Source: an uncultured Gemmatimonas sp. | GTDB taxonomy: Bacteria > Gemmatimonadota > Gemmatimonadetes > Gemmatimonadales > Gemmatimonadaceae | NCBI GenBank assembly: GCA_964416005.1 | Contig: CAYQCP010000006.1 | Coordinates: 20,082 to 84,081 of the forward strand | Direction of reading: 5' to 3' | Length of the DNA: 64,000 nt | In this document: in pieces, positions 1 through 64,000 of the stretch | Layout: every line of letters starts with the position of its first letter | Position numbering within the stretch: position 1 is the stretch's first letter | Made by a program: the position numbers and the translations under genes | The notes under the pieces: model-generated | What the model saw: only the letters and a program-made list of their open reading frames with translations | Told to the model about the DNA's origin: nothing | Databases searched by the model: none

Positions 1-917
1 CTCATGCCACCGCGCTGTCCGTACTGCACGCCGATCTGCAGGTCCGGCCAGATTTCGCGGGTGGCCAGCCGAGCATCTGCCTCCGCCGCGCGCAGATCGG
101 CCTCGCCGGCTTGCACCATCGGGCGCACCGTCGCGGCTTGCCCGATCAGGCTATCGAGCGGGGGCAGGCGATCCGGATACGCCGGCAACACCGCCGTCGC
201 CGTGGAATCGACCGGCTGGTTGAGCAACCCACCGAGCCGCGCAAGATTGACGGCCCGCATGGCCCGCATGGCCGTGATGTCCTCGGTCATGCGACTGACT
301 TCTACTCGCGCCTTCAGGACATCAGCCTGCGCTGTCTCACCAACGCGGTACATCGCTTCCGACGTCGAGGCCACGTCTTCCATGAGGCGGCGCGTGCCGA
401 GCGCGATCTCGATGCTCCGTTCGGTGCGATACACCTCATAGAAGGCGGCTGCGACCTGGCTGCGCACCTCCCACCGGAGATCCAGCGCGCGCGCGCGCGT
501 TCCGCCGACTCGCGCCTCGGCCGCCGCACCCGCCAATCCGAGCTTTCCCGCCGTCGGCACCATTTGCATGACCTGCAGTTGTGTCATGCCGAGCGGATCC
601 ATGGGTCCGAGGCCTGGCAGCGCGCGGTTCATGAAGCCTAGCTGCACCTGCGGATCGGGGGGCCGTCGGGTGCCGGGCACCCGCGCCTCGGCGGCAGTGA
701 CCAGAGCTGTCGCCGCCGTGAGCCGCGGATTCAGGCGATTCGCCGCCGCATACAGGGTGCCGAGCGTGAGCTCGCGCGCCGGCGACGAAGTCTTCTGCGC
801 TCCCGAGGGAACGCCGAGCGTACTGACGCCGGCGCACGCGAAGAGCCACGGTCGGAGCCAACGGAATCGCGCACGACGAGACGGCGCGGCGGACGAAGAT
901 GCGGAGGAACGCGCCAT
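1..917 (-). CDS. Outer-membrane efflux protein, CzcC/TolC family (N-terminal part; 3' end runs off left window edge)
   Basis: Own translation of a minus frame that is absent from the ORF track because it has no stop in the window. ATG at 917-915. N-terminus is signal-like: MARSSASSS...WLFACAGVSTLG. Continues ...LDLRWEVRSQVAAAFYEVYR... and ...ATREIWPDLQIGVQYGQRGGM at position 1. These are typical OEP/CzcC heptad-like segments. Confidence 0.8.
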   Translation of the reverse strand, partial: MARSSASSSAAPSRRARFRWLRPWLFACAGVSTLGVPSGAQKTSSPARELTLGTLYAAANRLNPRLTAATALVTAAEARVPGTRRPPDPQVQLGFMNRALPGLGPMDPLGMTQLQVMQMVPTAGKLGLAGAAAEARVGGTRARALDLRWEVRSQVAAAFYEVYRTERSIEIALGTRRLMEDVASTSEAMYRVGETAQADVLKARVEVSRMTEDITAMRAMRAVNLARLGGLLNQPVDSTATAVLPAYPDRLPPLDSLIGQAATVRPMVQAGEADLRAAEADARLATREIWPDLQIGVQYGQRGGM

Positions 918-1053
918 GCCGGCGCCCGGCATGGGCAAAGTCTGTGGGAACACGAGCAACCTCGAGAGACGGAGAGGGAGCCACGCGGCGAACGACTCGC
1001 CGACGGGCAGACCGCACGGTCAGGGATCGACGTCGAGCGTCGATCTACGAGAC

Positions 1054-1551
1054 TCAGGCTCTCGGAGGGGGTGTGTCAAGCGGACGCGACCACTCGGCAG
1101 GCGGCGCAACGCTCCCGCGCGGGGTCAATGACGCGAACGCGTCCGGCGCTAGGGCGCTTACGGGAGGCGCGACGACAGCCGGAGGAGCCGACGTCGTGCA
1201 ACCCATACCCGTCGGACAGGACGGGCAGGAGGGTAGCGTGCCATCGGGGGCCGTGCAGCAATCGACGCCACTGATCGTCGTCGATCGTGCCGCAATTGTC
1301 CGCGCCTGCATCGGCGCGGGTGCGGCGGCGTGGTGACCGCCGGCCATCGCGTGATGACGCATGGACGCCGCGTCGGAGGTCGCGGTACGGACCGCCGTGC
1401 CCACCAACGCGCGGGGAGCCGTGGACGCGCGCTGGGCCGAGGCGGCAGCGTGCTCGCATGACTGGGCGTCGAGCGACAGCGCCGACGCCGTGATGGCCAG
1501 GACGGCAGCGGCGACGGAGCGCCAACCCGAGACCAGCCAGCGCGGGGTCAA
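1054..1551 (-). CDS. Hypothetical exported Cys/His/Met-containing protein (weak call)
   Basis: Same frame as track ORF 1054..1662. A TTG at 1551 overlaps the upstream stop (TTGA). It gives a signal-like start TPRWLVSGWRSVAAAVLAITASALSLDA-QS, then MRHHAMAGGHHAAAPAPM and DCC...SCPSCP...GC clusters. Ala-rich high-GC composition makes coding status uncertain. Confidence 0.3.
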   Translation of the reverse strand: MTPRWLVSGWRSVAAAVLAITASALSLDAQSCEHAAASAQRASTAPRALVGTAVRTATSDAASMRHHAMAGGHHAAAPAPMQARTIAARSTTISGVDCCTAPDGTLPSCPSCPTGMGCTTSAPPAVVAPPVSALAPDAFASLTPRGSVAPPAEWSRPLDTPPPRA

Positions 1552-2402
1552 CGCAGCCCCCACTGCCACGTGGCGGAGAGCGACACCGCAGGGGCCGTTG
1601 GCGTAAGACCCGCGCCTGCCGTTACCGCGAAGGTGCGCCGATCCGCTCCGCGATGACTCCATCCGGCAACCAGTTGCATCGGCGCGGCCGCGCCGCTCGC
1701 GAAGGGGGTCGTCGCGATCAACGAGCCGTAGAGATGCTGCCCCGTGGTCCCGAGGGCTCGTGCCACGGTCAACGTGCCCGTCGAAACATCGCGAATGGGA
1801 TCGCCCGTCACCCGCCCCAAATGCCAGTACGACAAATCAGCCAGCAAGGAGAATGACCTCTCAAGCCGCGCAAACGTGCCGCCGATCGCCTCGTCCCAGC
1901 GGCCCGTGCCGAACCCACTGGAAGCCCGGGCGAGCGGCACCTTCACCGCCGAGTACATCCCAACGCGATAGGACGAGCCGGTTGACTCCCAGATGGTGGC
2001 GTCCGCTCGCAGCAACGGATCACCGGGACCCGAGTGACCGGTCATGCCCGATCCGCCGGCGTCCAGACCGCCCATGCCGCCGCTCCCCATCATCCCGCCG
2101 GATGTGCCGCTCAACGTGCCGTTCATCCCGGAGTGCGTCGCGCCGCCGACCGGTAGCATGCCGGCCCCCACCGTGCGAACCGTTGCCGCATCCTGAAACA
2201 GATACGGCAGCGCCGCCCAGAGTCGCCACCGGCCGCGCGTGGCCATCGTGCCCAACGAGAGGCCCACCGTGCTGACGGCACGATCGCCGCCGTAGCGTCC
2301 CGCGGTCACCTGCGCCCCGCCGAACACGGACACGGCATCCTGCGCCGAGCCCGTGGTCGCAAGACCACCAGCGAACAGCAGGAGGAGCGGGACGCGTTGC
2401 AT
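1548..2402 (-). CDS. Putative outer-membrane beta-barrel protein with internal Met/Gly-rich loop
   Basis: Signal peptide MQRVPLLLLFAGGLATTGSAQD. Alternating beta-strand-like segments. Loop GMNGTLSGTSGGMMGSGGMGGLDAGGSGMTGHSG. C-terminal aromatic-rich end ...SATWQWGLR. Confidence 0.65.
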   Translation of the reverse strand: MQRVPLLLLFAGGLATTGSAQDAVSVFGGAQVTAGRYGGDRAVSTVGLSLGTMATRGRWRLWAALPYLFQDAATVRTVGAGMLPVGGATHSGMNGTLSGTSGGMMGSGGMGGLDAGGSGMTGHSGPGDPLLRADATIWESTGSSYRVGMYSAVKVPLARASSGFGTGRWDEAIGGTFARLERSFSLLADLSYWHLGRVTGDPIRDVSTGTLTVARALGTTGQHLYGSLIATTPFASGAAAPMQLVAGWSHRGADRRTFAVTAGAGLTPTAPAVSLSATWQWGLR

Positions 2403-2414
2403 GGGCGGCGGCGG

Positions 2415-2912
2415 TTACGGCTTGCCCGCGGCCGGAACGCTCTGCTGCATCTTCTCCATCGATTTCAGCATGCGGTCCATGGTACCAAGCATCTCGTGCA
2501 TTGACTTCTGCATCGTACCCAGCTCGGTGTGCATCGTTCCGCCGGCCATCGCGGTCTTATCGCCCATCAGATCGTGCATTTGCGTGGTGAGTCCCTTCAT
2601 CTGCACCGACATGGCCGAGAGATTCTCGGTCATCAGATGCATCGTGTGCGCGCCGGGGGCGCCCATCGGCATGCCCTGCGCGACCTGCGTCAACTGCTGC
2701 GTGCGCTGGACCATCACGTCCGTCCGCTGCATCATCGACTGCATCTGGGCCATCATGGCGGCCGACATGCCCTGCTGCGCCATGCCCTGATGCGACATGC
2801 CCTGGTGCCCGGCCATGCCGCCCATCTGGCCCTGGGCCGCAGCGCGTCCAGCGGTCAACGCGAGCGCGAGGACGCCGACTGTCGTGCACCGTGCCAACAG
2901 GAGTCTTTTCAT
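2415..2912 (-). CDS. Met/His-rich periplasmic protein (probable Cu(I)/Ag(I)-binding type)
   Basis: Internal ATG at 2912 of track ORF 2415..3008 gives MKRLLLARCTTVGVLALALTAGRAAAQ (signal peptide). It is followed by GQMGGMAGHQGMSHQGMAQQGMSAAMMAQMQSMMQ and many further M/H residues. Confidence 0.75.
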   Translation of the reverse strand: MKRLLLARCTTVGVLALALTAGRAAAQGQMGGMAGHQGMSHQGMAQQGMSAAMMAQMQSMMQRTDVMVQRTQQLTQVAQGMPMGAPGAHTMHLMTENLSAMSVQMKGLTTQMHDLMGDKTAMAGGTMHTELGTMQKSMHEMLGTMDRMLKSMEKMQQSVPAAGKP

Positions 2913-3361
2913 CGGGATCCGTCCCTTCGTTCGAGTGATGATCGGGTCACCGCCTGGAGGTGACCGTCGGTGTTTTCGGAAGGTCGTTGCGACGACATCA
3001 CCCACCAAGTCCGCGTTCCCTTGATTTTATGTAGGATAAAACCTGAACGGTTGACGACCGTTTGTCCAGTCGTACCGGGTAAGGAAAGGCAGAGAGGAGT
3101 GCGGCGACAAGCCTAGGAGAGATCGCGATTTGCGACTTGATCGCCGTCGACTCGTCGTGGCAACCGGACCGCCTCGGGCCTTCACCGAGGACGAGGCGCG
3201 TCGCGCGCACCCCGGTGGGGCCGATCGTCTGTGCTCGCCTCGCTCGCCTTTATTCGGTAGATGGGCACGCCCGCACGCGTACGCGCAGCTACTCGCGTGC
3301 TCAGCCGTGGTCAGTCAATCTCCGCCTCCCCGTCTGCCCCAGGCGCTCTTCGCCACACACG

Positions 3362-4384
3362 CTACGTCGTCGAGCGTGGTGCCGTTGCGGCAAAATGCGC
3401 GGCGAGAGAGAGCAAGGACTCAGTCACTCGGATGATGAACTGCGCTTCCGCTCGAGAGTACGTCATCGGCGCACCGAAGTCGTGATGAGCATCAACTGCA
3501 AGCTGTTTCAGTTTGGTGACAATACCGGCGTACTCTCCGCCGCGCCTTCCGCTCGCCGACCGTTCGAACAACGCTTTGAGGGCATCAATGCCCTTTCCGG
3601 CTTCATGCTCATGACCCGCGGCCTCCAGAACCTTGCGGCACTGTCCGACCGCATCATCGTACTCTCCGGCCCGTACCTTCTCTCTGGCCTCGCGGACGAA
3701 CGCGAGCCCACGTTTGAAGTATTCGCGCTCGCCCGGTCCGTACTGAATCTCCAGGACCTCGAACTCACTGCTGCCGGCCGCTCGGAGAAAATCAAGCCAC
3801 GTTTCTCGCGGAACCAGCAACTCAATGTTCGGGACCTGGCAGTGCAGCCGCCCCTCGGCGGCCACGAGCACTGGCCACAGCGTCACAAGGAACCGAGGGG
3901 CAGCTCCGTTTCTGCGGCGTTCAATCTGTTCCAGTCTCCCGGCATCGAGATCGCAGCAGCACGCCACGACAGTTTCAGCGCCGGTACTCGACGATTGGAC
4001 GGCACGTCGATCACCGCACCATGAAAGGGGCCCAACCGCATCCTGTTCTGGACCGAGACGCAATTCCCCATAAAGATCAGTCATCGCGTAATTCTGAAGC
4101 TGCTGGACACCCTGCATAGCGCTCGGTGCGACGTCGCGAAGTCCGACGCTGACCTTCAGAACAAGCCGAGGGTACAGTGCCGGGTCCGCGTGGAGCGCGT
4201 TGACTCTGATCCGTCCGACAATTGTCGAGTTGACCACTACCTCTGCTTCACCGAAGCTTGGCATTCTCAGTCCGAGAGAGCGAGTCAGTTGTGATAGAAC
4301 ACCCAGCTGAAGCTGATCGACGGAGGTCCGCGGCCACGACTTCTGCCATAGCCGGCGCGACGCCCGAGTTGCCGTGGGCGGCAC
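3362..4384 (-). CDS. Hypothetical 340-aa protein; N-terminal ~200 aa unrecognised, C-terminal helices DUF4145-like
   Basis: Long ORF starting 6 nt downstream of the preceding gene. I recognise no catalytic motif. C-terminal helices FVREAREKVRAGEYDDAVGQCRKVLEA and LKQLAVDAHHDFGAPMTYSRAEAQFIIRVTESLL resemble the DUF4145 pattern found in RM/Abi proteins (by memory only). Confidence 0.6.
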   Translation of the reverse strand: MPPTATRASRRLWQKSWPRTSVDQLQLGVLSQLTRSLGLRMPSFGEAEVVVNSTIVGRIRVNALHADPALYPRLVLKVSVGLRDVAPSAMQGVQQLQNYAMTDLYGELRLGPEQDAVGPLSWCGDRRAVQSSSTGAETVVACCCDLDAGRLEQIERRRNGAAPRFLVTLWPVLVAAEGRLHCQVPNIELLVPRETWLDFLRAAGSSEFEVLEIQYGPGEREYFKRGLAFVREAREKVRAGEYDDAVGQCRKVLEAAGHEHEAGKGIDALKALFERSASGRRGGEYAGIVTKLKQLAVDAHHDFGAPMTYSRAEAQFIIRVTESLLSLAAHFAATAPRSTT

Positions 4385-4390
4385 CGCTTC

Positions 4391-5032
4391 TTACCCGGGT
4401 CGCGCGCGCCATCGTCTGATCGCCTCGATGTACTCGATCACCGGCATAAAATTCAACTCCTCATCACTAAAACCGGCGTCCTTCCGTTCATCGTAGAAGG
4501 CAGACGCAAAGTCCGTGAACCGATACCAGAGGACCGTAGGGCTTGGGGCGTCTTTCACCCCTGCGGTCTCTAGAAACCAATCTCGCACCACACGAACGAG
4601 CAGTGTGGGAGAGGACCGGTGATGCTTGATGTCCACGCCCGAGATGTCCGAGAGTGCGCGCCGATAGTCATACGGTTCCGTATCGAGAATGAGTACCCGC
4701 TTCGTCCGGAATCGTGTGCCGCCGAACAGCTGGGCGCCATGATCGACGCCAAGTTCAAATGGAAGATTGAATCGCGCAAACTCCCCAGCCGCCGTTGCGG
4801 TCGGTCGCGAGATGTCATGAATGCTGTTACGTGACGCCCGGATGAGCGCAGCTATCTTATCGAGGCGATTCTCACTACTATCGGAGCGCTCCGTGGCAAT
4901 GCGGGGAGTGAATCCGAGGTCTAGGATCGTGAACAGGAGGGGCCGAAGCAGCGGAACGTACTCGTGATCGAAAGGACAGTTGATGAAAACGTTCCTTTCG
5001 AAGTCTTGCATCCTCGTCGAAACGTGCTTCAC
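4391..5032 (-). CDS. Nucleoside 2-deoxyribosyltransferase/TIR-like (flavodoxin-fold) protein
   Basis: NVFINCPFDHEY (beta1-type start), RLDKIAALIRASRNSIHDIS, and FNLPFELGVDHGA...KRVLILDTE, which resembles the D.G..FE.G catalytic-Glu motif of the NDT/DrHyd/TIR-like superfamily. The ATG overlaps the upstream stop (ATGA at 5029-5032). Confidence 0.6.
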   Translation of the reverse strand: MKHVSTRMQDFERNVFINCPFDHEYVPLLRPLLFTILDLGFTPRIATERSDSSENRLDKIAALIRASRNSIHDISRPTATAAGEFARFNLPFELGVDHGAQLFGGTRFRTKRVLILDTEPYDYRRALSDISGVDIKHHRSSPTLLVRVVRDWFLETAGVKDAPSPTVLWYRFTDFASAFYDERKDAGFSDEELNFMPVIEYIEAIRRWRARPG

Positions 5033-5262
5033 CTCTTGTCGCGAGGCGGCAAGGGATCATGTCCATGCGAGTCCTTGTCGCGAATCGTTCCGTCGCGGCG
5101 ATGGATCACGAGTTCGCTCTTCTCGTTCCTGCTGACTGAGCGAGCCCAGTCGACGGCCTTTCCCTGCGTCGAGAAGTGCTTCGAGGCCCGTTCAGCGCCA
5201 GCCTTCTTGACGTTCCATCCGCCATCAGGCGCCGGAACCACGTGCTGCGACTTCTTCGTCAT
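5029..5262 (-). CDS. DUF2188-family small protein
   Basis: MTKKSQHVVPAPDGGWNVKKAGAERASKHFSTQGKAVDWARSVSRNEKSELVIHRRDGTIRDKDSHGHDPLPPRD matches the DUF2188 pattern (hvvp..dgW.vk..g..ra...f.tq..A...Ar......el.iH..dG.i...dsyg.DP.pp.D). Confidence 0.75.
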   Translation of the reverse strand: MTKKSQHVVPAPDGGWNVKKAGAERASKHFSTQGKAVDWARSVSRNEKSELVIHRRDGTIRDKDSHGHDPLPPRDKR

Positions 5263-5608
5263 GATACGATACCGGAGGAATGGAGGCGAGTTCGTTCGCG
5301 CGTTTCGCTAGGCAGGGGAAAGATAGCCGATTCTCGTTCCGCAGTCTAACGGTGCGACAGGACATGACTAGAGACAGAACGGCACGTTTGCAGCCGCCCG
5401 GTTCGAGCAGGCGCGGACGATGAAGCGCTCGGAGTTCGCTGTAGCGGAGACGGCAAAGAAGAAGCGCACCGAGACTAGCGAAACGCCGCCACGCGACCGA
5501 CACGTGGTGGCGTTCGACATCGCGCAGCGCCTCACTGATCGTCCCTCGCCGTCCGTCGAAGCCGACGGCGACCCCGGCGATGTGAAGAGGCGGGCGCGGT
5601 TTGGTCAT
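5225..5608 (-). CDS. Hypothetical protein (weak call)
   Basis: The ATG shares one nucleotide with the stop of the XRE-ImmA gene (TGATG at 5606-5610). The first ~70 codons look high in third-position GC; the tail overlaps the DUF2188 gene by 38 nt. No motif recognised. Confidence 0.25.
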   Translation of the reverse strand: MTKPRPPLHIAGVAVGFDGRRGTISEALRDVERHHVSVAWRRFASLGALLLCRLRYSELRALHRPRLLEPGGCKRAVLSLVMSCRTVRLRNENRLSFPCLAKRANELASIPPVSYHDEEVAARGSGA

Positions 5609-6687
5609 CAGGGGACTAGCTGGAGGTTCGGCGGTGGCGTCGGAGGGCGAACGGAGGAAGTCGCGCCTCCATGGATCGGTGTCAGGGCCAGGCCGAATGT
5701 CATCTCATCGAAGTCCTGCATCCTGATCCCTAGATCACGCGCCATTTCCTTCCGCGAGGCGCCATTGGCCAGCACCTTTGCCAATACCTGAGAATGCTCG
5801 CGCGGCCGTTCAGGGCCCGGTTCAGCCCGCGGAAACTTCGACTTGATCTCAATGCACAGATTCCGGTACTGCCAGTCAGTCATGTGACGCAGAGTGTACA
5901 GTCGGTGCGCGTAGGCGAGCGCGGAGACGCCCCACTCTTGTTTGGCCTCAATAATCGCACCGAGCGAGATACGCGCCGGCCGCGATGCGAGGAATGGAAC
6001 GGCTGGCATCAGGAGACTGCCCGCAAAGGTCTGTGCTTCGCGTTCTTCTGCTGAGCCATTGGTGTGCGCGTGCATCGTGAGATGGCAGAGCTCGTGACAG
6101 GCGTCCATCCGCCCGCGCTCCGTCGACTTCACCGTGTTGAGGAATACGAAGGGCACGGCCCCTTGCCAGACCGAGAACGCGTCGATCTCGTCTCCCAGGT
6201 GAACCAAGGAGTAGACCCGCACGCCGTTTCGTTCGAGAAGGTGCACGATATTGGGAAGCGGCTTGTTGCCCAGTGCCCAGACTGCCCGCAGTTTCTCCGC
6301 TGCTTCCTCCGGCGTGCAGTCTCGAAGGTCGGGGACGTTGGGCTCGGGCCGCGTAAACCGCTGGCTAATCCACCGATCGAGCGCGACCGCTTGCGCCCCG
6401 GCGGCCCGCGCCAAGTTCTGGTCCCGCCGGGTGAGGCGTGCGAGCGCCCGGAACTTCTCTGCCGCAAGGCGTTCGGGGGCGTCGCCGAAGAAGTAGTTCG
6501 GCGGAAAGTCGAGCAGTGCCGAGAGCGCAAGCACGTTCTTCTCCTCCGGCGCCTTCTCGCTCCGCTCCCAGCGACCGACCGTCTTGACGCTCACACCGAC
6601 GCGCGCGGCGAGCTCCTGGGCAAAGAGGCCACGCCGCTGACGCGCGAGCACCAAACGTTCGCCCGAGAACAGGCCACGGTCAGCCAT
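5608..6687 (-). CDS. XRE-family HTH fused to ImmA/IrrE (COG2856) zinc metallopeptidase
   Basis: N-terminus: GERLVLARQRRGLFAQELAARVGVSVKTVGRWERSE (HTH_XRE). Centre: MDACHELCHLTMH (HExxH) followed by EREAQTFAGSLLMP. Start chosen at MADRGLF (6687); the track start is 6732. Confidence 0.85.
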   Translation of the reverse strand: MADRGLFSGERLVLARQRRGLFAQELAARVGVSVKTVGRWERSEKAPEEKNVLALSALLDFPPNYFFGDAPERLAAEKFRALARLTRRDQNLARAAGAQAVALDRWISQRFTRPEPNVPDLRDCTPEEAAEKLRAVWALGNKPLPNIVHLLERNGVRVYSLVHLGDEIDAFSVWQGAVPFVFLNTVKSTERGRMDACHELCHLTMHAHTNGSAEEREAQTFAGSLLMPAVPFLASRPARISLGAIIEAKQEWGVSALAYAHRLYTLRHMTDWQYRNLCIEIKSKFPRAEPGPERPREHSQVLAKVLANGASRKEMARDLGIRMQDFDEMTFGLALTPIHGGATSSVRPPTPPPNLQLVP

Positions 6688-7372
6688 GGGCCCTGGGGTG
6701 CACCGGAACGTCAACGTCTGGGGCTCCGCCATCGTCGCGACGCCCGTCCGGCGTTGGCGGGTCCAGAAGGTTGATCTCTGGAAGCACGAGGCGAACGCGC
6801 CAGCCGATCAAGGCTCCATCCTCAGACACGCTGTCTGCCAACGACAGTTCAGTGCGCACGAGGTCTCGGTCACGATGAAAGAGGAAGTACCAGAGCGGTC
6901 CGGCAACGGCTGCTTCCTCATGGTCGCCGCGCAACACCGCGAACTCGGGACTGAGCACGAGTTGGTTGCGCCGAATCTCCGCGACGCCGGCACGGCCTCG
7001 ACGGCGCTTCGTCTGGGCATGGACGGGTGAGTTTCGCACGCCGGTGTTCAGGTCCCCCGATGCGGCGACGATGACCACCTCGCCATCCTCACGGACGATG
7101 TGGGCGATGTTCTTCGAGTCGTTCGCGGTCCAGCGCAGGGCGATGAGACGACCTCGAAGTTCGCCCGCGACTTCGGCCGTTGCACGCAACGCGGGATACC
7201 ACACCGGATGCGCAGCCGTGCAGAAATCACGCGCGGCGGCTCCGGCTCGCGCGGAGTCCTGGAGCACTTCGAGGGGCACGCCGAGGTGCGGCAGCCAGGT
7301 GGAAAGGACCTGATCCTCGGTCGGCACGTCCGTCGTGCCGTCGTCGGACTCGTAGCCAGCTGGAAAATGCAT
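6680..7372 (-). CDS. Hypothetical 230-aa protein upstream of XRE-ImmA
   Basis: Internal ATG (MHFPAGYESDDG...) of track ORF 6680..7615. Overlaps the ImmA gene start by 8 nt. No recognised motif. Confidence 0.55.
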   Translation of the reverse strand: MHFPAGYESDDGTTDVPTEDQVLSTWLPHLGVPLEVLQDSARAGAAARDFCTAAHPVWYPALRATAEVAGELRGRLIALRWTANDSKNIAHIVREDGEVVIVAASGDLNTGVRNSPVHAQTKRRRGRAGVAEIRRNQLVLSPEFAVLRGDHEEAAVAGPLWYFLFHRDRDLVRTELSLADSVSEDGALIGWRVRLVLPEINLLDPPTPDGRRDDGGAPDVDVPVHPRAHG

Positions 7373-7421
7373 GTCTACCCCTGCAGAATGAGCGTTCGAG
7401 ACAACATCGGGTCCTCCAAAT

Positions 7422-7637
7422 CTATAAAACTGGAGGACCCTTTGCAAGTCTCGCTTCGGATTCCGTTTGGGGCACCCTCCGCGGTCTGTCCCAGTAGGGG
7501 GACTTGCATTTCGGGCAGACGAGCGGGGCCGCGTTCTTCTCTCGTGGTCGCCATTCGTGGCTACACCGCTCGCACCGCAAACCCTCGAGCCATGCTTTGG
7601 GCATGGGTGAAACATATACCCATAGATCAGTCTTCAC
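7422..7637 (-). CDS. Small zinc-ribbon protein (CxxC...CxxC)
   Basis: LRCERCSHEWRPREKNAAPLVCPKCKSPYWDRP. Two CxxC pairs, typical of small MGE-borne zinc ribbons. First gene after an AT-rich promoter region. Confidence 0.6.
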   Translation of the reverse strand: MKTDLWVYVSPMPKAWLEGLRCERCSHEWRPREKNAAPLVCPKCKSPYWDRPRRVPQTESEARLAKGPPVL

Positions 7638-7639
7638 AA

Positions 7640-7867
7640 GTATCTTGTTTATTAACTTAGATTATATAGTATACGCGTTGAAGGTATAGTATCTGGCTCT
7701 CTGCAAGAGTGCGGAATCACCCCATATCCGTTACAGAGTAGGGCGGTCGCTCATGTGTCTACGACTTCCCTTTATGTTGCTTTGTGGCGGTTTGTCTTGT
7801 ATGTTACCTAAAGGGAATGAAACAGCAAACAAGGCCAGAACTGACGTAAAGGGACATAGGAAAGCCA
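7640..7867. promoter_or_regulatory. AT-rich divergent promoter/operator region (zinc-ribbon operon vs hipBA)
   Basis: Local GC drop. TATAGTAT occurs twice 20 bp apart (7665-7672 and 7685-7692), and GTATAC is a palindrome. It lies between divergently oriented genes. Confidence 0.4.
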
Positions 7868-8122
7868 ATGCGCCGACTTGAAACCATCGATAGCCCGGAG
7901 GCCTTTGGGGAGGCGTTGCGCCAGCGGCGGAAGGCGCGGCACCTGACGCAGACGCGCGCGGCCGCGCTATGCGGCGTCTCACCCCGACTCTGGAACCAGA
8001 CCGAGACCGGGAAGCGGCCGCAGCTTGGCTTCGCCACGGCGCTGCGCATGTGCCAGGTGCTCGGCCTCGACCTGCAGTTGATGCCGCGGAGCGACCCGAC
8101 CGGACGGGGGCCCAACACGTGA
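7868..8122 (+). CDS. hipB: HipB-like XRE antitoxin
   Basis: FGEALRQRRKARHLTQTRAAALCGVSPRLWNQTETGKR (HTH_XRE). The stop overlaps the hipA ATG (TGATG). Confidence 0.85.
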   Translation: MRRLETIDSPEAFGEALRQRRKARHLTQTRAAALCGVSPRLWNQTETGKRPQLGFATALRMCQVLGLDLQLMPRSDPTGRGPNT

Positions 8123-9459
8123 TGATGAACCCAAAGCGGGCGGCGCGGTACGATACGAGCGTGCCGAAGCTCGACGTGGAGCTGCGCGATCGGCTCGTGG
8201 GAGCGATCGGCGAGTCGGGGGAGACCGACGTCTGGTTCAAGTACCGCCCTGAGATCGTCCAGGCCTCCACCGGCAAGAAGTTCGACCCGCTGGCGATCTC
8301 GGTGCAGCTCCCGGTGTCCGACGAGCCCTACGGACACGGGGCGACGCTGGCGTTCTTCGACAACCTGCTCCTGGAGTCGGACACCCGCGCCGAACTGGCG
8401 AGGCTCGAGCGCCGGGACACGAGCGATGTGGCGGGCCTGCTCGGACGCGTGGGGGCCGAGTGCGCCGGCGCGGTGTCGCTCTTCCCGGTTGGCGAGCCGC
8501 GCCAGACTCCATCGTACCGGCTACTGACGATCGATGAGGTGGACGCGCTGTTCGACGAGCGATTCGCGCACCGGCTGACCGACGCGATGATCGAGGGCCA
8601 ACAGGTCCTGAGCGGTGCCCAACGCAAGCTCGTGCTGCGCCGGACCCCGGATGGGTGGGCGTTGCCACGGCACGGCGCCCCGAGCACCCACCTCATCAAG
8701 CGATCCAGCGGTCGTTACGATGGGCTGGTGGCCAACGAGCTGGCGTGCCTCCGCCTGCTGGCGGCACTGGACCTGCCCGTGCCGGAGGTGTGGGCCGTGG
8801 GATCCCTGGGTCCGTGGCCGGACGGCACGCAGGAGCCGCGACTTCTCGCCATCGCCCGCTATGATCGCGTCGTGACCGGCGATCCGGCGATCCTCACCGC
8901 ACCGGTGACGCGCGTCCATCAGGAAGATCTCTGCCAGATCACCGGTCGCCGCCCGGTCAACAAGTACCAGGTGACGCAGGGGCCAACGCTCCGGGAACTC
9001 GCCGCCGTCATCCGCCGCGACAGTGCCGATGCCGTGGAGGACTTGGCGCGTGCGCTCACCCTGGCGGTGGCGAACGTCGCCCTTGGGAACGGCGATGCGC
9101 ACGGGAAGAACGTGGCCATGCTCGTGGAGGCGACCGGCCAGCGGCGGCTCGCGCCGTGCTATGACGTGGTGTCTACAGACATCTACGAGGCGTTTGCCCC
9201 GTGGCCGTTTGCGATGAAGTTCGGTCACGCGGATCGGGCGACGGCGTTGCAGCCGACCGACCTCAAACGCCTTGCGGCCGACTTCTCGGTGAGCGGCGCG
9301 CTGGTGCGTGAGACGGTGGCGACGGTGACCGATACCCTGGATACGCGGGTGGATGAGATCTGTGCGGCGGTGGAGGTGGAGGTCGGCGTGCCGACGCCCG
9401 CGCTCACGCGACTCCGCGCCTTGGTGCATGCGCGTTGCGCACGGCTACGCGCGCTGTAG
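8122..9459 (+). CDS. hipA: HipA-family serine/threonine kinase toxin
   Basis: Start at MMNPKRAARY (codon 52 of track ORF 7969..9459). N-terminal HipA coupling domains. Kinase motifs HQEDLCQITG, ALGNGDAHGKNVAML and LAPCYDVVST. Confidence 0.9.
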   Translation: MMNPKRAARYDTSVPKLDVELRDRLVGAIGESGETDVWFKYRPEIVQASTGKKFDPLAISVQLPVSDEPYGHGATLAFFDNLLLESDTRAELARLERRDTSDVAGLLGRVGAECAGAVSLFPVGEPRQTPSYRLLTIDEVDALFDERFAHRLTDAMIEGQQVLSGAQRKLVLRRTPDGWALPRHGAPSTHLIKRSSGRYDGLVANELACLRLLAALDLPVPEVWAVGSLGPWPDGTQEPRLLAIARYDRVVTGDPAILTAPVTRVHQEDLCQITGRRPVNKYQVTQGPTLRELAAVIRRDSADAVEDLARALTLAVANVALGNGDAHGKNVAMLVEATGQRRLAPCYDVVSTDIYEAFAPWPFAMKFGHADRATALQPTDLKRLAADFSVSGALVRETVATVTDTLDTRVDEICAAVEVEVGVPTPALTRLRALVHARCARLRAL

Positions 9460-9707
9460 GAGCGTTCGGGTGGGCTACACCGTGGGTGGGATGGCGCGAC
9501 GTGTCGTCGTTCTGTCTCAGGCAACGAAGTTCACCCAGCACCGTTTCCTTTCCGCAGAGCCAATACTTTCGATTCTCGCCTCGAATCGCGTGCCCAGTGA
9601 AGCCCGCGCCGTCCTCATTCGCTGACGAGCCCAGCTGGCGCACAGCTCCCACCTCCGGCTACGGGGTCCTCGCCGTCGCGTGGCCCCGGCTTCTTGAGGC
9701 GCAGGGC

Positions 9708-11636
9708 TCACACGCGCGCGCGCCTGGTCGCTGGAGCCGGGCCCCCCTCCGAGCTGCGCGTCCCTGGTGGCTCCGGAATCGGATACTCCCCCCGCATCCA
9801 CGATCTCACCACCGACACATCGACCGAGGAGAAGACCTCCGGCGGACAGTAGATCAGCTGGTGTGTGGCGCGACCGTGCCGCGAAAGTCGAGGCGCTCGG
9901 CACGGGATGATCAGCAGCCGGCGATCGGTGGCGGATCGCTGCATCAGTGGACCCCGCAACGTTGGGGTCTGCTTCCGGAAGTGCTCCACCAAGTCTCGCG
10001 CCGAGTGGAAGTGAGGAATCCACGTTGCGGGGAATCCCGCGGCAAGCACGGCATTGGCGAACGCGCGATCCTGTGCCTCCTGCCGTGACGACTGTGTAAC
10101 GGGCACACCCGCCCGTTCCATCTCCTGCGCGACCGTGGGCCAGTTGAGATAGCGGCGCCCGACAAGATCGTAAGCTACGATGGGTGTCCGCTGTCGAATC
10201 AACCGTTCAATCACGCGCGTTTGCGACGTGCTGAGTACCGGCTGCTGCTCGGCCGCCCGGGTATCCTCATACGCCCATCCCGCACGTCGCGCCGTCTGCT
10301 GTCGCGCATAGTCCGGGAACGCCTTCTCGAGACACGCCTCGTCCGGCGCCACGACCAGCGCACCGTCCGCGTCGACTCGGGCCGGTCCGAGGACACCCTG
10401 CATCACCCGGTGCCACAGGTCCCGCTCGTCAGCGCCCGTGCGATGAGCCAACACACTGATCGTTTCGCCTTGACCGCTGACGATCGCTGGCACCTCTTCG
10501 AAGTACCTGTGCAAGAGGGCCACCGAGTCGACCTCATCCGGCGTGAACTCGCGGGAACCGATGATCTTGAGTCGGCCCGCCGCCAACTCTCGGGCGATTG
10601 CCTTCCGTTCGCGACCACGTTGCCGCTGCGTGTACGCCCACAAGCGTTGCGGCTGCGTGGTCCAGACGGGTCCCGTGAGGATCAGCAGTTCCGTCGTAAC
10701 GCCGTGCGGGAACGTGATCTCCGCCAAGGCCAATTTCGGCGCGATGCGCCGGAGCGCGATCGTGGTCGTCAACAAGCGGACGAGTCGGCGCGTGGCACCA
10801 GGCACCGGGGCGGCGAGGACGAAGAGCTGCTCCACACGACCGGCCAAGGAACGTAGAGCGTTGAGCACGCGTCGCCGCAACACGGGATCGCCTGTCGACA
10901 GCTGCGCCTCACGCGCCTCCACGAGTGCCGCACGAAGGGCTTCGCGTTCGCTGAGATCATGTTCCATCGTCAGGAGAAGCGCCTCCCGCAGCCTGTCGCG
11001 CGTTTCGAGATTCGCGTGCACCATCAGTCGAATACGTTGCTCCACGTCGGCGAGTTTGTCCTGCAGTCCCGCCAGCTGGCGGATCTTCTCACGTTCGAGA
11101 CCCTCGACCAGGTGTCCGAGTTCTTCGAGGGGCACCGCGCGATAGGCCGTGGCGATGGCCGACAGGATCGGTCCTTCGACAACGGGAGCGAACCGCGCCG
11201 CATGCGGCTCCAGACTCTCAATGCAATGTGTGGACCGATACTCATACGTCGTTCCGGCACGGCGTCGCGCGCGCACCGTGATCCCGCAACGATGGTGCGA
11301 CGCGTCCAGCCAGCCACACCGCATGGCCGGCAGTTTCGGATCCAATGGCGCTCTCGCGCGACGCGCGCCGCGGCGCGTCCCCTGGCTCAGCAGACGCCGC
11401 ATGAGTTCGTATGACGAGGAAGGCGCAAATGACGGAAAGGCGTCCATCTTCCACACGAGCGCGCGCGGATCCGCCACGCCGTGCCGGTGCGGATCGCGAT
11501 CGCGACGACCCAATGGTGTCAGAACGTCAACGGACGTGCCCACGACGCCGCCGTCCCCAGCGCCCGTCTCAGGTTCCTCGTCCATCTTCGGATCGCCGAG
11601 ATCCTCCTCGCGCCCGTCAACTCGCACGATGCGCAT
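9708..11636 (-). CDS. Large serine recombinase, C-terminal portion (zinc-ribbon + coiled-coil + long tail) as a separate ORF
   Basis: MRCGWLDASHHRCGITVRARRRAGTTYEYRSTHC (recombinase zinc-beta-ribbon), then the coiled coil LEELGHLVEGLEREKIRQLAGLQDKLADVEQRIRLM. The ATG shares one nucleotide with the upstream TAA (TAATG at 11634-11638). Confidence 0.75.
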   Translation of the reverse strand: MRIVRVDGREEDLGDPKMDEEPETGAGDGGVVGTSVDVLTPLGRRDRDPHRHGVADPRALVWKMDAFPSFAPSSSYELMRRLLSQGTRRGARRARAPLDPKLPAMRCGWLDASHHRCGITVRARRRAGTTYEYRSTHCIESLEPHAARFAPVVEGPILSAIATAYRAVPLEELGHLVEGLEREKIRQLAGLQDKLADVEQRIRLMVHANLETRDRLREALLLTMEHDLSEREALRAALVEAREAQLSTGDPVLRRRVLNALRSLAGRVEQLFVLAAPVPGATRRLVRLLTTTIALRRIAPKLALAEITFPHGVTTELLILTGPVWTTQPQRLWAYTQRQRGRERKAIARELAAGRLKIIGSREFTPDEVDSVALLHRYFEEVPAIVSGQGETISVLAHRTGADERDLWHRVMQGVLGPARVDADGALVVAPDEACLEKAFPDYARQQTARRAGWAYEDTRAAEQQPVLSTSQTRVIERLIRQRTPIVAYDLVGRRYLNWPTVAQEMERAGVPVTQSSRQEAQDRAFANAVLAAGFPATWIPHFHSARDLVEHFRKQTPTLRGPLMQRSATDRRLLIIPCRAPRLSRHGRATHQLIYCPPEVFSSVDVSVVRSWMRGEYPIPEPPGTRSSEGGPAPATRRARV

Positions 11637-12769
11637 TACATCATCTCCCCAGCAAGCAGATCATCGACTCCCGGCAGAGCGGGCCTTCCCTGCTCCAGCG
11701 CGCGGTTGAGGTGCGCGCCCTTGTGCTGCTCGGCGCGATCGGCGCGTAGAGTCTCGTGCACCAGGCCTTCCGCATAGAAGGCGTAGATGCCGTACAGGGC
11801 GGGCAGCATGAACCAGCGACGAAGGGCCTGCCGGTTGACCTTCCGCCACTGCATCCGCTGACCTGGACGCCAGCGCGCTCCCGTTGTGCATGGCACAAGT
11901 CCTCTCCGTGCCTTCGGCCACCCCAGCTCGCCCGCTCGAATGCGCGCGACGACCGCTTGGACATCCTGAAGCTCCAGGAGCCACTTCATCCGCAACTCAA
12001 CGGTCGCACTCACCTCAGCGTCCGGAAACGGCAAGATCCGCAGGGTTCGCGCGTCGAGCACGCTGCCTTCGCGATGCCGGGACAAGTCCCGTACCCAGTC
12101 GCGGAGTCCGTGCTTCTCCAATGCATGGAGATACTCGCGATTATGAGGATCGGCCCAGACCAGTCCCGACGGAAGCGGAATGCGGGCAGCCAAATTCCGG
12201 GCGAGGCTGCGCCGGGACTTCATGCGCCACGACACGGCCACCCGCAGTTCCCGCCGGGCCTCCGCACTACCAGTCGTCAGTTCGTACTCATGATCGGGAT
12301 TGGCCGGATCCAACAGCCGAGTGCCCATCATGAAGATGACGCCGTGACGCTTGGCCAGGCGAAGGAGCTCTTCCATGTCGCCAACGTGCCGAGAGAGGCG
12401 ATGCGTGGCCGACGTCACGATCAGTCCGACCTTGTTGGCCTGGATCTGCTGTAGCAGATAGGTGAAGAGTCGACGTCCGGCGCTGGCGGAGGCTTGCTCG
12501 CCCAACGCTTCGAGCAGCGTCACCACTTCGTGAGAGACACCGAGCTCCAACACTTGGCCGACGCACTGCGATCGTTGCATCTCCGGACTACCCTTCGACT
12601 CGCGAGCTTGCGTCAGGCTGCTCTGGCGGATGACCACGAACGCGCCGCGCTCTGCCGCCGCCCTCAAGCGCACGCGATCATCCACGACCGTGGGCTGCGC
12701 CCAGTTCATCGATGCACGAGCGGCCTGGAACGGATTGACAGACTGCGACAGGTAGGGATCGAACGTCAT
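11636..12769 (-). CDS. Large serine recombinase, N-terminal portion (resolvase catalytic + recombinase domain)
   Basis: AFVVIRQSSLTQARESKGSPEMQRSQC (catalytic Ser region), GLIVTSATHRLSRHVGDMEELLRLAKRHGVIF (DRLSR-like), and RRELRVAVSWRMKSRRSLARNL. Confidence 0.85.
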   Translation of the reverse strand: MTFDPYLSQSVNPFQAARASMNWAQPTVVDDRVRLRAAAERGAFVVIRQSSLTQARESKGSPEMQRSQCVGQVLELGVSHEVVTLLEALGEQASASAGRRLFTYLLQQIQANKVGLIVTSATHRLSRHVGDMEELLRLAKRHGVIFMMGTRLLDPANPDHEYELTTGSAEARRELRVAVSWRMKSRRSLARNLAARIPLPSGLVWADPHNREYLHALEKHGLRDWVRDLSRHREGSVLDARTLRILPFPDAEVSATVELRMKWLLELQDVQAVVARIRAGELGWPKARRGLVPCTTGARWRPGQRMQWRKVNRQALRRWFMLPALYGIYAFYAEGLVHETLRADRAEQHKGAHLNRALEQGRPALPGVDDLLAGEMM

Positions 12770-12928
12770 TGACCGGTGCTCTCCTCCGGCTCAAGTGAAC
12801 TTGACTCGTCTCTGCTTGCGAACAGGGACAACGCACCCCGGAGCGCGGCGGACTGCGTGCGGACGAGAAGACAGTCTGCGAGAATCGCAATCATCGGAGC
12901 CGCTACGCCGTGCGGGACCGGGAGCGTG

Positions 12929-13300
12929 TCACGGGGACCGCCTAGGTACCGAAATGACCCCGGACGATGGGGATTGAGCGGTGGGTGTCGCAGACACAGA
13001 TGCATCGGACTCAGTCTCAAGAGCCGGTGGAGTCGTTTCTCCAGTCGTCTGCTTGACACCCTTGGCCTTTGCTTCGAGTTCGTCCTCCCAGCTCTTGAGC
13101 GATCTGCTGAGATCCCGAAACGCACTGAGGTTCCAGGGCGGCGTGATCATCACCTCCTCGGGTTTGATTGAACCACATACCCGGTACGTCCCGGCCTTGA
13201 ACTCGGCGCCGAATGCGCTGTGGTCCTTCGGAAAGAGCGTCACGCGGCGACTCCGGCGCCGCTGACCCTTCGAAGGTTGGGATGAGCCCTCTTCAGGCAT
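12929..13300 (-). CDS. Hypothetical protein (weak call)
   Basis: Internal ATG (MPEEGSSQ...) of track ORF 12929..13327. The segment EVMITPPWNLSAFRDLSRSLKSWEDELEAKAKG looks protein-like. No motif recognised. Confidence 0.35.
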   Translation of the reverse strand: MPEEGSSQPSKGQRRRSRRVTLFPKDHSAFGAEFKAGTYRVCGSIKPEEVMITPPWNLSAFRDLSRSLKSWEDELEAKAKGVKQTTGETTPPALETESDASVSATPTAQSPSSGVISVPRRSP

Positions 13301-14169
13301 TCGGAATCTCCGAAATAGTTGGTGCACCTAGAGACATGCTTCTTCAAACGCGTGTTTCTTGGTGAGTCGTCGACGTGACTCCGGTCGACGTGATGCGGAG
13401 TTCGTCGAGATCGCCGTTCCTGTTGATAGAGTAGCGTGCCGGAGTTGCGTTTGGTTAACCTCCTGTGCCCTCATCACTTACGCGTTGAGACGCTGCTCCG
13501 AGACTTGCCTCCGCGCGCAGAGCGGGCATGAAGCGACGCGGTGCGCGTCGATACGATTGCCGGCGGCCGTCGAGGCTCGGTTGTCGTTGCGGGACGGCCC
13601 CGACGCGACGATCCGCCGAAGCATCGCAGCAGCCTGCGATGCCTCGGCGGATTGTGGTCGCGACTCAGCGGCGGGCTGGAGTCACCGAGTTGTGTGCATG
13701 GGTGCGCGAACATTCTCTCGTCGTATCGAGGCGGACGAGCGTGCGTTTCTTGCTCTGGCGCGCGGCAGCAGACGGGCTCACGATACGAAGGACCGCTGGC
13801 GCGCATCCTTCCGTGCGCTCACTCTTCGCCCAGGAACAGACCGATATCCGTTAGCCCCAGTCAGGATGACCGTGCAACCGATCTTCGATCAGATAGCGGC
13901 CGCGATGTACGACCCAATCCTGTAGCACCTTAATGAACACCTAATATCATTGTTACATAGCGTGATAGCGCCACCCATCAGAAGGAGACAATCTTGGTTT
14001 CGGGAACTTGATAGAAAACGCCCCGCAAGAGTGCCGTTGCAGGCCTTAGCAGCTGCCGCAAGGTGGGCAGGTACAGCGCACGCCAATCGGAGTCGAGCAG
14101 ATCCAGGAGACTTCAGGTGCGACGCGACCGAGTACCAAGCGGTTTGGACTTACAAGGGCTCCAGAGGTA

Positions 14170-16041
14170 TTGAGAATGCGACTGGGAGAGTTCAGAGCGC
14201 GGGGTGCGGGTGTCGCCGGCATAGCCGGGGTCGCGGCGGTTCTTGTCGCCGTGGTCAGTTGTAAGGAGCGCACCTTCACTCAGCCGTCGGATTCCTTTGA
14301 GCGAGGGGTAGCCGTTGCGCGCACAGGCAGCGGAGCGGATGTTGCGCTCGCGTCCTGCTCGCCCGTCTGCGAACTCTGGAACTCGGCCATACCCCTAAGG
14401 CTGGCGGCCGCGCCGGCTGACAGCGCGGGTCTGCCCATCCCCGTTGCGTGGGTGACAGTCGCTCCCGGCGAAGCAAGTACGCTGACCTTGCATCTGACCT
14501 TGGCGGATGGCGTTGACGCGGGCCTGGAGCCTGAGAGTCTGATCGTTGCGGGGTCGACGTGGAACCGTCGGGTCGCGCTCCGGCGCGCGCCCGAGGTCAT
14601 GACGGTCCCCCTTCCGGCCGATTCAACGGAGATGCCTCTCGTCGTCAGTCTGGCGCGAAGGCTTCCGGCACCGCGGCCCGACGTGACGCGATTAGCCCTC
14701 GAAGCCTCCCTGGCTCGACCGGTACGCCGTTCGTTCGCGCCCTTCTTGGACGCCGTTGACGCCTCGACCGCGATCAGAGCGGGTCTCGTGGCAGCGGTAA
14801 GCCCCTCGTGTCTCGTTTTGCATCCGAGTCCGCCACCGTGCCTTGGCGTCGGAATCACGCTCGATCCGAACGAAGACGATGGCCCTTTTGGCGGCTTTCA
14901 GTGGGCGCCGGGGACGGGCATCATGCAGCCGGTCAGCGTGACGTTCAGCCGCCCGGTGGGCAGCGTGCTGGTGGTGGTTCTTGATCCGACGTACAGCGGG
15001 AATACGGTAACGGCCTTCGACTCTGCCGGTGGCGTGATCAGCACGCAGACTGTGCCATTTAGCGGCGTGCCGGGCGTGTTCACAATTCGAGCCGTCGAGT
15101 TCACTGGTCGCATCAAACGACTCCTTCTCGTACCTGCTCCATTGGAATACGTCGCGTATCGACTGCTCGTGACGCCGGACGCGGCGCCCTCGGCCGACGT
15201 GATCTCGCTGGTGCCGATCGGAGGAGATTCCCTGCCACCGTCGGGAACACGGGTCACGGCATTTGGGGAATCACGTCGCCAGATCGAGGTTCAGGTGCGG
15301 ACGACAGCGGGGGCGCCGGTTGGGGGGCGCACCGTCAACATCGCCGTCGTAATTGATTCCATATCCGGCGGACATACCCACGACCATCCTAACCCGCCAA
15401 CGGCGCGCGGCGCGCGACCGAAAGGCCATTTTGCCGGAGCCGGTCCGGTCGTCTCCCTCGTGACCGGCGCGGATGGGAATGCGCGGGCGACGTACGTCGC
15501 CTCCATCGTCGGTGGGACGGAACGCATCCGCGCCAATGCCCAGGGCGCTGATTCAACCGACCTTCGCTTGGTTCTCGCCGTGCCAGGAATCGTGCCCGTC
15601 CGACGCAGCGGGAGCAACTACCTGATCGTTCCGACTAGCAACCATTTCCCCGCGGACAGTTTCGCTCAAGCTGGCGTGATCGAGGCAACGGTGGATCTAT
15701 TCACGCGGTACATGGATCTCAACCGGCAGTTCGCCACTCAGTATCCCTTCATCGGCGACCGGGGAAGGTTCCTCTTGACTGCGCTCGGATTGCCGCGAGG
15801 CGGTCTGTACGACTACAAGGCGACCTGGGCGCCGCCGCATGTGAGTCATCGCGAGGGTCTCGATGTAGACTTCAATGACGTCGCCGATGGCGGCGCGGAA
15901 TCAGGGCCCACTGCGGAGCGGCGCATGAAGCGTCTGTGCGAGCAGGTCCGATACAACGGCCGCGCCCTGAGTTGCGTGCTCGAACTTCCAAGGCAACAGG
16001 GGCAGCATTTTCATATCGACTTCGAACGGAGTTTTCAATGA
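14170..16041 (+). CDS. Lipoprotein with Ig-like repeat region and C-terminal MepA-like (peptidase M74/LAS-fold) domain
   Basis: Lipobox AVLVAVVSC. Big-like segment QVRTTAGAPVGGRTVNIAVV...TGADGNARATYVASIVGGTERIRANAQG. C-terminal PPHVSHREGLDVDF and GQHFHIDFE match the H.SH..GLDVD / HFH zinc-ligand motifs of MepA-type murein endopeptidases. Confidence 0.8.
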   Translation: MRMRLGEFRARGAGVAGIAGVAAVLVAVVSCKERTFTQPSDSFERGVAVARTGSGADVALASCSPVCELWNSAIPLRLAAAPADSAGLPIPVAWVTVAPGEASTLTLHLTLADGVDAGLEPESLIVAGSTWNRRVALRRAPEVMTVPLPADSTEMPLVVSLARRLPAPRPDVTRLALEASLARPVRRSFAPFLDAVDASTAIRAGLVAAVSPSCLVLHPSPPPCLGVGITLDPNEDDGPFGGFQWAPGTGIMQPVSVTFSRPVGSVLVVVLDPTYSGNTVTAFDSAGGVISTQTVPFSGVPGVFTIRAVEFTGRIKRLLLVPAPLEYVAYRLLVTPDAAPSADVISLVPIGGDSLPPSGTRVTAFGESRRQIEVQVRTTAGAPVGGRTVNIAVVIDSISGGHTHDHPNPPTARGARPKGHFAGAGPVVSLVTGADGNARATYVASIVGGTERIRANAQGADSTDLRLVLAVPGIVPVRRSGSNYLIVPTSNHFPADSFAQAGVIEATVDLFTRYMDLNRQFATQYPFIGDRGRFLLTALGLPRGGLYDYKATWAPPHVSHREGLDVDFNDVADGGAESGPTAERRMKRLCEQVRYNGRALSCVLELPRQQGQHFHIDFERSFQ

Positions 16042-16973
16042 CGCTCGCCAAGCTCATCGGAGGTGCGACGGGGACGGTCCTTGTCGGGCTCTTGATGCCT
16101 GCGCTACTGGCTGCCCAGGTCGGATCTCAGCGTCGGGACCCTGTCGACGGCATCGTCTACGTGCGCGTGCTGCTCGACGATGGCTCGTTTGGCGAAGTGC
16201 GGGTCACGCCCGCGGATCGCGTCGATGCAGACGTCATCCCTGAGGTGACGAAGCTTGGCGGAGGTACGTGGAGGTACCGGTTTCTGGTGCGGGTACGCGC
16301 CGGCAGCACGCAGCGTCTGATGTTCTTCGAGGTGCCGTGTCCGGAAAACGCTGTCATCCACAACATCCAGGGTCTTGGGTTCAGCGCGCGCGAAGGCACC
16401 TGGAACGCGGTGGCGCGGCAGCAGCTCACGGGTGACCGATCGATCTGCGAGGCCACCGGACCGGAACTATCGCCCGGGGATTCGCTCGTGGTGACGTTTG
16501 AGAGTGCGAACCTGCCGGGCTTTGATGAGCTACACGCCATCGGCGATGCCCCCGATGCGGTGTGGCCTTGCGGCGAATGTGCGAGTGACCCCAGGAACAG
16601 GCCGGCGCGCGCGGTCATCGATTCACTCGACGGTACCCGTGGCGGCTGGGCCGTGGTCCAGAGTCTGAGCCCGCGGCGGCCGCCCAGTGCAGCGTCGACG
16701 CCGATCGAGACCCTGCATCTCCTGAACGGAGATCTCGCCTCCGCCTGTGGGCCGCTCGCTGCCATCGGACCGTCCGGCATCTGTCAGAGTCTCCAGGCTA
16801 AACTCAACGCGATAGACGCCTCCCTCACACGCGGACAGAAATCGGCGACGGCCGGTGCGTTGGACGCATTCGCGGCCGAACTCGACGCGCTTCGAGGAGA
16901 GCATATCACGGCGTCGGCGTACGCCGTGCTGTCGGTGCTGACCACGCATCTGCGCGACCAGCTGTCGCCGTAG
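16038..16973 (+). CDS. Secreted hypothetical protein, translationally coupled to the lipoprotein
   Basis: Internal ATG at 16038 overlaps the upstream stop (ATGA). Signal peptide MTLAKLIGGATGTVLVGLLMPALLAAQ. C-terminal helical LQAKLNAIDASLTRGQKSATAGALDAFAAELDAL (FIMAH-like pattern, by memory only). Confidence 0.65.
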   Translation: MTLAKLIGGATGTVLVGLLMPALLAAQVGSQRRDPVDGIVYVRVLLDDGSFGEVRVTPADRVDADVIPEVTKLGGGTWRYRFLVRVRAGSTQRLMFFEVPCPENAVIHNIQGLGFSAREGTWNAVARQQLTGDRSICEATGPELSPGDSLVVTFESANLPGFDELHAIGDAPDAVWPCGECASDPRNRPARAVIDSLDGTRGGWAVVQSLSPRRPPSAASTPIETLHLLNGDLASACGPLAAIGPSGICQSLQAKLNAIDASLTRGQKSATAGALDAFAAELDALRGEHITASAYAVLSVLTTHLRDQLSP

Positions 16974-17453
16974 CGTAGTGCTCGAGAGGCGATGGCGACA
17001 GGAAGGCCACTCGTTCGATACCTGGGCGGCTGTGCGCGACGGCAGCAGCCACGATGACGCAGCCGGCTTCGTGTGCCCCGGCGCACGTCGTCCAACAGGC
17101 GTCTCCGTCAGGTATCAACGGCGAGCTCGTCGTTCGGTAGCGATTCAAAGTCCTCCTGCCCAGCACCGACCTCGCCGTGCAGCGCGCCGAACGGACGGCG
17201 CTTCGTACTACAGTTTCAGGTCTGACAAGCGGGCGCGCGCGGCAGACGCCGCGACAAAGGGGGCTCCGCCCGGCACTACGCACGTCGACCTGAGCGTGCC
17301 AGCGATTCAGCACCTCTTGGCCCGCCTCGTCTTCCAGCAACGCCCGCCGGATTCCCAGCGCGTCATCGCGTGCTCCCGCTGGCAACGCCGCCACCAAGAA
17401 GCCGCCCGTCGGGCGCACTTCCGCCCGCACAGACATGACCCGCAACTGCAGTA

Positions 17454-18200
17454 CTAGATGACCGCGAGTTCACGCGGGTATTCGTCCCACGTGCGGCCAT
17501 CGAGTTCACGGCCACCGGCCTTCGGGGTAAAACCGCCCCATTGCTTCCAGAAGAAGCGGATCCTCCGTCGGCGACACAGCGCGCGCAACCCACGCGCCCA
17601 TCGGATGTCGACCGGGCGATACCCTGGTCCGCTCTCCCCGCCGCCGATGATCCAGTCGATCCCGCTGACGTCGAGGTCATCGAGCGGTCCGAGCAGCGGC
17701 TCCGCGGAGATGAACCGCACCGCGGCAGGGATCGCGCGCAACGCGTTGGCGCGGTGCGCCACGTCCATGTTCTCAATCGACGTCCCCATCCAGATATTCG
17801 GGCTCCAGTTCAGCCTGTCGGCAAGGCGCACCGCGCGCTCCGGTCGCTTCGTCAGGAGTTGGAACTGATGCTGGCCACACTCGTTCATCACCGCGAAGAC
17901 CCGCTGGATGTGCTCCAGGGAGAAGTGCGCGTGAAAGACGTCGCTCATCGAGTTGACGAAGACGCGACGAGGCTCCCTCCACTTCCGCGGCAATTCGATG
18001 CGATCGATCCAGAAGCGTGGAGCGAACGGATCGTCGCGATTCGCGGAGGACTCCCGCACGGGCGGCTGCTGTAGGTAGATCTGCCGTGTGCGTCGATAGG
18101 CCACGACCTGAGCGTAACAGTGATCGCAACCGGCGGAGATCTTCGTACACCCCGTCATCGGGTTCCACGTTTCGTCGGTCCACTCGATCTTGGTCGGCAT
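17454..18200 (-). CDS. DUF5131 / phage Gp37-Gp68 family protein
   Basis: MPTKIEWTDETWNPMTGCTKISAGCDHCYA (family-typical start and C-x6-C-x2-C), FVNSMSDVFH, FISAEPLLGP, and IIGGGESGPGYRP. Conservative start at 18200; an in-frame upstream extension exists (see findings). Confidence 0.85.
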   Translation of the reverse strand: MPTKIEWTDETWNPMTGCTKISAGCDHCYAQVVAYRRTRQIYLQQPPVRESSANRDDPFAPRFWIDRIELPRKWREPRRVFVNSMSDVFHAHFSLEHIQRVFAVMNECGQHQFQLLTKRPERAVRLADRLNWSPNIWMGTSIENMDVAHRANALRAIPAAVRFISAEPLLGPLDDLDVSGIDWIIGGGESGPGYRPVDIRWARGLRALCRRRRIRFFWKQWGGFTPKAGGRELDGRTWDEYPRELAVI

Positions 18201-18559
18201 CGAGCGCTCCGGCTCCGGGTGATAGTGCCAAGAATGGCAGCACGGTTCGACCGCCGCAACCGCAACGCGGAGCAGAGTTCGGAGGTCGACGAGGGGAGGA
18301 CACAGGTGTATCGACTGCTGGGCCATATCGAGCGACCCATCGGGACGGATGGCGCCGACGAGCGGCTGCAGCGCGCAGCGCGAGACCGACACGCGCTCGC
18401 AGCGTGTGCCCGTCCGCAGACGCACGTCGTCGACGACCTGGAACAGGTCCCGAATGCCCCGGCCTACGAGACAACGCGGGTTCCCTGCGGGATGCCGGTC
18501 CGTCGCTCGCAAAGCCACCACGACTCTGGATGTGTGCTGTACCACCGCGACCGCCAGCG

Positions 18560-19963
18560 CTAACCCCAGAGTGACCGATTCACCTGCTGCATGCTGGCGC
18601 TGCTGCAGAATACGCAATTTGCGTCTGTCATTCGTCGCCGACGGCGAGACGCGAGAGGCGGCCGCCAGGCGCTGACGCTCCAGTAGTTGTCGCTTAATGG
18701 AGGACCACTCGTCAGTCGCCGGGCCAACTCCAGGGCGAGCAATGTGCCGGCGAGCGCACTGATGAAGGCGAAGGGCGCCAAGACGCGTTCGTCCGCCGTC
18801 GCCGCCAGCGCTCCCGATGCGCACAGCTGCTTGAACAGCGTGTCGTAGGCCGTTCCCTCGATATCGGTGCTGACAAGGTGCGGGTGACGTTTCGCAATCC
18901 GAGCGGCGGCCCGCGGACTGATTCGTGATTCGCGAACATCCGTCACAGTGACATCGAGATGGTCCGCGATATGTTGTTCAAGCGAATACTCCGCTTCGTC
19001 GGCGCGGTAGATACACGCCAAGCAGGCGGCCGTCGTCGGTTGGCGGTGATGGTGGATGACGACCTCGTGAATGCCGGTGGTCGAGGCATCGAACACCTCG
19101 CCTGGACACTCATTCTGCAGCTCGCGTCGCGCGCGACGACTATCAACCGCCACGATGAGACGAGGTAACCATGCGCCATGCGTCTTCATTGGAAGGTTCT
19201 GGAGCCGCGCCCTGTAGCCCCGAAGCGTCAATTGCGCGAAGTCCGCGCGCGCCTTCTCGGCGAGACACAGAGCCTTCGCTTGGCCGATATCGGGCGGATT
19301 GAAGTAGAGCTGTCGATTCAGATTACCTGACGCCACGACATCGTCGTCCGCGATGACCAACTCTCCGGACACCGGGAGATGCCGAAGCGCCCAGAGAAAT
19401 CCGTTTCCGATGGCGCCCGCGCCTGCCAGATACGCGGTCCCCACATCAAACGGGGTGGCAAGTTGCGCGTCGTCGAGCCCTACCACGGCGAACGACAGAC
19501 GAAACGGCAGGCGCAGCGGCACCGGACCCGATTGCGGCACGGTTTCGGGCAGAAGCGCGCGGAAGGCGGCCGCCGCGATGTAACACGCCGCGAGCGCGAC
19601 GTAGGGTCGCGACACGGGAACGTCGAGAGCCGCGGGGAGCTTCGCGCCGTCGATCGTGAGGCCCGCACGATCGAGGACCGCGAATCGGCGTGGTGCCGTG
19701 CTCCTCGGTGTGGTCGCTCCCACAACGACCTCAAGATCCGGCACGAAGCCCTCAGACGTCATGCTGACCTGGGTCACGGAACGAGCCAACAACTCGATCA
19801 CGTCCTGCGCGAGGGCGACGGCGGTCGCATCGCTCGCGGGAGCGGTGACCAGCACATTGCGGTCCAGCGTGCGCTCGGCCTCATCGACGCTGAGTCCGGC
19901 AGCGCGGGCGAGCGTGCGGGCATTCTCTGATCGGGCCTCCTGCGTCAGGAGAGATCCAGGCAT
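18560..19963 (-). CDS. E1-like ThiF/MoeB-family adenylating enzyme (BilD-like)
   Basis: YLAGAGAIGNGFLWAL (Rossmann GxGxxG), NLNRQ, DSRRAR, and the CxxC pairs CLACIY and CVFCSS. About 190 aa of N-terminal extra domain. Start at MPGSLLT (19963). Confidence 0.85.
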   Translation of the reverse strand: MPGSLLTQEARSENARTLARAAGLSVDEAERTLDRNVLVTAPASDATAVALAQDVIELLARSVTQVSMTSEGFVPDLEVVVGATTPRSTAPRRFAVLDRAGLTIDGAKLPAALDVPVSRPYVALAACYIAAAAFRALLPETVPQSGPVPLRLPFRLSFAVVGLDDAQLATPFDVGTAYLAGAGAIGNGFLWALRHLPVSGELVIADDDVVASGNLNRQLYFNPPDIGQAKALCLAEKARADFAQLTLRGYRARLQNLPMKTHGAWLPRLIVAVDSRRARRELQNECPGEVFDASTTGIHEVVIHHHRQPTTAACLACIYRADEAEYSLEQHIADHLDVTVTDVRESRISPRAAARIAKRHPHLVSTDIEGTAYDTLFKQLCASGALAATADERVLAPFAFISALAGTLLALELARRLTSGPPLSDNYWSVSAWRPPLASRRRRRMTDANCVFCSSASMQQVNRSLWG

Positions 19964-20406
19964 GTGTCCACCTCCCGTGCGGGCACCGCACACCACACAT
20001 TGCGGGCGTTCAGGCGGAAGACCTTCACGTCGTCCGCGAAGGTCCGGTCATCCGTGTTGACCGCGAACTGGGGCAGGACCAGCGAGAGCGCCCCTTCATG
20101 GCGAATGATGGCCCATGTATCATCCGCGACTGAATGGAACGCGTCGCGCGGATGCGTGTGCACCTGGGCTGCCACCATCAATCGTTCACGTCGAAGGTGC
20201 GCCGTGAGCTCGCGCATGCTCGCTGGCGGAATCCGGAAGAGATCCGCGCGCGCTTCCTGCATTGGCCGATAGCATTCGGTGACCACGATGGAGTCTCCCG
20301 CTCGTCGACCAAGCCAAAGCACCACGCACTCCACGCGCGTGCGTCCCGTCTCCTGAAGTACTGCGAGCGTTATCGCGCGCAGCGACGCGTTCACCCGGAC
20401 TCGCAT
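19945..20406 (-). CDS. JAB/MPN (JAMM) metalloprotease (BilC-like)
   Basis: ECVVLWLGRR (conserved Glu) and QVHTHPRDAFHSVADD (HxH...S..D). The ATG at 20406 shares one nucleotide with the E2 stop. Confidence 0.85.
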   Translation of the reverse strand: MRVRVNASLRAITLAVLQETGRTRVECVVLWLGRRAGDSIVVTECYRPMQEARADLFRIPPASMRELTAHLRRERLMVAAQVHTHPRDAFHSVADDTWAIIRHEGALSLVLPQFAVNTDDRTFADDVKVFRLNARNVWCAVPAREVDTCLDLS

Positions 20407-20843
20407 CAGCCGGCTCCTTTTCGCCAGGCGCGCCAAAGCTGTGTCAGTAATCCGCCAAGCGAGTATTCGTCCAGTGTCTTCAACGGTTCCCACGGATCAT
20501 TCAAATGGCTCGGATGGCAGTGGTACTCGCGCGACCCGCGCATGCAAACGAAGGGTCGACCCGTCGTGGGATGTGGACTGTTGTTGAACACGCCGGTGGG
20601 GTTCGGCAGGAGTTGCGATAGCGCCGTCCCCGTCGCGTCGAGGAGTGCGATGGACGCGGGCGTGTCATTCCAATCGTCGCACGTCAATCGCACGCGGAGC
20701 GTCGTGCGCCCGGCGGCCGCAAAGGAACAATCAAGATCGGGGAACTCCTGGGTATGCAAGATCCAGCCGCGCTGCGCGAGGAGCGACGCTGGAATGCGCG
20801 CGACCTCCTCGCGAAAGCGGGCTTTGGCAGCTTCGGGGTGCAC
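20406..20843 (-). CDS. E2-like ubiquitin-conjugating protein (BilB-like)
   Basis: SPHPTTGRPFVCMRG resembles the E2 HPN-x(n)-G-x-x-C active-site loop. GTG start at 20843 lies 2 nt after the Ubl stop and is preceded by GGGGGAGGG. The track uses a TTG at 20876. Confidence 0.7.
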   Translation of the reverse strand: MHPEAAKARFREEVARIPASLLAQRGWILHTQEFPDLDCSFAAAGRTTLRVRLTCDDWNDTPASIALLDATGTALSQLLPNPTGVFNNSPHPTTGRPFVCMRGSREYHCHPSHLNDPWEPLKTLDEYSLGGLLTQLWRAWRKGAG

Positions 20844-20845
20844 GG

Positions 20846-21157
20846 CTACCCTCCCCCGCCTTCCGGGGGGCCCCAATCCAGCTCCACCCGTCCCTGGAGG
20901 TGGTTCTCGAGGTAACTCCTCGCGGGATCCACCTGACGCAGGCCGCCATCATCGGAGACCGTGACAAGCCACCCGTCGGTGCTCGTGAGGTGCAGGGCGA
21001 GCGCCGCTGCCTTGAGCACGACCGACACTTTCTGGTGCGGCGGAATCTCCTGGTACCCTTCCTCGGGATAGAGTCCGGCGGTCGTGGAAACCGAGACCTG
21101 TACCTTCTCGGCCCGCTCGACAGCCGCGTTCAGTTGGGACTGCGCAAGATCGCTCAC
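20846..21157 (-). CDS. Ubiquitin-like beta-grasp protein ending in Gly-Gly (BilA-like)
   Basis: 103 aa, beta-rich (VQVSVSTTAGLY...WLVTVSDDGGLRQV...RVELDW). The C-terminus ...PPEGGGG is immediately followed by the stop. First gene of the operon. Confidence 0.7.
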   Translation of the reverse strand: MSDLAQSQLNAAVERAEKVQVSVSTTAGLYPEEGYQEIPPHQKVSVVLKAAALALHLTSTDGWLVTVSDDGGLRQVDPARSYLENHLQGRVELDWGPPEGGGG

Positions 21158-21192
21158 GGAACCTCCGACGCTGAATGATGGTACTGTAGTTT

Positions 21193-21256
21193 ATGGCCAG
21201 TTTATACATATGTCAATGGCCAGATTTCACACTATTTATCTTGCGTTATGGGCCAA
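21193..21256. promoter_or_regulatory. Three ATGGCCA-type repeats in a divergent promoter (candidate RHH operator)
   Basis: TTATGGCCAGTTTA (21191-), CAATGGCCAGATTT (21214-) and TTATGGGCCAATTG (21246-) lie in the low-GC gap between the Bil operon and the RHH gene. Confidence 0.4.
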
Positions 21257-21294
21257 TTGTTGTTACCTTTCAGGTCGCTCACAGGGGGGGACGT

Positions 21295-21504
21295 ATGGAT
21301 CGCCGACAGATGACGCTGATGCTAAGCGACCGCGAAATGACGGTGCTCGACGAGCTCTCTGCGCGCCGTGGGATGTCGAAGACCGCGCTCGTTCGTCAGG
21401 CGCTGAGGCTCTATCAGTCGATCACTGAGCGCATTGCCTCCGGCGACAAGCTCTTCATGGAACACCCGCACACGAAGGAGAAGGCAGAGCTCGTCGTGCT
21501 ATGA
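21295..21504 (+). CDS. Ribbon-helix-helix (CopG/Arc-type) protein
   Basis: MDRRQMTLMLSDREMTVLDELSARRGMSKTALVRQALRLY. ATG preceded by GGGGGGGA. Confidence 0.8.
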   Translation: MDRRQMTLMLSDREMTVLDELSARRGMSKTALVRQALRLYQSITERIASGDKLFMEHPHTKEKAELVVL

Positions 21505-22142
21505 CGGAGTTGATCAGCGTCGTCCCGCTCTACAATCGACTGACGGGCGCGTTTGAGGAAGCTCGACTCTACCAGCCGGTCGATCGCTCACATCTCGATG
21601 ACTTCGATGCCCGCTGGATGCCAGAGTTCGATCGGCGATTCGAAGCTCACGCGGCCCGCGGCGGCCGCGGCATCCCCGAGCAACTCCAGGATTGTCGCTG
21701 GGACTGGCGCGACTTGGTCGAGAAGTACGCCCGACGGCTTGATTACGAGTCGTTTGCCCTTGAGTGCGCAGGAAGCACCCAAGGGCTGCTCCTGGTGGCC
21801 ACGGCGGCGTTTGGTCGCGCCCCCGGGAACATGGGCCTTGAGATCGTCTATGTTGATCGCCTCGCGACGGCGCCGTGGAACCGGCTCGGTGGCGCACGAC
21901 CGCCGGTGTACAAGGGAGTCGGTCGCATCTTGTTGATCGCCGCCATGAGCTTGAGCGATGAATTGGGATTCCACCGACGTCTGGGATTGCACGCCTTGCC
22001 GCAGGCGGAGTCGTGGTACCGAGAGGTGTGCGGCATGGAAGATCTCGGTCCGGATCGCGCCTATGCGAACCTCTGCTACTTCGAAATGACGGAAACCCAA
22101 GCCGCGGCCTTCGTGGCCGAGGACGAGGAAGGCACCGCATGA
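21501..22142 (+). CDS. GNAT-family acetyltransferase-like protein
   Basis: LEIVYVDRLATAPWNR...YKGVGRILLIAAMSLSDELGFHRRLGLHALPQAESWY (acetyl-CoA-binding-type segment). ATGA overlap with the RHH stop. Confidence 0.7.
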   Translation: MTELISVVPLYNRLTGAFEEARLYQPVDRSHLDDFDARWMPEFDRRFEAHAARGGRGIPEQLQDCRWDWRDLVEKYARRLDYESFALECAGSTQGLLLVATAAFGRAPGNMGLEIVYVDRLATAPWNRLGGARPPVYKGVGRILLIAAMSLSDELGFHRRLGLHALPQAESWYREVCGMEDLGPDRAYANLCYFEMTETQAAAFVAEDEEGTA

Positions 22143-22660
22143 GACTGATTGTGTCGAAGGAGTGGCTGCGTCGACGCATCGCGTCGGATCCTGACATGGA
22201 AACCGACGCGGGGCTTTCCGTGGCCCGTCTCGACGGCCTGATCGCCGATGCCGTCGCTCCGCACGGAGTGCCGGGCGTACGCTCCGGGTCCACGGAGGAC
22301 CCACGGGCCCTTCGCCTTGCGCTCGCTCGTGTGGTGAAAGCGCTGCGCGTCCAATCTCACGCAACCGTGCAGGCCCTGGCCGAGCGCCTCGATGTGGAAC
22401 CTGCGGACCTGAAGGGACTCGAGGAGGACCCGGCGTTTATCGTTCCGCCCCGCACGCTCTCGTTGGTGGCAAAGCACTTTCAACTCCCAGTGAGCGAGGT
22501 TGCGATGCTCGCAGGTGCGACGCGGGTGACGGATCGCACCCTGGCTGACAATGCGCTAAAGTTCGCGGCGCGATCCGCCACGCTCAGCGACGTCGACGAC
22601 GAGGGTCGCGAAGCGCTCTTCGCCTTCGTCCGGTTTCTCACCGAACGTACCCACCGATGA
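22139..22660 (+). CDS. HTH (XRE-like) DNA-binding protein
   Basis: Internal ATG at 22139 (ATGA overlap). LARVVKALRVQSHATVQALAERLDVEPADLKGLEED. Confidence 0.7.
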   Translation: MRLIVSKEWLRRRIASDPDMETDAGLSVARLDGLIADAVAPHGVPGVRSGSTEDPRALRLALARVVKALRVQSHATVQALAERLDVEPADLKGLEEDPAFIVPPRTLSLVAKHFQLPVSEVAMLAGATRVTDRTLADNALKFAARSATLSDVDDEGREALFAFVRFLTERTHR

Positions 22661-23589
22661 GCCTCGACGCGCCCGTGGTTGGTGTGCGCGAGCGCCGGTC
22701 CATTGCAGATGCCGTGGCGCGCGTCCTTCAGGATCTGGGAACGCCGGAGCCGCCGCTCAAGCTCGAAGACGTGCGGCAGCTGCTGGCGCTCGACCTGCAG
22801 TACTATGACGGTTCCGACCGGAGCGTCATCAAGGCGTTTACGCACCAGTACCGGCTGTTCGCCAAGAAACGGCTTCCGGCCCTCGGCGCCAAACTGCAGC
22901 AGACGCTACGACAGTCGAAGCTGTTAGCGTTCTGGGTGCCGGACGGTAAGCGCGTTTTGATCGACGAGAGCGCGCCGAAGCCGAAGCATCGATGGATCGA
23001 AGGGCACGAGATCGCGCACAGCCTGACGGACTGGCATCGTGATTTCCTATTGGGCGACATCGCCGCGACACTCGATCCGCAGTGCCATGCGACCATCGAA
23101 GCAGAAGCGAACTATGGTGCGGGACAGCTCCTCTTCTTGCATGATCGCTTCGGCCGTGAAGCACGAGACCTGCCCGCGACGTTCTCCTCCGTCCAGCTGT
23201 TGGCCGGCCGCTACGCCAACTCCATCACCTCCACCCTGTGGCGCTTCGTGGAGCAGCGGAATCCCAGTGGGGCGTCGTTCGGCATGATCAGTGTGCACCC
23301 GAACGTCCCCACGATCGGCGCGCACGATGGCCCTGACCCGTGGCGCTATTTCATCCGGTCGGCTGCCTTCCAAACTCAGTTCTCTCATGTCACGGCGCAC
23401 GACGCGTATCGCATTCTCTCGACGCACGCGACCTATCAGCGCCGCGGCCCGATTCTCGAGATCGAGACGCGACTGCGTGACGTGAACGGGGTTGGGTGGC
23501 ACTTCAGCGTTGAGTCGTTCTGCAACTCGCATGCGGTGCTGACGCTGGGAGTCGCTGTTGCTCCCGTCGCGTCACGCGTCGCGGGATAA
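22657..23589 (+). CDS. ImmA/IrrE-like zinc metallopeptidase
   Basis: WIEGHEIAHSLTDWH (HExxH) and IEAEANYGAGQLLF. ATGA overlap with the upstream HTH gene. Confidence 0.8.
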   Translation: MSLDAPVVGVRERRSIADAVARVLQDLGTPEPPLKLEDVRQLLALDLQYYDGSDRSVIKAFTHQYRLFAKKRLPALGAKLQQTLRQSKLLAFWVPDGKRVLIDESAPKPKHRWIEGHEIAHSLTDWHRDFLLGDIAATLDPQCHATIEAEANYGAGQLLFLHDRFGREARDLPATFSSVQLLAGRYANSITSTLWRFVEQRNPSGASFGMISVHPNVPTIGAHDGPDPWRYFIRSAAFQTQFSHVTAHDAYRILSTHATYQRRGPILEIETRLRDVNGVGWHFSVESFCNSHAVLTLGVAVAPVASRVAG

Positions 23590-23733
23590 GGTCACCTCGT
23601 CAGCACTGGCGAACGCCGTGCACCGGTGAGCCGTAGCGGGCAAGGCGTACAGCACCCAGCACTCCTTCGCCACTTCCTTCGGCGAAGCGGCGGCGCGCCG
23701 GCATCCCGCGCCGACACGACCGGAGGGTGCCGC

Positions 23734-24195
23734 TCAACGGAGCGGTTCCCTCAGGCATGCCAGTACGGCGTCGTAGAGCGGCTGATGTAGAACCGTCCAC
23801 CGATAGGGCCAGCCGAATGCCTCGCAGATGGCGGCGGCAACGGACCTGCTTCGGCTCACTCCAGCGTGGCAGTGGAGGAGCATCTGAGGCGCACGTCGGT
23901 GTGTTCGCACAAAGGCGGCGATGGCCGCGGCTGGCAGGCGCACATCTACGCCTGGCTCCAAGTTGCCGTGGAGGTCGACATCTTCGATCTCCAGCGACAG
24001 TATCGACTTCCAACCAGACCGAAACGTCGTCCGTTCCATGCCTGGCGCTCGGATCGAGATCACCACGCCGCGATGCACCGGCCTCGCATGCGCGGCCTCA
24101 TCTCTTGAGAGCACGCGGACCAACGGCACGCCTCGAGGGCGACGTCCGTGCCAGAGCGGTCCATCTTCGCTCAACATCCGTTCGAGTGACGTCAT
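23734..24195 (-). CDS. Cys-based protein phosphatase (dual-specificity/PTP-like)
   Basis: P-loop LLHCHAGVSRSRSVAAAI (HCxxGxxRS). Confidence 0.65.
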   Translation of the reverse strand: MTSLERMLSEDGPLWHGRRPRGVPLVRVLSRDEAAHARPVHRGVVISIRAPGMERTTFRSGWKSILSLEIEDVDLHGNLEPGVDVRLPAAAIAAFVRTHRRAPQMLLHCHAGVSRSRSVAAAICEAFGWPYRWTVLHQPLYDAVLACLREPLR

Positions 24196-24431
24196 CGGCG
24201 AGAAGAAGAGTGGCGAAGTAGTGCGAGGCGATCAGGGTGACTCCGGCCAGGGGCGGAGACTCCGCAGCGGCGACTCAGGCAAGGCAAGTCATGCCGATCG
24301 GTGCGGACTTGTGGCGCACACCAACCATCGGCGCCGGGCTCGCCGAGCCGTGGTCGCGAGTCGCTCAGGACGAACCATGCTATCGGGGGCGCCGATGAAG
24401 GTGCTGGCGTCGGCGTCCGGCAAAGGGGCGT

Positions 24432-25895
24432 TCATTTCGTTCCGGCGCGGTCTGGCCAACGCTTCGGCACGGATGCCACAACCGGTTCCGAAGTCCTCAC
24501 ATCACTCATCTTCGTCCGCACCGCATTCCGTGCCTCCTTCGCTCGCCCGAGAAGTTCCCGATTCTCGCGGTCTCTATAGACGCGATTACGTGTCTCGCGG
24601 CTGTTCGCCCCGATCTTCTCGAGGAGCAGGTCATCCTCGTAGTGAAGGGCTGCGACGTCTATCATCGTGCGGCGCACACCGTACCAACCGCGGCCCGGCA
24701 CTGGAGTGATTCCCACGTGCTTCTCGAGCTCGTGAAAGGCGTCAAGTGCGGACCGCCGATTCCAGCGCGACAATCGCTTTCGCGGGGTGATGATGCCCCC
24801 GCGCAGCTTTCCACCGGGAAAGAGCGGGTAGTCCTGCCGGGCTGCCATCTGGAACTCTCGTTCCAGCTTGCACAGATACCCCGACGCGAGAATCGCGCGT
24901 ATCCGCTCTCCCTGGGCGTCGTCGAGCTCGATGTCCGTGCCCGGTTTGCTGCCTTGCTGCGGAATGTGCAGCGTGAATCGGAAACTCGCACCCCGCCGCT
25001 CGGTGTTGAGGTCGGTTCGATTGCACGCCAGCAGCTGCCCCAGGCGAAGTTCAGCACCAACGTCGAACAACAACTTGAAGCGTGGGTCGCCGTATTCGTC
25101 CGCGGCGCGAAGGAGTTTCGCAATATCGGCAGCTTCGTGACGAGGTCGACGGGGAGTATGCTTCTGTTTGAATTGCTTTTCCCACGCGCGGCCGAGCTGG
25201 GCATGCCAGTCCTTAGGCACGAGCACATGGTCTCTGGACACGCGACCGCTTTCCACGAGCCACCGCGCGATCTTCGTCAGCGCGGCCACTGCGATTTCCA
25301 GCGACCGTGGGCTCGGTGTCGGAGACGGGACGGACGAGGGTGCCGCGTCAGCGGTCAACCGCGCCAGGTGCTGTCTGGCGCTCGCTGCAATCCAAGCAGT
25401 GACGCCTGCCATCACATCGTCGGAACGTACAGCGTCCCAAAGGGAATCGCCGGGCAGGAAGTCCTTGGCGAGGCGGCGCACGAGGCGCGCAGCGTCTGCA
25501 TGCTGTCGCGCAGCGCCGAGGTAGACACCGCCTGGGTCCGTAGCGAGTGCAATCTCGACACCTTCGCGGAGCGTGAGTGCCGCGAAGACCTGCCCCCTCC
25601 AAGTCCCCGCCCGAACCGCCGCCAATCGCGCGGACTGTGCGTTCGCGATTTCCCGTGCTCGCTCGATCTTCGCTTCCACCAGTTCACCCTTGGCGTCGCG
25701 GATCGTGAGCGCCACTCGGACCTTCACCCGCCGATCTCGACCGCTGCGACGCGGATCGGAGTAGCGAAGCTGTAGTCTCCCGGATCGATCGGCACGCTCC
25801 TCAATGATGACACGCGCGCCGTGCGCACCGCAGGAATAGCGGAACGGGGCGGCGCGCGCGGCGCGGCGCGCGCGAACGCCCAAGCGTCGCGTCAC
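24432..25895 (-). CDS. Tyrosine recombinase / phage-type integrase
   Basis: C-terminal catalytic region GRGWYGVRRTMIDVA...NRVYRD. N-terminal arm-type segment RLQLRYSDPRRSGRDRRVKV. GTG start at 25895 overlaps the upstream stop (GTGA). The track ORF extends to 26369. Confidence 0.85.
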   Translation of the reverse strand: MTRRLGVRARRAARAAPFRYSCGAHGARVIIEERADRSGRLQLRYSDPRRSGRDRRVKVRVALTIRDAKGELVEAKIERAREIANAQSARLAAVRAGTWRGQVFAALTLREGVEIALATDPGGVYLGAARQHADAARLVRRLAKDFLPGDSLWDAVRSDDVMAGVTAWIAASARQHLARLTADAAPSSVPSPTPSPRSLEIAVAALTKIARWLVESGRVSRDHVLVPKDWHAQLGRAWEKQFKQKHTPRRPRHEAADIAKLLRAADEYGDPRFKLLFDVGAELRLGQLLACNRTDLNTERRGASFRFTLHIPQQGSKPGTDIELDDAQGERIRAILASGYLCKLEREFQMAARQDYPLFPGGKLRGGIITPRKRLSRWNRRSALDAFHELEKHVGITPVPGRGWYGVRRTMIDVAALHYEDDLLLEKIGANSRETRNRVYRDRENRELLGRAKEARNAVRTKMSDVRTSEPVVASVPKRWPDRAGTK

Positions 25896-26290
25896 GAGGT
25901 CCTTCCGCGCTGGGATCGGCTGCTCGTGAGGAAAGCCTGAAGCGCCGGCATGCTGACGCGATATTGCTTCCCGGCGCGCTCGGCCTCGAGATTCTTCTGG
26001 CGAATCTGCCAGCGCACGGCCTCGTCCGATACACCGAGCCTCGCGGCCACCTCCGCGACCGTCAGCCAGGCCTCTTCGGCGGCTGCCTGCTGGAAGGCGC
26101 GGTCCATTTCGCGGCAAACTCCCTGCAGCGTCTCTACCATCGGGTTGCTCGGGTTTAGCTCGTGCGCCGCCTCGGCCAGTTGACGAAGTCGGTTTGCGAG
26201 ATCGCGCATGGGTGCGGCGGCAATGACGGAGGGCCCTGGCGGGCGCGATTGTTTCATTGGTCTTTCCCCTGACACCTGGACGCGGTGCAC
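25892..26290 (-). CDS. Excisionase/MerR-like HTH protein (start uncertain)
   Basis: WLTVAEVAARLGVSDEAVRWQIRQKNLEAERAGKQYRVSMPALQAFL. Immediately upstream of the integrase and coupled to it. Confidence 0.6.
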   Translation of the reverse strand: MHRVQVSGERPMKQSRPPGPSVIAAAPMRDLANRLRQLAEAAHELNPSNPMVETLQGVCREMDRAFQQAAAEEAWLTVAEVAARLGVSDEAVRWQIRQKNLEAERAGKQYRVSMPALQAFLTSSRSQRGRTS

Positions 26291-26547
26291 TGGCCGCAGC
26301 CTCGATGGATTGGGAAAGAGCGTCCGGGCTCGCGCGTCCGCACCGGCGACATCCGCCGCGTACGGTCACCGCATTTCTCCCGCCGCCTTACTGAGTGGTC
26401 ACAACGGACCCGCACGCCGACATGAAGACGGTCCATGTCAATGTTGTAGCGTGCTGACGTGCCGAGTGTCAGCCAGCCGTAGCCTGGTCGGCGGCGCCTC
26501 TGCGGCCGCAGCTTGGGTCGATCTTGCGTTCCCGTCGACGGGCGATG

Positions 26548-27084
26548 TTATCCCGCCTCAGGCCTCGAACGACGTAACAGTGCACGAAGGGGCGCTGATC
26601 GAAGCTGCTGTCTGATGCCTGGCAGCAGCATCTCGTGTCCCATGAAGAAGTCGGCCCACCTTTCGGCATCGACGCCGCATTGGAGACCGTGCACCCACAG
26701 GCCACCGACTTGTTGTTGGATCCGATCGGGATTGTACGGGGACCTCAGTCGACGCGTGTGTAGGTCCCAAGCGATTCTCCCGTGCCAGGCGACGGAACCG
26801 TCCTCTTCGAAGATCGTCAGGACGTCGCCCTCCTCCAGGACGTACAGGTTGTCGTACGAGCGTTCCGTAGCGCTCCAGTCGGTCACCAACGACCAGTAGA
26901 CGCCCTCCGTTCCGGTCTCCCACCAAGCATAGAGATGGCCGTCGAGGCGCTCGGCGTCGCGGTGGTCCGTGGTAGCCTCCTTCGGATTGCGCCCGCTTGC
27001 CAGGCGAGGCGGGCGGACCTGCTGATCAATCTGGGCTCTCCGTAAAAGACTGTGGAATTGGCACGCGCCGGTAGGATGGTAGTA
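26548..27084 (-). pseudogene. Trp-rich ORF without a canonical start (possible 5'-truncated gene at island border)
   Basis: Open frame from the stop at 27085-27087 down to 26548. It reads ...EATTDHRDAERLDGHLYAWWETGTEGVYWSLVTDWSATERSYDNLYVLEEGDVLTIFEEDGSVAWHGRI.... The frame has no ATG or GTG, only a TTG at 26889 (the track start). Confidence 0.4.
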
Positions 27085-27246
27085 TCATTGTGAAATCGTA
27101 AAATAGTGTGTATGCCGTTCTTCTGGAGGTGCCGTGGTGGCATGAACTGGCGAAAAGAGTGCCAGCGCCAACCCCACCGTCTGGCAACGACGGATCGATC
27201 CCCGCGGCACCAAGGACTGGCGCCGCCCTGGTGACTGCAATACCAT

Positions 27247-27858
27247 TTGCGTACAATGAGTTCTGTCAATCATCGCGAAGCCATCCTTTCCGCCGCCGCG
27301 CAGCTGTTCGCTCGTTTCGGCTACCGGAAGACGTCCATCGAGGACGTCGCGAAGCGTGCGCGTATCGGAAAGGGAACGATCTATCTCTACTTCGCGACCA
27401 AGGAAGATCTCTTCGGCGCAATCGCGCACCAGATCTGGGGAAATGTGCTGCTCGAACTCGCGGCAGCGGTGAAGCGGGCTCGGACGCCGGAGGCCAAACT
27501 CCGCGCGTACGTGCAGGGGCGTGCCCACCAGCTGATCCGTGTGACCAAGGACTTGAAGGTCCAGCACGACCTCGCCCTTGAGTTGCAGGAGGCTGCCGCC
27601 CCGTTTCTCAAGGAGCTCTGGGAGGCGGAGCGAGGGTTGCTGGAGGGCATCCTCGTCGAGGGCAACGCGGCCAACGCCTTCGTTGTGCGGCATCCTCACG
27701 CCCTGGCACTCGCCATGCAAACCGTGGTGCGTGGGCTGGAGCGGTCGATGATCGACCCGCAGAATGGCCCTGAGCTTCGTCGAGCCATCGACGATCTCCT
27801 GGACGTGCTGGTCCGCGGCATTACCTCGACTGCAGGTCCGGTTCCCGACCAGGCATGA
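27247..27858 (+). CDS. TetR-family transcriptional regulator
   Basis: AAAQLFARFGYRKTSIEDVAKRARIGKGTIYLYFATKEDLF. Confidence 0.9.
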   Translation: MRTMSSVNHREAILSAAAQLFARFGYRKTSIEDVAKRARIGKGTIYLYFATKEDLFGAIAHQIWGNVLLELAAAVKRARTPEAKLRAYVQGRAHQLIRVTKDLKVQHDLALELQEAAAPFLKELWEAERGLLEGILVEGNAANAFVVRHPHALALAMQTVVRGLERSMIDPQNGPELRRAIDDLLDVLVRGITSTAGPVPDQA

Positions 27859-28054
27859 GGTAGATGACATACAGATTGCACAACGACCAACGTTGCGCGT
27901 GCTAATGACCAGAGAACCTGTTCAGACCATTCAGTCACCACGGAACCTCATCCCCCGCTCCGCATCCCGGGAAGCTGCCCAAGGACGAATGATGAAATCC
28001 AGAGACGCAAGGAAGACAATGCCCGCATGTATCGGCGAGACGAGAATCCCCGGC

Positions 28055-29107
28055 ATGCGGCGTTTTATGCCGCGACCGGTCTTCCTCACCATACTCGTCG
28101 CCAGCTTGGCCGCCTGCCGCGGCGAGCAATCCGCTGCACCGCCGCCGCCGCTCGTTGAGTTGGCAACTGCGGTCGTCGACGGTTCCGGCGAAGACATCAG
28201 CTTGAGCGGCACGATCGAGGCCGAACGGACGACACCGCTCGATTTTCCGGTCGTCGGGACGATCGAGGAACTCTCTGTTCACGAAGGACAGGTCGTCCAA
28301 CGCGGTCAGGTGCTGGGGCGGCTCAAGACGCGCTCCTACGAGGATGCCCTCGCAATCGCCGTCGCCAAGTCGGATCAGGCAGAGGATGCGCTGCGGCGGC
28401 TGGAACCCATGCACCGCAATCGCACGATCGCCGACGTGAAGTGGGTCGAGGTGCAGACGGGTGTGCAGCAGGCAAGGCACGCACGCTCGCTGGCCCAGAA
28501 AAACCTGGATGACTGCGTCTTGCGCGCACCGGTCGATGGCACGGTCACTAGCCGGAGCGCGGAGCCCGGCATGTCGGCCATGCCCGGGCGACCGGTGCTC
28601 GTCCTCGTCTCCACGCGGGTCGTTCGTGCGACCGCCCCAGTGCCATCAGGACAGGTCTCGCGCCTGCGGGTAGGTCAGGCAGTCTCTGTTCGCGTGGACG
28701 CGGTCGGAACGGGCCGATCCGGGGAGATCGTCGAGATCGGAGTGGCCGCCGATCCCTTGACTCGAACCTACCCGGTGAAGGTGCGCCTCGCCAACGCCGA
28801 CGGCGCACTGCGCATCGGCATGGTGGCCGAGCTCCGCGTGCGGGTGGCGGGAGCCGCGAGCGCGGTGGTGGTGCCGCGCGAGGCGGTGCGGATGGACGAC
28901 AGCGGGAAGCCCGTCGTCTATGTCGTCCGTGGCGACGTGGTACGGTACCAGACGGTCGACGTCGCTGGCTACCGCGGCGAGTACATCGCCATCTCGCGGG
29001 GGCTCTCCGCTGGCGATCGCGTGGTCACGTCGGGCACGCCGATGCTGGCGGACGGCATCAAGATTCGCGTGGCTAGTTCTCCAGTCAGCGGAGCGCGCGC
29101 CCGATGA
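28055..29107 (+). CDS. RND efflux membrane fusion (periplasmic adaptor) lipoprotein
   Basis: Internal ATG gives MRRFMPRPVFLTILVASLAAC (lipobox). HlyD-like segments VHEGQVVQRGQVLGRL and CVLRAPVDGTV. Confidence 0.85.
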   Translation: MRRFMPRPVFLTILVASLAACRGEQSAAPPPPLVELATAVVDGSGEDISLSGTIEAERTTPLDFPVVGTIEELSVHEGQVVQRGQVLGRLKTRSYEDALAIAVAKSDQAEDALRRLEPMHRNRTIADVKWVEVQTGVQQARHARSLAQKNLDDCVLRAPVDGTVTSRSAEPGMSAMPGRPVLVLVSTRVVRATAPVPSGQVSRLRVGQAVSVRVDAVGTGRSGEIVEIGVAADPLTRTYPVKVRLANADGALRIGMVAELRVRVAGAASAVVVPREAVRMDDSGKPVVYVVRGDVVRYQTVDVAGYRGEYIAISRGLSAGDRVVTSGTPMLADGIKIRVASSPVSGARAR

Positions 29108-32100
29108 AGGCCCACAACCTCATCGAGCGCGCCATGATCGAATGGCGCATCGTGGTCACGCTCGTCGCCGGCCTGGCGATTTTCGGTACCGTCTCGTTCC
29201 TGACCATGCCGCGGCAGGAGTTTCCGGCGTTCACCGTCCGACAGGGACTCGTGGTCGGGATCATGCCGGGTGCCACCTCCGCCGAGGTCGAGGAGCGCCT
29301 CGCCAAGCCGGTGGAGGACTTCCTCTTCAGCTTCGAAGAGGTCAACAAGCTGAAGACCTACTCGCTGTCCAAGGAAGGGCAGCTCATTGTCTTCGTCGAG
29401 CTGAATGACCGGGTGGCTGGGCTGGCTGCGGACGCGTTTTGGGCGAAGCTGCGACTCGGCCTCACCGAACTGCGGGAGCAGAGCCTGCCGCCGCAGGTGG
29501 TGGCACTCGTGGGTAACAACGACTTCGGCGATACGAGCGCGCTCCTGCTCACGCTGACGGCGGAGGGACACAGCGCACGCGACCTGCAGTCCCAGTTGGA
29601 GGTCGTCGAGGCGCAGTTGCGTCGGCTCCCCGGAACGTCCAGGCTCCGACGCTTCGGCATGCAGCGCGAGGTGATCCGCGTCACCCTCTCCAGCGAACGC
29701 CTTTCACACTACGGCGTACGCCCGGCGACGGTCTGGCTGGCGCTGCAGGGGACGGCGGGCCAGCCGGCGCCAGCCCGCCTCGACACCAAGACGCTCGAAC
29801 TGCCCGTGCATGTGGGCGCGGTGCTTCGATCCGAGGACAAGCTCGCGCAGACCATCGTGTTCTCTTCGCCAACGGGATCGCACGTTCGGCTGACGGACGT
29901 GGCGAACATTCGGCGTGAATACGGGCACGACGACGCGTTCGTCCGCTTTGACGGAAAGCAGGCGGTGGTCTTGTCGGTCGAGATGCAGAAGGGGCACAAC
30001 ATCACGACCTTCGGCCGGGAGGTGGACGTGGCGTTGACCGAAGCGCGCCGTGAGCTTCCGCCGACGGTCAGGATCGCCCGTGTGGTCGATCAGCCACAGG
30101 TCGTGGCGGTCGCGGTGGGCCACTTCTTGCGTGACTTTGGGCTGGCAATTGCGGCGGTGATCGCCATGACCATGCTGCTCTTGCCCCTGCGCGTCGCGAT
30201 GGTGGCGGCGGTCTCGATCCCGATCTCCATCCTGATCACCCTGGGCGTGCTCAATGCCCTCGACATACAGCTGCAGACGGTGTCCCTGGCCGGCCTCATC
30301 GTCGTCCTCGGCATGGTGGTGGACAACGCGATCGTCATCATCGACGATCATGTCGAACGGCTCGATCATGGCGTCGACGTGTGGACTGCGGCGAGGGAAA
30401 GCGCGACCAGCCTGGCCGGCCCTGTCTTCAGTGCCACGCTAGCCATCGTCATGGCGTACGTGCCGCTGGCGTGGTTTCTGAAGGGAATGGGCGGCGAGTT
30501 CATCGGGAGCCTGCCCGTCACCATCGCCGTGGCACTCGGCGCCAGTCTTCTGGTCGCCGTCTTCCTCCTGCCCATCCTCAACGTCCGGTTCATTCGTCAC
30601 GGACTCCACCGGCCGGATGGCGATGAGCGCGCGACCGTCCTCGATCACGTGCGGGCCCTCTACAGCCGGAGCCTCGAACGGGCCTTCCAGTGGCCGCTGC
30701 TCGCGATCGGGGCCGGCGTTGGCTCGGTGGTGGCGGCGGCGGTGCTCGGCTTCTTCATGCCGCAGCAGCTCTTCCCGAAGGTCGACCGCAACCAGTTCGC
30801 GGTCGAGATCTATCTGCCCAGTGGCCGTCCGCTGGCCCTGACGGATGGCGTCGCCCGCCGCGTGGAGCGCGAGTTGCTCCGAGACCCGCGCGTGACGCAC
30901 GTGACGTCGTTCATCGGCACGAGTTCGCCGCGCTTCCACACCACGTACATGCCGAATATGCCGTCGCGGCAGTTCGCCCAGCTCCTGGTGAGCACGGTGA
31001 GCGACGAAGCAACGGTCGAGGTGCTGCACGAATACGAACAGCGCCACCGGAATGGTTTTCCGGAAGGCTGGGTGCGCTGGAAACAGCTCGACCTCCAGGC
31101 CACGAGTGCGCCGATCGAAGTCCGCCTTTCCGGAAGTGACATTCCGCCGCTGCGGCAGCTGGCCGTGCGGCTTGAAGCCGCGGCGCGCGCGATCCCCGGC
31201 GTTACGTGGATCCGCAACGATTTCGGCGAGCCGGTGCAGGGAGTGAGCGTTCTGCCAGACGCGGACAACGCCGCGCGCCTCGGCGTGTCGTCCGCCAGCC
31301 TCCAGGCCTCGCTCACTGTCGGAAGCAGCCTTGGCTTGCCAATCGCCACCCTCTGGGAACAGGCCGACCCCATTCGGGTCATGCTCGGCGAGGATCCGCG
31401 CGAGTCGCAGACCATGCAGGGCTTCCGCCGGCAGTACGTCTCGTCGATGCTGGCCGGCGCCGCCGTGCCAATCGAAGAGGTGGCTCGAGTTCGGCCAGAT
31501 TGGAACGAGGAGGCGATCGTGCACCGTAACGGGGTGCGCACGCTGACCGTGCGTGTCGATGTCGGACCCGGGACCCTGGCGTCAGACGTCGAACGCAAGC
31601 TGGACCGTGCCATCAAGGCGATGGGGCCGACGCCCGGCATCCGGATCGGCTGGGGCGGCGAACGGGAGGGCACCGTGGAGAACTACACACCCATGTCGGT
31701 CTCAATGGCCGCGAGCGTGGCCATCATCTACCTCATCCTGCTCTTCGAGTTTGGACGGCATCGGCTGGTCCTGCTCGTGATGGTCACGATGCCGCTCGCG
31801 CTGTTCGGTGCCGTGCTTGGACTGAGGCTCACGGGAAACGCCTTCGGATTCACGTCCTTCCTGGGCGTCATCAGCCTCATGGGCATCGTTGTCCGCAACG
31901 GAATCATCCTCGTGGGATACGCCGAAGAGCTTCGCGCGCAGGGAATGTCCAGTCGGGACGCTGCCTTGGCCGCGGGGATGCGTCGCATGCGGCCCATCGT
32001 GCTCACGTCGGCGGCGGCGGCCGTCGGCGTGGTGCCGATGATCCTGAGTGGTTCCACGCTGTGGGGTCCGCTCGGCGCCGTGACCTTCTTTGGCCTGATC

Positions 32101-33561
32101 TTCTCGACGCTGCTGACCTTGATCGTGCTGCCGGTCGCCTACTGGTTGATGGTGCGGAGCGCCCCGGTCCGCCAGTCGGTGGTGGCAGCCGTGACAGGCG
32201 TCCTGTTGGTCGTCTCGCTGGGCGCACTTCCCTCCGCGGTCGGCGCCCAATCTGGACCGCTGACGCTCGAACAGGTGCGACGCTTGGCCGCGCGCAGTGC
32301 GCCAAAGGTTCGGCAGGCACAGGAAGAAGCGACGGCGGCCGAGCAGACGCGCCGTGCCGCGTTTACGAGTTTCTTCCCGACGGTGTCATCAGCCGCGGTG
32401 GCCGTGGCGGCACGCACGCCACTCGTGAACGTGAACCTACCTGGCGGTGACCTGGCCGTGAACGACGCGAGTGGCGCGTCCACCGGGAACGTCACCAACT
32501 TTCCCGGCGTCAGCATGGCGCTGGCTGACCGCGTTCGCGTCCTGACGTTGACTGCCGTGCAACCACTCTTCGTTGGGGGGCGCGTCGTCAACGGCAATCG
32601 GCTGGCCGCGCTGGGTGTGGCCGTGGCCGAGGACAAGGCCGCCCTCGCCCGGCGCGACGCGGTCGCCCAGGCCGAGGAGAAATACTGGCGGTTGGTGACG
32701 CTGGGCCAGAAGGACCAGACGCTGCGTTCTTACCAGGCGCTGCTCGCCGACTTGGAACGCCAGGCGCGCGATGCGGTGGCAGCTGGACTGGTGACGTCCA
32801 ACGACCTCCTCAAGGTGCGACTGAAGCTGCAGGAAGCCGAGGTCGATCAGTTGCGCCTGGAAAGCGGCCGACGGCTGGCCACTCGCGATCTGAGGCTGCA
32901 CCTGGGCTTGCAGGATGCGTCGCCGGTGGTCGTGACTGATACCGTGCCGGAGCCGCCCGCAGACGACGCGCCGCCGGTCGAGGAGCGACCGGCGGTGGTG
33001 GCGCAACGCCCAGAGCTTCGATTGCTCGGACTGGCGGTTCGCGCCGAGGCCCTGCAGACCGCGCTGGCGATTGGGAGCGCGTTGCCCGCGGTGTCGGTGG
33101 GCGCACAGTTGTTGCGCTACGACCTTGGCGGGCTCGGTACGCGCGGGGATGCCCTGGTCTTTGCCACCGTCAGCGTGCCGCTCACGGGCGTGTGGAAAAC
33201 CGCGCACGAGGTGCGTGGTGGCCAGGCGCGCGAGCGTCTGGCCGCGATGCAGTTGACCGAAGCGCGCGATCTTGTGGCGCTGGAAATCGCGAAGCGAAAG
33301 GACGACCTCAAGGCCGCCTGGCAAGCCGCGCGGGTGGCAGATTTCGGCGTGCAGCAGGCCACGGTGAACTTGCGGGAAGCCTCCGACCGCTCGGCTGGCG
33401 GGCTGGCGACGCTGTCCGACCTTCTTGAAGCCCAAGTCCTTCATCGCCAGGCGACTGACCGGCGGACTGACGCGCGGGTTGAGTACTGGCTGGCCTTGTC
33501 CGCCTTCCGGCGCGCCGTGGGGGCGGAGGAACTGCCGTTGACCGAGGCGCGGGTACCCTGA
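29104..33561 (+). CDS. RND (AcrB-type) inner-membrane pump fused in frame to a TolC-like outer-membrane factor
   Basis: One uninterrupted 1485-codon ORF. Residues 1 to ~1015 are AcrB-like (MKAHNLIERAMIEWRIVVTL...TLIVLPVAYWL). From ATG 32149: MVRSAPVRQSVVAAVTGVLLVVSLGALPSAVGA-QSGPLTLEQVRRLA..., i.e. a signal peptide plus OEP repeats running to the stop. Confidence 0.85.
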   Translation: MKAHNLIERAMIEWRIVVTLVAGLAIFGTVSFLTMPRQEFPAFTVRQGLVVGIMPGATSAEVEERLAKPVEDFLFSFEEVNKLKTYSLSKEGQLIVFVELNDRVAGLAADAFWAKLRLGLTELREQSLPPQVVALVGNNDFGDTSALLLTLTAEGHSARDLQSQLEVVEAQLRRLPGTSRLRRFGMQREVIRVTLSSERLSHYGVRPATVWLALQGTAGQPAPARLDTKTLELPVHVGAVLRSEDKLAQTIVFSSPTGSHVRLTDVANIRREYGHDDAFVRFDGKQAVVLSVEMQKGHNITTFGREVDVALTEARRELPPTVRIARVVDQPQVVAVAVGHFLRDFGLAIAAVIAMTMLLLPLRVAMVAAVSIPISILITLGVLNALDIQLQTVSLAGLIVVLGMVVDNAIVIIDDHVERLDHGVDVWTAARESATSLAGPVFSATLAIVMAYVPLAWFLKGMGGEFIGSLPVTIAVALGASLLVAVFLLPILNVRFIRHGLHRPDGDERATVLDHVRALYSRSLERAFQWPLLAIGAGVGSVVAAAVLGFFMPQQLFPKVDRNQFAVEIYLPSGRPLALTDGVARRVERELLRDPRVTHVTSFIGTSSPRFHTTYMPNMPSRQFAQLLVSTVSDEATVEVLHEYEQRHRNGFPEGWVRWKQLDLQATSAPIEVRLSGSDIPPLRQLAVRLEAAARAIPGVTWIRNDFGEPVQGVSVLPDADNAARLGVSSASLQASLTVGSSLGLPIATLWEQADPIRVMLGEDPRESQTMQGFRRQYVSSMLAGAAVPIEEVARVRPDWNEEAIVHRNGVRTLTVRVDVGPGTLASDVERKLDRAIKAMGPTPGIRIGWGGEREGTVENYTPMSVSMAASVAIIYLILLFEFGRHRLVLLVMVTMPLALFGAVLGLRLTGNAFGFTSFLGVISLMGIVVRNGIILVGYAEELRAQGMSSRDAALAAGMRRMRPIVLTSAAAAVGVVPMILSGSTLWGPLGAVTFFGLIFSTLLTLIVLPVAYWLMVRSAPVRQSVVAAVTGVLLVVSLGALPSAVGAQSGPLTLEQVRRLAARSAPKVRQAQEEATAAEQTRRAAFTSFFPTVSSAAVAVAARTPLVNVNLPGGDLAVNDASGASTGNVTNFPGVSMALADRVRVLTLTAVQPLFVGGRVVNGNRLAALGVAVAEDKAALARRDAVAQAEEKYWRLVTLGQKDQTLRSYQALLADLERQARDAVAAGLVTSNDLLKVRLKLQEAEVDQLRLESGRRLATRDLRLHLGLQDASPVVVTDTVPEPPADDAPPVEERPAVVAQRPELRLLGLAVRAEALQTALAIGSALPAVSVGAQLLRYDLGGLGTRGDALVFATVSVPLTGVWKTAHEVRGGQARERLAAMQLTEARDLVALEIAKRKDDLKAAWQAARVADFGVQQATVNLREASDRSAGGLATLSDLLEAQVLHRQATDRRTDARVEYWLALSAFRRAVGAEELPLTEARVP

Positions 33562-33638
33562 GTCCGTGGGCTTGTCCGTTTGCGCCTGCTCGACAGCGTG
33601 GGCGCTTCCATTCTGCTGCCGGGGCCCTCGCGGTTGTT

Positions 33639-35462
33639 CTACTGCTTGCCCAACATCCTCAGCACGCCCAGCGACATCCACGGCATGTAGGTGATCAGCA
33701 GGACGCCCACGCCCGTGATGATCAGGAACGGCAGGATGTGCCGGTACAGGCTCGTCAGCGGCTTGTTGAACCGCGACGATGACAGGAAGAGGTTCAGACC
33801 GACAGGCGGCATGAGGAACCCCAGCTCGAGATTGGCGAGGAAGATCACGCCGAGGTGGATGGGGTTCACCCCGAACGCCGCGCCCATCGGGGCGATCAGC
33901 GGCGCGAGGATGATGATCGCCGAGTAGATCTCGAGCACGCTGCCGAGCACGAGCAGCAGCCCGTTGAGCGCCAGCAGGAAAACCACCTGCGAGTGGATGT
34001 GCACCTGCACCCACGCGAGGATGGCGTCGGGGATCATGGCGTCGACCAGGTAGTTGGTCAGCCCCATGGCGACCGACAGGAGGATCAGCACCGCGCCCAT
34101 CAGCGCCGCCGCCTTGAGCAGCACGTCGGGCAGCCCGGAGAACGGCTTGATGTCTCTGGTGATGAAGCACTCCACGATGACCGTGTACGCCAGCGCCGCC
34201 GCCGCGGTCTCGATCATCGTCGCCGAGCCGGTAAGGAAGAGCGCGACGATCATCACGGGGAGCATCACTTCCCACTTGGCGAGCCAGGCCGAGGCCGCCA
34301 CCTCGCGCCACGAGAACGGGATCTTCTCGCGCTGCACGTGCCGTCCGACGAGGATGCCGTAGCCGGCGGTGAGGACCACTAGCAGCAGGCCGGGCAGCAG
34401 GCCGGCAAGGAAGAGCTGGTCGGCCGGCACCGTCGCATCGCGCGAACTGGCCACCACGCTGTACAGGATCACCGGCAGGCTGGGCGGGAAGAGCAGGCCC
34501 AGCGAGCCCGATGCCGTCACGAGGCCGAGCGAGAAGCCCTCGGAGTATCCGTCCTTCCGCAAGATGGGGTACACCAGCCCGCCGAGGGCGATGATGGTGA
34601 TGCCCGACCCGCCGGTGAACGTCGTGAACAGCGCGCACACCATCACCACCATGATGGCGATACCGCCGGGCATCCAGCCGAACAACGCGCGGAAGAACCG
34701 GACGAGCCGCTCGGCCGCGGCGCTCTCCGCCAGCACGTACCCCGCGGCCGTCAGCAGGGGGATGGCCGGCAGTGTCGGCGATGCGATCAGCCGGTAGACT
34801 TCGGCCGACACGGCTGCCACCGGGGTGCTCTCGCTGAAGAACATCACGATCGCAATGCCGCCCATGGCGACGAACACTGGCGCACCGAGCAGGGCGGCGC
34901 CAAGCACCACCAGGGCCAGCGGCCAGAGATGGGTCGCCACGTCCGGCGGCACCAGGCCGATGGCGAAAGCGCCTCCGACGGCCGCGAGCGCGACGCCGCG
35001 GCCCCACCACTGGTCCGACGCATTCCACACGAACTGCAGCGCCATGATGCCCATCGACACGGGCATGATGATCTCGCTCACCCATTCGGGGATGCCGATG
35101 GGCAGCATCTTGGGCTCGAGCCGATTGGCCAGCACCACCTGCGCGCTGGCGTAGGCGAGGATGCCGACGACCGCAGCGGCCACCGAGTAGGCCGTCAGCC
35201 GGGACATGCGCCGCAGCAGGCCCTCGTCGAAGAACTCCGATGTCGAGAGCGTCAGGTGCTTGGCCTGGCTCGTCGCCGCCATGCCGCCGACGAACGCGAG
35301 CCAGAGCGTCAGCTGCTGCAGGTACGCCGCCGAGCCGTAAAGGTGGAATCCGCCCAGCGGCCGGCCAATCGCGTCGATCAACGGAAGGAGGGTGGCCAGG
35401 CCGAGCGTGGCCACCAAGATTCCTTTTTCCGTGCGCCTGAATAGCGCGGACAGGATCTTCAC
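33639..35462 (-). CDS. TRAP transporter fused small/large permease (DctQM-type)
   Basis: 607-aa polytopic membrane protein. Overlaps the DctP stop by 4 nt. Typical DctM segments: [17 protein letters not shown] and [25 protein letters not shown]. Confidence 0.9.
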
Positions 35463-36487
35463 TTCTTGACCGCGCCGCGCTGCCGCCGATACTCGTCGCG
35501 GAACCGCAGCGCATCATCGAAGGCGTCGGCGGGTATCACGTTGCCACGAATGAGCGGATAGGACGATTCGGCCAAGCGGCGCCAGATCTCCCGGGCCCGC
35601 GCATCCACCGACACCACCGTGAGCCCGGCCTTCTTCATGGTGTCGATATCGCGCGGGCCACCGGTGCGGACCACTTGCTGGAGCTTCGTCCCCGCCTCCC
35701 GGGCAGCCTGCAGCAACTGCGGCCGGAACTCTTCGGGAATGCGCTCCCACGTCTGCTTCTTGATGACCGTGGCCCCGAGCAGCAACTGCCATTGCATGTC
35801 GGTCATGAACTTCGCGTGTTCGTAGTACCGCGTGATCACCGCCACCTGCGGGGGCGCGAGGAACACTTCGAAGAGCCCCGTCTGGAGCCCCGTAGTGAGT
35901 TCCGTCGATGGTGCAGGCCTGGGATCGAAGCCGAGCTTCTTCCAGACGTCCGTGGTTTGCGGATCACCGGCCCAACTGAACATCTTCAGCCTCTTCATGT
36001 CGTCGGGCACCGCGATCGGCGCTTTCGCAAAGACTTGGTTCCATCCGCCGTCGGCCCAGTTGAGAACCACGTACCCCTTGGCTTCCATCCGCGACTCGAG
36101 CTTGGGCCGCATCTTCTCAAGCACTGCATAGACCTCGTCGTAGTCACCGAACGCCATCGGGATACCCAAGGCGTACACACTCCGGTCGATCTCGGCGATG
36201 CCCACCGAGGTCAAGACGCCCGCGTTGAGTGTGCCCAGGTGCATCTTGCGCACCACATCGGGATCGTCACCCTGCCGGCCGCCGGGGTACAGGAGCACAC
36301 GGACCTTGCCGCCTGAGATCCTGTTCCACTTGTCGGCGACTTCCTTCAGCACTAGGAACCACGAGGAGTTCTCCGGTACCAGCGTGGCCATCTTGACCGT
36401 GATCGGCGCCTGGGCCTGCGCGGGCGCCACGATCCCCACCGCGAGAGCGAGGGTGAAACCGAACGGCAGCAAAAGTCTGCGTGTCAT
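35459..36487 (-). CDS. TRAP transporter substrate-binding protein (DctP family)
   Basis: Signal peptide MTRRLLLPFGFTLALAVGIVAPAQA. DctP-like body. Confidence 0.9.
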   Translation of the reverse strand: MTRRLLLPFGFTLALAVGIVAPAQAQAPITVKMATLVPENSSWFLVLKEVADKWNRISGGKVRVLLYPGGRQGDDPDVVRKMHLGTLNAGVLTSVGIAEIDRSVYALGIPMAFGDYDEVYAVLEKMRPKLESRMEAKGYVVLNWADGGWNQVFAKAPIAVPDDMKRLKMFSWAGDPQTTDVWKKLGFDPRPAPSTELTTGLQTGLFEVFLAPPQVAVITRYYEHAKFMTDMQWQLLLGATVIKKQTWERIPEEFRPQLLQAAREAGTKLQQVVRTGGPRDIDTMKKAGLTVVSVDARAREIWRRLAESSYPLIRGNVIPADAFDDALRFRDEYRRQRGAVKK

Positions 36488-36502
36488 GGGTAGCTCAGCA
36501 CT

Positions 36503-37426
36503 CTAGTTGACGAACAAATCGTCAATTCGGGCCAGGAGCCAGCGCGCGCGCCGCTGGCTGATGACGTTGGCCAGTTTCTGGTCGGGAGCCTTGTTGATGT
36601 CGATGGCCAGCGCCTGGTTGAGGAGCGTCTCGAATTCCTTGCGGTTGTTCTCCTGGATGCACACCGACTCGGCCAGCGAGACGTAGGGCGCAAGGCGCGT
36701 GCCGTTCGCCAGGCGCGTGGCCTGTGCGAAGTGCTCGCGAGCGGCGGCCATCGACCCTCCGGTCGATGCGTGGGCGGCATCCCACGCAATGAAGAAGTCG
36801 TGCAGTGAACCCTGCTCCCAGGTTTCGTCCAGGGCGAGCGCCCGCCGCATCATCTTTTCGATGACGGTCTGCCGCACGGACAGCTCGGCGTCGTTCACGT
36901 CCACCGCCAGCGCCGACGCCCAGGCCGCGGCGGTCCAGTACAGCAGCGGAACGTGCTTCCGCGTGGCCTTGGCCAGGACGGCGTCGGGGTCCGCGATGAG
37001 GCGGTCGCGGAAGCCCGGAATGTCGACGTCGAGCCCCCGCAGTCCGTAGTCCACCGCCCGCAGGTAGAGCTGCTTGGCGCGCGCGCGCAACCGCGTGGCC
37101 CGGTCCAGGTCCTGCGTCTCGATGAAGTCGGATTCCTGCTGTACGAATGCGTACCCGTACTGCGTGAACCCGCTGGCGGCCGTCGTCAGCAGGGGCTGGT
37201 GCCTGGGCGACTGCTGGATGAGGCTCTCGATGGTCTTGAGCGCGAAGGGCAGCGCGTCGCGGACGAGTTCCGGGTCGTCGTCCCTGGCGAACGTCGAGGT
37301 GCTGCCCGCGGCCATGGCATTGCCCAGCGAGTTAATGGCGATCCTCTTGAGGGAGCACCCCGCCAATGGCAGCATCAGCGCACCCAGCACGACTGCGCGC
37401 AGGGTGGAACGGAGCGATGCAGTCAT
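36503..37426 (-). CDS. TRAP-T-associated TatT-family TPR lipoprotein
   Basis: Internal ATG gives MTASLRSTLRAVVLGALMLPLAGC (lipobox). DPELVRDALPFALKTIESL and LLYWTAAAWASALAV are typical of TatT components. Confidence 0.8.
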   Translation of the reverse strand: MTASLRSTLRAVVLGALMLPLAGCSLKRIAINSLGNAMAAGSTSTFARDDDPELVRDALPFALKTIESLIQQSPRHQPLLTTAASGFTQYGYAFVQQESDFIETQDLDRATRLRARAKQLYLRAVDYGLRGLDVDIPGFRDRLIADPDAVLAKATRKHVPLLYWTAAAWASALAVDVNDAELSVRQTVIEKMMRRALALDETWEQGSLHDFFIAWDAAHASTGGSMAAAREHFAQATRLANGTRLAPYVSLAESVCIQENNRKEFETLLNQALAIDINKAPDQKLANVISQRRARWLLARIDDLFVN

Positions 37427-37608
37427 GGGCCTCAAGGGGTTCAACCGCCGCCCTGAGTTCGGCGTCGGTATCACGCGATGCGTAATCCATGCATCGCCTG
37501 CACCTCGGACGCGAACGCGAAGAGCGCGTCGGAGATCGTCATGACTCCAACCCGCGCTGCAGGTGGAGGCGACGCGTGCAGGCCCATCCGGAGCGCACAC
37601 CGGAACGG

Positions 37609-38238
37609 TCAAAAGCGGTATCCCACGCCCGCGAACATCGCGAGGTCGGCGCGCGCGGTCTCCGGGATTGTTCCAGCCACACCACGGTACGACGACTGGT
37701 AGTCGCGCACCTCGGTCCGGAGCGTGAACCTGCTCGACTCCCGACTCAGGTCAGCGCCGAGCGACAGATACGCGTCGAACTGCGTGTCCGAACCTCCCCC
37801 CTGCCGGACCCGGTAGGTGCGTGCGCCAAGTCCGCTGCCGAGAAAGACGGCGAGCTTGGAGATTCCCATCTGAACGAGATCCGGGAGCCGACCTTCCAGT
37901 CCGACATCATTCTGGATCACGTCAACCCGGCGATTCGTGACGAACGCCCGCGCGCCCGCAGGCGCCCAGCCAAATGTGCCAGTCACGATCCAGTGACGCT
38001 CAACGTGCCAGCCGAGCTGACCGCCAAACCACCCAGCGTCGCTGATGTCGTCACGCAGGTCTCCCCGCGCGACGAATCCGCCGGTGATCACGCGGATCTC
38101 GAATGCGCGGTCGTCGGAGGCTCGTCGCGTTGCCGACTGCGCGACGGCTGGCGCCGCGAGCGCCAATAGCGTGACAACGAGCGCAATCACGTACTTGCGG
38201 GCGTGGGCCGCCTCCGACGCCAACGCCACTGTCGTCAT
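37609..38238 (-). CDS. Small outer-membrane beta-barrel protein
   Basis: Internal ATG MTTVALASE...LALAAPAVAQS (signal peptide). The C-terminus ...MFAGVGYRF ends in Phe. ATGA overlap with the upstream regulator gene. Confidence 0.7.
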   Translation of the reverse strand: MTTVALASEAAHARKYVIALVVTLLALAAPAVAQSATRRASDDRAFEIRVITGGFVARGDLRDDISDAGWFGGQLGWHVERHWIVTGTFGWAPAGARAFVTNRRVDVIQNDVGLEGRLPDLVQMGISKLAVFLGSGLGARTYRVRQGGGSDTQFDAYLSLGADLSRESSRFTLRTEVRDYQSSYRGVAGTIPETARADLAMFAGVGYRF

Positions 38239-38801
38239 CTCGCCGGTGCTCGAAGGCCGCGTCGGGTCGTCTTGGTGGCGACGGCGGGCGTGGAGCGAGG
38301 CGTGCGCGAGCGAGGCTTCGTCGCGTTCCTCTGCGTCGCGACACGTGCGCTGCGCGGCATGCTCCGCCAGTGTGCAAGGGCCGAAGCCATCGAGTCGAGC
38401 GTGAACCGATGCGCCGCTTCCAGTTCCTCGAGTCGCGCCTTGATGACCTCGCCCTGGCCACCGACGGCCGCCCGCGTTGCCCCAATGACGTCGAGCAAGC
38501 GCTGCCACCGCGCGAGCCGTTGTTCGACTGTCCGCGCCAAGATGTCAGGCGAGATAATGTAGTAGTCCTGTCGGTCGCCTGAGCGACCGACGCGTTCGAC
38601 AATGCCCAGATGCTCAAGCAACCGCGCGTTGGTGCTGACGCTCGCCTTGGTCACGGCGAGTTCGTCTGCCAGTTCGCCGAGCGCGCGGGGATGCTCGCTC
38701 AGCAGAAGCAGGCCGAACAGGCGACCGGCGACGCGCGAATATCCCTCGTTTCGGAGGATGACACCGAACTGTTCGATCAGGCGACTGGTGACGGCGTTCA
38801 T
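38235..38801 (-). CDS. GbsR/MarR-family transcriptional regulator
   Basis: MNAVTSRLIEQFGVILRNEGYSRVAGRLFGLLLLSEHPRALGELADELAVTKASVSTNARLLEHLGIVERV. Confidence 0.7.
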   Translation of the reverse strand: MNAVTSRLIEQFGVILRNEGYSRVAGRLFGLLLLSEHPRALGELADELAVTKASVSTNARLLEHLGIVERVGRSGDRQDYYIISPDILARTVEQRLARWQRLLDVIGATRAAVGGQGEVIKARLEELEAAHRFTLDSMASALAHWRSMPRSARVATQRNATKPRSRTPRSTPAVATKTTRRGLRAPAR

Positions 38802-39086
38802 CGCACGAGCTCCGGTTGACTGGTGCTTGCTATCGTTTAGAAGTATCTTAACGATATTGAATCGCCCCGGCAAGGCGCTCCTGCTCGCGCGTGGCGGTCG
38901 CCCGGTTTCGCCGTCGCAGAGAACATCATCGCCCGCAGCAATCGCCGAGAATCCAACCCGAGTCACCATGCGGCTTTCCTGCAGTGCCTCACCCATCGAC
39001 CTCGGCGGCATCCCCGGTGGTCGTCCAACCGAACGGTCCGCGTGCTTGTCCTGGAACCCGTGACCAAGGCTCCGTCGGCGCGGCGC

Positions 39087-39701
39087 ATGAGCCCGCATCT
39101 CATCGCCAACGTCCGCACCGTCGGCTCATGCGCGGCGGGCGTGTTGTTCGCCGCCGGCAGCATCCGCACCGCCGCATGGCTGCTCGGGTGTTCGGCATGC
39201 CTCGGCCTGATACGTCGCCTCGATTCGCGCGGCATCGCCCCTTCACCCACCCGTGGCGTCCCCCGCATGCCTGCGCTGGATTGCATCGCCGACGGGTTCC
39301 TCTTCGGTGGCATCACGTTCTTCTTCGCCACCGACGCCTGGCACCGCTTTCTCCCGATGGTCGCGGTCGGGATCACGGGGATGCTCGCGACGATGATGTC
39401 GATCTATGCTGAAGCGCGCGCCGAGATGCGCGGCGTCGCCGTGGAGCGCTCCGCCATCATGGTGCGCCCCGAGCGCTTCGTCCTGCTCGCGGTGCCACAG
39501 GCGTTTCTCGGACTGGCGCTTGATGGAATGCTGTTGCGGTCCGTCTTTGTTCTGTTTGGAGTCTCCGCCATCGTCCGAGCCGTAAACCGCATGGCGGTCG
39601 ATTACCTGGCGACGCAAGGTCTGGCGCCATCCCGCGCGCAAACGGTCGACTATACCCTTCTCGGCCCGTCCCTCTTCTCACGTTCCGATTCCTCGGAGTG
39701 A
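39087..39701 (+). CDS. Polytopic membrane protein, CDP-alcohol phosphatidyltransferase-like with a degenerate motif
   Basis: Hydrophobic helices. Only a partial motif is present (LDCIAD = D-x3-D); the DG-x2-AR part is not recognisable (RLDSRGIA). It ends 4 nt before the inositol-1-P synthase gene. Confidence 0.4.
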   Translation: MSPHLIANVRTVGSCAAGVLFAAGSIRTAAWLLGCSACLGLIRRLDSRGIAPSPTRGVPRMPALDCIADGFLFGGITFFFATDAWHRFLPMVAVGITGMLATMMSIYAEARAEMRGVAVERSAIMVRPERFVLLAVPQAFLGLALDGMLLRSVFVLFGVSAIVRAVNRMAVDYLATQGLAPSRAQTVDYTLLGPSLFSRSDSSE

Positions 39702-39705
39702 CCCC

Positions 39706-41025
39706 TTGAGTCAGCCGCCTATCGACGGCATTCGCCGCGCCCACGGAAGGCTGGGCATCCTGACGCCCGGGCTGGGTGCCGTCGCGACCACCTTCATCGC
39801 CGGTGTGGAAAGCGTGCGCCGGGGGCTCACCAAGCCCATCGGGTCACTGACGCAAATGTCGACCATTCGACTCGGCAAGCGCAGCGACCATCGGGCGCCC
39901 TTGATTCGCGACTTTGTGCCGCTCGCCGGGCTCGAGGACATTGTATTCGGCGCCTGGGACCCGATTCCGGACGACGCCTACACGGCGGCGAAAAAGGCGG
40001 GTGTGCTGGATGACAAGCACCTGGATCCGCTCAAGGATTTCCTGTCCGCTATCGAGCCTATGCCGGCGGTCTTCGACCAGCACTATGTGACCCGCCTGCA
40101 TGGCACGAACGTGAAGCGCGGCCGGACCAAGCGTGAGCTCGCAGTGCAGCTCCGCCACGACATTCGCAACTTCAAGTGGTCGAACGGCTGCGATCGCCTG
40201 GTCATCGTGTGGTGTGGCTCCACGGAGATCTTCATCAAACCGTCGGCGGTGCACCAGACCATTGAGGCGTTCGAGCAGGGCATGGCCGACAACCATCCGG
40301 ACATCGCACCGTCCATGCTCTACGCGTGGGCGAGCATCATGGAGGGAGTGCCGTACAACAATGGCGCTCCCAACTTGGCGGTGGACACCCCGGCACTCGT
40401 CGCCCTGGCCAATCGCGAAGGCGTGCCGATCTCCGGCAAGGACTTCAAGACCGGCCAGACGTGGCTGAAGACGGTCATTGCGCCCGGACTGAAGGCGCGC
40501 ATGCTTGGCCTCGCGGGATGGTACTCGACGAACATTCTCGGCAACCGCGACGGCGAGGTGCTCGATGACCCGGCTTCGTTCAAAACGAAAGAGGAGTCCA
40601 AGCTGAGCGTGCTGCACGACATCCTCCAACCGGAGAGCTACCCGGACCTGTACAAGGACTTCGCGCACGTCGTTCGCATCAACTACTACCCCCCGCGCGG
40701 AGACAACAAGGAGGGGTGGGACAACATCGACATCGTCGGGTGGATGGGCTACCCGATGCAGATCAAGGTGAACTTCCTCTGTCGCGACTCGATCCTCGCG
40801 GCCCCCATCGTGCTCGACCTCGCGCTGTTCAGCGATTTCGCCCAGCGTGCCGGGCTGAAGGGGATTCAGGAATGGCTCAGTTTCTATTACAAGTCACCGA
40901 TGGCCGCCGCGGGATTGCGCCCCGAGCACGATCTGTTCATCCAACAGACCAAGCTGAAGAACACGCTCCGCTTCCTCATGGGCGAAGAACAGATCACGCA
41001 TCTCGGCGTGGAATACTATCCATGA
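39706..41025 (+). CDS. ino1: myo-Inositol-1-phosphate (inositol-3-phosphate) synthase
   Basis: 439 aa. GILTPGLGAVATTFIAG, VIVWCGSTE, NGAPNLAV, SGKDFKTGQT and NILGNRDG are family-typical segments. Confidence 0.9.
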   Translation: MSQPPIDGIRRAHGRLGILTPGLGAVATTFIAGVESVRRGLTKPIGSLTQMSTIRLGKRSDHRAPLIRDFVPLAGLEDIVFGAWDPIPDDAYTAAKKAGVLDDKHLDPLKDFLSAIEPMPAVFDQHYVTRLHGTNVKRGRTKRELAVQLRHDIRNFKWSNGCDRLVIVWCGSTEIFIKPSAVHQTIEAFEQGMADNHPDIAPSMLYAWASIMEGVPYNNGAPNLAVDTPALVALANREGVPISGKDFKTGQTWLKTVIAPGLKARMLGLAGWYSTNILGNRDGEVLDDPASFKTKEESKLSVLHDILQPESYPDLYKDFAHVVRINYYPPRGDNKEGWDNIDIVGWMGYPMQIKVNFLCRDSILAAPIVLDLALFSDFAQRAGLKGIQEWLSFYYKSPMAAAGLRPEHDLFIQQTKLKNTLRFLMGEEQITHLGVEYYP

Positions 41026-41109
41026 GGTACTGACGATCGATTGGAGAGTTCCAATCGACCAGCTGACCACCAGCGCATTTGGCTGCGCCTCCACCGGAAC
41101 TGACGCATC

Positions 41110-41601
41110 GTGAACGACCCGGAACAGAGTCCCATTTCAGTCGAGGATCTGGCCCAGCTGTTCAGCCAGCACATGCCGCACGGCCGTGATATCGGCATGG
41201 CCCTGGATGAGCGGACATCTGATGGCCAGACCCGGATGCGCCTGCCCGCCCAGCCATTTCTGTCCGACGACACGAACGGCGAGTGTTTCTTTCCTGGCGT
41301 GCTGTTCAGCTTGGCCGACTCGGCCTGTGGCCTGGCGGTGCTTCGCGCGCTGGGACGAGTTGTTCCGATCGCCACGCTGGATATGCGCATCGACCACCTG
41401 GCATCCGCCAGCATGGATGCCGACCTTGTGGCCGTGGCGGAGTGTTACCGCATGACGTCGTCCATCGCCTTCGCCCGCTGCGAGCTGCACAGCGGACCGC
41501 AGTCCGAGGTGTGCGCGATCGCCGTGGGCACGTTCATGTTGTCATCAAGCTCGGCACTGGTTCCCGACATCAGCCGGTTCGCAGGAGTTGAACCGAGATG
41601 A
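41110..41601 (+). CDS. PaaI-type hotdog-fold thioesterase
   Basis: GVLFSLADSACGLAVL and the overall ~160-aa hotdog pattern. Confidence 0.75.
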   Translation: MNDPEQSPISVEDLAQLFSQHMPHGRDIGMALDERTSDGQTRMRLPAQPFLSDDTNGECFFPGVLFSLADSACGLAVLRALGRVVPIATLDMRIDHLASASMDADLVAVAECYRMTSSIAFARCELHSGPQSEVCAIAVGTFMLSSSSALVPDISRFAGVEPR

Positions 41602-42053
41602 GCGCCAGCAACGACCATGAAAGGAGCGCGCTGCAGCTACCGCGTGTTCGGATACAGGCCGCGTTGGAGGCGATGCCTTATGCACGCCACCTGGGCATTC
41701 GCCTCGCCGGGGCCGTACCGGGCGATGGCGCGCTGTTTCACCTGCCCTTCGACGCGCGCCTGATCGGCAACGTCACGCTGCCAGCCCTGCACGGCGGCGT
41801 GGTCGCGTCCTTCATGCAGATTGCTGCGATAGCGGCGACCTGGGCGCTCACGCGCGCAGATGTGCAACCGAAGCTGGTGGACTTTTCGCTCGACTTCCTG
41901 AGTTCGGCCGGTCCGTCGGACATCTTTGCCCAGTGCGAGTTTCATCGCGTCGGCAAGCGCATCGCCGCGGTCGGGGTCCGTTGCTGGCAGCGGAGCTCGA
42001 TCGAGCCCGTCGCGCTGGGCCGAGCGCATCTGTTCGTCGCGCCATCAGCGTAG
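41598..42053 (+). CDS. PaaI-type hotdog-fold thioesterase (second copy)
   Basis: LHGGVVASFMQIAAIAATW. ATGA overlap with the preceding thioesterase gene. Confidence 0.75.
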   Translation: MSASNDHERSALQLPRVRIQAALEAMPYARHLGIRLAGAVPGDGALFHLPFDARLIGNVTLPALHGGVVASFMQIAAIAATWALTRADVQPKLVDFSLDFLSSAGPSDIFAQCEFHRVGKRIAAVGVRCWQRSSIEPVALGRAHLFVAPSA

Positions 42054-42063
42054 GAGGAAAACC

Positions 42064-42786
42064 ATGACAGACGACGTAACACACGACGTAACACCCTTGC
42101 CGCCGACCGCAGGTCCATCGCAGGCTTCGCTCTTGCCCACGGCGATCGTGGATTGCGACCATCCGGCAGTGCGGGCTTTTGCACGTGAGCATGCTCGAGG
42201 GGTGGATGAGCGCGCATGCGCGGTGTCGCTGTTCTATGCGGTGCGAGACGGTTTTCGATATGACCCGTACCGCGCTGCCGACCTGACCCTGACGGGCGTC
42301 CGCGCCAGCTCCGTGCTCGAGGTGAAGGCAGGGTGGTGCGTCACCAAGGCTACCCTCCTGACAGCCGCCTGCCGAGCCGCGGGCATCCCCGCCCGGATGG
42401 GCTTTGCCGACGTTTTTAACCACCTGTCCACCGAACGCATGCGCCAGGCCATGCAAACGGAAGTGTTCGTGTGGCACGGCTTTTCGGAAATCTGGCTCGA
42501 CGGTGCCTGGCGCAAGGCCACCCCCGCATTCAACATCGACCTGTGCGAGAAGTTCGGCTTGCTGCCGCTGGAGTTCGACGGGGTGGACGACTCGCTGTAT
42601 CAGCCGTTCGACCGCAGCGGCCATCGTCACATGGAGTACCTGCGCTATCACGGTAGTTTCGACGACGTGCCGCTGAAACGCATCCTGGCCGATTTTGTTC
42701 GTGTCTATCCCGGCTGGCGTGCAGCTGCGGAGCAGCTCACGACGCCGAACTTCGACCGCGACGTCTCCCGGGAAACGCAGACCTGA
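42064..42786 (+). CDS. Transglutaminase-like cysteine peptidase-fold protein
   Basis: GWCVTKATLLTAACRAAGIPARMGF (Cys), VWHGFSEIWL (His), and a downstream Asp. The 12-nt motif acgacgtaacac is tandemly duplicated at the 5' end. Confidence 0.8.
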   Translation: MTDDVTHDVTPLPPTAGPSQASLLPTAIVDCDHPAVRAFAREHARGVDERACAVSLFYAVRDGFRYDPYRAADLTLTGVRASSVLEVKAGWCVTKATLLTAACRAAGIPARMGFADVFNHLSTERMRQAMQTEVFVWHGFSEIWLDGAWRKATPAFNIDLCEKFGLLPLEFDGVDDSLYQPFDRSGHRHMEYLRYHGSFDDVPLKRILADFVRVYPGWRAAAEQLTTPNFDRDVSRETQT

Positions 42787-42948
42787 CGATCAGGGCGTTT
42801 GCGCTGCCGGCGCTCGCATCCACCTCGCGGGAGCATGGGGCGTTCACGCCGTGAGCGATGGACGTGTGGGTTCCCCCACCCGTTGGGTATCGATCCACGG
42901 GGCCCGATCGCACGCCCGGCACGCGGCAGCACTTGACAGGGAACATCG

Positions 42949-43275
42949 ATGTTCGTAGATATGTCGAATGCCAGCCGCAACGCCCTCATGAAGGAATCCG
43001 AGTTCAGTCGGATCGCCAAGGCCCTGGCGGATCCGCGGCGGTTTGAGATTCTCAAGGTCATAATTGACGCCGGCGAGATCTCGTGTGGTGAGGTGGCCGC
43101 TCGGTTTCCGGTCAGCCAGTCGACGATATCGCACCATCTCCGCCTGTTGACGGAGGCAGGGCTGGTGCGCGTGCGGCGTGAGGGGCAGTTCGGGTATTTC
43201 TCGCCCAAGCCGGCAACATTCGAGAAGTACATCGAGGCGCTCGGCAGCAATCTGAGAGAAAGAGTCCCGATGTAG
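42949..43275 (+). CDS. ArsR/SmtB-family transcriptional regulator
   Basis: LADPRRFEILKVIIDAGEISCGEVAARFPVSQSTISHHLRLLTEAGLV. Confidence 0.85.
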   Translation: MFVDMSNASRNALMKESEFSRIAKALADPRRFEILKVIIDAGEISCGEVAARFPVSQSTISHHLRLLTEAGLVRVRREGQFGYFSPKPATFEKYIEALGSNLRERVPM

Positions 43276-43407
43276 GGTCACTGCGCACCGGGGCGTGGCA
43301 TAGCGGCCAAGGGGCTTGGCAGAATGCATCGATATATGGATGATGTTCGATGAATAGTACGACCGCAGGCGTTGTTCGCACCGAACCCTGATTCGTGAGG
43401 TACGGCA

Positions 43408-44319
43408 GTGAGTCAAGACCCAAGCTCCACGCTGCTCGTGACCGGCGGATCCGGCCGCCTCGGCCGCCGCGTGCTCGAGCTTTTGCTTGCGCACGGCGAT
43501 CACGCGATCATCGCCACAACGCGCAGGCCTGACACGCTGGCCGGTCTTCCCGATGATCGGGTAGAGGTCCGACAGGCCGACTTTGAGCAGGCGCCGAGCC
43601 AGTTGGCCACCGCCTTCCGGGGCGCCGATCGAATGCTGCTGATCAGCACCGATGCGGTGGATCGGCCCGGTCGAAGGTTCGAGCAAGCCAGTCGGGCCGT
43701 CGAGGCCGCCGCCCTGGGGGGCGTGCGGCACATCGTGTACACCTCGCTGGCGCACCCGGTGGAGGACTCGCCTGTTCTTATCGCGCGGGATCACGCGAAG
43801 ACGGAGCAGGCGCTGGCGGCGAGCGGCGTGGGGTACACCGCCCTGCGCAACAACCTGTATACCGACTTTCTGCCCATGAACCTGTCGGCGGCAATTGCGT
43901 CGGGGCGGCTGGTTGCCGCGGCAGGTGACGGCCGTGCGGCCTATGTCACCCGTGAGGATTGCGCACAGGCTGCGGCGGCGGCGCTCCGCTCGGACTTCGA
44001 TGGCACGCGCTACTTCGAGATCACCGGCCCCGCGGCCGTGAGTTACGCCGAACTGGCGGCGCTTGCCAGCGAGTTGTCGGGCACGGACGTCGCCTTCGTG
44101 CCCGTCGACACCGACGCGCTCATTGCCGACATGATCGGGAGCGGGCTGCCGGAACCCGTGGCTCGCCTGATGGCCTCTTTCGACGCCGGCATGCAGGGCG
44201 GTTACTTCGCGCCGGTCACGAGTGCGGTGCAGGAGCTGACTGGCCGGCCGCCAATGAGCGTGCGGTCGTTCCTTGAGTCGCACCGCGACGCGCTCGAACG
44301 ACGATCGGTGACACCGTAG
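43408..44319 (+). CDS. NmrA-like / SDR-family NAD(P)-binding oxidoreductase
   Basis: LLVTGGSGRLGRRVLELLL. GTG start. Confidence 0.8.
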   Translation: MSQDPSSTLLVTGGSGRLGRRVLELLLAHGDHAIIATTRRPDTLAGLPDDRVEVRQADFEQAPSQLATAFRGADRMLLISTDAVDRPGRRFEQASRAVEAAALGGVRHIVYTSLAHPVEDSPVLIARDHAKTEQALAASGVGYTALRNNLYTDFLPMNLSAAIASGRLVAAAGDGRAAYVTREDCAQAAAAALRSDFDGTRYFEITGPAAVSYAELAALASELSGTDVAFVPVDTDALIADMIGSGLPEPVARLMASFDAGMQGGYFAPVTSAVQELTGRPPMSVRSFLESHRDALERRSVTP

Positions 44320-44383
44320 TTGGTGGCGTGACGCCCCGGGCACCGTCACGACATCGGTGTATTCCCCCCACAAGGAGCTGAAA

Positions 44384-44728
44384 ATGGACACGCTCGCAAT
44401 GGATCAGCAGTTGAACGCGATGATCATCGATGGAAAGTCCGTGGACGCATTCCATCGGTTTTACGCCGAGGACGTTGTCGCGCAGGAGAACGACGAGCCC
44501 GAACGTGTCGGCCGCGATGCATGGCTGCGGGCCCGCCAGGAAATGGAGAAGAACATCACTTCCTTCGACGCACGTGTCCTCGCGCACGCGGCACATGGCG
44601 ACACGTCCTTCTCCGAGTGGGAGTTCAAGATGGTGATCGAAGGCATGGGCGCACTGACGATCGCCCAGGTCGCGGTCCGCCGCTGGAAGGACGGGCGGGT
44701 CATTCGCGAACGCTTCTATCACAAGTAG
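44384..44728 (+). CDS. SnoaL/NTF2-like small protein
   Basis: Internal ATG preceded by AAGGAG. About 114 aa of alpha+beta pattern, ending RRWKDGRVIRERFYHK. Confidence 0.6.
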   Translation: MDTLAMDQQLNAMIIDGKSVDAFHRFYAEDVVAQENDEPERVGRDAWLRARQEMEKNITSFDARVLAHAAHGDTSFSEWEFKMVIEGMGALTIAQVAVRRWKDGRVIRERFYHK

Positions 44729-44829
44729 GCTGGCGACAGCTGCACCGCGCTGGGCATCGCCGGGCCACGAGTGTTCGTGGCCCGGTGCGCATGCGCCAGC
44801 CCTGGCTGCGCCCCCCCCCCGCCGCGCCC

Positions 44830-45456
44830 TCACCCCGCGACGCTGCCCAGCACCGCGCGCACGATCGTTACCGCGTCGGGCATGGCGATCTCGCCGGTGT
44901 TGATCTGCAGCGTGTACAGCAGCGGGTCCGTCACATCGCGCCCGTGGAACTCCTTGACGTAATGCGCGCGGTCGCGGTCGAAGTGGTGCGCCATGGCCAC
45001 CGCTTCCTTTTCGGTGCACCCGCGGCGCGTCGCGATGCGGCGGCTGCGATCGGCGATCGGCGCAACCAGCCGGACCCGCAGCGTGCGGGGGCGCTCGGCG
45101 AAGATGGCCTGCGCACCGTGGCCGACGATGATCGCGGGCGACGAGGCAGCCGCCTCGACGAGGAAGTCGCGGGTCGCCGCGGCCACATCTCCCGCCTGCG
45201 GAAGACTGGCCACCTCCACGGCGACAGGAACCTCGGGCGTGCCGATCATGAGCGCGCCGCCGATGCGTTCGAAGAACCCGGGCGCGTGCTCGTCCCATTG
45301 CGCCAGCGAGGCGCGGCTGAGGCCCAGGCGACCAGCCACGGTGAGCGCGATGTCCGCGTCGAGCACGCGCCATCCGAGGGCGGTCCTGAGCAGGGCGGCA
45401 AGTTCGCTGGCGCCGGCGCCGTACTCGCGGGAGAGGGTGATGAGGTCGAACCGCAT
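44830..45456 (-). CDS. Cytidylate kinase-like family protein
   Basis: ITLSREYGAGASELAALLRTALGWRVLDADI. Confidence 0.7.
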   Translation of the reverse strand: MRFDLITLSREYGAGASELAALLRTALGWRVLDADIALTVAGRLGLSRASLAQWDEHAPGFFERIGGALMIGTPEVPVAVEVASLPQAGDVAAATRDFLVEAAASSPAIIVGHGAQAIFAERPRTLRVRLVAPIADRSRRIATRRGCTEKEAVAMAHHFDRDRAHYVKEFHGRDVTDPLLYTLQINTGEIAMPDAVTIVRAVLGSVAG

Positions 45457-45473
45457 GGCAGTATGGAAGAGGG

Positions 45474-46133
45474 TTAGTCGTGCCGGCTGCGCGCGGCGTA
45501 CACGGGACGGAGTGCAGCGAGAAAGAGTTCGGTGCTGGAGTCGAGGAGCCGGTCATCGTCGATGACGAGCCCCGGCACGGCGGCGGCATGCTGCTGCCAC
45601 ATGAACTGGAGCATCAGGCCGGAGATGAGCACCCGTGCTCCCACCTCGTCGTCGGCATCGGAGCGGAACTCGCCGTGCTGCTTGCCCTCGGTGACGAGGG
45701 TGCCCAGCAGTTTCCAGAACCGCACGGGTCCGTCCCGCAGCCACCGCTCATGCGCGCGAGGCACTTCGGTGGCGACGTCGCGAAGCAACAGCGTAAGCAT
45801 GCGGTCGCCGGTGGTGGTCTCGCGCCGAGAGAAGACCTTGCGGATGACCATCCGGATGCGCGTCGCTGCGGAAAGCGCGGGGTCGCGCAGTGCATCCTCG
45901 GCGCGTCCGAAGGCCGCCGCCTGAAAGTGATTGATGACGCCGAGGAGGAGCGCTTCCTTGGTGTCGAAGTAGTAGTAGATGGCGCCCTTCGTCACGCCCG
46001 CAGCCTCGGCGACGTCATCGACGCGTGCGTGGCGATACCCCTGCGTGGCAAAGACCTGAAGCGCGGCGTCGAGCAGTTCGTGCATCCGCAGAGCCTGGCC
46101 GCGCTCGGGGGGCGTCGGCTTGCTGGTCTTCAT
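45474..46133 (-). CDS. TetR-family transcriptional regulator
   Basis: Internal ATG MKTSKP.... VDDVAEAAGVTKGAIYYYFDTKEALL. Confidence 0.85.
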   Translation of the reverse strand: MKTSKPTPPERGQALRMHELLDAALQVFATQGYRHARVDDVAEAAGVTKGAIYYYFDTKEALLLGVINHFQAAAFGRAEDALRDPALSAATRIRMVIRKVFSRRETTTGDRMLTLLLRDVATEVPRAHERWLRDGPVRFWKLLGTLVTEGKQHGEFRSDADDEVGARVLISGLMLQFMWQQHAAAVPGLVIDDDRLLDSSTELFLAALRPVYAARSRHD

Positions 46134-46170
46134 GACGATTGGGCCTCGGCGTGCCGAGCGGTTGCAATAT

Positions 46171-46191
46171 GACATACGCACAAGTATGTTA
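46171..46191. promoter_or_regulatory. Imperfect inverted repeat (candidate TetR operator)
   Basis: TGACATAC-gcaca-AGTATGTTA lies between the divergent TetR and MFS genes. Confidence 0.35.
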
Positions 46192-46299
46192 CGCGCCGTT
46201 GATCCCGCCGTCAAGGAGCAAGGCCGTGCATCCAGTGCTCTCCATTTGCCCGTGCATCCACGCCTGCGCCGCCGCCGCGACCTCGGCTGGCATCGCGCG

Positions 46300-47934
46300 A
46301 TGAGCAGCGAGCCGATAGCGCAGTCCGAGCTTCCGGTACGAGCGGGTGCCGTGCCGGCAGATGCCGCGCCACCGGTAGCCGCTCCCAGAGCAGAGCCTCA
46401 CAAGTACCTCATCGCCGCGGCCGTCGTGCTCGCGGCGCTGATGCAGGTCATCGACTCCTCGATTGTCAACGTCGCCCTCCCCGACATGATGGGGAACCTC
46501 GGCGCGAGCCTCGACGAGATCGCCTGGGTGTCGACCGGGTACATACTCGCGAGTGTCATCGTGATGCCGATGACGGGATTCCTTGGGGACCTGTTCGGCC
46601 GCAAGCGCTATTTCGTCGGCTCGATCATCCTGTTCACGATCGCGAGCTTCTTCTGCGGCGCGGCGCATTCGCTGGGGATGCTCATTTTCTGGCGCATCGT
46701 GCAGGGACTTGGCGGCGGAGCCCTGATGACCGTCTCGCAGGCCGTCCTGCTGGAGTCCTTCCCGCCCGAGGAGGCGGGGACGGCGATGGCGCTCTTCGGG
46801 CTCGGCGTCATGGTGGGACCGACCATCGGACCGACGCTCGGCGGCTACATCGTGGACCACGCCGGCTGGCCGTGGATCTTCTACATCAACATCCCGCTGG
46901 GGATCCTCGCGGCGTCCATGATCACCGCGTACGTGCATGACTCGGCGCACCAGGAGAAGCCGAGCCACATCGACTATACGGGCATCATCCTCCTCGCCCT
47001 GAGCGTATCGGCGATGCAGTACGTGCTCGAGCACGGCGAGCGGGAAGACTGGTTCGAGTCGCGGCGCATCATCGAGCTCTCCGTCATCGCCGCCGTAGGA
47101 TGGGGTGCCCTCATGTGGCGGGAGTTCACAACGGCGCATCCCGTGATCGACTTCCGCGTGCTCCGCCACCGCCAGGTGTGGGTGGGGACGCTGCTCGGCG
47201 TGGTGATGGGCATTGGACTGTACGCGATGTCGTTCACGCTGCCGGTCTTCCTGCAAAACAACCTGCGGATGACCGCGCAGCAGACGGGACTTGTGCTCCT
47301 TCCCGGCGCCCTCGCGACGGCGGTGTCTATGGGCGTCGTGGGCAAGCTGACGAACCGCTACGACGCGCGCTGGCTGATCACCATCGGCGCGGCGCTGTTC
47401 GCGACGGCGGCGTGGAACCTCTCGCAAATCACCAGCGAGAGCGGCACGCACGACTTCTTCTGGCCACTCATCGGGCGCGGGCTTGGGCTCGGCATGATGT
47501 TTGTGCCGCTGACCACGCTCACGCTTACGGGGCTTGCACCGAGAGACCTGCCGCAGGCGGTGGGGCTCTACAGCTTCTTCCGGCAGATCGGCGGTTCATT
47601 CGGCATTGCGGGGATCGCCACGCTCGTTGCGCGCCATACCGCGGAGTATCGCTCCGTGCTCGGCGAGCACCTCACCAGCTCGGACCCGCAGGTGCTCGCG
47701 CGCGTGGAGTTGCTGACACGCGCGATGATTGCGCGCGGCGCCGACGCGGGGACTGCGCACCAGCGCGCGCTGGCGATGCTGGACCGCATGGTGCTCGGCC
47801 AGGCCAGCGTGCTCGCCTATGCCCGCATCTACCTGCTGGCGGCGGGGCTCATGCTAGTCCTTGTGCCGCTCCTGTTGCTCGTGCGCCGTCCACGAGCGTC
47901 CAAGGCAGGCGCCGAGCACGCCATCATGGAGTGA
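46300..47934 (+). CDS. MFS drug:H+ antiporter, EmrB/QacA (DHA2) type
   Basis: Internal ATG MSSEPIAQ.... VIDSSIVNVALPDMMGNLGASLDEIAWVSTGYILA and GDLFGRKRYF. About 14 hydrophobic segments. Confidence 0.9.
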   Translation: MSSEPIAQSELPVRAGAVPADAAPPVAAPRAEPHKYLIAAAVVLAALMQVIDSSIVNVALPDMMGNLGASLDEIAWVSTGYILASVIVMPMTGFLGDLFGRKRYFVGSIILFTIASFFCGAAHSLGMLIFWRIVQGLGGGALMTVSQAVLLESFPPEEAGTAMALFGLGVMVGPTIGPTLGGYIVDHAGWPWIFYINIPLGILAASMITAYVHDSAHQEKPSHIDYTGIILLALSVSAMQYVLEHGEREDWFESRRIIELSVIAAVGWGALMWREFTTAHPVIDFRVLRHRQVWVGTLLGVVMGIGLYAMSFTLPVFLQNNLRMTAQQTGLVLLPGALATAVSMGVVGKLTNRYDARWLITIGAALFATAAWNLSQITSESGTHDFFWPLIGRGLGLGMMFVPLTTLTLTGLAPRDLPQAVGLYSFFRQIGGSFGIAGIATLVARHTAEYRSVLGEHLTSSDPQVLARVELLTRAMIARGADAGTAHQRALAMLDRMVLGQASVLAYARIYLLAAGLMLVLVPLLLLVRRPRASKAGAEHAIME

Positions 47935-48192
47935 GTCGCATACGCGGCGTGTGCGGAGAGCCGTGCGCAGAGAGGCAGCCCGGGAGTATCGCCAGGACAG
48001 ACGGGGTACGAGAGCCGGGATCCACGAAGGTAGGATACGCTACGAGGCATGTCACCTCTCGCGCTGGCCGAACTCGTGCGGCGCCAGGAGTGTTCTCGCG
48101 CCGTCGCCGCGACGGGCCCGGCGGAACTTGCCATCATCCGGATCTTTCTATGCCGAGAAGGCCTAGGAGCCGGGGACTGGTGAAATCTACCG

Positions 48193-48238
48193 ACGGTCGT
48201 GTCGCACGGTCGTGTCGCACGGTCGTGTCGCACGGTCG
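48193..48238. repeat. 13-nt tandem repeat, about 3.5 copies
   Basis: acggtcgtgtcgc occurs 3 times, followed by acggtcgaggc. Confidence 0.8.
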
Positions 48239-48399
48239 AGGCTGCGGCGGGCTGCTGCGTACCGGCGCCTCGCACCCCCTCGGTGGCATCGAGGGCCGCC
48301 GCCAGCATGGCTGGCCCCACGCCGTATACAACACTATGAGGGCTTCCCGACGCCCGGATTCGGCATAGCTTGTTTGGCGTGGCTCGGGCGGGTTCCTTG

Positions 48400-49515
48400 C
48401 ACCATTCCTAGGGAAGCTCTGAACAGGTGATCGTGCAGGCCGATGTGGATAACAAAGAGGAGTGTACTGCTCGGCGCGTGCGTATGGGTGGTCAGAAGTC
48501 GACGAGATTTGGACTCGGGGCCCCTGTTGTGGGGCCCTTCGGCCGCCCCCGCGGCCCGCATGGGGACACTACGTGCCCTGGGGCATCAACTGGTGCCGCA
48601 CGAGATAGAGGTTGGCCAGCGTGCAGGCCGCATACGCGCGGGTGGTGTTTTTGACGAGCCCGCGATAGCGGACCTTCGCGAAGCCCCAGAGCCGCTTTAC
48701 CACGTGGAAGACGTGCTCGCCCCGCGCCCGCGTCCGGGAGCGCGTCGCGTTGATCGCGTCCCAGTATTTCGTTCGCTTCCCGTTCTTGTTCACCCGATAG
48801 CGTCCGCCGCCGAGCTCCCAGTTGATCTTGTCGTCGCGCTTGTAGTACGCCTTGTCGCCCCACAGGGTCGATTCCTGCCCGTGGATCAAATACGGCAGCT
48901 GTGTGATGTCCGCTTGGGCGGCGTTGGTGGTCGTGAGGGAATGGACGAGGCCGCGCCGATCCGTGCCCACATGGAGCTTCATCCCGAAGTACCACTGCTT
49001 GCCCTGGCGCGTCTGTTTCATCTCCGGATCCCGGGCCTTGCTCGCGTTCTTCGTCGAACTCGGCGCCGCAATGATCGTCGCGTCCACGATGGTCCCCGCC
49101 TTGAGCAGCAGGTGTCGGTCCTCAAGCAGCGTCTTGACCGCCGCGAACATCGCCGCCGTCAACTGGTGTTCCTCCAGCAGATGCCGGAAGCGCAGGATCG
49201 TCGACTCGTCGGGGACGGTATCCTCCCCCAAGTCCACTCGCGCAAAGCGGCGCATGGCTTCCGAGTCGTACAGCATGTCCTCGGCCTGCGGGTCCGACAG
49301 ATCGAACCACTGCTGCAGGAAGTACACGCGGAGCATCGTCTCCAGTGGCAGCGGCCGGCGGCCCCGCCCCGGTGTCGCGTAGTGCGGCGCAACCAGGGCG
49401 CGCAGCGGGGCCCAAGGAATCACGGCGTCCATCTCGCGGAGGAAGCGCTCGCGGCGCGTCACCTTGCCCTTCGTCTCGTACCTGCAGACAACTGAAAGCC
49501 AATTGAGCTGGCCGA
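48400..49515 (-). mobile_element. IS5-family insertion sequence (ends approximate)
   Basis: Transposase gene. GGAAGCTCTGAAC... after CTAG at about 48412 resembles an IS5-type terminus. The opposite terminus and the target duplication were not confidently found. Confidence 0.45.
48569..49462 (-). CDS. IS5-family DDE transposase
   Basis: TRRERFLREMDAVIPW..., GRRPLPLETMLRVYFLQQWFDLSD, ILRFRHLLEEHQL, GTIVDATIIAAPSSTKN, DPEMKQTRQGKQWYFGMKLH and RARGEHVFHVVKRLWGF are close to the E. coli IS5 transposase as I remember it. GTG start. Confidence 0.9.
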   Translation of the reverse strand: MTRRERFLREMDAVIPWAPLRALVAPHYATPGRGRRPLPLETMLRVYFLQQWFDLSDPQAEDMLYDSEAMRRFARVDLGEDTVPDESTILRFRHLLEEHQLTAAMFAAVKTLLEDRHLLLKAGTIVDATIIAAPSSTKNASKARDPEMKQTRQGKQWYFGMKLHVGTDRRGLVHSLTTTNAAQADITQLPYLIHGQESTLWGDKAYYKRDDKINWELGGGRYRVNKNGKRTKYWDAINATRSRTRARGEHVFHVVKRLWGFAKVRYRGLVKNTTRAYAACTLANLYLVRHQLMPQGT

Positions 49516-50908
49516 ACGGATCACGTCACCGTCGACGCTGTAGCTTTCCCGCATGACCGACTTCCTGCGATTGCCGCACTGGGATGTCCAAGCCGTCCAT
49601 GAGCACGCGAGCGGCTACCGCGTGGACGCCACCTACGCCAGGCAGCCCGCGTGCTGCTCCAAATGCGGTGTTGTCGACGAGTTGTACCGGCACGGCACGC
49701 TCGCCCAGGCGTTGAACGACACCACCCACAGCGGCAAACCGGTCGTCATCGACTGGCAGCGCCAGCGGTACCGGTGTCGGGCCTGCGAGGCGACGTTTCT
49801 CCAAGCCGCTCTCGACGTCGATGACAAGCACCTGATGACGCGGCGGCTCGTGCAGCACATCGAGAAGGCCACTCTGCGGCGGACGTACGTGGCCGTGGCC
49901 GAGGAAGTGGGGGTGTCTGAGGGCACCATCCGCAGTGTCTTCAGGGCCTACGCTGACCGCTTGGAGGCCGACCACGTCTTTTCGGCCCCCGGCGTCCTCG
50001 GCATCGACGAGTTGCATCTCCGAGGCAAGGCCCGGTGCATCTTGACGAACATCAGCGACCGGCAAATCCTCGACTTCTTGGAGGACCGCACCAAGGACGT
50101 CGTTTATCGCGCCCTATTGCGGCTGGAACACCGCGAGCGGGTGCAGATCGTGACGATGGACATGTACCGGCCCTACCTGACCGTGACGAAGCTCGTCTTC
50201 CCGAAGGCCGTCGCCGTGGTCGACAAGTTCCACATCCAGCGCATGGCGTCGCAGTCTCTCGACGCGATGCGGAAACTGGTCGGGAAGCGCGTCAGTAGGC
50301 GCCGGGGCACGTTCATCAAGCGCCACCGCCACGTCTTGCTGGCCCGCCCGGCGAACCTGACCGACGAGCAGCGCCTGCTCCTGTCCGAGTGGCTGGGCGA
50401 GATCCCCGAACTGCGCGCTGCCTACGACCTCAAGGAGCAGTTCTACGACATCTGGGAAGAGAAGGGCGTTACGGCAGCTAGGCGATCCCTGCACGCGTGG
50501 CGGGCGGCCGTGCCCGTGAACCTGACGCACCTGTTCAAGCCGCTCATCACGGCATCGACCAACTGGGAGGCTGAGATCCTCAATTTCTTCGCCACGGAGG
50601 GCGTGACCAACGCCTTCACCGAGGCCATGAATCGCACGCTCCGGGACATCGACCGCGCAGGTCGGGGCTACTCCTTCGAGGCCCTGCGGGTCAGGGCGCT
50701 GTTCGCTCATGGCGTCGTCACCAAGCGACGTCCAGCCCGCCTCGGCCTTGAGCGCCGAGACGTCATGGGATACCGCCCCAACCTGATGGGCTGGCAGCTC
50801 CCGTCCGTGGACATGTCGGAGGCCATCGGCATCCCACTTTCCACATTCGCCAAGGCGCTGAAGGAGCGGTTCACCTAACACTGTTTCCACACTCTTTTAC
50901 GCAGAGCC
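49516..50908 (+). mobile_element. ISL3-family insertion sequence (left end unresolved)
   Basis: Transposase gene. The right terminus reads GGCTCTGCGTAAAAGAGTG on the complement and ends at 50908. No matching left inverted repeat was recognised next to the IS5 element. Confidence 0.45.
49553..50878 (+). CDS. ISL3-family transposase
   Basis: N-terminal zinc finger CCSKCGVV...YRCRACEATF. DDE_Tnp_ISL3 body (GIDELHLRGKARCILTNI, VTMDMYRPY, VDKFHI). Confidence 0.9.
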   Translation: MTDFLRLPHWDVQAVHEHASGYRVDATYARQPACCSKCGVVDELYRHGTLAQALNDTTHSGKPVVIDWQRQRYRCRACEATFLQAALDVDDKHLMTRRLVQHIEKATLRRTYVAVAEEVGVSEGTIRSVFRAYADRLEADHVFSAPGVLGIDELHLRGKARCILTNISDRQILDFLEDRTKDVVYRALLRLEHRERVQIVTMDMYRPYLTVTKLVFPKAVAVVDKFHIQRMASQSLDAMRKLVGKRVSRRRGTFIKRHRHVLLARPANLTDEQRLLLSEWLGEIPELRAAYDLKEQFYDIWEEKGVTAARRSLHAWRAAVPVNLTHLFKPLITASTNWEAEILNFFATEGVTNAFTEAMNRTLRDIDRAGRGYSFEALRVRALFAHGVVTKRRPARLGLERRDVMGYRPNLMGWQLPSVDMSEAIGIPLSTFAKALKERFT

Positions 50909-51577
50909 TCAATCTGCCTGCTCGTCCGGCCAGGCTTTCATCGAACCGGCAAACCGGCGCCGGACCTCCGGATCGAGGACGGCGAGGGCGCGAAGGCGCA
51001 AGATGGCCCGCTGATATCGCCGTCGCGCCGCGGTCCACGAAATGCCGAGACTCGCACCGACGTCGCACCACTCTTGGTTGAGCACCAGACGGTGCCACAG
51101 GACTGCGGAGTCTTGTTCGCGCAGCGTCCAAGACAGCCACGCGATGCGACCCGCCAGCCCTGGGTCGTCATCCTCCGCACCCGCCGACGAGCGCAACGCG
51201 CTCTCGATTTCGACGGAGATGGTTGGCATTCGCCACTCTGGGCGCAGCACGTCTGCCGCCGTGCAGCGCGCGATTGCCGTGACCCAGCCCACAGCCTCGG
51301 CATCGGACTGTGCTCGACACTTCGCCCGGTTGACCCACAGACGCAGGAGGGCCTCCTGCACAACATCATCCATGAGGCCCCGGCGGAGCAGTACGCCATC
51401 GATCCAGCGCCGCAGCGTGCGTCTGACGATGACTTCGGCAGCCACGATCAACGCACGCGGCGCGAACGCCGATGCTTCCGCGTCGATTGCTGCCGACGCT
51501 CGCAGCAACGCGAGAAACGACTCGTCGCTCACGGGACCTCCCTCGGCGGAAGGTGTCAGACAAGGGACAGACAGCAA
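50909..51577 (-). CDS. Sigma-70 family (ECF-like) factor
   Basis: Region-2-like DDVVQEALLRLWVN and region-4 HTH DVGASLGISWTAARRRYQRAILRLR. The stop codon abuts the ISL3 terminus. Confidence 0.55.
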   Translation of the reverse strand: MLSVPCLTPSAEGGPVSDESFLALLRASAAIDAEASAFAPRALIVAAEVIVRRTLRRWIDGVLLRRGLMDDVVQEALLRLWVNRAKCRAQSDAEAVGWVTAIARCTAADVLRPEWRMPTISVEIESALRSSAGAEDDDPGLAGRIAWLSWTLREQDSAVLWHRLVLNQEWCDVGASLGISWTAARRRYQRAILRLRALAVLDPEVRRRFAGSMKAWPDEQAD

Positions 51578-51657
51578 CGAGACAAGCCGAATTGCTGTGT
51601 TTTGTCTGTCGTTCTTTTGTCTGTAGACGAATTCGCGACACCGTGAGATACATCGGC

Positions 51658-51906
51658 ATGACCAGTCGGCGTCCGAGTCGCCTACCCATCGGCCCCTGCC
51701 TCCGAGCGCTCCGCGTGGAAGCGGGCCTTTCGCAAGAGGCGTTGGCGGATCTCGCCGGGGTCCATCGGACTTTCGTGGGTCTCGTCGAACAGAACCGGCG
51801 GCATCCTCGTGTGGACTCCGTCGATCGGGTGCTCAGGGCACTCGGGGTCGATTGGACGGAGTTCGGTCGACGACTTGACGCCGCTCGAAGAGGACCCGGC
51901 GGCTGA
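51658..51906 (+). CDS. XRE-family HTH protein
   Basis: Internal ATG. LRALRVEAGLSQEALADLAGVHRTFVGLVEQNRRHP. Confidence 0.7.
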   Translation: MTSRRPSRLPIGPCLRALRVEAGLSQEALADLAGVHRTFVGLVEQNRRHPRVDSVDRVLRALGVDWTEFGRRLDAARRGPGG

Positions 51907-51924
51907 CCTGCGGTCGAGCGATGT

Positions 51925-52809
51925 GTGATGACTCCCCGCAGTCTGTCGGGTGCTATTCTGGCGCTCGATGTCAGACTCGCCAGCACGACCACGACGCTTC
52001 CATTCAATCCCCTGCATATGCTACCGCGAGCAATCGCAGAGACGACGCAGCCCGAACGCCGGTCCAACTCCACGCGATCGCGCCGTCCGATTGGCTCTCA
52101 CTTGAGCCGAAGTGTCACGACTCTCGGGGGATCTCTTCTAAAGACGAGTATTCCCGTCGCCGTGCTCTATTTCTGGGGTGCGGCATACTACGACAGCTAT
52201 CTCACCGGACTTGGGTTCCGGGAGGGCGCGCCGCGACTAGACACGGCCGCTTACCTTATTGCCTCATGGCGAGCGCTTGCGAGCGCGAGCCTCACAGGCC
52301 TCCAGGGGATGCTCATTGTCGTCTTCGCCGCATTCATCACAAACGTATGGTCGGCCCTAGATGGCTTCCGTGTCGCCTCGCGCTCACGCAAGGCAGAAAC
52401 ACCGGCGGCAGACCACGGGAAGCCTTCGTTCGCACTTACGGTTCTTGGCATGAGGGTGGAGCGCGCGGGCACGCACGCCTTGCGGCAACTGGCGGCTTTT
52501 GCTGGCGTGGCGGTGGCGCTTCTCGTGGCCCTTCATGAGACTGCCGCGATGACGAAGTATGGCCACGAAGCCGCCGTCGCCACGCTTGAGACTTGCCGTG
52601 ACGCCAGCATCACGTTTGAGGGCAGCATTCCCGAACAGTTGAAATACTGCACGCGGCTTGGAGACCAGATTGTGTTGAGGGACGACACGGTGTCGATTCT
52701 TGTCGACGCGAGCAAGGTCGTGCGGATCGCTCTCCGCGCGAGGACTCAGGCTGGGCAGGTCGGCGGCGGTAGACACACCATCGTCGACCGAGAGAAGCGC
52801 AGGCCGTAG
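51925..52809 (+). CDS. Hypothetical membrane protein
   Basis: Hydrophobic segments IPVAVLYFWGAAYY, GMLIVVFAAFITNVW and LAAFAGVAVALLVAL. Start uncertain. Confidence 0.45.
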   Translation: MMTPRSLSGAILALDVRLASTTTTLPFNPLHMLPRAIAETTQPERRSNSTRSRRPIGSHLSRSVTTLGGSLLKTSIPVAVLYFWGAAYYDSYLTGLGFREGAPRLDTAAYLIASWRALASASLTGLQGMLIVVFAAFITNVWSALDGFRVASRSRKAETPAADHGKPSFALTVLGMRVERAGTHALRQLAAFAGVAVALLVALHETAAMTKYGHEAAVATLETCRDASITFEGSIPEQLKYCTRLGDQIVLRDDTVSILVDASKVVRIALRARTQAGQVGGGRHTIVDREKRRP

Positions 52810-53049
52810 CGGTTTCCGCCGGGCGTCGCGCGGAGCGTGGGTCGACGAGCAAGGCGATTCGATGTCCCGGATTCCCTTTGCTCGCGGCGGCATAGAAACT
52901 CGGCGCGGGCAGGCGCGAGCGTGTAAGACCGGGGCCACACGGCGCCCACACGCGCGACAGATTGCACTCGGTCCCTCTGGGCAATCTGCGGAAGAAACTG
53001 ACCGGCCTGCGAGTAACTTACGAGGTTACCGGCACTTGCGTACGCATCC

Positions 53050-53098
<49 letters not shown>

Positions 53099-53107
53099 GA
53101 GTCAGCG

Positions 53108-53148
53108 AAGGCCCGCCACGCGGTTGCGTGGCGGGCCTTTTCGTTTTC
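53108..53148 (+). terminator. Rho-independent terminator
   Basis: AAGGCCCGCCACGC-ggtt-GCGTGGCGGGCCTT, followed by TTCGTTTTC. Confidence 0.75.
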
Positions 53149-53272
53149 GTGAGGGCGGCGCGGATGCGGGTTTCGCTGACATCGCCGCACGGCAACGCCC
53201 TATTATATACCGATATAGGAATATATACAATTCAACAGCGCATCACAACAGCCTCACACGCACGGAGTCACC

Positions 53273-53716
53273 ATGTCGGCCCCAAAGCAGCGTGATCCGA
53301 TGGTCATCACCCACGTCGGCGGTGTGCAATTCGCCGCGCAGGTACGCTCGCACCGCCTCCTCGTCGACCAGCCGGAACGCGGCGGCGGCGCGGACGCCGG
53401 TCCCTCTCCAATCGAACTCCTTGGCGTCTCGCTTGGCACCTGCGTGGCGCTGTATGTCCAGCAGTTCTGCCACTCGCGCGGCCTATCCCACGACGGCATG
53501 CGCGTGGAGCTGCAGCAGCGCGGCGCGCAGAACCCGAACCGCATCGGCGAGTTCGCCGTGAAGGTGGTGCTGCCCGCCGGCATCCCGGCGGAACACGTGG
53601 AGATGCTCGAGCGGGTGGCACGCAGCTGCCCGGCGCACAACACGCTGACGCACGGCGCCGAGGTGGCCATGGAGTTCGAGGTGGGCGCCCCGCAGGCGCC
53701 GGTCGTCACCGCCTGA
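53273..53716 (+). CDS. OsmC/Ohr-family peroxiredoxin-like protein
   Basis: PSPIELLGVSLGTCVALYV and ARSCPAHNTLTHG. Confidence 0.9.
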   Translation: MSAPKQRDPMVITHVGGVQFAAQVRSHRLLVDQPERGGGADAGPSPIELLGVSLGTCVALYVQQFCHSRGLSHDGMRVELQQRGAQNPNRIGEFAVKVVLPAGIPAEHVEMLERVARSCPAHNTLTHGAEVAMEFEVGAPQAPVVTA

Positions 53717-53776
53717 TCGTGCCGTGCTTCCGGGTCCGGCGCGCCGGACGCGGATGCCGCACCTGCCGAGGAGTAC

Positions 53777-54268
53777 ATGTCCAAGTCGTCGAGGACGCGC
53801 GCACGATCGCGCCAACCGTCCGCCGTGCCGAAGATCATCACCACCGTCGGCATCGTGGCCATCATCGTGGCGGCGGTCGTCGCGGCGAACACGCTCAGCC
53901 GCCCGTCGAGTGCGCCGGCGGCGGACAACGCCCTGGCAGCGCAGCCCGTCCCCCGTGCGAACACCGTGGCGCAGGCCACGGCGAGCGCGGAGGCCTCTGG
54001 CCGACTGCTGCTCTTCTTCATGAATCCGGACGGCTACCCCTGCCAGGAGCAGCAACAGATCCTGAACGGCGTTGCCGATTCGCTGTCGAAGGTGGCGCAG
54101 GTGGTCTACATCAAGACCACCGTGCCCGCGGACATGCAGAAGTTCGCGGCGTACGGCATTCGCGCGCTGCCCAGTCTCGTCATCGCGGACCGGAACGGCG
54201 CGGAACTGACGCGGTTCGCGCCGGGCATCCAGAGCGCCGATGTGGTGCTCGCCGCGCTGACGAAGTAA
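53777..54268 (+). CDS. Membrane-anchored thioredoxin-fold protein (single Cys in the motif position)
   Basis: N-terminal anchor IITTVGIVAIIVAAVVAA. LLLFFMNPDGYPCQEQ and YGIRALPSLVIADRNG. Confidence 0.65.
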   Translation: MSKSSRTRARSRQPSAVPKIITTVGIVAIIVAAVVAANTLSRPSSAPAADNALAAQPVPRANTVAQATASAEASGRLLLFFMNPDGYPCQEQQQILNGVADSLSKVAQVVYIKTTVPADMQKFAAYGIRALPSLVIADRNGAELTRFAPGIQSADVVLAALTK

Positions 54269-54272
54269 TCGC

Positions 54273-54926
54273 ATGGTCGGCGAGCTGAACGCACTGCTGG
54301 TCCTCGGCGCCGGCGTGGCGAGCGTACTCTCGCCGTGCGTGATTCCCGTGGTGCCGCTGATCGTGACTGGCACCGCCACCGATCACAAACTGCGACCCGT
54401 GCTCATCGTGAGCGGACTGGCGCTGGCCTTCATCGCGATGGGCGTCGTCTCCTCGCTGTCTGGCGCGATCATCGGCCCGTGGATGTACAAGGCGGAAAAG
54501 GTGGTCGGCGCCATCATCGTGCTGTTCGGCCTGCTGCTGCTGCTCGACGTCAACCTGTTCAGGCACCTCGGCGGACTCTCCCGCCTCGCCGAACGTGCCG
54601 GTGGCCGGAGCAACGGGTTCGTCCTCGGCCTGCTGCTCGGCGTCATCTGGATCCCCTGCGTGGGGCCGATGCTCTCGGGAGTGCTGGCGTTGGTCGCAAC
54701 AGGGCAGCGGGTCATGAGTGGCATCGCGTACCTGCTCATCTACTCCGTCGGGTTCGCCATTCCGATGCTGCTCGTCGCGTACGCCTCGCAGGCCGTGCGC
54801 GGTCGGTTTCGCGCGATGGCCGGTGGACAGCGGGTGGTCAACGCCGCGAGCGGCGCATTGTTGATCGTCCTCGGGCTGTTCATCGTGTTCAGGGGCGTGG
54901 CCGCCTTCGGGTCGCTGCTGGCGTAA
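54273..54926 (+). CDS. Cytochrome c biogenesis CcdA/DsbD-type thiol-disulfide transporter
   Basis: VLSPCVIPVVPLIV and IWIPCVGPMLSGVLAL. Six hydrophobic segments. Confidence 0.85.
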   Translation: MVGELNALLVLGAGVASVLSPCVIPVVPLIVTGTATDHKLRPVLIVSGLALAFIAMGVVSSLSGAIIGPWMYKAEKVVGAIIVLFGLLLLLDVNLFRHLGGLSRLAERAGGRSNGFVLGLLLGVIWIPCVGPMLSGVLALVATGQRVMSGIAYLLIYSVGFAIPMLLVAYASQAVRGRFRAMAGGQRVVNAASGALLIVLGLFIVFRGVAAFGSLLA

Positions 54927-54977
54927 CGGGTGGGCGGGGCTGAAATCCCCGGATTTCCCGTTAGGTTTCCGTACGTG

Positions 54978-55505
54978 ATGCTCCGCCCGCTTCGTCGACT
55001 CCGCTACGCGCTGCTGCCGCTCTACGCGGCTACACTGTTGGCGTTCGTCGCTCGACTCGGCTGGGCGCACGACCCCACGTGCCCGCACCATAGAGGGCAC
55101 GCGGGTTCCAGCGCGGCGGACGCTGCGGCCTACGCGCCCGCGTCGCGCGCATCGCACGCGGCGCAACTCTCACACGCAGGACACACTTCGCATGCCGCGC
55201 ACGCAACGCACGGCGCGGAGGCGCCGGTCGCGGAAGCACCGCCGGCACCTCCGAACGCGAAGGCACCGGCCGATTCCAGCAAGCACTCCGGCGACGGCGA
55301 CTGCCGCTGCCTGGATCCGGCCTGCTGCCTCTCGGGCGTCGTGGCCGTGCTGGATGCCGACACCGGCGACCCGCTCACCGCGGAAGTGCCGGCGTTCGAC
55401 GCCGCAGCGCGCCCGATGCCGGTGTCGGTCGTACGCCCCGGAGCGTACAGCACCCACCGCCTGCCCTTTCCGCACGCACCACCCGGCATCGACGGCCTGA
55501 CGTGA
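54978..55505 (+). CDS. His-rich hypothetical exported or membrane protein
   Basis: MLRPLRRLRYALLPLYAATLLAFVARLGWAHDPTCPHHRGHAG..., SHAAQLSHAGHTSHAAHATHG and CRCLDPACC. Ala-rich, so coding confidence is moderate. Confidence 0.45.
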   Translation: MLRPLRRLRYALLPLYAATLLAFVARLGWAHDPTCPHHRGHAGSSAADAAAYAPASRASHAAQLSHAGHTSHAAHATHGAEAPVAEAPPAPPNAKAPADSSKHSGDGDCRCLDPACCLSGVVAVLDADTGDPLTAEVPAFDAAARPMPVSVVRPGAYSTHRLPFPHAPPGIDGLT

Positions 55506-55559
55506 TCCCGCGCGCCTGTGGGCGCGCGCCTCCACTTCCCCGATTGCCGGAGCCTCCCG

Positions 55560-57797
55560 ATGACAGTCGTACCCACGGGAGCACGCTTGGTGCGCCTCGG
55601 CGCGCTCATGCTGTGCTTCCCGCTTTCAGCCGTCGCGCAGCGCGCGACGCTTCGCGCGGTCGTCACCGACGGCCGCACCCACCTGCCACTCGCCGGTGTC
55701 GCCGTCACCGGCCCTTCGCTCGCGGTCTTCACGGACGCGAAGGGTCGCCTGACGATCGATGTCAGCGCCGACACCATCACCCTCACACTGCGCCGAGCCG
55801 GATACCGCACACTGCGGGTGCGCGCCGCATCGGCGGGCACCTCCATCGCGCTCGACCCGGATCCTACGCTCCTCTCCGCCGTCATGGTGGAAGCGATCGC
55901 CTCGAACATGCTGGCGGCCGGCACCGTGCTTCCCGTCGGCTCGGTATCACGCAGCCAGATTGACGTGAGCGCGTCGCCGTCGCTCGCCGAGGCCATGAAG
56001 GGCATTGAAGGCATCAACGTGCAACGGCCCGGCGCGTGGGGGGGCAAGGCCTTCGTGCGCGGCCTCGGCGGCGAGCGCGTCGCGGTCCTGATCGACGGCC
56101 AGCGCGTCAACCGTGCGTGCACCTTTGGCATGGATCAGGGCCTTGCCGCCATCGATCCCGCGGCGGTCGAGCGCATCGAGGTCCTGAGCGGCCCCGGTTC
56201 GACACTGTACGGGTCGGGCAACGTGGGCGGCGTCATCAACGTGGTCACACGCCGGGCGCCGGTGGACCGGCGACAGGGGAGCGAGGTACGCGCCGCCACG
56301 TCGGCGGCCGTGCCAGGAGGCAGCCTGGGCGCCTCGTACTTCGCCCGGGCGCGCGCTGCCGACCTTTCGCTCACGGCCGATGCCGCCTCGTTCGGCGACT
56401 ACCGCGCCCCCACCGGCACCGTGGGAGAGTCCGGACTTCGCACGCTCTCGCTCGACGGGAAGCTCGGCTGGCAACCGGCGGCCACCCAGCGCGTCTCGGC
56501 GCAGGGCACCGTGTACGAGGGGCGCGACATCGGGTACCCCGGCTCATCAGGGGCGACGATTCCGCGCGAAAGCCGCTACGATGGCGCGCTCGAATGGGGG
56601 GCGCAGCTCTCGCGGGGACGGTTCGACGCCGTGTCGGCCCGTGTCTTCGCGCAGCGCCTCGAGCATGACATGTCGGTCCGCATGCAGACGAAGGTGAACG
56701 GCCTCCCGGCCACGCAGGTTACTGATGCACGGTCGCACTCTCTCACGTCAGGCGCGCGAGCGCAGGTTCGATTGCTGCCCGCGTCCACGATGAGCATTGA
56801 CGCAGGTGCCGAAGCCGTCGAATGGCGTGCCGAGGCGACGCGCGTCACGCAGCGCGTGGACGTGCCCAACGCCGTGCCCACCGTCCTGCACACCTGGCCG
56901 AACGCGCGCATTCTCGACGCCGGCGTCTTTTCGCAGGGCGAGTGGCGCGCGCACCGCCGGTTGACCCTCGCCGCCGGCGGTCGCGCGGACCGCATCACCA
57001 AGCACGCGGAGGGATGGTCGAGCCACGCCGAGTGGATCGGGACCGGCAACCTCGGCGCCGTGGTGGTGCTGGGCGGCGGGTTCCGCACGCGCGCGAGCTA
57101 CGGGGTGGGCTATCGGGTTCCGGATCCCACGGAGTCGTTCGGCGTTGCGCTTCGTCCTGACGGGTACGTGTACAAGGGCACGCCGGAGTTGCGCACCGAG
57201 AAGGGGCGCAACGGCGAGATCGGGCTGCTTCTCGACCGTCAGGTGGGATCGCGAATGCTGTCGGTCTCGCTCACGGCATTCCAGAACGCGCTGGGCGACC
57301 TCATTGCCCCGGTGCTCGTCCCCGGCGAACTCATCAGTGGGCGTCCCGTCCGCGTCTACGCCAATGTGTCGCGCGCACGGATGCAGGGCCTGACCGGCGC
57401 CGCGTCCATCGCGACTCGCACCGGCCAGCGCCTCTCCATCACGGGACAGCGCCTCAGCGGGACGAATCGGGTGAACGACACGCCACTCGCGCTCGTCCCT
57501 CCTTCCGAAGCGACGCTGACGGCCCACCTGACGCGGGGATGGAGATCGTTCCATCCCTGGGTGGAAGGCAGCTGGCGCGTCGTGGCCGGGCAGGACCGTA
57601 TCGCCGCGGCCGCGGGCGAACTGGCGACGCCCGGGTTTGGCACGCTGGATCTGCGGAGCGGATTCACCGTGGCGGGCGTGCGCACCACGATCGGGGTGGA
57701 GAACGTGTTCGACCGTGCGTTCCGCGAACATGTGGACCCGGGTGTGATCCTGCGTCCCGGGCGCAATGCGTTCCTGCGGGTGGTGCGGTCCTTCTAG
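55560..57797 (+). CDS. TonB-dependent receptor with N-terminal carboxypeptidase-regulatory-like domain
   Basis: Signal peptide MTVVPTGARLVRLGALMLCFPLSAVAQ. Plug motifs RGLGGERVAVLIDGQR and GPGSTLYGSGNVGGVINVVT. Terminal ...FLRVVRSF. Confidence 0.9.
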   Translation: MTVVPTGARLVRLGALMLCFPLSAVAQRATLRAVVTDGRTHLPLAGVAVTGPSLAVFTDAKGRLTIDVSADTITLTLRRAGYRTLRVRAASAGTSIALDPDPTLLSAVMVEAIASNMLAAGTVLPVGSVSRSQIDVSASPSLAEAMKGIEGINVQRPGAWGGKAFVRGLGGERVAVLIDGQRVNRACTFGMDQGLAAIDPAAVERIEVLSGPGSTLYGSGNVGGVINVVTRRAPVDRRQGSEVRAATSAAVPGGSLGASYFARARAADLSLTADAASFGDYRAPTGTVGESGLRTLSLDGKLGWQPAATQRVSAQGTVYEGRDIGYPGSSGATIPRESRYDGALEWGAQLSRGRFDAVSARVFAQRLEHDMSVRMQTKVNGLPATQVTDARSHSLTSGARAQVRLLPASTMSIDAGAEAVEWRAEATRVTQRVDVPNAVPTVLHTWPNARILDAGVFSQGEWRAHRRLTLAAGGRADRITKHAEGWSSHAEWIGTGNLGAVVVLGGGFRTRASYGVGYRVPDPTESFGVALRPDGYVYKGTPELRTEKGRNGEIGLLLDRQVGSRMLSVSLTAFQNALGDLIAPVLVPGELISGRPVRVYANVSRARMQGLTGAASIATRTGQRLSITGQRLSGTNRVNDTPLALVPPSEATLTAHLTRGWRSFHPWVEGSWRVVAGQDRIAAAAGELATPGFGTLDLRSGFTVAGVRTTIGVENVFDRAFREHVDPGVILRPGRNAFLRVVRSF

Positions 57798-57820
57798 CTC
57801 GTGGCACCGACGTCGTGGGG

Positions 57821-58489
57821 CTACTTCCCGTGGCCCCACGGCGCCGGCGGCACCGGCACGGCGCTGGTGAGGTCGAACTGCACCCGGAACAGCCGGCCAG
57901 GGCGCGCGAGTTCGTAGACGAACCGCCGGCCGGGCTCGATCTCCATCGCCCACACGTTCGGCAGTGACACGGTGAGCTTCAGGCGCGTGAACAGGTCCCG
58001 CGACTCCGCGTCGGCCGGGAATTCCTGCCGCACCGCGGTGCCCGCCGTGCGCGTGACGCCGCCGTACATCGTGAGGCTGTCGGCCGATCCGTCGCGATGG
58101 CGGTGGTCGTGCTTCAGCGTGATGGCGCCGCCCTTCCGCGTGAGCACCCAGGTGCGCGACCGGTCGTCGCCCACATGGAACGGCAGCTCGAGCCGGTCCT
58201 TCTCGCAGCGCCGCACGTGGACGATCAGCGGCTTCCCCTCGAACGGATCGGCGGCGGTGGGCGCCGGGCTGTTGGCCTCGACGCGCCCCGCGAACGCCTT
58301 GCCGCAGAGGGCCGCGACGTTCGCGAAGAACCGGTCGGCGTCGCGCGCCGACGGCGCCTGGGCTCGCGCGGTGGATGCGAGCACTACGGACGCGAGGGCC
58401 AGGCACGCGAGCGTGATGGGCGCGACGGCCGCAGATGCGCGCGTCACGCCAGGACGAGCAGCGACGCGGCCGACGAGGCGCCTTGTCAC
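57821..58489 (-). CDS. Secreted hypothetical protein
   Basis: Signal-like ITLACLALASVVLASTARAQA. No motif recognised. Confidence 0.6.
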   Translation of the reverse strand: MTRRLVGRVAARPGVTRASAAVAPITLACLALASVVLASTARAQAPSARDADRFFANVAALCGKAFAGRVEANSPAPTAADPFEGKPLIVHVRRCEKDRLELPFHVGDDRSRTWVLTRKGGAITLKHDHRHRDGSADSLTMYGGVTRTAGTAVRQEFPADAESRDLFTRLKLTVSLPNVWAMEIEPGRRFVYELARPGRLFRVQFDLTSAVPVPPAPWGHGK

Positions 58490-59145
58490 GGCGCCTTCTG
58501 CGTCGCCTTCAGTGCGTCATCCACCAGCTGCTTGAGCTGTTCATACCCGAAGCTCGGCAGCGGCTTGCCGTTGACGAAGAACTCGGGTGTCATCGTCACG
58601 TTCAGCGACGCGGCGTCGGCAAGGTCCTGCGCGATCAACCCCGTGATCTCCGGCGAGGCCATGTCGGCGATCATCTTCTCGCGGTCCAGGCCAAGTCCCT
58701 CGAGCTGCTTCCAGGCCGCCGCCGCCTGCGGCGTGTGCCCCGGCGACCACTGGGCCTGCGTCGCGAGCAGCGCCTCGAGGGCCGGGAAGAGCTTGTCCTG
58801 CTTGCGCGCGGCCTCGAGCATTGCCACGACATCCTGCGACCCATTGTGGAACGGCGCCCAGCGGTAGACGACGCGAATGCGGCCAGGATTGGCCGCCATC
58901 ATGTCCTTGACCATGGGATAGAACGTGGCGCACGTCTCACAGGCGGGATCGAGGAACTCGACGATGGTGACCGGCGCGTCGGCCGGGCCGACCGTCGGCG
59001 CGTGCGCCCGGACGAGCGCGGCCTGGTTGGCCGCGGGGACGGCCGCCGGCGCCGCGGGCTTGGACGACGTGTACAGCGTCGACGCCGCGGCAAAGATCAC
59101 CACCAGCACCACCGCGGCGCCGATGAACAGGTTCTTCTGCTTCAC
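58486..59145 (-). CDS. DsbA-family thiol:disulfide oxidoreductase
   Basis: GTG start at 59145 overlaps the DsbB-like stop (GTGA). Anchor NLFIGAAVVLVVIFAAA. Active site FLDPACETCATFYP. Confidence 0.8.
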   Translation of the reverse strand: MKQKNLFIGAAVVLVVIFAAASTLYTSSKPAAPAAVPAANQAALVRAHAPTVGPADAPVTIVEFLDPACETCATFYPMVKDMMAANPGRIRVVYRWAPFHNGSQDVVAMLEAARKQDKLFPALEALLATQAQWSPGHTPQAAAAWKQLEGLGLDREKMIADMASPEITGLIAQDLADAASLNVTMTPEFFVNGKPLPSFGYEQLKQLVDDALKATQKAP

Positions 59146-59609
59146 TTGGGACTCCGGTAGTAGGCAAAGGTCAGCAAGGCAGCGATGGCCGCGAAGGCCA
59201 CGAACGACAGCAGGGGAATCGTCACGAACCCGAACCACTCGATTACCGTTTCCGAGCAGGGCACGCCCTGCTTGCACGGCTCCAGCCGTTCGGGGATGAT
59301 CCCCGCCACCAGCAGCACGTGGAACGCCGCGATCAGCGCGCCGAATCCGGCGAGCGGCAGCGCCGCCCGGACCACGCTGCGATCGAGCGGGAACAGGGCG
59401 AACGGCAGGATCACCGCCATGGGGAACATGAAGATGCGCTGGTACCAGCACAGCGAGCACGGCGGGAGCTGCATGACTTCGCCGAAGAAGAGCGCGCCGA
59501 GGGTGGACGCGCTGGCGATCAACCAAGCGAAAAAGACCAGCGTCCACGCGTGGGGGGCATAGGCCTGGCGGTTCAGGCCGGCGCGACGATCCGCGTCCGA
59601 TACGGGCAT
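59142..59609 (-). CDS. DsbB/BdbC-family disulfide bond formation protein
   Basis: QLPPCSLCWYQRIFMFP and a second Cys pair (EPCKQGVPCSE). Four hydrophobic segments. Confidence 0.8.
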   Translation of the reverse strand: MPVSDADRRAGLNRQAYAPHAWTLVFFAWLIASASTLGALFFGEVMQLPPCSLCWYQRIFMFPMAVILPFALFPLDRSVVRAALPLAGFGALIAAFHVLLVAGIIPERLEPCKQGVPCSETVIEWFGFVTIPLLSFVAFAAIAALLTFAYYRSPK

Positions 59610-59693
59610 GCAGTGAAGAATAGCCAGTCGGCCACTCGGCAGGTAGCGCGCCGGTGCGGACGCGCGCCTGCTCCCGAGCCGCGGCCCGCCCGT

Positions 59694-61103
59694 CTATGGC
59701 TTGCGCGTCGGCGCCGTGAGCGAGGTGTCGATCTGGAACAGGTCCGGCCGGACGAACGGCAGGTCCACGTCGGGCGTCCAGATGCGCGGCGTGAGGAAGA
59801 TCACGACCTCCTCATTGGACCGCGAGATGCTCGACTTGCCGAAGAAGAGGTTGAGCAGCGGCACGCGCCCGAGGAACGGCACGCCGGCGCTTGATCGCGT
59901 CTGGCGGTCCAGCGCGAGCCCGCCGATGATGATCGTCTGCCCGGTGGGCACCTGCATGCTCGACGTGACGACGTTCTTGGCCGTGGCCGCCGACGCGTTG
60001 TCCACGGTGGGGATGAACTGCGATTCCTCGATCTTGAGTTCCACGCGCACGCGTTCGTCGTTCATGGCCGTGGGCGTGATGCTGAGCAGCACGCCGGTGG
60101 TCACGCTCTGCTGCGTGGCACTGAGCACCCCGGCGTTGAGCACCTGCTGGAAGTAGTAGCGCGTGTTGCCGATGTCGACCGTGGCCGCCTCGCCGCTGCG
60201 GGCGGTGATGAACGGGCGCGCGACGATACGCGCCTTGTCGGCCCCGGCAAGGGCCTGCACCATCGCGACGAACTGCGTGGGCGACGTGACGTTGGAGTTG
60301 GTGAACTGCAGGGTGGACGAGCTGGCGCTGCCCGGCGAGAAGGTGATGCCGGCGAAGTTGCCGGTCTGGCCGTTCGACCAGTTGATGCCGAGGTTCGACA
60401 GCGTCATCTCGTCGAACTGGACGACGAGGGCCTCGATGAGCACGTGCCGCACGGCGCGGTCGGCGCGGTGCAGCATCGCAGTGGCGTCATACACCTCCTT
60501 GCGCGGCCCGGCCAGGAGGACGCGCCCCCGCGACGGATCGAACTGGGACTTGAGCTGTCCGCTGGCGAAGAACTGCTGCACGATCCCTGTCGTCGCCTTC
60601 TCATCAAGGTGGTCGAGGCGCACCTCGCGCTGGATCACCTCGTCGGGGAGGTACGACGAGTCGGGCATGGCGACGGCCGCCGGACGCACGACCACCACGC
60701 CGTCTCGCATGCCGACACGGTACCCTTCGCGTCCGAGGAGGATGTTGAGCCCGTCAAGGAGCGGCTTGTTCCGGAAGCGGGCCGAGGTGCGCCCGGCCGG
60801 TCCGTGATCCTCGATCACATAGGGCAGCTTGCTGGCGATGAGGGCCCGCTGCAGCACCGGCGCCAGCTCCGCCTGAGAAAGGTCCACGGTAAGGGTGAGC
60901 GCGTCGGACGGGCCGGAGACCTCGACGACGCCGGCCTTGGCGCGGGCCGTGCTGTCACGCTGCGCCGCGGCGACGGCGTTTTCGCTGCGGATTGCCGACA
61001 TCAACTGCGCGAGGTCCTGCTCGTATCGCAGGTTCTGCTTGCAGGCGGCGGTGGCCACGAGGAGCCCGGCCAGGGACCAATACAGCAGCGCCTTGCGCGT
61101 CAT
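59694..61103 (-). CDS. Secretin-family outer-membrane protein (lipoprotein-type signal)
   Basis: LAGLLVATAAC lipobox. C-terminal secretin domain TIIIGGLALDRQTRSSAGVPFLGRVPLLNLFFGKSSISRSNEEVVIFLTPRIW. Confidence 0.85.
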   Translation of the reverse strand: MTRKALLYWSLAGLLVATAACKQNLRYEQDLAQLMSAIRSENAVAAAQRDSTARAKAGVVEVSGPSDALTLTVDLSQAELAPVLQRALIASKLPYVIEDHGPAGRTSARFRNKPLLDGLNILLGREGYRVGMRDGVVVVRPAAVAMPDSSYLPDEVIQREVRLDHLDEKATTGIVQQFFASGQLKSQFDPSRGRVLLAGPRKEVYDATAMLHRADRAVRHVLIEALVVQFDEMTLSNLGINWSNGQTGNFAGITFSPGSASSSTLQFTNSNVTSPTQFVAMVQALAGADKARIVARPFITARSGEAATVDIGNTRYYFQQVLNAGVLSATQQSVTTGVLLSITPTAMNDERVRVELKIEESQFIPTVDNASAATAKNVVTSSMQVPTGQTIIIGGLALDRQTRSSAGVPFLGRVPLLNLFFGKSSISRSNEEVVIFLTPRIWTPDVDLPFVRPDLFQIDTSLTAPTRKP

Positions 61104-61239
61104 CGAATACCCACCAGTCGTGGAGAGTCCAGGCTCGTCCAGGCTCGCACCGAGAACGGTGCGATGGGGGCCGACGACGTCAGATCAGTGGGAGAGAAAA
61201 TGCGCCGCGGCCGGCGCCGTGGGAAGGTGGGCCGCGCTC

Positions 61240-61278
61240 CCGTGGAAACGAAGAAGGCCGCCCCGAGCGGGCGGCCTT
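61240..61278 (-). terminator. Rho-independent terminator downstream of the small ORF
   Basis: 10-bp stem AAGGCCGCCC/GGGCGGCCTT with a 5-nt loop. On the minus strand it is followed by CTTCGTTTCC. Confidence 0.55.
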
Positions 61279-61305
61279 GAAGGGGAACGTGCGGGCGTGC
61301 CTGCC

Positions 61306-61512
61306 CTACCGCAGTGCAGGCGTCGCCACCTCCATCGAGAGATCTTCGAATAGGCGCTCGGCGAGATCGAGCCGCTGCACCAGGAGATGACGGAAGGCCT
61401 TGGAGTCCGTGCGCGCGACCTCGCGCCGCAGGGTAGGCAGGTAGTCGTGAAGCAAGTCGTGCAGGTCGCGGGCCTCTTGGTCCGTGAGCTGGATCTGCAT
61501 GGAACCCTCCAT
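61306..61512 (-). CDS. Small hypothetical helical protein
   Basis: MEGSMQIQLTDQEARDLHDLLHDYLPTLRREVARTDSKAFRHLLVQRLDLAERLFEDL. Followed by a terminator. Confidence 0.45.
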   Translation of the reverse strand: MEGSMQIQLTDQEARDLHDLLHDYLPTLRREVARTDSKAFRHLLVQRLDLAERLFEDLSMEVATPALR

Positions 61513-61545
61513 GGGTCTCGCGGTGATGGGCTCACCACCGCGGTA

Positions 61546-62235
61546 CTACGAAATGCTCTTCTTGACCCTTTGAATCTTGAACGAAAAAGTCTGTTCGACA
61601 AGGAGGCGTACAGGGTGCCCGGCGATGCTCGCCGGACGGAACTTCATCCGCGGCATCGCCTCGAGGACGGCCCGCGCGAAGGCCGAATGGGTGGCGGACA
61701 TCACGCGCACCGTGGCCATGTCGATGAGGCCGGTCGAGTCGATCACGAAGCGGAGCACCGCCGCGCCTTCCACCCGGCGCAGCGCCATCGTCTCCGGATA
61801 CTCGGGCGCAGCGCTGGTCGCATCGAACACGGCGATGGAATCGACTTCGACCGTGCTCATTGCGTTGTCGCCGATGCCCGGCTCGATCGTCTCGGCGCTC
61901 GAGGGATTCGGCGTGAAGATGGCGCCGTCGTGCGCACCGAGGCCGACGCCGTCGGCGCCGCTCACGCCCTCGCGCCAGGGTGGCGTCACGGAACCGAAGA
62001 CGCGGAGATCGGCGGGGGCGGGTGCGCTTTCCATGCCCGGCCGCAGCGTCCCGATGTCGCGCGGGACCGGATACAGGTACTGCACCGTTTCCTCGACGAA
62101 GACGCGCACGGCGTCCACGACCTGCTGTCCCTTCAGGGCCAGGAGGATGATCACGCCGGCATGCAACGTGATGCTCACGATCGTTGCACCCAACGACCGC
62201 GGCGGCTTCTGTTGCTCAGCGAGAAGAAGATGCAT
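61546..62235 (-). CDS. TonB-family energy transducer
   Basis: N-terminal anchor GATIVSITLHAGVIILLAL. C-terminal TonB_C segment EYPETMALRRVEGAAVLRFVIDSTGLID...MKFRPASIAGHPVR. Confidence 0.8.
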   Translation of the reverse strand: MHLLLAEQQKPPRSLGATIVSITLHAGVIILLALKGQQVVDAVRVFVEETVQYLYPVPRDIGTLRPGMESAPAPADLRVFGSVTPPWREGVSGADGVGLGAHDGAIFTPNPSSAETIEPGIGDNAMSTVEVDSIAVFDATSAAPEYPETMALRRVEGAAVLRFVIDSTGLIDMATVRVMSATHSAFARAVLEAMPRMKFRPASIAGHPVRLLVEQTFSFKIQRVKKSIS

Positions 62236-62432
62236 ACCACGTACCTGAGAAGGGGGCCCACTCTCTCACAGGCTGCGGAGCGCCGGGGCCGCCCAGAAGG
62301 CGGCCCCTATTCACAGTCTAGGCCTCCCGTGGCCGGTGCGCAACGCGCGCGCCGCGAGCCGGGCGTGCAATCCGGTGCGCACGTTATCTTTACGTCATAT
62401 CGGAACCAGAGTTTCCCCACCCCCGCGACGCG

Positions 62433-63752
62433 ATGCCCCGAGCTGATATCGACCTGAGCGCGATCGCCGGTCCCGAAGGAACTGGCGGTGCGACGCGGGT
62501 TTCCGCGATGGCCGCCGGGCTCACGGGGTCGGAGATCCTCAAGATCGCCGCCGAAATCCGCGCGATGGTTCGCAGCGGCGAGCGCATCTGCAACCTCACC
62601 GTCGGCGACTTCGATCCGGCGCAATTCCCGATACCCGTCGCGTTGCGGGACGGGATCGCGAAGGCGCTGGCGCATGGCGAGACGAACTACCCGCCCGCCG
62701 ACGGCGTGCCCGAACTCCGGCACGCGGTGCAGGCATACTACGGTCGCGAGCTCGGCCTGTCCTATCCGATCGAGTGCATCCAGATCACCGGCGGCGCGCG
62801 TCCGGTGATCTACAGCATCTATCGGAGCCTCGTGGATCCCGGCGACCGCGTGGTCTATCCGCTGCCCTCGTGGAACAACAACCACTACGTGCACCAACTG
62901 GGGGCGGTGGGCGTCCCGGTGCCGTGCTCGAGCGCCAACCACTTTCTCCCCACGGCCGCTGAGCTCGCGCCCGCGCTGCGCGGAGCGCGGCTCGTCTGCC
63001 TGAACTCGCCGCTCAATCCGTCGGGCACCGCCATCACGCCCGAGTCGCTCACCGCGATCTGCCACGCCATTGTCGATGAGAACAAGCGGCGCGACGGCAC
63101 GCCCGAGCGGCCGCTCTTCCTGATGTACGACCACATCTACTGGCCGCTCTGCGTCGGCGCCACGCGGCACGTGACGCCGCCGGAGCTGGTCCCCGAGATG
63201 GCGAAGTACACGATTCTCGTGGACGGCATCTCCAAGGCGTTCGCCGCCACCGGACTTCGCGTGGGATGGGCCGTGGGTCCGGCGGACGTGATTGCCCGGA
63301 TGGGCACGGTCATCGGACACCTCGGTGCGTGGGCGCCGCGCGCCGAGCAGGTGGCGACGGCGGCCTTCCTCGGCGACGTGGCGGCGCAGGCGGCGTTCCG
63401 CGCGACGTTCGTGCCCGGCATCCAGCGTCGGCTCGATGCCTTGTACCGCGGGCTCGAGCGGATGCGGGCGCAGGAGCTGCCGGTGGAAGCGCTGCCGCCG
63501 ATGGGCGCCATCTACATGACCGCGCGCATTCACCCGTTCGGCAAGCGGACGGCGCGCGGTGACGTGCTCTCCACCAACGAGGAGATTCGCCGCTGGATAC
63601 TCGACGCGTCGCGGATCGGCGTCGTCCCGTTCCAGGCGTTCGGCGTGCCGGAGGAGAGCGGCTGGTTCCGCCTGAGCGTCGGGGCCGTGAGCGAGGCGGA
63701 CATTGCAGAGGCGATGCCGCGTTTGGAGCAGGCCCTGCAGGGCCTGCTGTAA
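62433..63752 (+). CDS. Class I/II PLP-dependent aminotransferase
   Basis: NLTVGDFD, YPPADGVPELR, VCLNSPLNPSG and DGISKAFAATGLRVGW (PLP-binding Lys). Confidence 0.9.
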   Translation: MPRADIDLSAIAGPEGTGGATRVSAMAAGLTGSEILKIAAEIRAMVRSGERICNLTVGDFDPAQFPIPVALRDGIAKALAHGETNYPPADGVPELRHAVQAYYGRELGLSYPIECIQITGGARPVIYSIYRSLVDPGDRVVYPLPSWNNNHYVHQLGAVGVPVPCSSANHFLPTAAELAPALRGARLVCLNSPLNPSGTAITPESLTAICHAIVDENKRRDGTPERPLFLMYDHIYWPLCVGATRHVTPPELVPEMAKYTILVDGISKAFAATGLRVGWAVGPADVIARMGTVIGHLGAWAPRAEQVATAAFLGDVAAQAAFRATFVPGIQRRLDALYRGLERMRAQELPVEALPPMGAIYMTARIHPFGKRTARGDVLSTNEEIRRWILDASRIGVVPFQAFGVPEESGWFRLSVGAVSEADIAEAMPRLEQALQGLL

Positions 63753-63902
63753 GCGCAGAGTTCGACAGAAGACGTTAGAGTCCGGCGGGCAATGGCAACG
63801 GACTACGCAGGGCGCGGCGGGGTACGACAGGGTGATGTGTATCACTTGCCCCTCGCGCGACCCGGCGGAATCATACCTTTGTACTCGCCTTTCGCCTCCG
63901 GC

Positions 63903-64000
63903 ATGAGCCTTTCACAGCGCCCGAACTCCGTCGTCTCTCGCGAAACCGCGCCGCGCCCGGCGCGGCGCATGCGGCACGCGGCGGTGCTGCTCCTCCTCGG
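63903..64000 (+). CDS. 5' end of an ORF running off the right edge (weak)
   Basis: The ATG at 63903 gives MSLSQRPNSVVSRETAPRPARRMRHAAVLLLL (signal/anchor-like). Too short to judge. Confidence 0.25.
   Translation, partial: MSLSQRPNSVVSRETAPRPARRMRHAAVLLLL

What the first reader, a model, noticed from the sequence alone, without database searches (positions are those of the whole stretch)
21295..23589. Four translationally coupled genes: RHH - GNAT - HTH - ImmA-like peptidase
Seen in sequence: all three junctions are ATGA overlaps (21501, 22139, 22657). The cassette is preceded by three ATGGCCA-type repeats. Established knowledge: RHH+GNAT pairs form type II TA systems in which the toxin acetylates aminoacyl-tRNA (TacAT/KacAT type). 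HTH+ImmA pairs are protease-cleavable repressor switches (ImmR/ImmA). Inference: fusing both logics into one operon suggests a TA-like or Abi-like module whose release is controlled by a metallopeptidase. Alternatively it is the lysis-lysogeny-type switch of the integrase element, carrying a GNAT passenger. At 213 aa the GNAT is longer than classical TacT-type toxins (160-175 aa as I recall them) and does not look TacT-like to me.
Basis: partly seen in the sequence, partly recalled or inferred. Interest (0 to 1): 0.6.

Follow-up and report, generated by a model that had tools for sequence, protein, structure and literature searches.

The report
Four-gene GNAT/protease switch beside defence operon
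The four overlapping genes are a real, widely shared and apparently undescribed control cassette: a small DNA-binding protein, an unannotated acetyltransferase-fold enzyme and a damage-sensing repressor/protease pair that sit next to, and probably switch on, bacterial anti-phage operons.

Summary
Four ORFs (21295-23589, + strand) are joined by three ATGA overlaps. They encode a CopG-type RHH, a 213-aa GNAT-fold protein with no Pfam, NCBIfam or PADLOC match, an Xre-HTH protein and an IrrE/CapP-type metallopeptidase.

The same order recurs in about 65 of the 80 fetched genome loci, across many phyla and on plasmids. It lies divergent from Type II Bil (as here), Type II Bub, CBASS or other defence operons.

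- Palindromic hexamers bracket the defence promoter. They are TGGCCA in this clade and TAGCTA elsewhere, and the core changes along with the RHH beta-strand.
- The invariant core is RHH + GNAT + a ~30-residue N-terminal motif (MKLxxSKEW...EIGAG). This motif follows the GNAT gene in 86 of 86 loci, whatever is fused behind it.
- The peptidase tracks the defence operon, while the RHH-GNAT-motif trio also stands alone among housekeeping genes.

Best reading: a CapH/CapP-like DNA-damage switch built onto a tripartite, toxin-antitoxin-like GNAT core. GNAT toxicity is unproven. It is not a TacT/AtaT family member, and it is not the switch of the nearby integrase. I found no description of it in the CapH/CapP, Bub or CapK/CapS papers. 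The scan has not noted it on other DNA.

The parts
21193..21223 (.). Operator repeats 1 and 2 (ATGGCCAG, palindromic core TGGCCA at 21194-21199 and 21217-21222). They bracket a sigma70-like promoter on the - strand (TTGACA at 21216-21211, TAAACT ending at 21188) that faces the Bil operon.
   Evidence: Direct repeat D2. Promoter scan. The block TGGCCA...TGTCAATGG is invariant in six loci of this clade. Hexamer enrichment and its switch to TAGCTA in the other RHH clade.
21248..21257 (.). Third, imperfect repeat (ATGGGCCAAT). It lies in the spacer of a weak candidate promoter for the RHH operon (TTGCGT 21241-21246, 17 nt, TACCTT 21264-21269).
   Evidence: Sequence read. Relatives carry the repeat in the same position, for example L012 TTGCTT-N17-TAGTAT. 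The promoter assignment is an inference; the scan tool did not call it.
21295..21504 (+). CopG-type ribbon-helix-helix protein (69 aa). The beta-strand is MTLMLS. A conserved ~25-aa C-terminal tail (GDKLFMEH..TKEKAELVVL) follows the RHH domain. Probable operator-binding repressor.
   Evidence: Pfam RHH_1 3e-6. The profile's best PDB hit is CopG 2cpg at 4e-5; 30 of 32 members hit RHH_1 and none hits DUF1778. It is the most conserved of the four proteins, 62% mean identity. The tail alone is kept as a 24-aa ORF in L004.
21501..22142 (+). Divergent GNAT-fold acyltransferase ('GNATL', 213 aa), a family without annotation. The motifs (APWN bulge, YKGVGR loop, RxGLH, AxxxYxxxG[FM] with invariant Y173) look catalytically intact.
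   Evidence: No Pfam, NCBIfam or PADLOC hit. AF2 pLDDT 95. Foldseek returns only GNATs, with TA toxins GmvT/AtaT/TacT3/KacT best by E-value and RimJ/PA3270-like proteins best by TM-score. Invariant columns. 2082 clusters at 50% identity, all about 200-225 aa among the top 150.
22139..22225 (+). N-motif: the first ~29 codons of the HTH gene (MRLIVSKEWLRRRIASDPDMETDAG). This GNAT-linked peptide module is absent from the 107-residue CapH construct described in bioRxiv 10.1101/2022.04.27.489752.
   Evidence: Alignment A3. An ORF starting with this motif follows GNATL in 86 of 86 loci: 82 by HMM and 4 by eye. The C-terminal partner varies: HTH+CTD, nothing, an RHH-like sequence by eye, HTH+M78, or a peptidase-like domain.
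22139..22660 (+). CapH/DdrO-like Xre-HTH repressor (173 aa): N-motif, variable linker, HTH (about residues 60-125), and a C-terminal helical domain with a conserved FAAR segment.
   Evidence: Pfam HTH_31 weak, PADLOC HTH_VI 2e-5. The profile hits SinR, CapH N-domain 7t5u (1e-5) and DdrO.
22657..23589 (+). IrrE/PprI/CapP-type zinc metallopeptidase (310 aa). HEIAH at 117-121; E150 lies 29 residues after H121, the same spacing as H100-E129 in CapP; near-invariant C143; C-terminal GAF/PAS-like domain.
   Evidence: PADLOC capP 3e-11. Profile against PDB: IrrE 2e-5, CapP 7t5t 3e-3. AF2 pLDDT 86. Foldseek: PprI-ssDNA 8sln 7.7e-9, IrrE 3dti, CapP 7t5t 8e-7 over about 300 columns. CapP residue numbers are from bioRxiv 10.1101/2022.04.27.489752.
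18560..21157 (-). Divergent target operon: Ubl (20846-21157), CEHH/Y4jH-like E2 (20406-20876), JAB (19945-20493) and E1-N+ThiF E1 (18560-19996). This is a Type II Bil-like ubiquitin-like conjugation system.
   Evidence: Pfam Metal_CEHH, Prok-JAB, E1-N and ThiF. PADLOC BilC 3e-14 and BilD 9e-10. The same operon sits beside the same cassette in L005, L013, L014, L019, L047 and L077.

Best explanation
The four genes form one mobile control cassette. It represses itself and the divergently transcribed defence operon (here a Type II Bil ubiquitin-like system) and releases both on DNA damage or phage attack.

Shown by comparison:
- The order RHH - GNAT - HTH - peptidase is conserved across phyla and lies next to Bil, Bub, CBASS and other defence operons.
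- Palindromic hexamer repeats bracket the defence promoter.
- The HTH and peptidase are of the CapH/CapP (DdrO/IrrE) type.
- The GNAT is always flanked by a CopG-type RHH that carries a conserved C-terminal tail, and by a protein that begins with a conserved ~30-residue N-motif.

Inferred mechanism:
- RHH dimers bind the hexamers (TGGCCA here).
- The GNAT is held in a complex by the RHH tail and by the N-motif of the HTH repressor.
- The peptidase is activated, as in CapP and PprI, by single-stranded DNA. It cleaves the HTH protein, which derepresses the Bil operon and the cassette.

My favoured further step is that the RHH-GNAT-N-motif trio is in origin a self-contained tripartite toxin-antitoxin-like unit. 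The GNAT would be the acetyl-CoA-dependent effector and the N-motif the neutralising peptide, so that cleavage also frees GNAT activity. Its substrate is unknown and need not be aminoacyl-tRNA.

Rough odds: control cassette of the neighbouring operon about 0.8; GNAT physically tied to both partner peptides about 0.65; GNAT a growth-inhibiting toxin or effector about 0.4.
For: Conservation and context:
- The same four genes lie beside a Type II Bub operon in Mesorhizobium and beside a Bil-like operon in a metagenome.
- 365 relatives were found in 185,579 species genomes. In the best 80 loci the order recurs about 65 times, and the RHH-GNAT 4-nt overlap occurs in about 65 of 83.
- Neighbouring operons include CBASS types I and III, a Cap17-like system, an MBL operon and a NurA/SbcCD-like operon.

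Census of the 80 loci:
- Defence operon and separate peptidase: 54.
- Defence operon without a separate peptidase: 3. In two of these the N-motif protein is itself fused to a peptidase-type domain: an HExxH peptidase in L075 and a peptidase-like region, judged by eye, in L060.
- No defence operon and no peptidase: 17.
- No defence operon but a peptidase: 6.

Operator:
- TAGCTA occurs 82 times in 68 distinct upstream regions, against 0.019 expected per 160 nt.
- TGGCCA occurs 14 times in the 8 loci whose RHH strand is MTLMLS, with no TAGCTA.
- In the window the repeats abut the -35 and -10 of the promoter facing Bil.

CapH/CapP type. The ssDNA-activated cleavage mechanism is taken from bioRxiv 10.1101/2022.04.27.489752 and 10.64898/2026.05.16.725639.

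GNAT core:
- Fold and intact motifs.
- N-motif ORF after the GNAT gene in 86 of 86 loci, with varying fusion partners.
- In L004 the RHH C-terminal tail is retained without the RHH domain.
- Free-standing trios lie among housekeeping genes and on a 29-kb plasmid.
- 55 plasmid records carry relatives, and distribution among relatives is patchy, 1 of 40.

Precedents: three-component COG2856-Xre-toxin systems and GNAT-RHH / GNAT-Xre pairs predicted in PMC2701414; the DNA-damage-gated VapKSC toxin module described in PMC13373217.
Against: - No experiment supports any step, and no complex model could be made.
- The GNAT has no sequence relationship to TacT/AtaT/KacT. Its E-values to TA toxins barely beat those to ordinary GNATs, and its best TM-scores are to RimJ/PA3270-like protein acetyltransferases.
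- The family is near-neutral to acidic, median pI 6.0. From memory, the tRNA-acetylating toxins are basic.
- The RHH is the most conserved protein of the four, which is unusual for an antitoxin.
- The hexamer/RHH-strand switch is a single clade event, so it does not prove that the RHH rather than the HTH reads the hexamer.
- Some short N-motif ORFs look like recent deletion products. L068 is nearly identical to L070 up to the break.
- The census rests on my own HMM labels for related, non-independent loci.
Confidence: 0.5

Rival explanations
1. Purely regulatory cassette. The GNAT is not toxic. It acts as a bridge or co-repressor between the RHH and HTH repressors, or it acetylates one of them (or a cellular signal protein) to tune repression. 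The only output is transcription of the neighbouring defence operon.
For: - Nearly all peptidase-bearing cassettes sit beside a defence operon whose promoter carries the operator.
- The best TM-scores are to protein N-acetyltransferase-like GNATs (RimJ 6c37, PA3270 1yre, Ard1 2x7b).
- The family pI is acidic to neutral.
- The very N-terminus of the partner protein (MKL...) is its most conserved part, as would suit a substrate or docking peptide.
- The RHH is more conserved than the GNAT.
Against: - The trio RHH-GNAT-N-motif persists without any HTH domain, peptidase or defence operon. It is found among housekeeping genes and on a small plasmid, where there is nothing obvious to regulate but itself.
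- Classical CapH/CapP works without such a component.
- No lysine is invariant in the N-motif.
Confidence: 0.3
2. Two independent known modules lie side by side by chance or by loose linkage: an ordinary RHH-GNAT (TacAT/KacAT-like) toxin-antitoxin pair and an ordinary CapH/CapP regulator pair.
For: - Each half resembles a known two-gene system.
- Defence islands accumulate TA modules (general knowledge).
Against: - The order and the overlaps are conserved across phyla.
- The HTH protein carries an N-terminal motif absent from the CapH construct described in the preprint, and the motif stays with the GNAT when the HTH is lost or replaced.
- The RHH is CopG-type and not DUF1778, and the GNAT gets no NCBIfam or Pfam hit.
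Confidence: 0.07
3. A small-molecule (for example antibiotic or toxin) resistance acetyltransferase under the control of RHH and Xre repressors, as Makarova et al. 2009 suggested for GNAT-RHH and GNAT-Xre pairs.
For: PMC2701414 raised this for GNAT-RHH/Xre operons. The GNAT motifs are intact.
Against: - The link to defence operons and to an ssDNA-type peptidase is tight.
- Two dedicated partner peptides are always present.
- The GNAT-RHH pairs that paper discussed were later shown to be toxins, as the PDB titles indicate.
Confidence: 0.06
4. The lysis-lysogeny or excision switch (ImmR/ImmA-like) of the integrase-bearing element at 23.7-26.4 kb, with the GNAT as passenger.
For: An integrase-like ORF and a phosphatase lie just downstream on the other strand. 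ImmR/ImmA pairs do control ICE and prophage induction (discussion of the preprint).
Against: - No homologue of that integrase or phosphatase occurs in the 85 other loci.
- Viral contigs hold only 8 distant partial relatives.
- The operators flank the defence-operon promoter.
- The peptidase is the three-domain IrrE/CapP type.
Confidence: 0.02

Closest known systems
CapH + CapP (Lau et al. 2022, bioRxiv 10.1101/2022.04.27.489752; Calloji et al. 2026, bioRxiv 10.64898/2026.05.16.725639) and their Deinococcus relatives DdrO + IrrE/PprI
   Same: - An Xre-HTH repressor with a C-terminal helical domain, followed by an HExxH peptidase with a central linker and a GAF-like end.
- Encoded next to Bil, Bub or CBASS operons. 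31% of Bub operons are reported to carry CapH+CapP (PMC11601596).
- The His-to-Glu zinc-ligand spacing is the same as in CapP.
   Different: - The pair is preceded in the same operon by an RHH and a GNAT.
- The HTH protein has an extra conserved ~30-residue N-terminal motif plus a linker (about 165-173 aa, against the 107-residue CapH construct).
- The promoter carries RHH-style hexamer repeats.
- The conserved Cys (C143) lies 22 residues after the second His, not 13 as in the CapP cysteine switch, so its role is untested.
- None of the four papers searched mentions a GNAT or an RHH.
GNAT-RHH type II toxin-antitoxin systems (TacAT, AtaRT, KacAT, GmvAT, ItaRT)
   Same: - A small RHH gene overlaps a downstream GNAT gene.
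- The RHH has a C-terminal tail beyond the DNA-binding domain.
- These toxins are the best Foldseek E-values.
- Relatives occur on plasmids.
   Different: - No sequence-level membership.
- 213 aa with an added N-terminal strand and a long helix 1, against 149-180 aa PDB chains.
- The RHH is CopG/RHH_1, not DUF1778.
- A third obligatory partner (the N-motif protein) lies downstream.
- The family is acidic to neutral.
- Neither the target nor toxicity is known.
Three-component COG2856(peptidase)-Xre-toxin systems predicted by Makarova, Wolf & Koonin 2009 (PMC2701414), and the CapK/CapS-derived VapKSC module (PMC13373217)
   Same: The logic is a toxin whose HTH partner is inactivated by a dedicated sensor enzyme responding to stress or DNA damage.
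   Different: - Those predictions involve PIN or RelE (or VapC) toxins, and a kinase in VapKSC.
- Here the candidate effector is a GNAT, there is an additional RHH, and the unit also controls a neighbouring defence operon.
omega-epsilon-zeta and other tripartite TA systems (comparison from general knowledge)
   Same: An RHH repressor plus a separate neutralising peptide plus an enzyme toxin in one operon.
   Different: The gene order differs (RHH-enzyme-peptide), the enzyme class differs, and here the RHH tail also appears tied to the enzyme. None of this was tested.

Membership tests
CapH/CapP (DdrO/IrrE-type) regulator pair | [quoted passage not shown] | tested here: met
   HEIAH at 117-121 and E150 at +29. 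Profile hits to IrrE 2e-5 and CapP 3e-3. The AF2 model aligns over about 300 columns with PprI 8sln, IrrE 3dti and CapP 7t5t.
CapH/CapP (DdrO/IrrE-type) regulator pair | Xre-type HTH repressor with a C-terminal oligomerisation domain, encoded just before the peptidase | tested here: met
   The profile hits CapH HTH 7t5u at 1e-5, plus SinR and DdrO. A conserved C-terminal helical segment is present. An ATGA overlap joins it to the peptidase gene. The extra N-terminal motif is not a CapH feature.
CapH/CapP (DdrO/IrrE-type) regulator pair | Encoded adjacent to, and controlling, an immune operon | tested here: inconclusive
   Adjacency is met: 54 of 80 loci have a recognised defence operon together with the peptidase, and the window has Type II Bil. 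Control is inferred only from operators overlapping the promoter.
CapH/CapP (DdrO/IrrE-type) regulator pair | ssDNA-activated cleavage of the repressor | not testable with these tools
   Needs in vitro cleavage assays.
CapH/CapP (DdrO/IrrE-type) regulator pair | Cysteine-switch loop (present in 33% of CapP, so not obligatory) | tested here: inconclusive
   The 29-residue insert between H121 and E150 contains near-invariant C143. The Cys is offset relative to CapP C113, and this segment has the lowest pLDDT of the domain.
TacAT/AtaRT/KacAT-type GNAT-RHH toxin-antitoxin | Toxin belongs by sequence to the tRNA-acetylating GNAT toxin family | tested here: not met
   No Pfam, NCBIfam or PDB sequence hit for the protein or its profile. 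Resemblance is at fold level only, TMq 0.40-0.50.
TacAT/AtaRT/KacAT-type GNAT-RHH toxin-antitoxin | Antitoxin of the DUF1778 RHH family with a C-terminal toxin-binding region | tested here: not met
   None of 32 members hits DUF1778 and 30 of 32 hit RHH_1. The best PDB match is CopG. A conserved C-terminal tail does exist, but its binding is untested.
TacAT/AtaRT/KacAT-type GNAT-RHH toxin-antitoxin | Toxicity by acetylation of aminoacyl-tRNA, neutralised by the antitoxin | not testable with these tools
   Needs expression and rescue experiments and tRNA acetylation assays.
GNAT superfamily (fold and acetyl-CoA site) | GNAT fold with beta-bulge, pyrophosphate loop and motif-B tyrosine | tested here: met
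   The AF2 topology runs b1-a1-a2-b2-b4-a3-b5-a4-b6-b7. All 245 Foldseek hits with E<=1e-3 that were listed are GNATs. Invariant A124, P125, N127, G141, R160, H164 and Y173. 18 of 47 members hit Acetyltransf_10.
ImmR/ImmA switch of ICEs and prophages | Linked to the integration/excision genes of a mobile element and controlling them | tested here: not met
   No homologue of the window's integrase occurs in 85 related loci. The family is rare and distant in viral contigs.

The most novel reading that the evidence does not exclude
A previously unrecognised family of tripartite GNAT toxin-antitoxin modules: a CopG-type RHH, a GNAT effector, and an N-motif neutralising peptide fused to interchangeable DNA-binding domains. 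This family has been co-opted, by adding a CapP-type ssDNA-sensing peptidase, into a dual-output immune switch. DNA damage or phage infection leads to cleavage of the N-motif-HTH protein. That cleavage both derepresses the neighbouring Bil, Bub or CBASS operon and unleashes the GNAT as a backup abortive-infection effector.
Probability: 0.3. Interest if true: 0.8.

Novelty: new variant of a known kind. Interest (0 to 1): 0.62.

Why it matters
- CapH/CapP-type regulators are one of three known families that switch on bacterial immune operons after DNA damage. A common four-gene version with an embedded enzyme would mean that part of this regulation has been overlooked. About a third of Bub operons are reported as CapH/CapP-associated.
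- It defines an unannotated GNAT family (about 2000 clusters at 50% identity), a new partner peptide motif and a simple palindromic operator. Each can be tested directly with standard assays.
- If the GNAT is a gated toxin, this would be a new effector/antitoxin arrangement and a link between TA modules and the control of immune operons.
- For annotation, it explains three 'hypothetical' genes next to many Bil, Bub and CBASS loci.

Tried and rejected
- Sequence libraries gave nothing for the GNAT: Pfam, NCBIfam and PADLOC, and a family profile against PDB sequences.
- The Lau et al. 2022 PMC record was not held; I read the preprint instead. The Bub paper's supplementary table is not held, so I could not check how its 168 'CapH+CapP' loci were scored.
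- I searched for natural fusions of the GNAT in 1.84 billion representatives. The top 150 are all about 200-225 aa, so there are no fusions among them to exploit.
- I considered co-folding the GNAT with its partners through in-frame read-through constructs (candidate loci). I dropped this because the structure tool returns no contacts or PAE. I used the second job on the peptidase instead.
- Viral contigs gave only 8 distant partial hits.
- The integrase-switch idea is rejected.
- The covariation between operator and RHH strand is one clade event.
- I considered proposing a cleavage site by analogy with CapH F82|R83 at the conserved FAAR segment. I left it as speculation because the following residue varies (R/K/H/Q).


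Full report
**1. The observation**

The window holds four same-strand ORFs:
- 21295-21504, 69 aa
- 21501-22142, 213 aa
- 22139-22660, 173 aa
- 22657-23589, 310 aa

The sequence shows ATGA start/stop overlaps at 21501, 22139 and 22657. A G-rich ribosome-binding stretch precedes the first ATG. The 137-nt AT-rich gap upstream contains two 16-nt direct repeats, ATGGCCAGTTTATACA and ATGGCCAGATTTCACA, starting 23 bp apart. A third, imperfect copy (TGGGCCA) lies at 21249-21255 (read).

**2. What the four proteins are**

*RHH.* It passes Pfam RHH_1 (3e-6). A family profile finds CopG as the closest solved protein (2cpg, 4e-5). Thirty of 32 members hit RHH_1 and none hits DUF1778, the TacA/AtaR antitoxin family.

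*GNAT.* It has no hit in Pfam, NCBIfam or PADLOC, and its family profile has no PDB sequence match.
- The AlphaFold2 model built on 47 homologues is confident (pLDDT 95). Foldseek returns only GNAT structures.
- The best E-values (4-7e-6) go to the TA toxins GmvT, AtaT, TacT3, KacT and 7byy. Ordinary GNATs follow within a factor of ten.
- The best TM-scores (0.53-0.57) belong to RimJ/PA3270-type proteins.
- Eighteen of 47 members weakly hit Acetyltransf_10.
- Invariant residues (A124, P125, N127, G141, R160, H164, Y173) map to the usual GNAT beta-bulge, pyrophosphate loop, strand 5 and motif-B tyrosine. That mapping is my inference from the model's secondary structure. The enzyme therefore looks active.
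- It is a GNAT, but not a member of the TacT/AtaT family.

*HTH.* Its profile hits SinR, the CapH HTH domain (7t5u, 1e-5) and DdrO.

*Peptidase.* It hits PADLOC capP (3e-11). Its profile hits IrrE (2e-5) and CapP (3e-3). Its model (pLDDT 86) aligns over about 300 columns with PprI bound to ssDNA, IrrE and CapP. So it has the three-domain peptidase-linker-GAF build. HEIAH (117-121) and E150 have the same His-to-Glu spacing as CapP H100-E129.

**3. Surroundings**

Divergently transcribed from the same gap are a Ubl, a CEHH/Y4jH-like E2, a JAB peptidase (PADLOC BilC, 3e-14) and an E1-N+ThiF E1 (BilD, 9e-10). An earlier scan note (e1-2964458) had filed this as a Type II Bil operon, and my hits agree. 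A sigma70-like promoter facing that operon (TTGACA 21216-21211, TAAACT ending at 21188) is bracketed by repeats 1 and 2. Repeat 3 sits in the spacer of a weak candidate promoter for the RHH operon; this is an inference, supported by the same layout in relatives.

**4. Related loci**

*First contexts.* Homologues of the GNAT sit in the same four-gene order next to a Type II Bub operon in Mesorhizobium and next to a Bil-like operon in a metagenome.

*Genome scan.* A scan of 185,579 species genomes found 365 relatives, and the best 80 loci were fetched. They come from Alpha-, Beta- and Gammaproteobacteria, Planctomycetota, Verrucomicrobiota, Latescibacterota, Acidobacteriota, Gemmatimonadota and others. 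I labelled their ORFs with HMMs grown from the window's proteins.

*Architecture.*
- RHH-GNAT-HTH-peptidase recurs in about 65 of the 80 loci.
- The RHH-GNAT junction is a 4-nt overlap in about 65 of 83 loci.

*Neighbouring operons.* They are Type II Bub (about 37), CEHH-type Bil (7), other E1+JAB Ubl operons (4), CBASS type III or I (6), an MBL operon and a NurA/SbcCD-like operon.

*Mobility.*
- Only 1 of 40 related genomes carries the family.
- Fifty-five plasmid records do.
- Viral contigs hold only 8 distant fragments.
- The window's integrase and phosphatase have no homologue in any other locus.

The cassette is therefore a mobile companion of defence operons, not part of the integrase element.

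**5. The operator**

The 140 nt upstream of the RHH gene carry repeated palindromic hexamers.
- In loci whose RHH beta-strand reads MTLNL[TS], the core is TAGCTA (with TAGCCA/TGGCTA variants). There are 82 perfect copies in 68 distinct regions against 0.019 expected per 160 nt. They are often spaced 11 bp apart and flank a TTGAC(A/T) -35 box that faces the defence operon.
- In the window's clade (strand MTLMLS, 8 loci), the core is TGGCCA. There are 14 copies and no TAGCTA.

A 6-bp palindrome repeated on one face of the helix is what a two-fold symmetric RHH dimer reads (established knowledge for the RHH repressors Arc, MetJ and CopG). I therefore assign the hexamers to the RHH. The strand/operator switch is a single clade event, so it does not exclude the HTH.

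**6. The invariant core**

*The N-motif.* The HTH protein differs from the CapH construct described in the preprint (107 residues). It has a conserved N-terminal motif, MKLxxSKEWxxxxxxxEGDxEIGAG, followed by a variable linker. An ORF beginning with this motif follows the GNAT gene in all 86 loci examined: 82 by HMM and four by eye. What is fused behind the motif varies:

| Fusion partner | Loci |
|---|---|
| HTH + C-terminal domain | 74 |
| Nothing (49-65 aa ORFs) | L004, L050, L053, L068, L079 |
| RHH-like sequence (judged by eye) | L028 |
| HTH + HExxH peptidase | L075 |
| Peptidase-like domain (judged by eye) | L060 |

*The RHH tail.* On the other side, the RHH carries a conserved ~25-residue tail (GxKLFFEx..TKEKAELMVL). 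L004 has lost the RHH domain but keeps a 24-codon ORF matching just this tail, and that ORF overlaps the GNAT start.

*Conservation.* In 53 complete cassettes the mean pairwise identities are RHH 62%, peptidase 48%, GNAT 46% and HTH 40%.

*Census*:

| | Separate peptidase | No separate peptidase |
|---|---|---|
| Defence operon recognised | 54 | 3 |
| No defence operon recognised | 6 | 17 |

Of the three loci with a defence operon but no separate peptidase, two have the N-motif protein itself fused to a peptidase-type domain (L075, L060) and one is cut by a contig end.

*Free-standing trios.* They lie among housekeeping genes such as chorismate synthase, ketol-acid reductoisomerase and an amino-acid permease. 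One sits on a 29-kb mobilisable Gemmobacter plasmid.

The peptidase therefore travels with the defence operon, while RHH-GNAT-N-motif is a unit in its own right.

**7. Mechanism**

*Shown by comparison:* the conserved cassette, its position, the operator, the CapH/CapP-type pair, and the obligatory GNAT partners.

*Inferred:* RHH dimers occupy the hexamers and, with the HTH protein, repress both promoters. The GNAT is tethered by the RHH tail and the N-motif. The peptidase cleaves the HTH protein when activated by ssDNA, as shown for CapP and PprI (and the 8sln title). Cleavage derepresses the Bil operon and the cassette.

*Favoured further step (about 0.4):* the trio is a tripartite TA-like module, and cleavage also frees the GNAT as an effector.
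- For it: the TA-like gene layout, autonomy, plasmid carriage, universal partner retention, best E-values to GNAT toxins, and precedents. The precedents are the three-component COG2856-Xre-toxin systems predicted in PMC2701414 and the DNA-damage-gated VapKSC module in PMC13373217.
- Against it: no family membership, acidic to neutral pI, a highly conserved RHH, and TM-scores that favour protein acetyltransferases.

*Main rival (0.3):* the GNAT is a non-toxic bridge or modifier within a purely transcriptional switch.

**8. Comparison with what is known**

The Bub paper reports CapH+CapP beside 168 of 544 Bub operons (PMC11601596). Neither it, nor the CapH/CapP preprints, nor the CapK/CapS paper mentions a GNAT or an RHH. 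Full-text searches combining these terms found nothing relevant. I therefore rate the cassette as a new variant of a known kind. It is a CapH/CapP-type controller built on an undescribed GNAT/RHH/N-motif core. It is not a member of the TacAT family and not an ImmR/ImmA element switch.

**9. Limits**

- All functional statements are inferences from sequence, fold and context.
- The loci are related to one another, so the counts are not independent events.
- The labels come from my own HMMs, spot-checked with Pfam.
- No complex structure or transcript data could be obtained.

Noticed in passing
window 24432-26369 (-): The long integrase-like ORF downstream has no Pfam hit at E<=0.1 and no homologue in the 85 related loci. 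Its C-terminal part looked tyrosine-recombinase-like to me by eye only.
   Followed up: partly
window 23734-24195 (-): A 153-aa protein with an HCHAGVSRS (CX5R) motif gives only a weak DSPc hit (0.007, below cut-off). It is convergent with the peptidase gene and is not linked to the cassette elsewhere.
   Followed up: partly
L095 (Gemmobacter aquarius plasmid NZ_CP028921.1) 5427-7178: On this 29-kb plasmid the RHH-GNAT-HTH trio, without a peptidase, is divergent from a small DUF2188 gene and lies next to a Vsr/MvaI restriction module. An earlier scan note reports a DUF2188 gene in a separate cassette at 3362-5262 of this window.
   Followed up: no
L039 10151-13241: Directly after the four-gene cassette come a second, fused HTH-M78 protein (361 aa), a 167-aa unknown and an AAA_21 (AbiEii-like) ATPase. 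This may be another protease-gated module in the same island.
   Followed up: no
L055 / L059 (Gemmatimonadota MAGs): The cassette lies between a divergent type III CBASS (CD-NTase, HORMA, TRIP13-like, SAVED) and a downstream Bub-like pair. One regulator may therefore serve an island holding two systems.
   Followed up: no
L085 405-7313 (-): A cassette-associated operon encodes a NurA-like protein, a 558-aa unknown, an SbcD_C-like protein and a 1017-aa SbcC/SMC-like ATPase. This is a candidate defence system that I did not classify.
   Followed up: no
L096 (Nostoc PCC 7120 plasmid beta) 3929-5028 and other cyanobacterial plasmids: Shorter, more distant GNATL relatives (about 150-190 aa, matching query residues 20/29-195) are common on Nostoc, Calothrix and Leptolyngbya plasmids. 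They have an overlapping downstream 179-aa gene and no annotated RHH. This may be a sister family.
   Followed up: no
L082 (record titled Leptospira interrogans LS0056): A full cassette with a Type II Bub operon lies in a contig labelled Leptospira. Its proteins align closely with the alphaproteobacterial copies (RHH alignment). The contig may be a contaminant or a recent transfer.
   Followed up: no
window 22657-23589, peptidase residues 55-90 and 131-140: The peptidase model has two low-confidence stretches: a helical N-terminal extension and the loop between HEIAH and E150 that holds near-invariant D134 and C143. The second may be a variant of the CapP autoinhibitory loop.
   Followed up: partly

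Follow-up and report, generated by a model that had tools for sequence, protein, structure and literature searches.

How can an inner-membrane pump and an outer-membrane channel be encoded in one reading frame, and does the resulting chain remain a single protein? The question is raised by a locus from an uncultured Gemmatimonas sp., known from a 157-contig draft assembly of which a stretch of 64,000 nucleotides was analysed (the window). A single forward-strand frame at 29104–33561, with 1485 codons plus stop and no internal stop in its translation, encodes in this order an RND permease, an internal signal peptide and, in full, an outer-membrane factor (OMF) of the TolC type. The intrinsic tolerance of Gram-negative bacteria to drugs and toxins depends centrally on tripartite efflux pumps, and in textbooks the three components of such a pump are distinct proteins. 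A preliminary description had recognised pump and channel in this uninterrupted frame, and the ORF list, the translation and Pfam agree on that architecture, with ACR_tran at residues 12–1016 (E 1.3e-154) and two OEP repeats (E 5.4e-33) in a product of 160.1 kDa predicted precursor mass. Judged by sequence conservation, the openness of the frame is not due to chance, because the same architecture is kept in hundreds of proteins, down to about 35% identity. The features of the locus are the following:

27247–27858, forward strand: TetR-family regulator gene, the first of the cassette (Pfam TetR_N, E 5.3e-18)
28055–29107, forward strand: periplasmic adaptor (MFP) gene (Pfam HlyD_D23 and HlyD_3; NCBIfam TIGR01730 RND_mfp)
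29104–33561, forward strand: fused RND-OMF gene (ORF list, translation, Pfam)
29104–32154, forward strand: RND permease part, residues 1–1017, to the end of TM12 (ACR_tran, AF2)
32149–32175, forward strand: putative signal-peptide n-region, M1016–Q1024, with two Arg, continuous with the cytoplasmic tail of the pump
32176–32247, forward strand: hydrophobic core and c-region, the would-be TM13, S1025–A1048, ending in P-S-A-V-G-A
32245–32250, forward strand: predicted signal peptidase I site between Ala1048 and Gln1049 (GCC, CAA), from the -3/-1 rule and family conservation
32248–33558, forward strand: predicted mature TolC-type OMF, 437 aa, 46.6 kDa (Pfam OEP twice, AF2, Foldseek)

The tetR-mfp-rnd::omf arrangement is a three-gene cassette predicted to encode a tripartite RND efflux pump. 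The TetR gene lies inside a 6.3-kb block (27216–33554) that the window shares at 87% identity with an independently assembled congener, G001. The adjacent adaptor, as expected of a tripartite operon, scores 188.7 bits against TIGR01730 RND_mfp (cut-off 94.9). Its frame is open from 27764 on, the likely start being ATG 28055; the protein would then begin MRRFMPRPVFLTILVASLAAC, a lipoprotein-type signal with LAAC, and its stop overlaps the pump start in an ATGA at 29104–29107. A TRAP DctQM gene at 33639–35462 is overlapped by a 1026-aa antisense ORF (32437–35517, reverse strand), which also runs over the OMF part. This ORF was rejected as a real gene there, its extension matching no family; it is an open-frame extension of the real DctQM gene, in DNA of 66–69% GC.

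The RND part belongs, by its alignments, to the MexK/TriC-like clade. It covers positions 6–1020 of the 1021 in the ACR_tran profile, which describes AcrB/AcrD/AcrF-type proteins with 12 TM helices and two periplasmic loops (PF00873; 516.9 bits against a 28-bit cut-off), and the nearest solved structures, aligned end to end, are MexK 20yy/9xwg (E 1.5e-106) and 6vej (E 6.4e-105). The AF2 model places the TM12 helix at residues 987–1017. TM4 holds the motif V-D407-N408-A-I-V-x-I-D414 and TM10 holds R931, both conserved in 111–113 of 113 members: D407 and the extra D414 are invariant, position 408 is Asn in 111 and Arg931 is present in 112. The proton relay appears atypical, with D-N in TM4 where AcrB has the essential D407-D408, and with Arg931 in place of the TM10 K940; the retention of the D-N pattern across the family argues against decay. 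None of the NCBIfam HAE1/HME RND subfamily cut-offs (NF033617, NF000282, TIGR00914, TIGR00915) is reached, the best score being 436.9 bits against 1250, with 314 against 701 for TIGR00914 and 277 against 940 for TIGR00915. Because these scores lie far under the cut-offs, the protein was given no curated RND subfamily or substrate class.

The OMF part holds two tandem OEP repeats (PF02321; 114.8 bits against a 22-bit cut-off), found in the genome scan at C6:52347-52979 and C6:53076-53603. Its AF2 monomer model (mean pLDDT 83) matches the OMF protomer fold, namely a unit of helix, two beta-barrel strands, long helix and helix that occurs twice, with an equatorial segment between. Foldseek aligned it over about 430 columns with CmeC (4mt4), TolC (1ek9), OprN (5iuy), VceC (1yc9) and CusC (3pik), and also with OprM (E 1e-14 to 1e-17, target-normalised TM 0.70–0.79). 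The site P-S-A-V-G-A before Gln has no lipobox Cys at +1, and no convincing lipobox was seen in 33 divergent fused representatives.

Comparison with related loci confirmed the fusion as one real, conserved gene, not an assembly error. The congener carries the fused gene at 85–94% protein and 87.4% DNA identity. Almost all of the best 120 of 316 matches to residues 960–1485 are 1430–1510 aa long and combine ACR_tran with OEP, and more than 100 metagenomic proteins are fused likewise. Of 80 species-representative loci, 73, from at least four phyla, read through the junction without interruption; the sample is skewed to fused forms, since the query covered the junction. Acidobacteriota, Myxococcota, 'Eisenbacteria', Bacteroidota and Ignavibacteriota are represented among these open loci, as is the cultured Prolixibacter bellariivorans ATCC BAA-1284. 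The search of orthologous loci proposed in the preliminary description thus returned mostly fused genes, not uniformly separate ones. A profile from alignment A2 detected a full OMF in 35 of 35 long representatives, of which single-sequence phmmer with the OMF part had matched only 17; all 35 also have a signal-like junction.

The junction DNA reads ...GCC TAC TGG TTG ATG GTG CGG..., with an in-frame ATG at 32149 (residue 1016), and past TM12 the chain continues as MVRSAPVRQ, SVVAAVTGVLLVVSLGALPSAVGA and QSGPLTLEQ. The signal peptide described earlier behind the AcrB-like part was recovered, with a positively charged n-region, 24 uncharged residues and V-G-A before Gln1049, and its topological reading holds: TM12 ends in the cytoplasm, so that one further hydrophobic segment sets the OMF part in the periplasm. 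The segment shows the positive n-region, hydrophobic h-region, small residues at -3 and -1 and lack of Pro at +1 that characterise substrates of Sec and signal peptidase I. In the AF2 model, a helix at 1024–1040 gives way to a disordered site at 1042–1049, where pLDDT is below 50, and then to the OMF, with about 14 residues (1041–1054) between the membrane helix and the first OMF helix. Across the family, 99% of the n-regions contain Lys or Arg, with a median net charge of +2. Among 162 unique junctions, position -1 is always small (141 Ala, 12 Gly, 9 Ser), position -3 is small or aliphatic (A/V/T/L/S/G), position -2 is bulky or charged, Pro is frequent at -6 to -4, and position +1 is Gln, Glu or Asp in 153 (94%; 133, 12 and 8, respectively), so that the h-region varies freely around a fixed cleavage motif. 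The out-of-frame TGA within TTGATG (32147–32149) was considered as a relic of a TGATG stop/start overlap and rejected, because the alternative frame gives S-P-T-G-stop instead of the conserved LPVAYWL, and because such a TGA arises from any Leu(TTG)-Met codon pair.

Seven Bacteroidota loci of the same family are split, including that of Daejeonella rubra DSM 24536 (L014), and in the window's own phylum one genome (G340) is split in another frame. In the split Bacteroidota loci, one to three stop codons are followed by a Met-Lys start (M-K-K...), the same h-region and A-x-A before Gln, making the same signal peptide the ordinary N-terminal one of the OMF. D. rubra and Lutibacter sp. (L026) share the RND clade and gene order of the fused form, with the signal peptide and its A-x-A motif at the same position before a conserved L-[ST]-L-[DE]-x-C-[KR] helix. 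By these alignments, the two states differ only by the stop codon and the start codon before the OMF signal peptide. Fused and unfused forms interleave on the tree, where sister pairs made up of a fused and an unfused form reach 100% support. Among 65 representatives, the well-supported branches require no fewer than 15 state changes; among 124, they require about 21. The lineages have switched state many times, which suggests that both states yield equivalent products.

We consider it probable that the chain is a polyprotein precursor, cut by signal peptidase I after Ala1048 into a 113.5-kDa pump with 13 helices and a 46.6-kDa OMF. The genuine fusion entertained in the preliminary description is hereby supported, by its conservation and by a -1/-3 site compatible with cleavage in all 162 junctions, with cleavage itself as the proposed step. 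One 160-kDa precursor would carry both the inner-membrane permease and the outer-membrane channel. The RND part would insert co-translationally, leaving the end of TM12 in the cytoplasm, as is established for RND topology. The Arg-bearing tail would stay inside, while segment 1025–1041 would enter the Sec translocon N-in/C-out and, like an ordinary signal peptide, start export of the 437-residue OMF part. Signal peptidase I would then cut after V-G-A1048, freeing an OMF that begins QSGPLTLEQ and leaving the signal peptide on the pump as its 13th helix. Finally, BAM would fold the free OMF into the outer membrane, and this OMF would assemble with pump and lipoprotein adaptor in the manner of AcrAB-TolC. 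The genome encodes two S26 signal peptidases and two Omp85 proteins, and it has about 17 OMF genes, amid which the fusion would fix a 1:1 output of pump and channel and a dedicated partner.

Alternatively, the fusion could stay uncleaved, with TM13 as a permanent anchor and the tethered OMF forming a non-canonical periplasmic duct or a chain that spans both membranes. This is unlikely, since a permanent anchor needs neither a small residue at -1 in every junction, nor the canonical -3/-2/+1 pattern around a free core, and since the split relatives have this very segment as a plain signal peptide at the N-terminus of the OMF; the frequent switching between states also speaks against it. Moreover, in an assembled pump the distance from the inner membrane to the N-terminal region of the OMF is well over 100 Å (AcrAB-TolC structures, e.g. 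PDB 5NG5), whereas the linker of about 14 residues could span at most about 50 Å, too short for canonical tripartite geometry. More broadly, that the chain is uncut or cut only conditionally, with pump and channel as one polypeptide anchored by a 13th helix, is very unlikely; it would mean one protein serving both membranes, or an OMF held at the inner membrane until signalled release, and the parts would have to assemble in a geometry that no solved tripartite pump shows.

It is similarly improbable that translation starts internally at ATG 32149 (or a nearby GTG), yielding a separate 49.8-kDa OMF pre-protein and making the fusion product minor or useless. An in-frame ATG does lie exactly at the junction (YWLM...) in the window genome and its congener, ahead of a complete signal peptide. 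However, no Shine-Dalgarno-like sequence was found upstream of 32149 (at best three of six matches to AGGAGG), and the Met is not conserved: among 62 fused loci, 16 have an in-frame ATG at the junction, where random windows of the same genes predict 25.9, and 41 have any of ATG, GTG or TTG there, with 47.3 expected. Internal initiation, as raised in the preliminary description, therefore finds no support as a family feature. Furthermore, with no stop codon, every ribosome that ends the RND part continues into the OMF, so that the fused chain would be the main product anyway; the cell would still need a way to handle it, and this again points to cleavage. Least credible, to the point of being negligible, is a one-off artefact or a pseudogene of recent origin (an overlooked stop or an indel, or a fresh, functionless stop loss), for which speak the draft state of the genome and the stops or frameshifts elsewhere in the RND part of three related loci from long-read MAGs (L011, L059, L080), and against which stand the same fused frame in the congener's block, its recurrence in hundreds of independent assemblies from several phyla, and two full-length halves with conserved motifs.

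No description of a natural RND-OMF fusion was found in the full-text literature searched, which includes only a minority of subscription journals; where the two main reviews and a preprint about protein secretion systems use 'fused' or 'fusion', they mean something else. NCBI names the fused genes just 'efflux RND transporter permease subunit', a label that leads genome surveys to count too few OMFs and to overlook the fused architecture. A natural polyprotein form would give tripartite pumps a new biogenesis route, in which an internal signal peptide at the C-terminal end of a polytopic inner-membrane protein sends off an outer-membrane beta-barrel protein. Fused and split versions that are close relatives exist in culturable species and offer natural experiments, which could reveal what controls pump:channel stoichiometry and the choice of partner, and whether the retained signal peptide acts as an extra pump helix.

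Among known systems, the nearest solved RND permeases are those of MexJK(-OprM/OpmH) and TriABC-OpmH from Pseudomonas aeruginosa, at only about 30% identity. Like the fused cassette, they have an adaptor gene directly upstream and, within the cassette, a regulator of the TetR family; MexL, which is of the TetR type, controls mexJK. The MexK alignment shows the same TM10 Arg replacing AcrB Lys940, whereas TM4 is D-D in the MexJK and TriABC pumps and D-N in the fused one. To our knowledge, the Pseudomonas mexJK and triABC operons lack an OMF gene of their own and make use of OprM or OpmH; in the fused cassette, by contrast, the OMF lies within the pump polypeptide. AcrAB-TolC, MexAB-OprM and CmeABC share with it a lipoprotein adaptor, a 12-TM RND permease and a two-repeat OMF. 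However, in all described systems that we know of the OMF forms a polypeptide by itself and carries a signal at its N-terminus, whereas in the fused form the signal peptide lies inside the chain, behind TM12 of the pump, and, unlike OprM and CmeC, the OMF is not a lipoprotein. The closest bacterial mechanistic precedent known to us is the FbcH cytochrome b/c1 polyprotein of Bradyrhizobium japonicum, which is reportedly cut into two mature proteins. There too, one chain runs from a polytopic inner-membrane protein through an internal signal peptide into a protein that faces the periplasm; the proteins are unrelated, however, and the released part of FbcH remains at the inner membrane instead of being sent to the outer membrane.

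The RND permease and the TolC-type outer-membrane factor (OMF) are encoded, as the preliminary description had it, in one uninterrupted frame of 1485 codons with zero internal stops. The junction codons read GCC TAC TGG TTG ATG GTG CGG, where the in-frame ATG at 32149 corresponds to residue 1016. Pfam assigns residues 12–1016 of the fused protein to ACR_tran (E 1.3e-154) and two OEP repeats to its C-terminal third (E 5.4e-33). The fused gene belongs to a three-gene cassette (tetR-mfp-rnd::omf), whose members and neighbors are the following:

27247-27858: TetR-family gene
ORF open from 27764: periplasmic adaptor (MFP) gene, whose stop overlaps the pump start as ATGA
29104-33561, forward strand: fused gene rnd::omf
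downstream of the fused gene, convergent: TRAP-transporter genes

The adaptor probably starts at ATG 28055, before a lipoprotein-type signal, MRRFMPRPVFLTILVASLAAC, with LAAC. The upstream part of its ORF (27764-28054) is a 97-codon extension overlapping the end of the TetR gene, and a start at 28055 leaves a 196-nt gap after tetR, which would house a promoter or operator. On the reverse strand, an ORF of 1026 aa (32437-35517) overlaps the OMF part; within this ORF, the real gene comprises only 33639-35462 and encodes a DctQ-DctM fused TRAP permease. The remainder was rejected as a gene, being the kind of open-frame extension common in high-GC DNA. The host genome (3.94 Mb, 157 contigs, 99.5% complete) holds 11 full-length RND genes and about 17 OMF genes, and this is their only fused pair.

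When residues 960-1485 (TM11-12, junction, and OMF) were used as a query against proteins of comparable total length, 316 matches were obtained; the best 120 are nearly all of 1430-1510 aa with ACR_tran and OEP, at identities down to 34%. Orthologous loci were also searched for a stop codon or the same fusion, using a junction-spanning alignment against one genome per species. Among the best 80 of more than 576 related stretches, the junction is open in 73 and split by stops in 7. Complete open-junction loci have frames of about 1465-1560 aa, a few reaching 1778. Carriers are labeled as Acidobacteriota, Myxococcota, 'Eisenbacteria', Bacteroidota, and Ignavibacteriota, and include the cultured Prolixibacter bellariivorans ATCC BAA-1284; the same fused gene is also present in a congeneric genome, G001. 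The RND-OMF fusion is therefore genuine and conserved, which excludes both the lost stop or one-off sequencing error considered earlier and a fresh pseudogene. No description of a natural RND-OMF fusion was found in the full-text literature searched. In three related loci (L011, L059, and L080), of which at least two derive from long-read MAG assemblies, the junction is open but the RND part is interrupted by a stop or frameshift, the likely explanation being assembly indels or the occasional pseudogene.

Across 162 unique junctions, the conserved end of TM12 (LPVxYW) is followed by a hydrophilic stretch (median 18 residues, K/R in 99%, median net charge +2) and then by an uncharged stretch, also of median 18 residues, whose sequence is unconserved. 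Pro is common at positions -6 to -4; position -3 is A93/V18/T17/L12/S12/G5 with 5 others, -2 is mainly Q/R/H/S/F/N, -1 is invariably small (A141/G12/S9), and +1 is Q133/E12/D8. Judged by sequence, these positions follow the classical pattern for signal peptidase I, which in the window reads P-S-A-V-G-A1048 / Q1049-S-G-P-L-T-L-E-Q. A few residues past the site begins the first helix of the OMF, conserved as L-[ST]-L-[DE]-x-C-[KR]-x-L-A. Its Cys, 8-10 residues past the predicted cleavage site and outside any lipobox context, is present in 131 of the 162 members; the window has Val1058 (32275-32277) instead.

The seven split loci are all from Bacteroidota, including Daejeonella rubra DSM 24536. 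They show one to three stop codons past the cytoplasmic tail of the pump and then a Met-Lys start, after which the hydrophobic core and the A-x-A/Q site of the fused forms recur. The internal signal peptide of the fused forms is therefore the ordinary N-terminal signal peptide of the OMF, read through from the pump. A member from the window's own phylum (G340) is also split, its OMF lying in a different frame, and in unfused pumps of the clade a hydrophilic tail of 10-30 residues forms the C-terminus.

Residues 979-1485 were modeled with AlphaFold2 from 60 aligned translated loci, at a mean pLDDT of 83. The model places TM12 at 987-1017, a second helix at 1024-1040, and the beginning of the OMF at residue 1055, while pLDDT falls below 50 at 1042-1049, exactly covering the predicted cleavage site. 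By Foldseek, the OMF model matches CmeC (4mt4), TolC (1ek9), OprN (5iuy), VceC (1yc9), CusC (3pik), and OprM (E 1e-14 to 1e-17, target-normalised TM-score 0.70-0.79, about 430 columns), with PDB 5NG5 also among the matches; the OMF part is complete. Between its first two barrel strands lies an insertion of about 45 residues (1106-1154; 32419-32565) modeled at low confidence (pLDDT about 56-64), with the consensus PGGNLPVYDG...ATQFAYFPG conserved across phyla and Ala in the window at a nearly invariant Pro. The insertion could form a plug or a loop on the extracellular side.

In the model, the linker from the membrane helix to the first helix of the OMF is just about 14 residues long. In assembled AcrAB-TolC, known from cryo-EM (e.g., PDB 5NG5), the inner membrane lies well over 100 Å from the OMF N-terminal region, so that, on this modeled geometry, a canonical pump cannot form from the uncut chain. 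The fused product is probably a polyprotein precursor that signal peptidase I would cleave after Ala1048, releasing products of 113.5 kDa and 46.6 kDa. Genes for two S26 signal peptidases and two Omp85-family proteins are present in the host genome.

The other route proposed to a separate OMF, internal initiation at ATG 32149, finds no support across the family. No SD-like sequence lies upstream (best, 3/6 matches), and an in-frame junction ATG occurs in 16 of 62 fused loci, where chance would give 25.9; for any start-like codon, 41 were observed and 47.3 expected. In any case, the fused chain is made, as no stop codon interrupts it.

In the tree of the RND part, the family stands apart from the ten other RND genes of the host genome with 100% support; one branch (Acidobacteriota and Myxococcota) is fused-only, and the Bacteroidota branch has split forms in three places. 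When the RND part alone was searched against 1.84 billion representatives, fused proteins (1424-1530 aa) and unfused ones (about 1010-1065 aa) were intermixed, the closest unfused protein having 49% identity. All 35 long representatives hold a signal-like junction and, by a profile built here, a full OMF. Among these OMF parts, some diverge strongly (E 1e-9 to 1e-24), although the RND parts that accompany them match the query no less closely than in the other long representatives, which points to fusions that arose independently with different OMF lineages. With 'unfused' defined by protein length only and counts that carry no direction, about 21 state changes were found among 124 rows, 19 of them forced by well-supported branches (FastTree), and, for the unfused label, 19 among 65 rows, of which 15 are forced (IQ-TREE quick); support reaches 100% for many pairs of fused and unfused sisters. 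Such easy switching is expected if both states yield the same mature proteins.

The family occurs in 5 of the 401 genomes searched from the window's phylum (four fused, one split), and in 1 among the 40 closest relatives searched. Homology between the window and the G001 neighborhood is restricted to 27216-33554 (87.4% identity), which is exactly the cassette, in an unrelated flanking context; the G001 counterpart of the TRAP genes lies on another contig (78% identity). Two other congeneric genomes, G011 and G005, match the window from 33644, in the TRAP gene, rightwards, and their pump-side DNA (18 kb and 16 kb, respectively) has no match of at least 300 bp anywhere in the window. The cassette thus seems to behave as a movable unit and looks horizontally mobile.

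Regarding the pump itself, all curated NCBIfam RND subfamilies score far under their cut-offs, and among solved structures the RND subunits closest to it are MexK (20yy/9xwg, E 1.5e-106) and 6vej. The family has its own TM4 signature, V-D407-N408-A-I-V-x-I-D414, together with Arg931 in TM10; the wider family reading of TM4 (30313-30345, residues 404-414) is G-M-V-V-D-N-A-I-V-x-I-D-(D/N)-H. Because the TM4/TM10 pattern is kept in 111-113 of 113 members, it suggests a family with a variant proton relay. Compared to AcrB, Asn408 replaces the essential Asp408, an extra invariant Asp is found at 414, and Arg931 (31894-31896) takes the place of Lys940.
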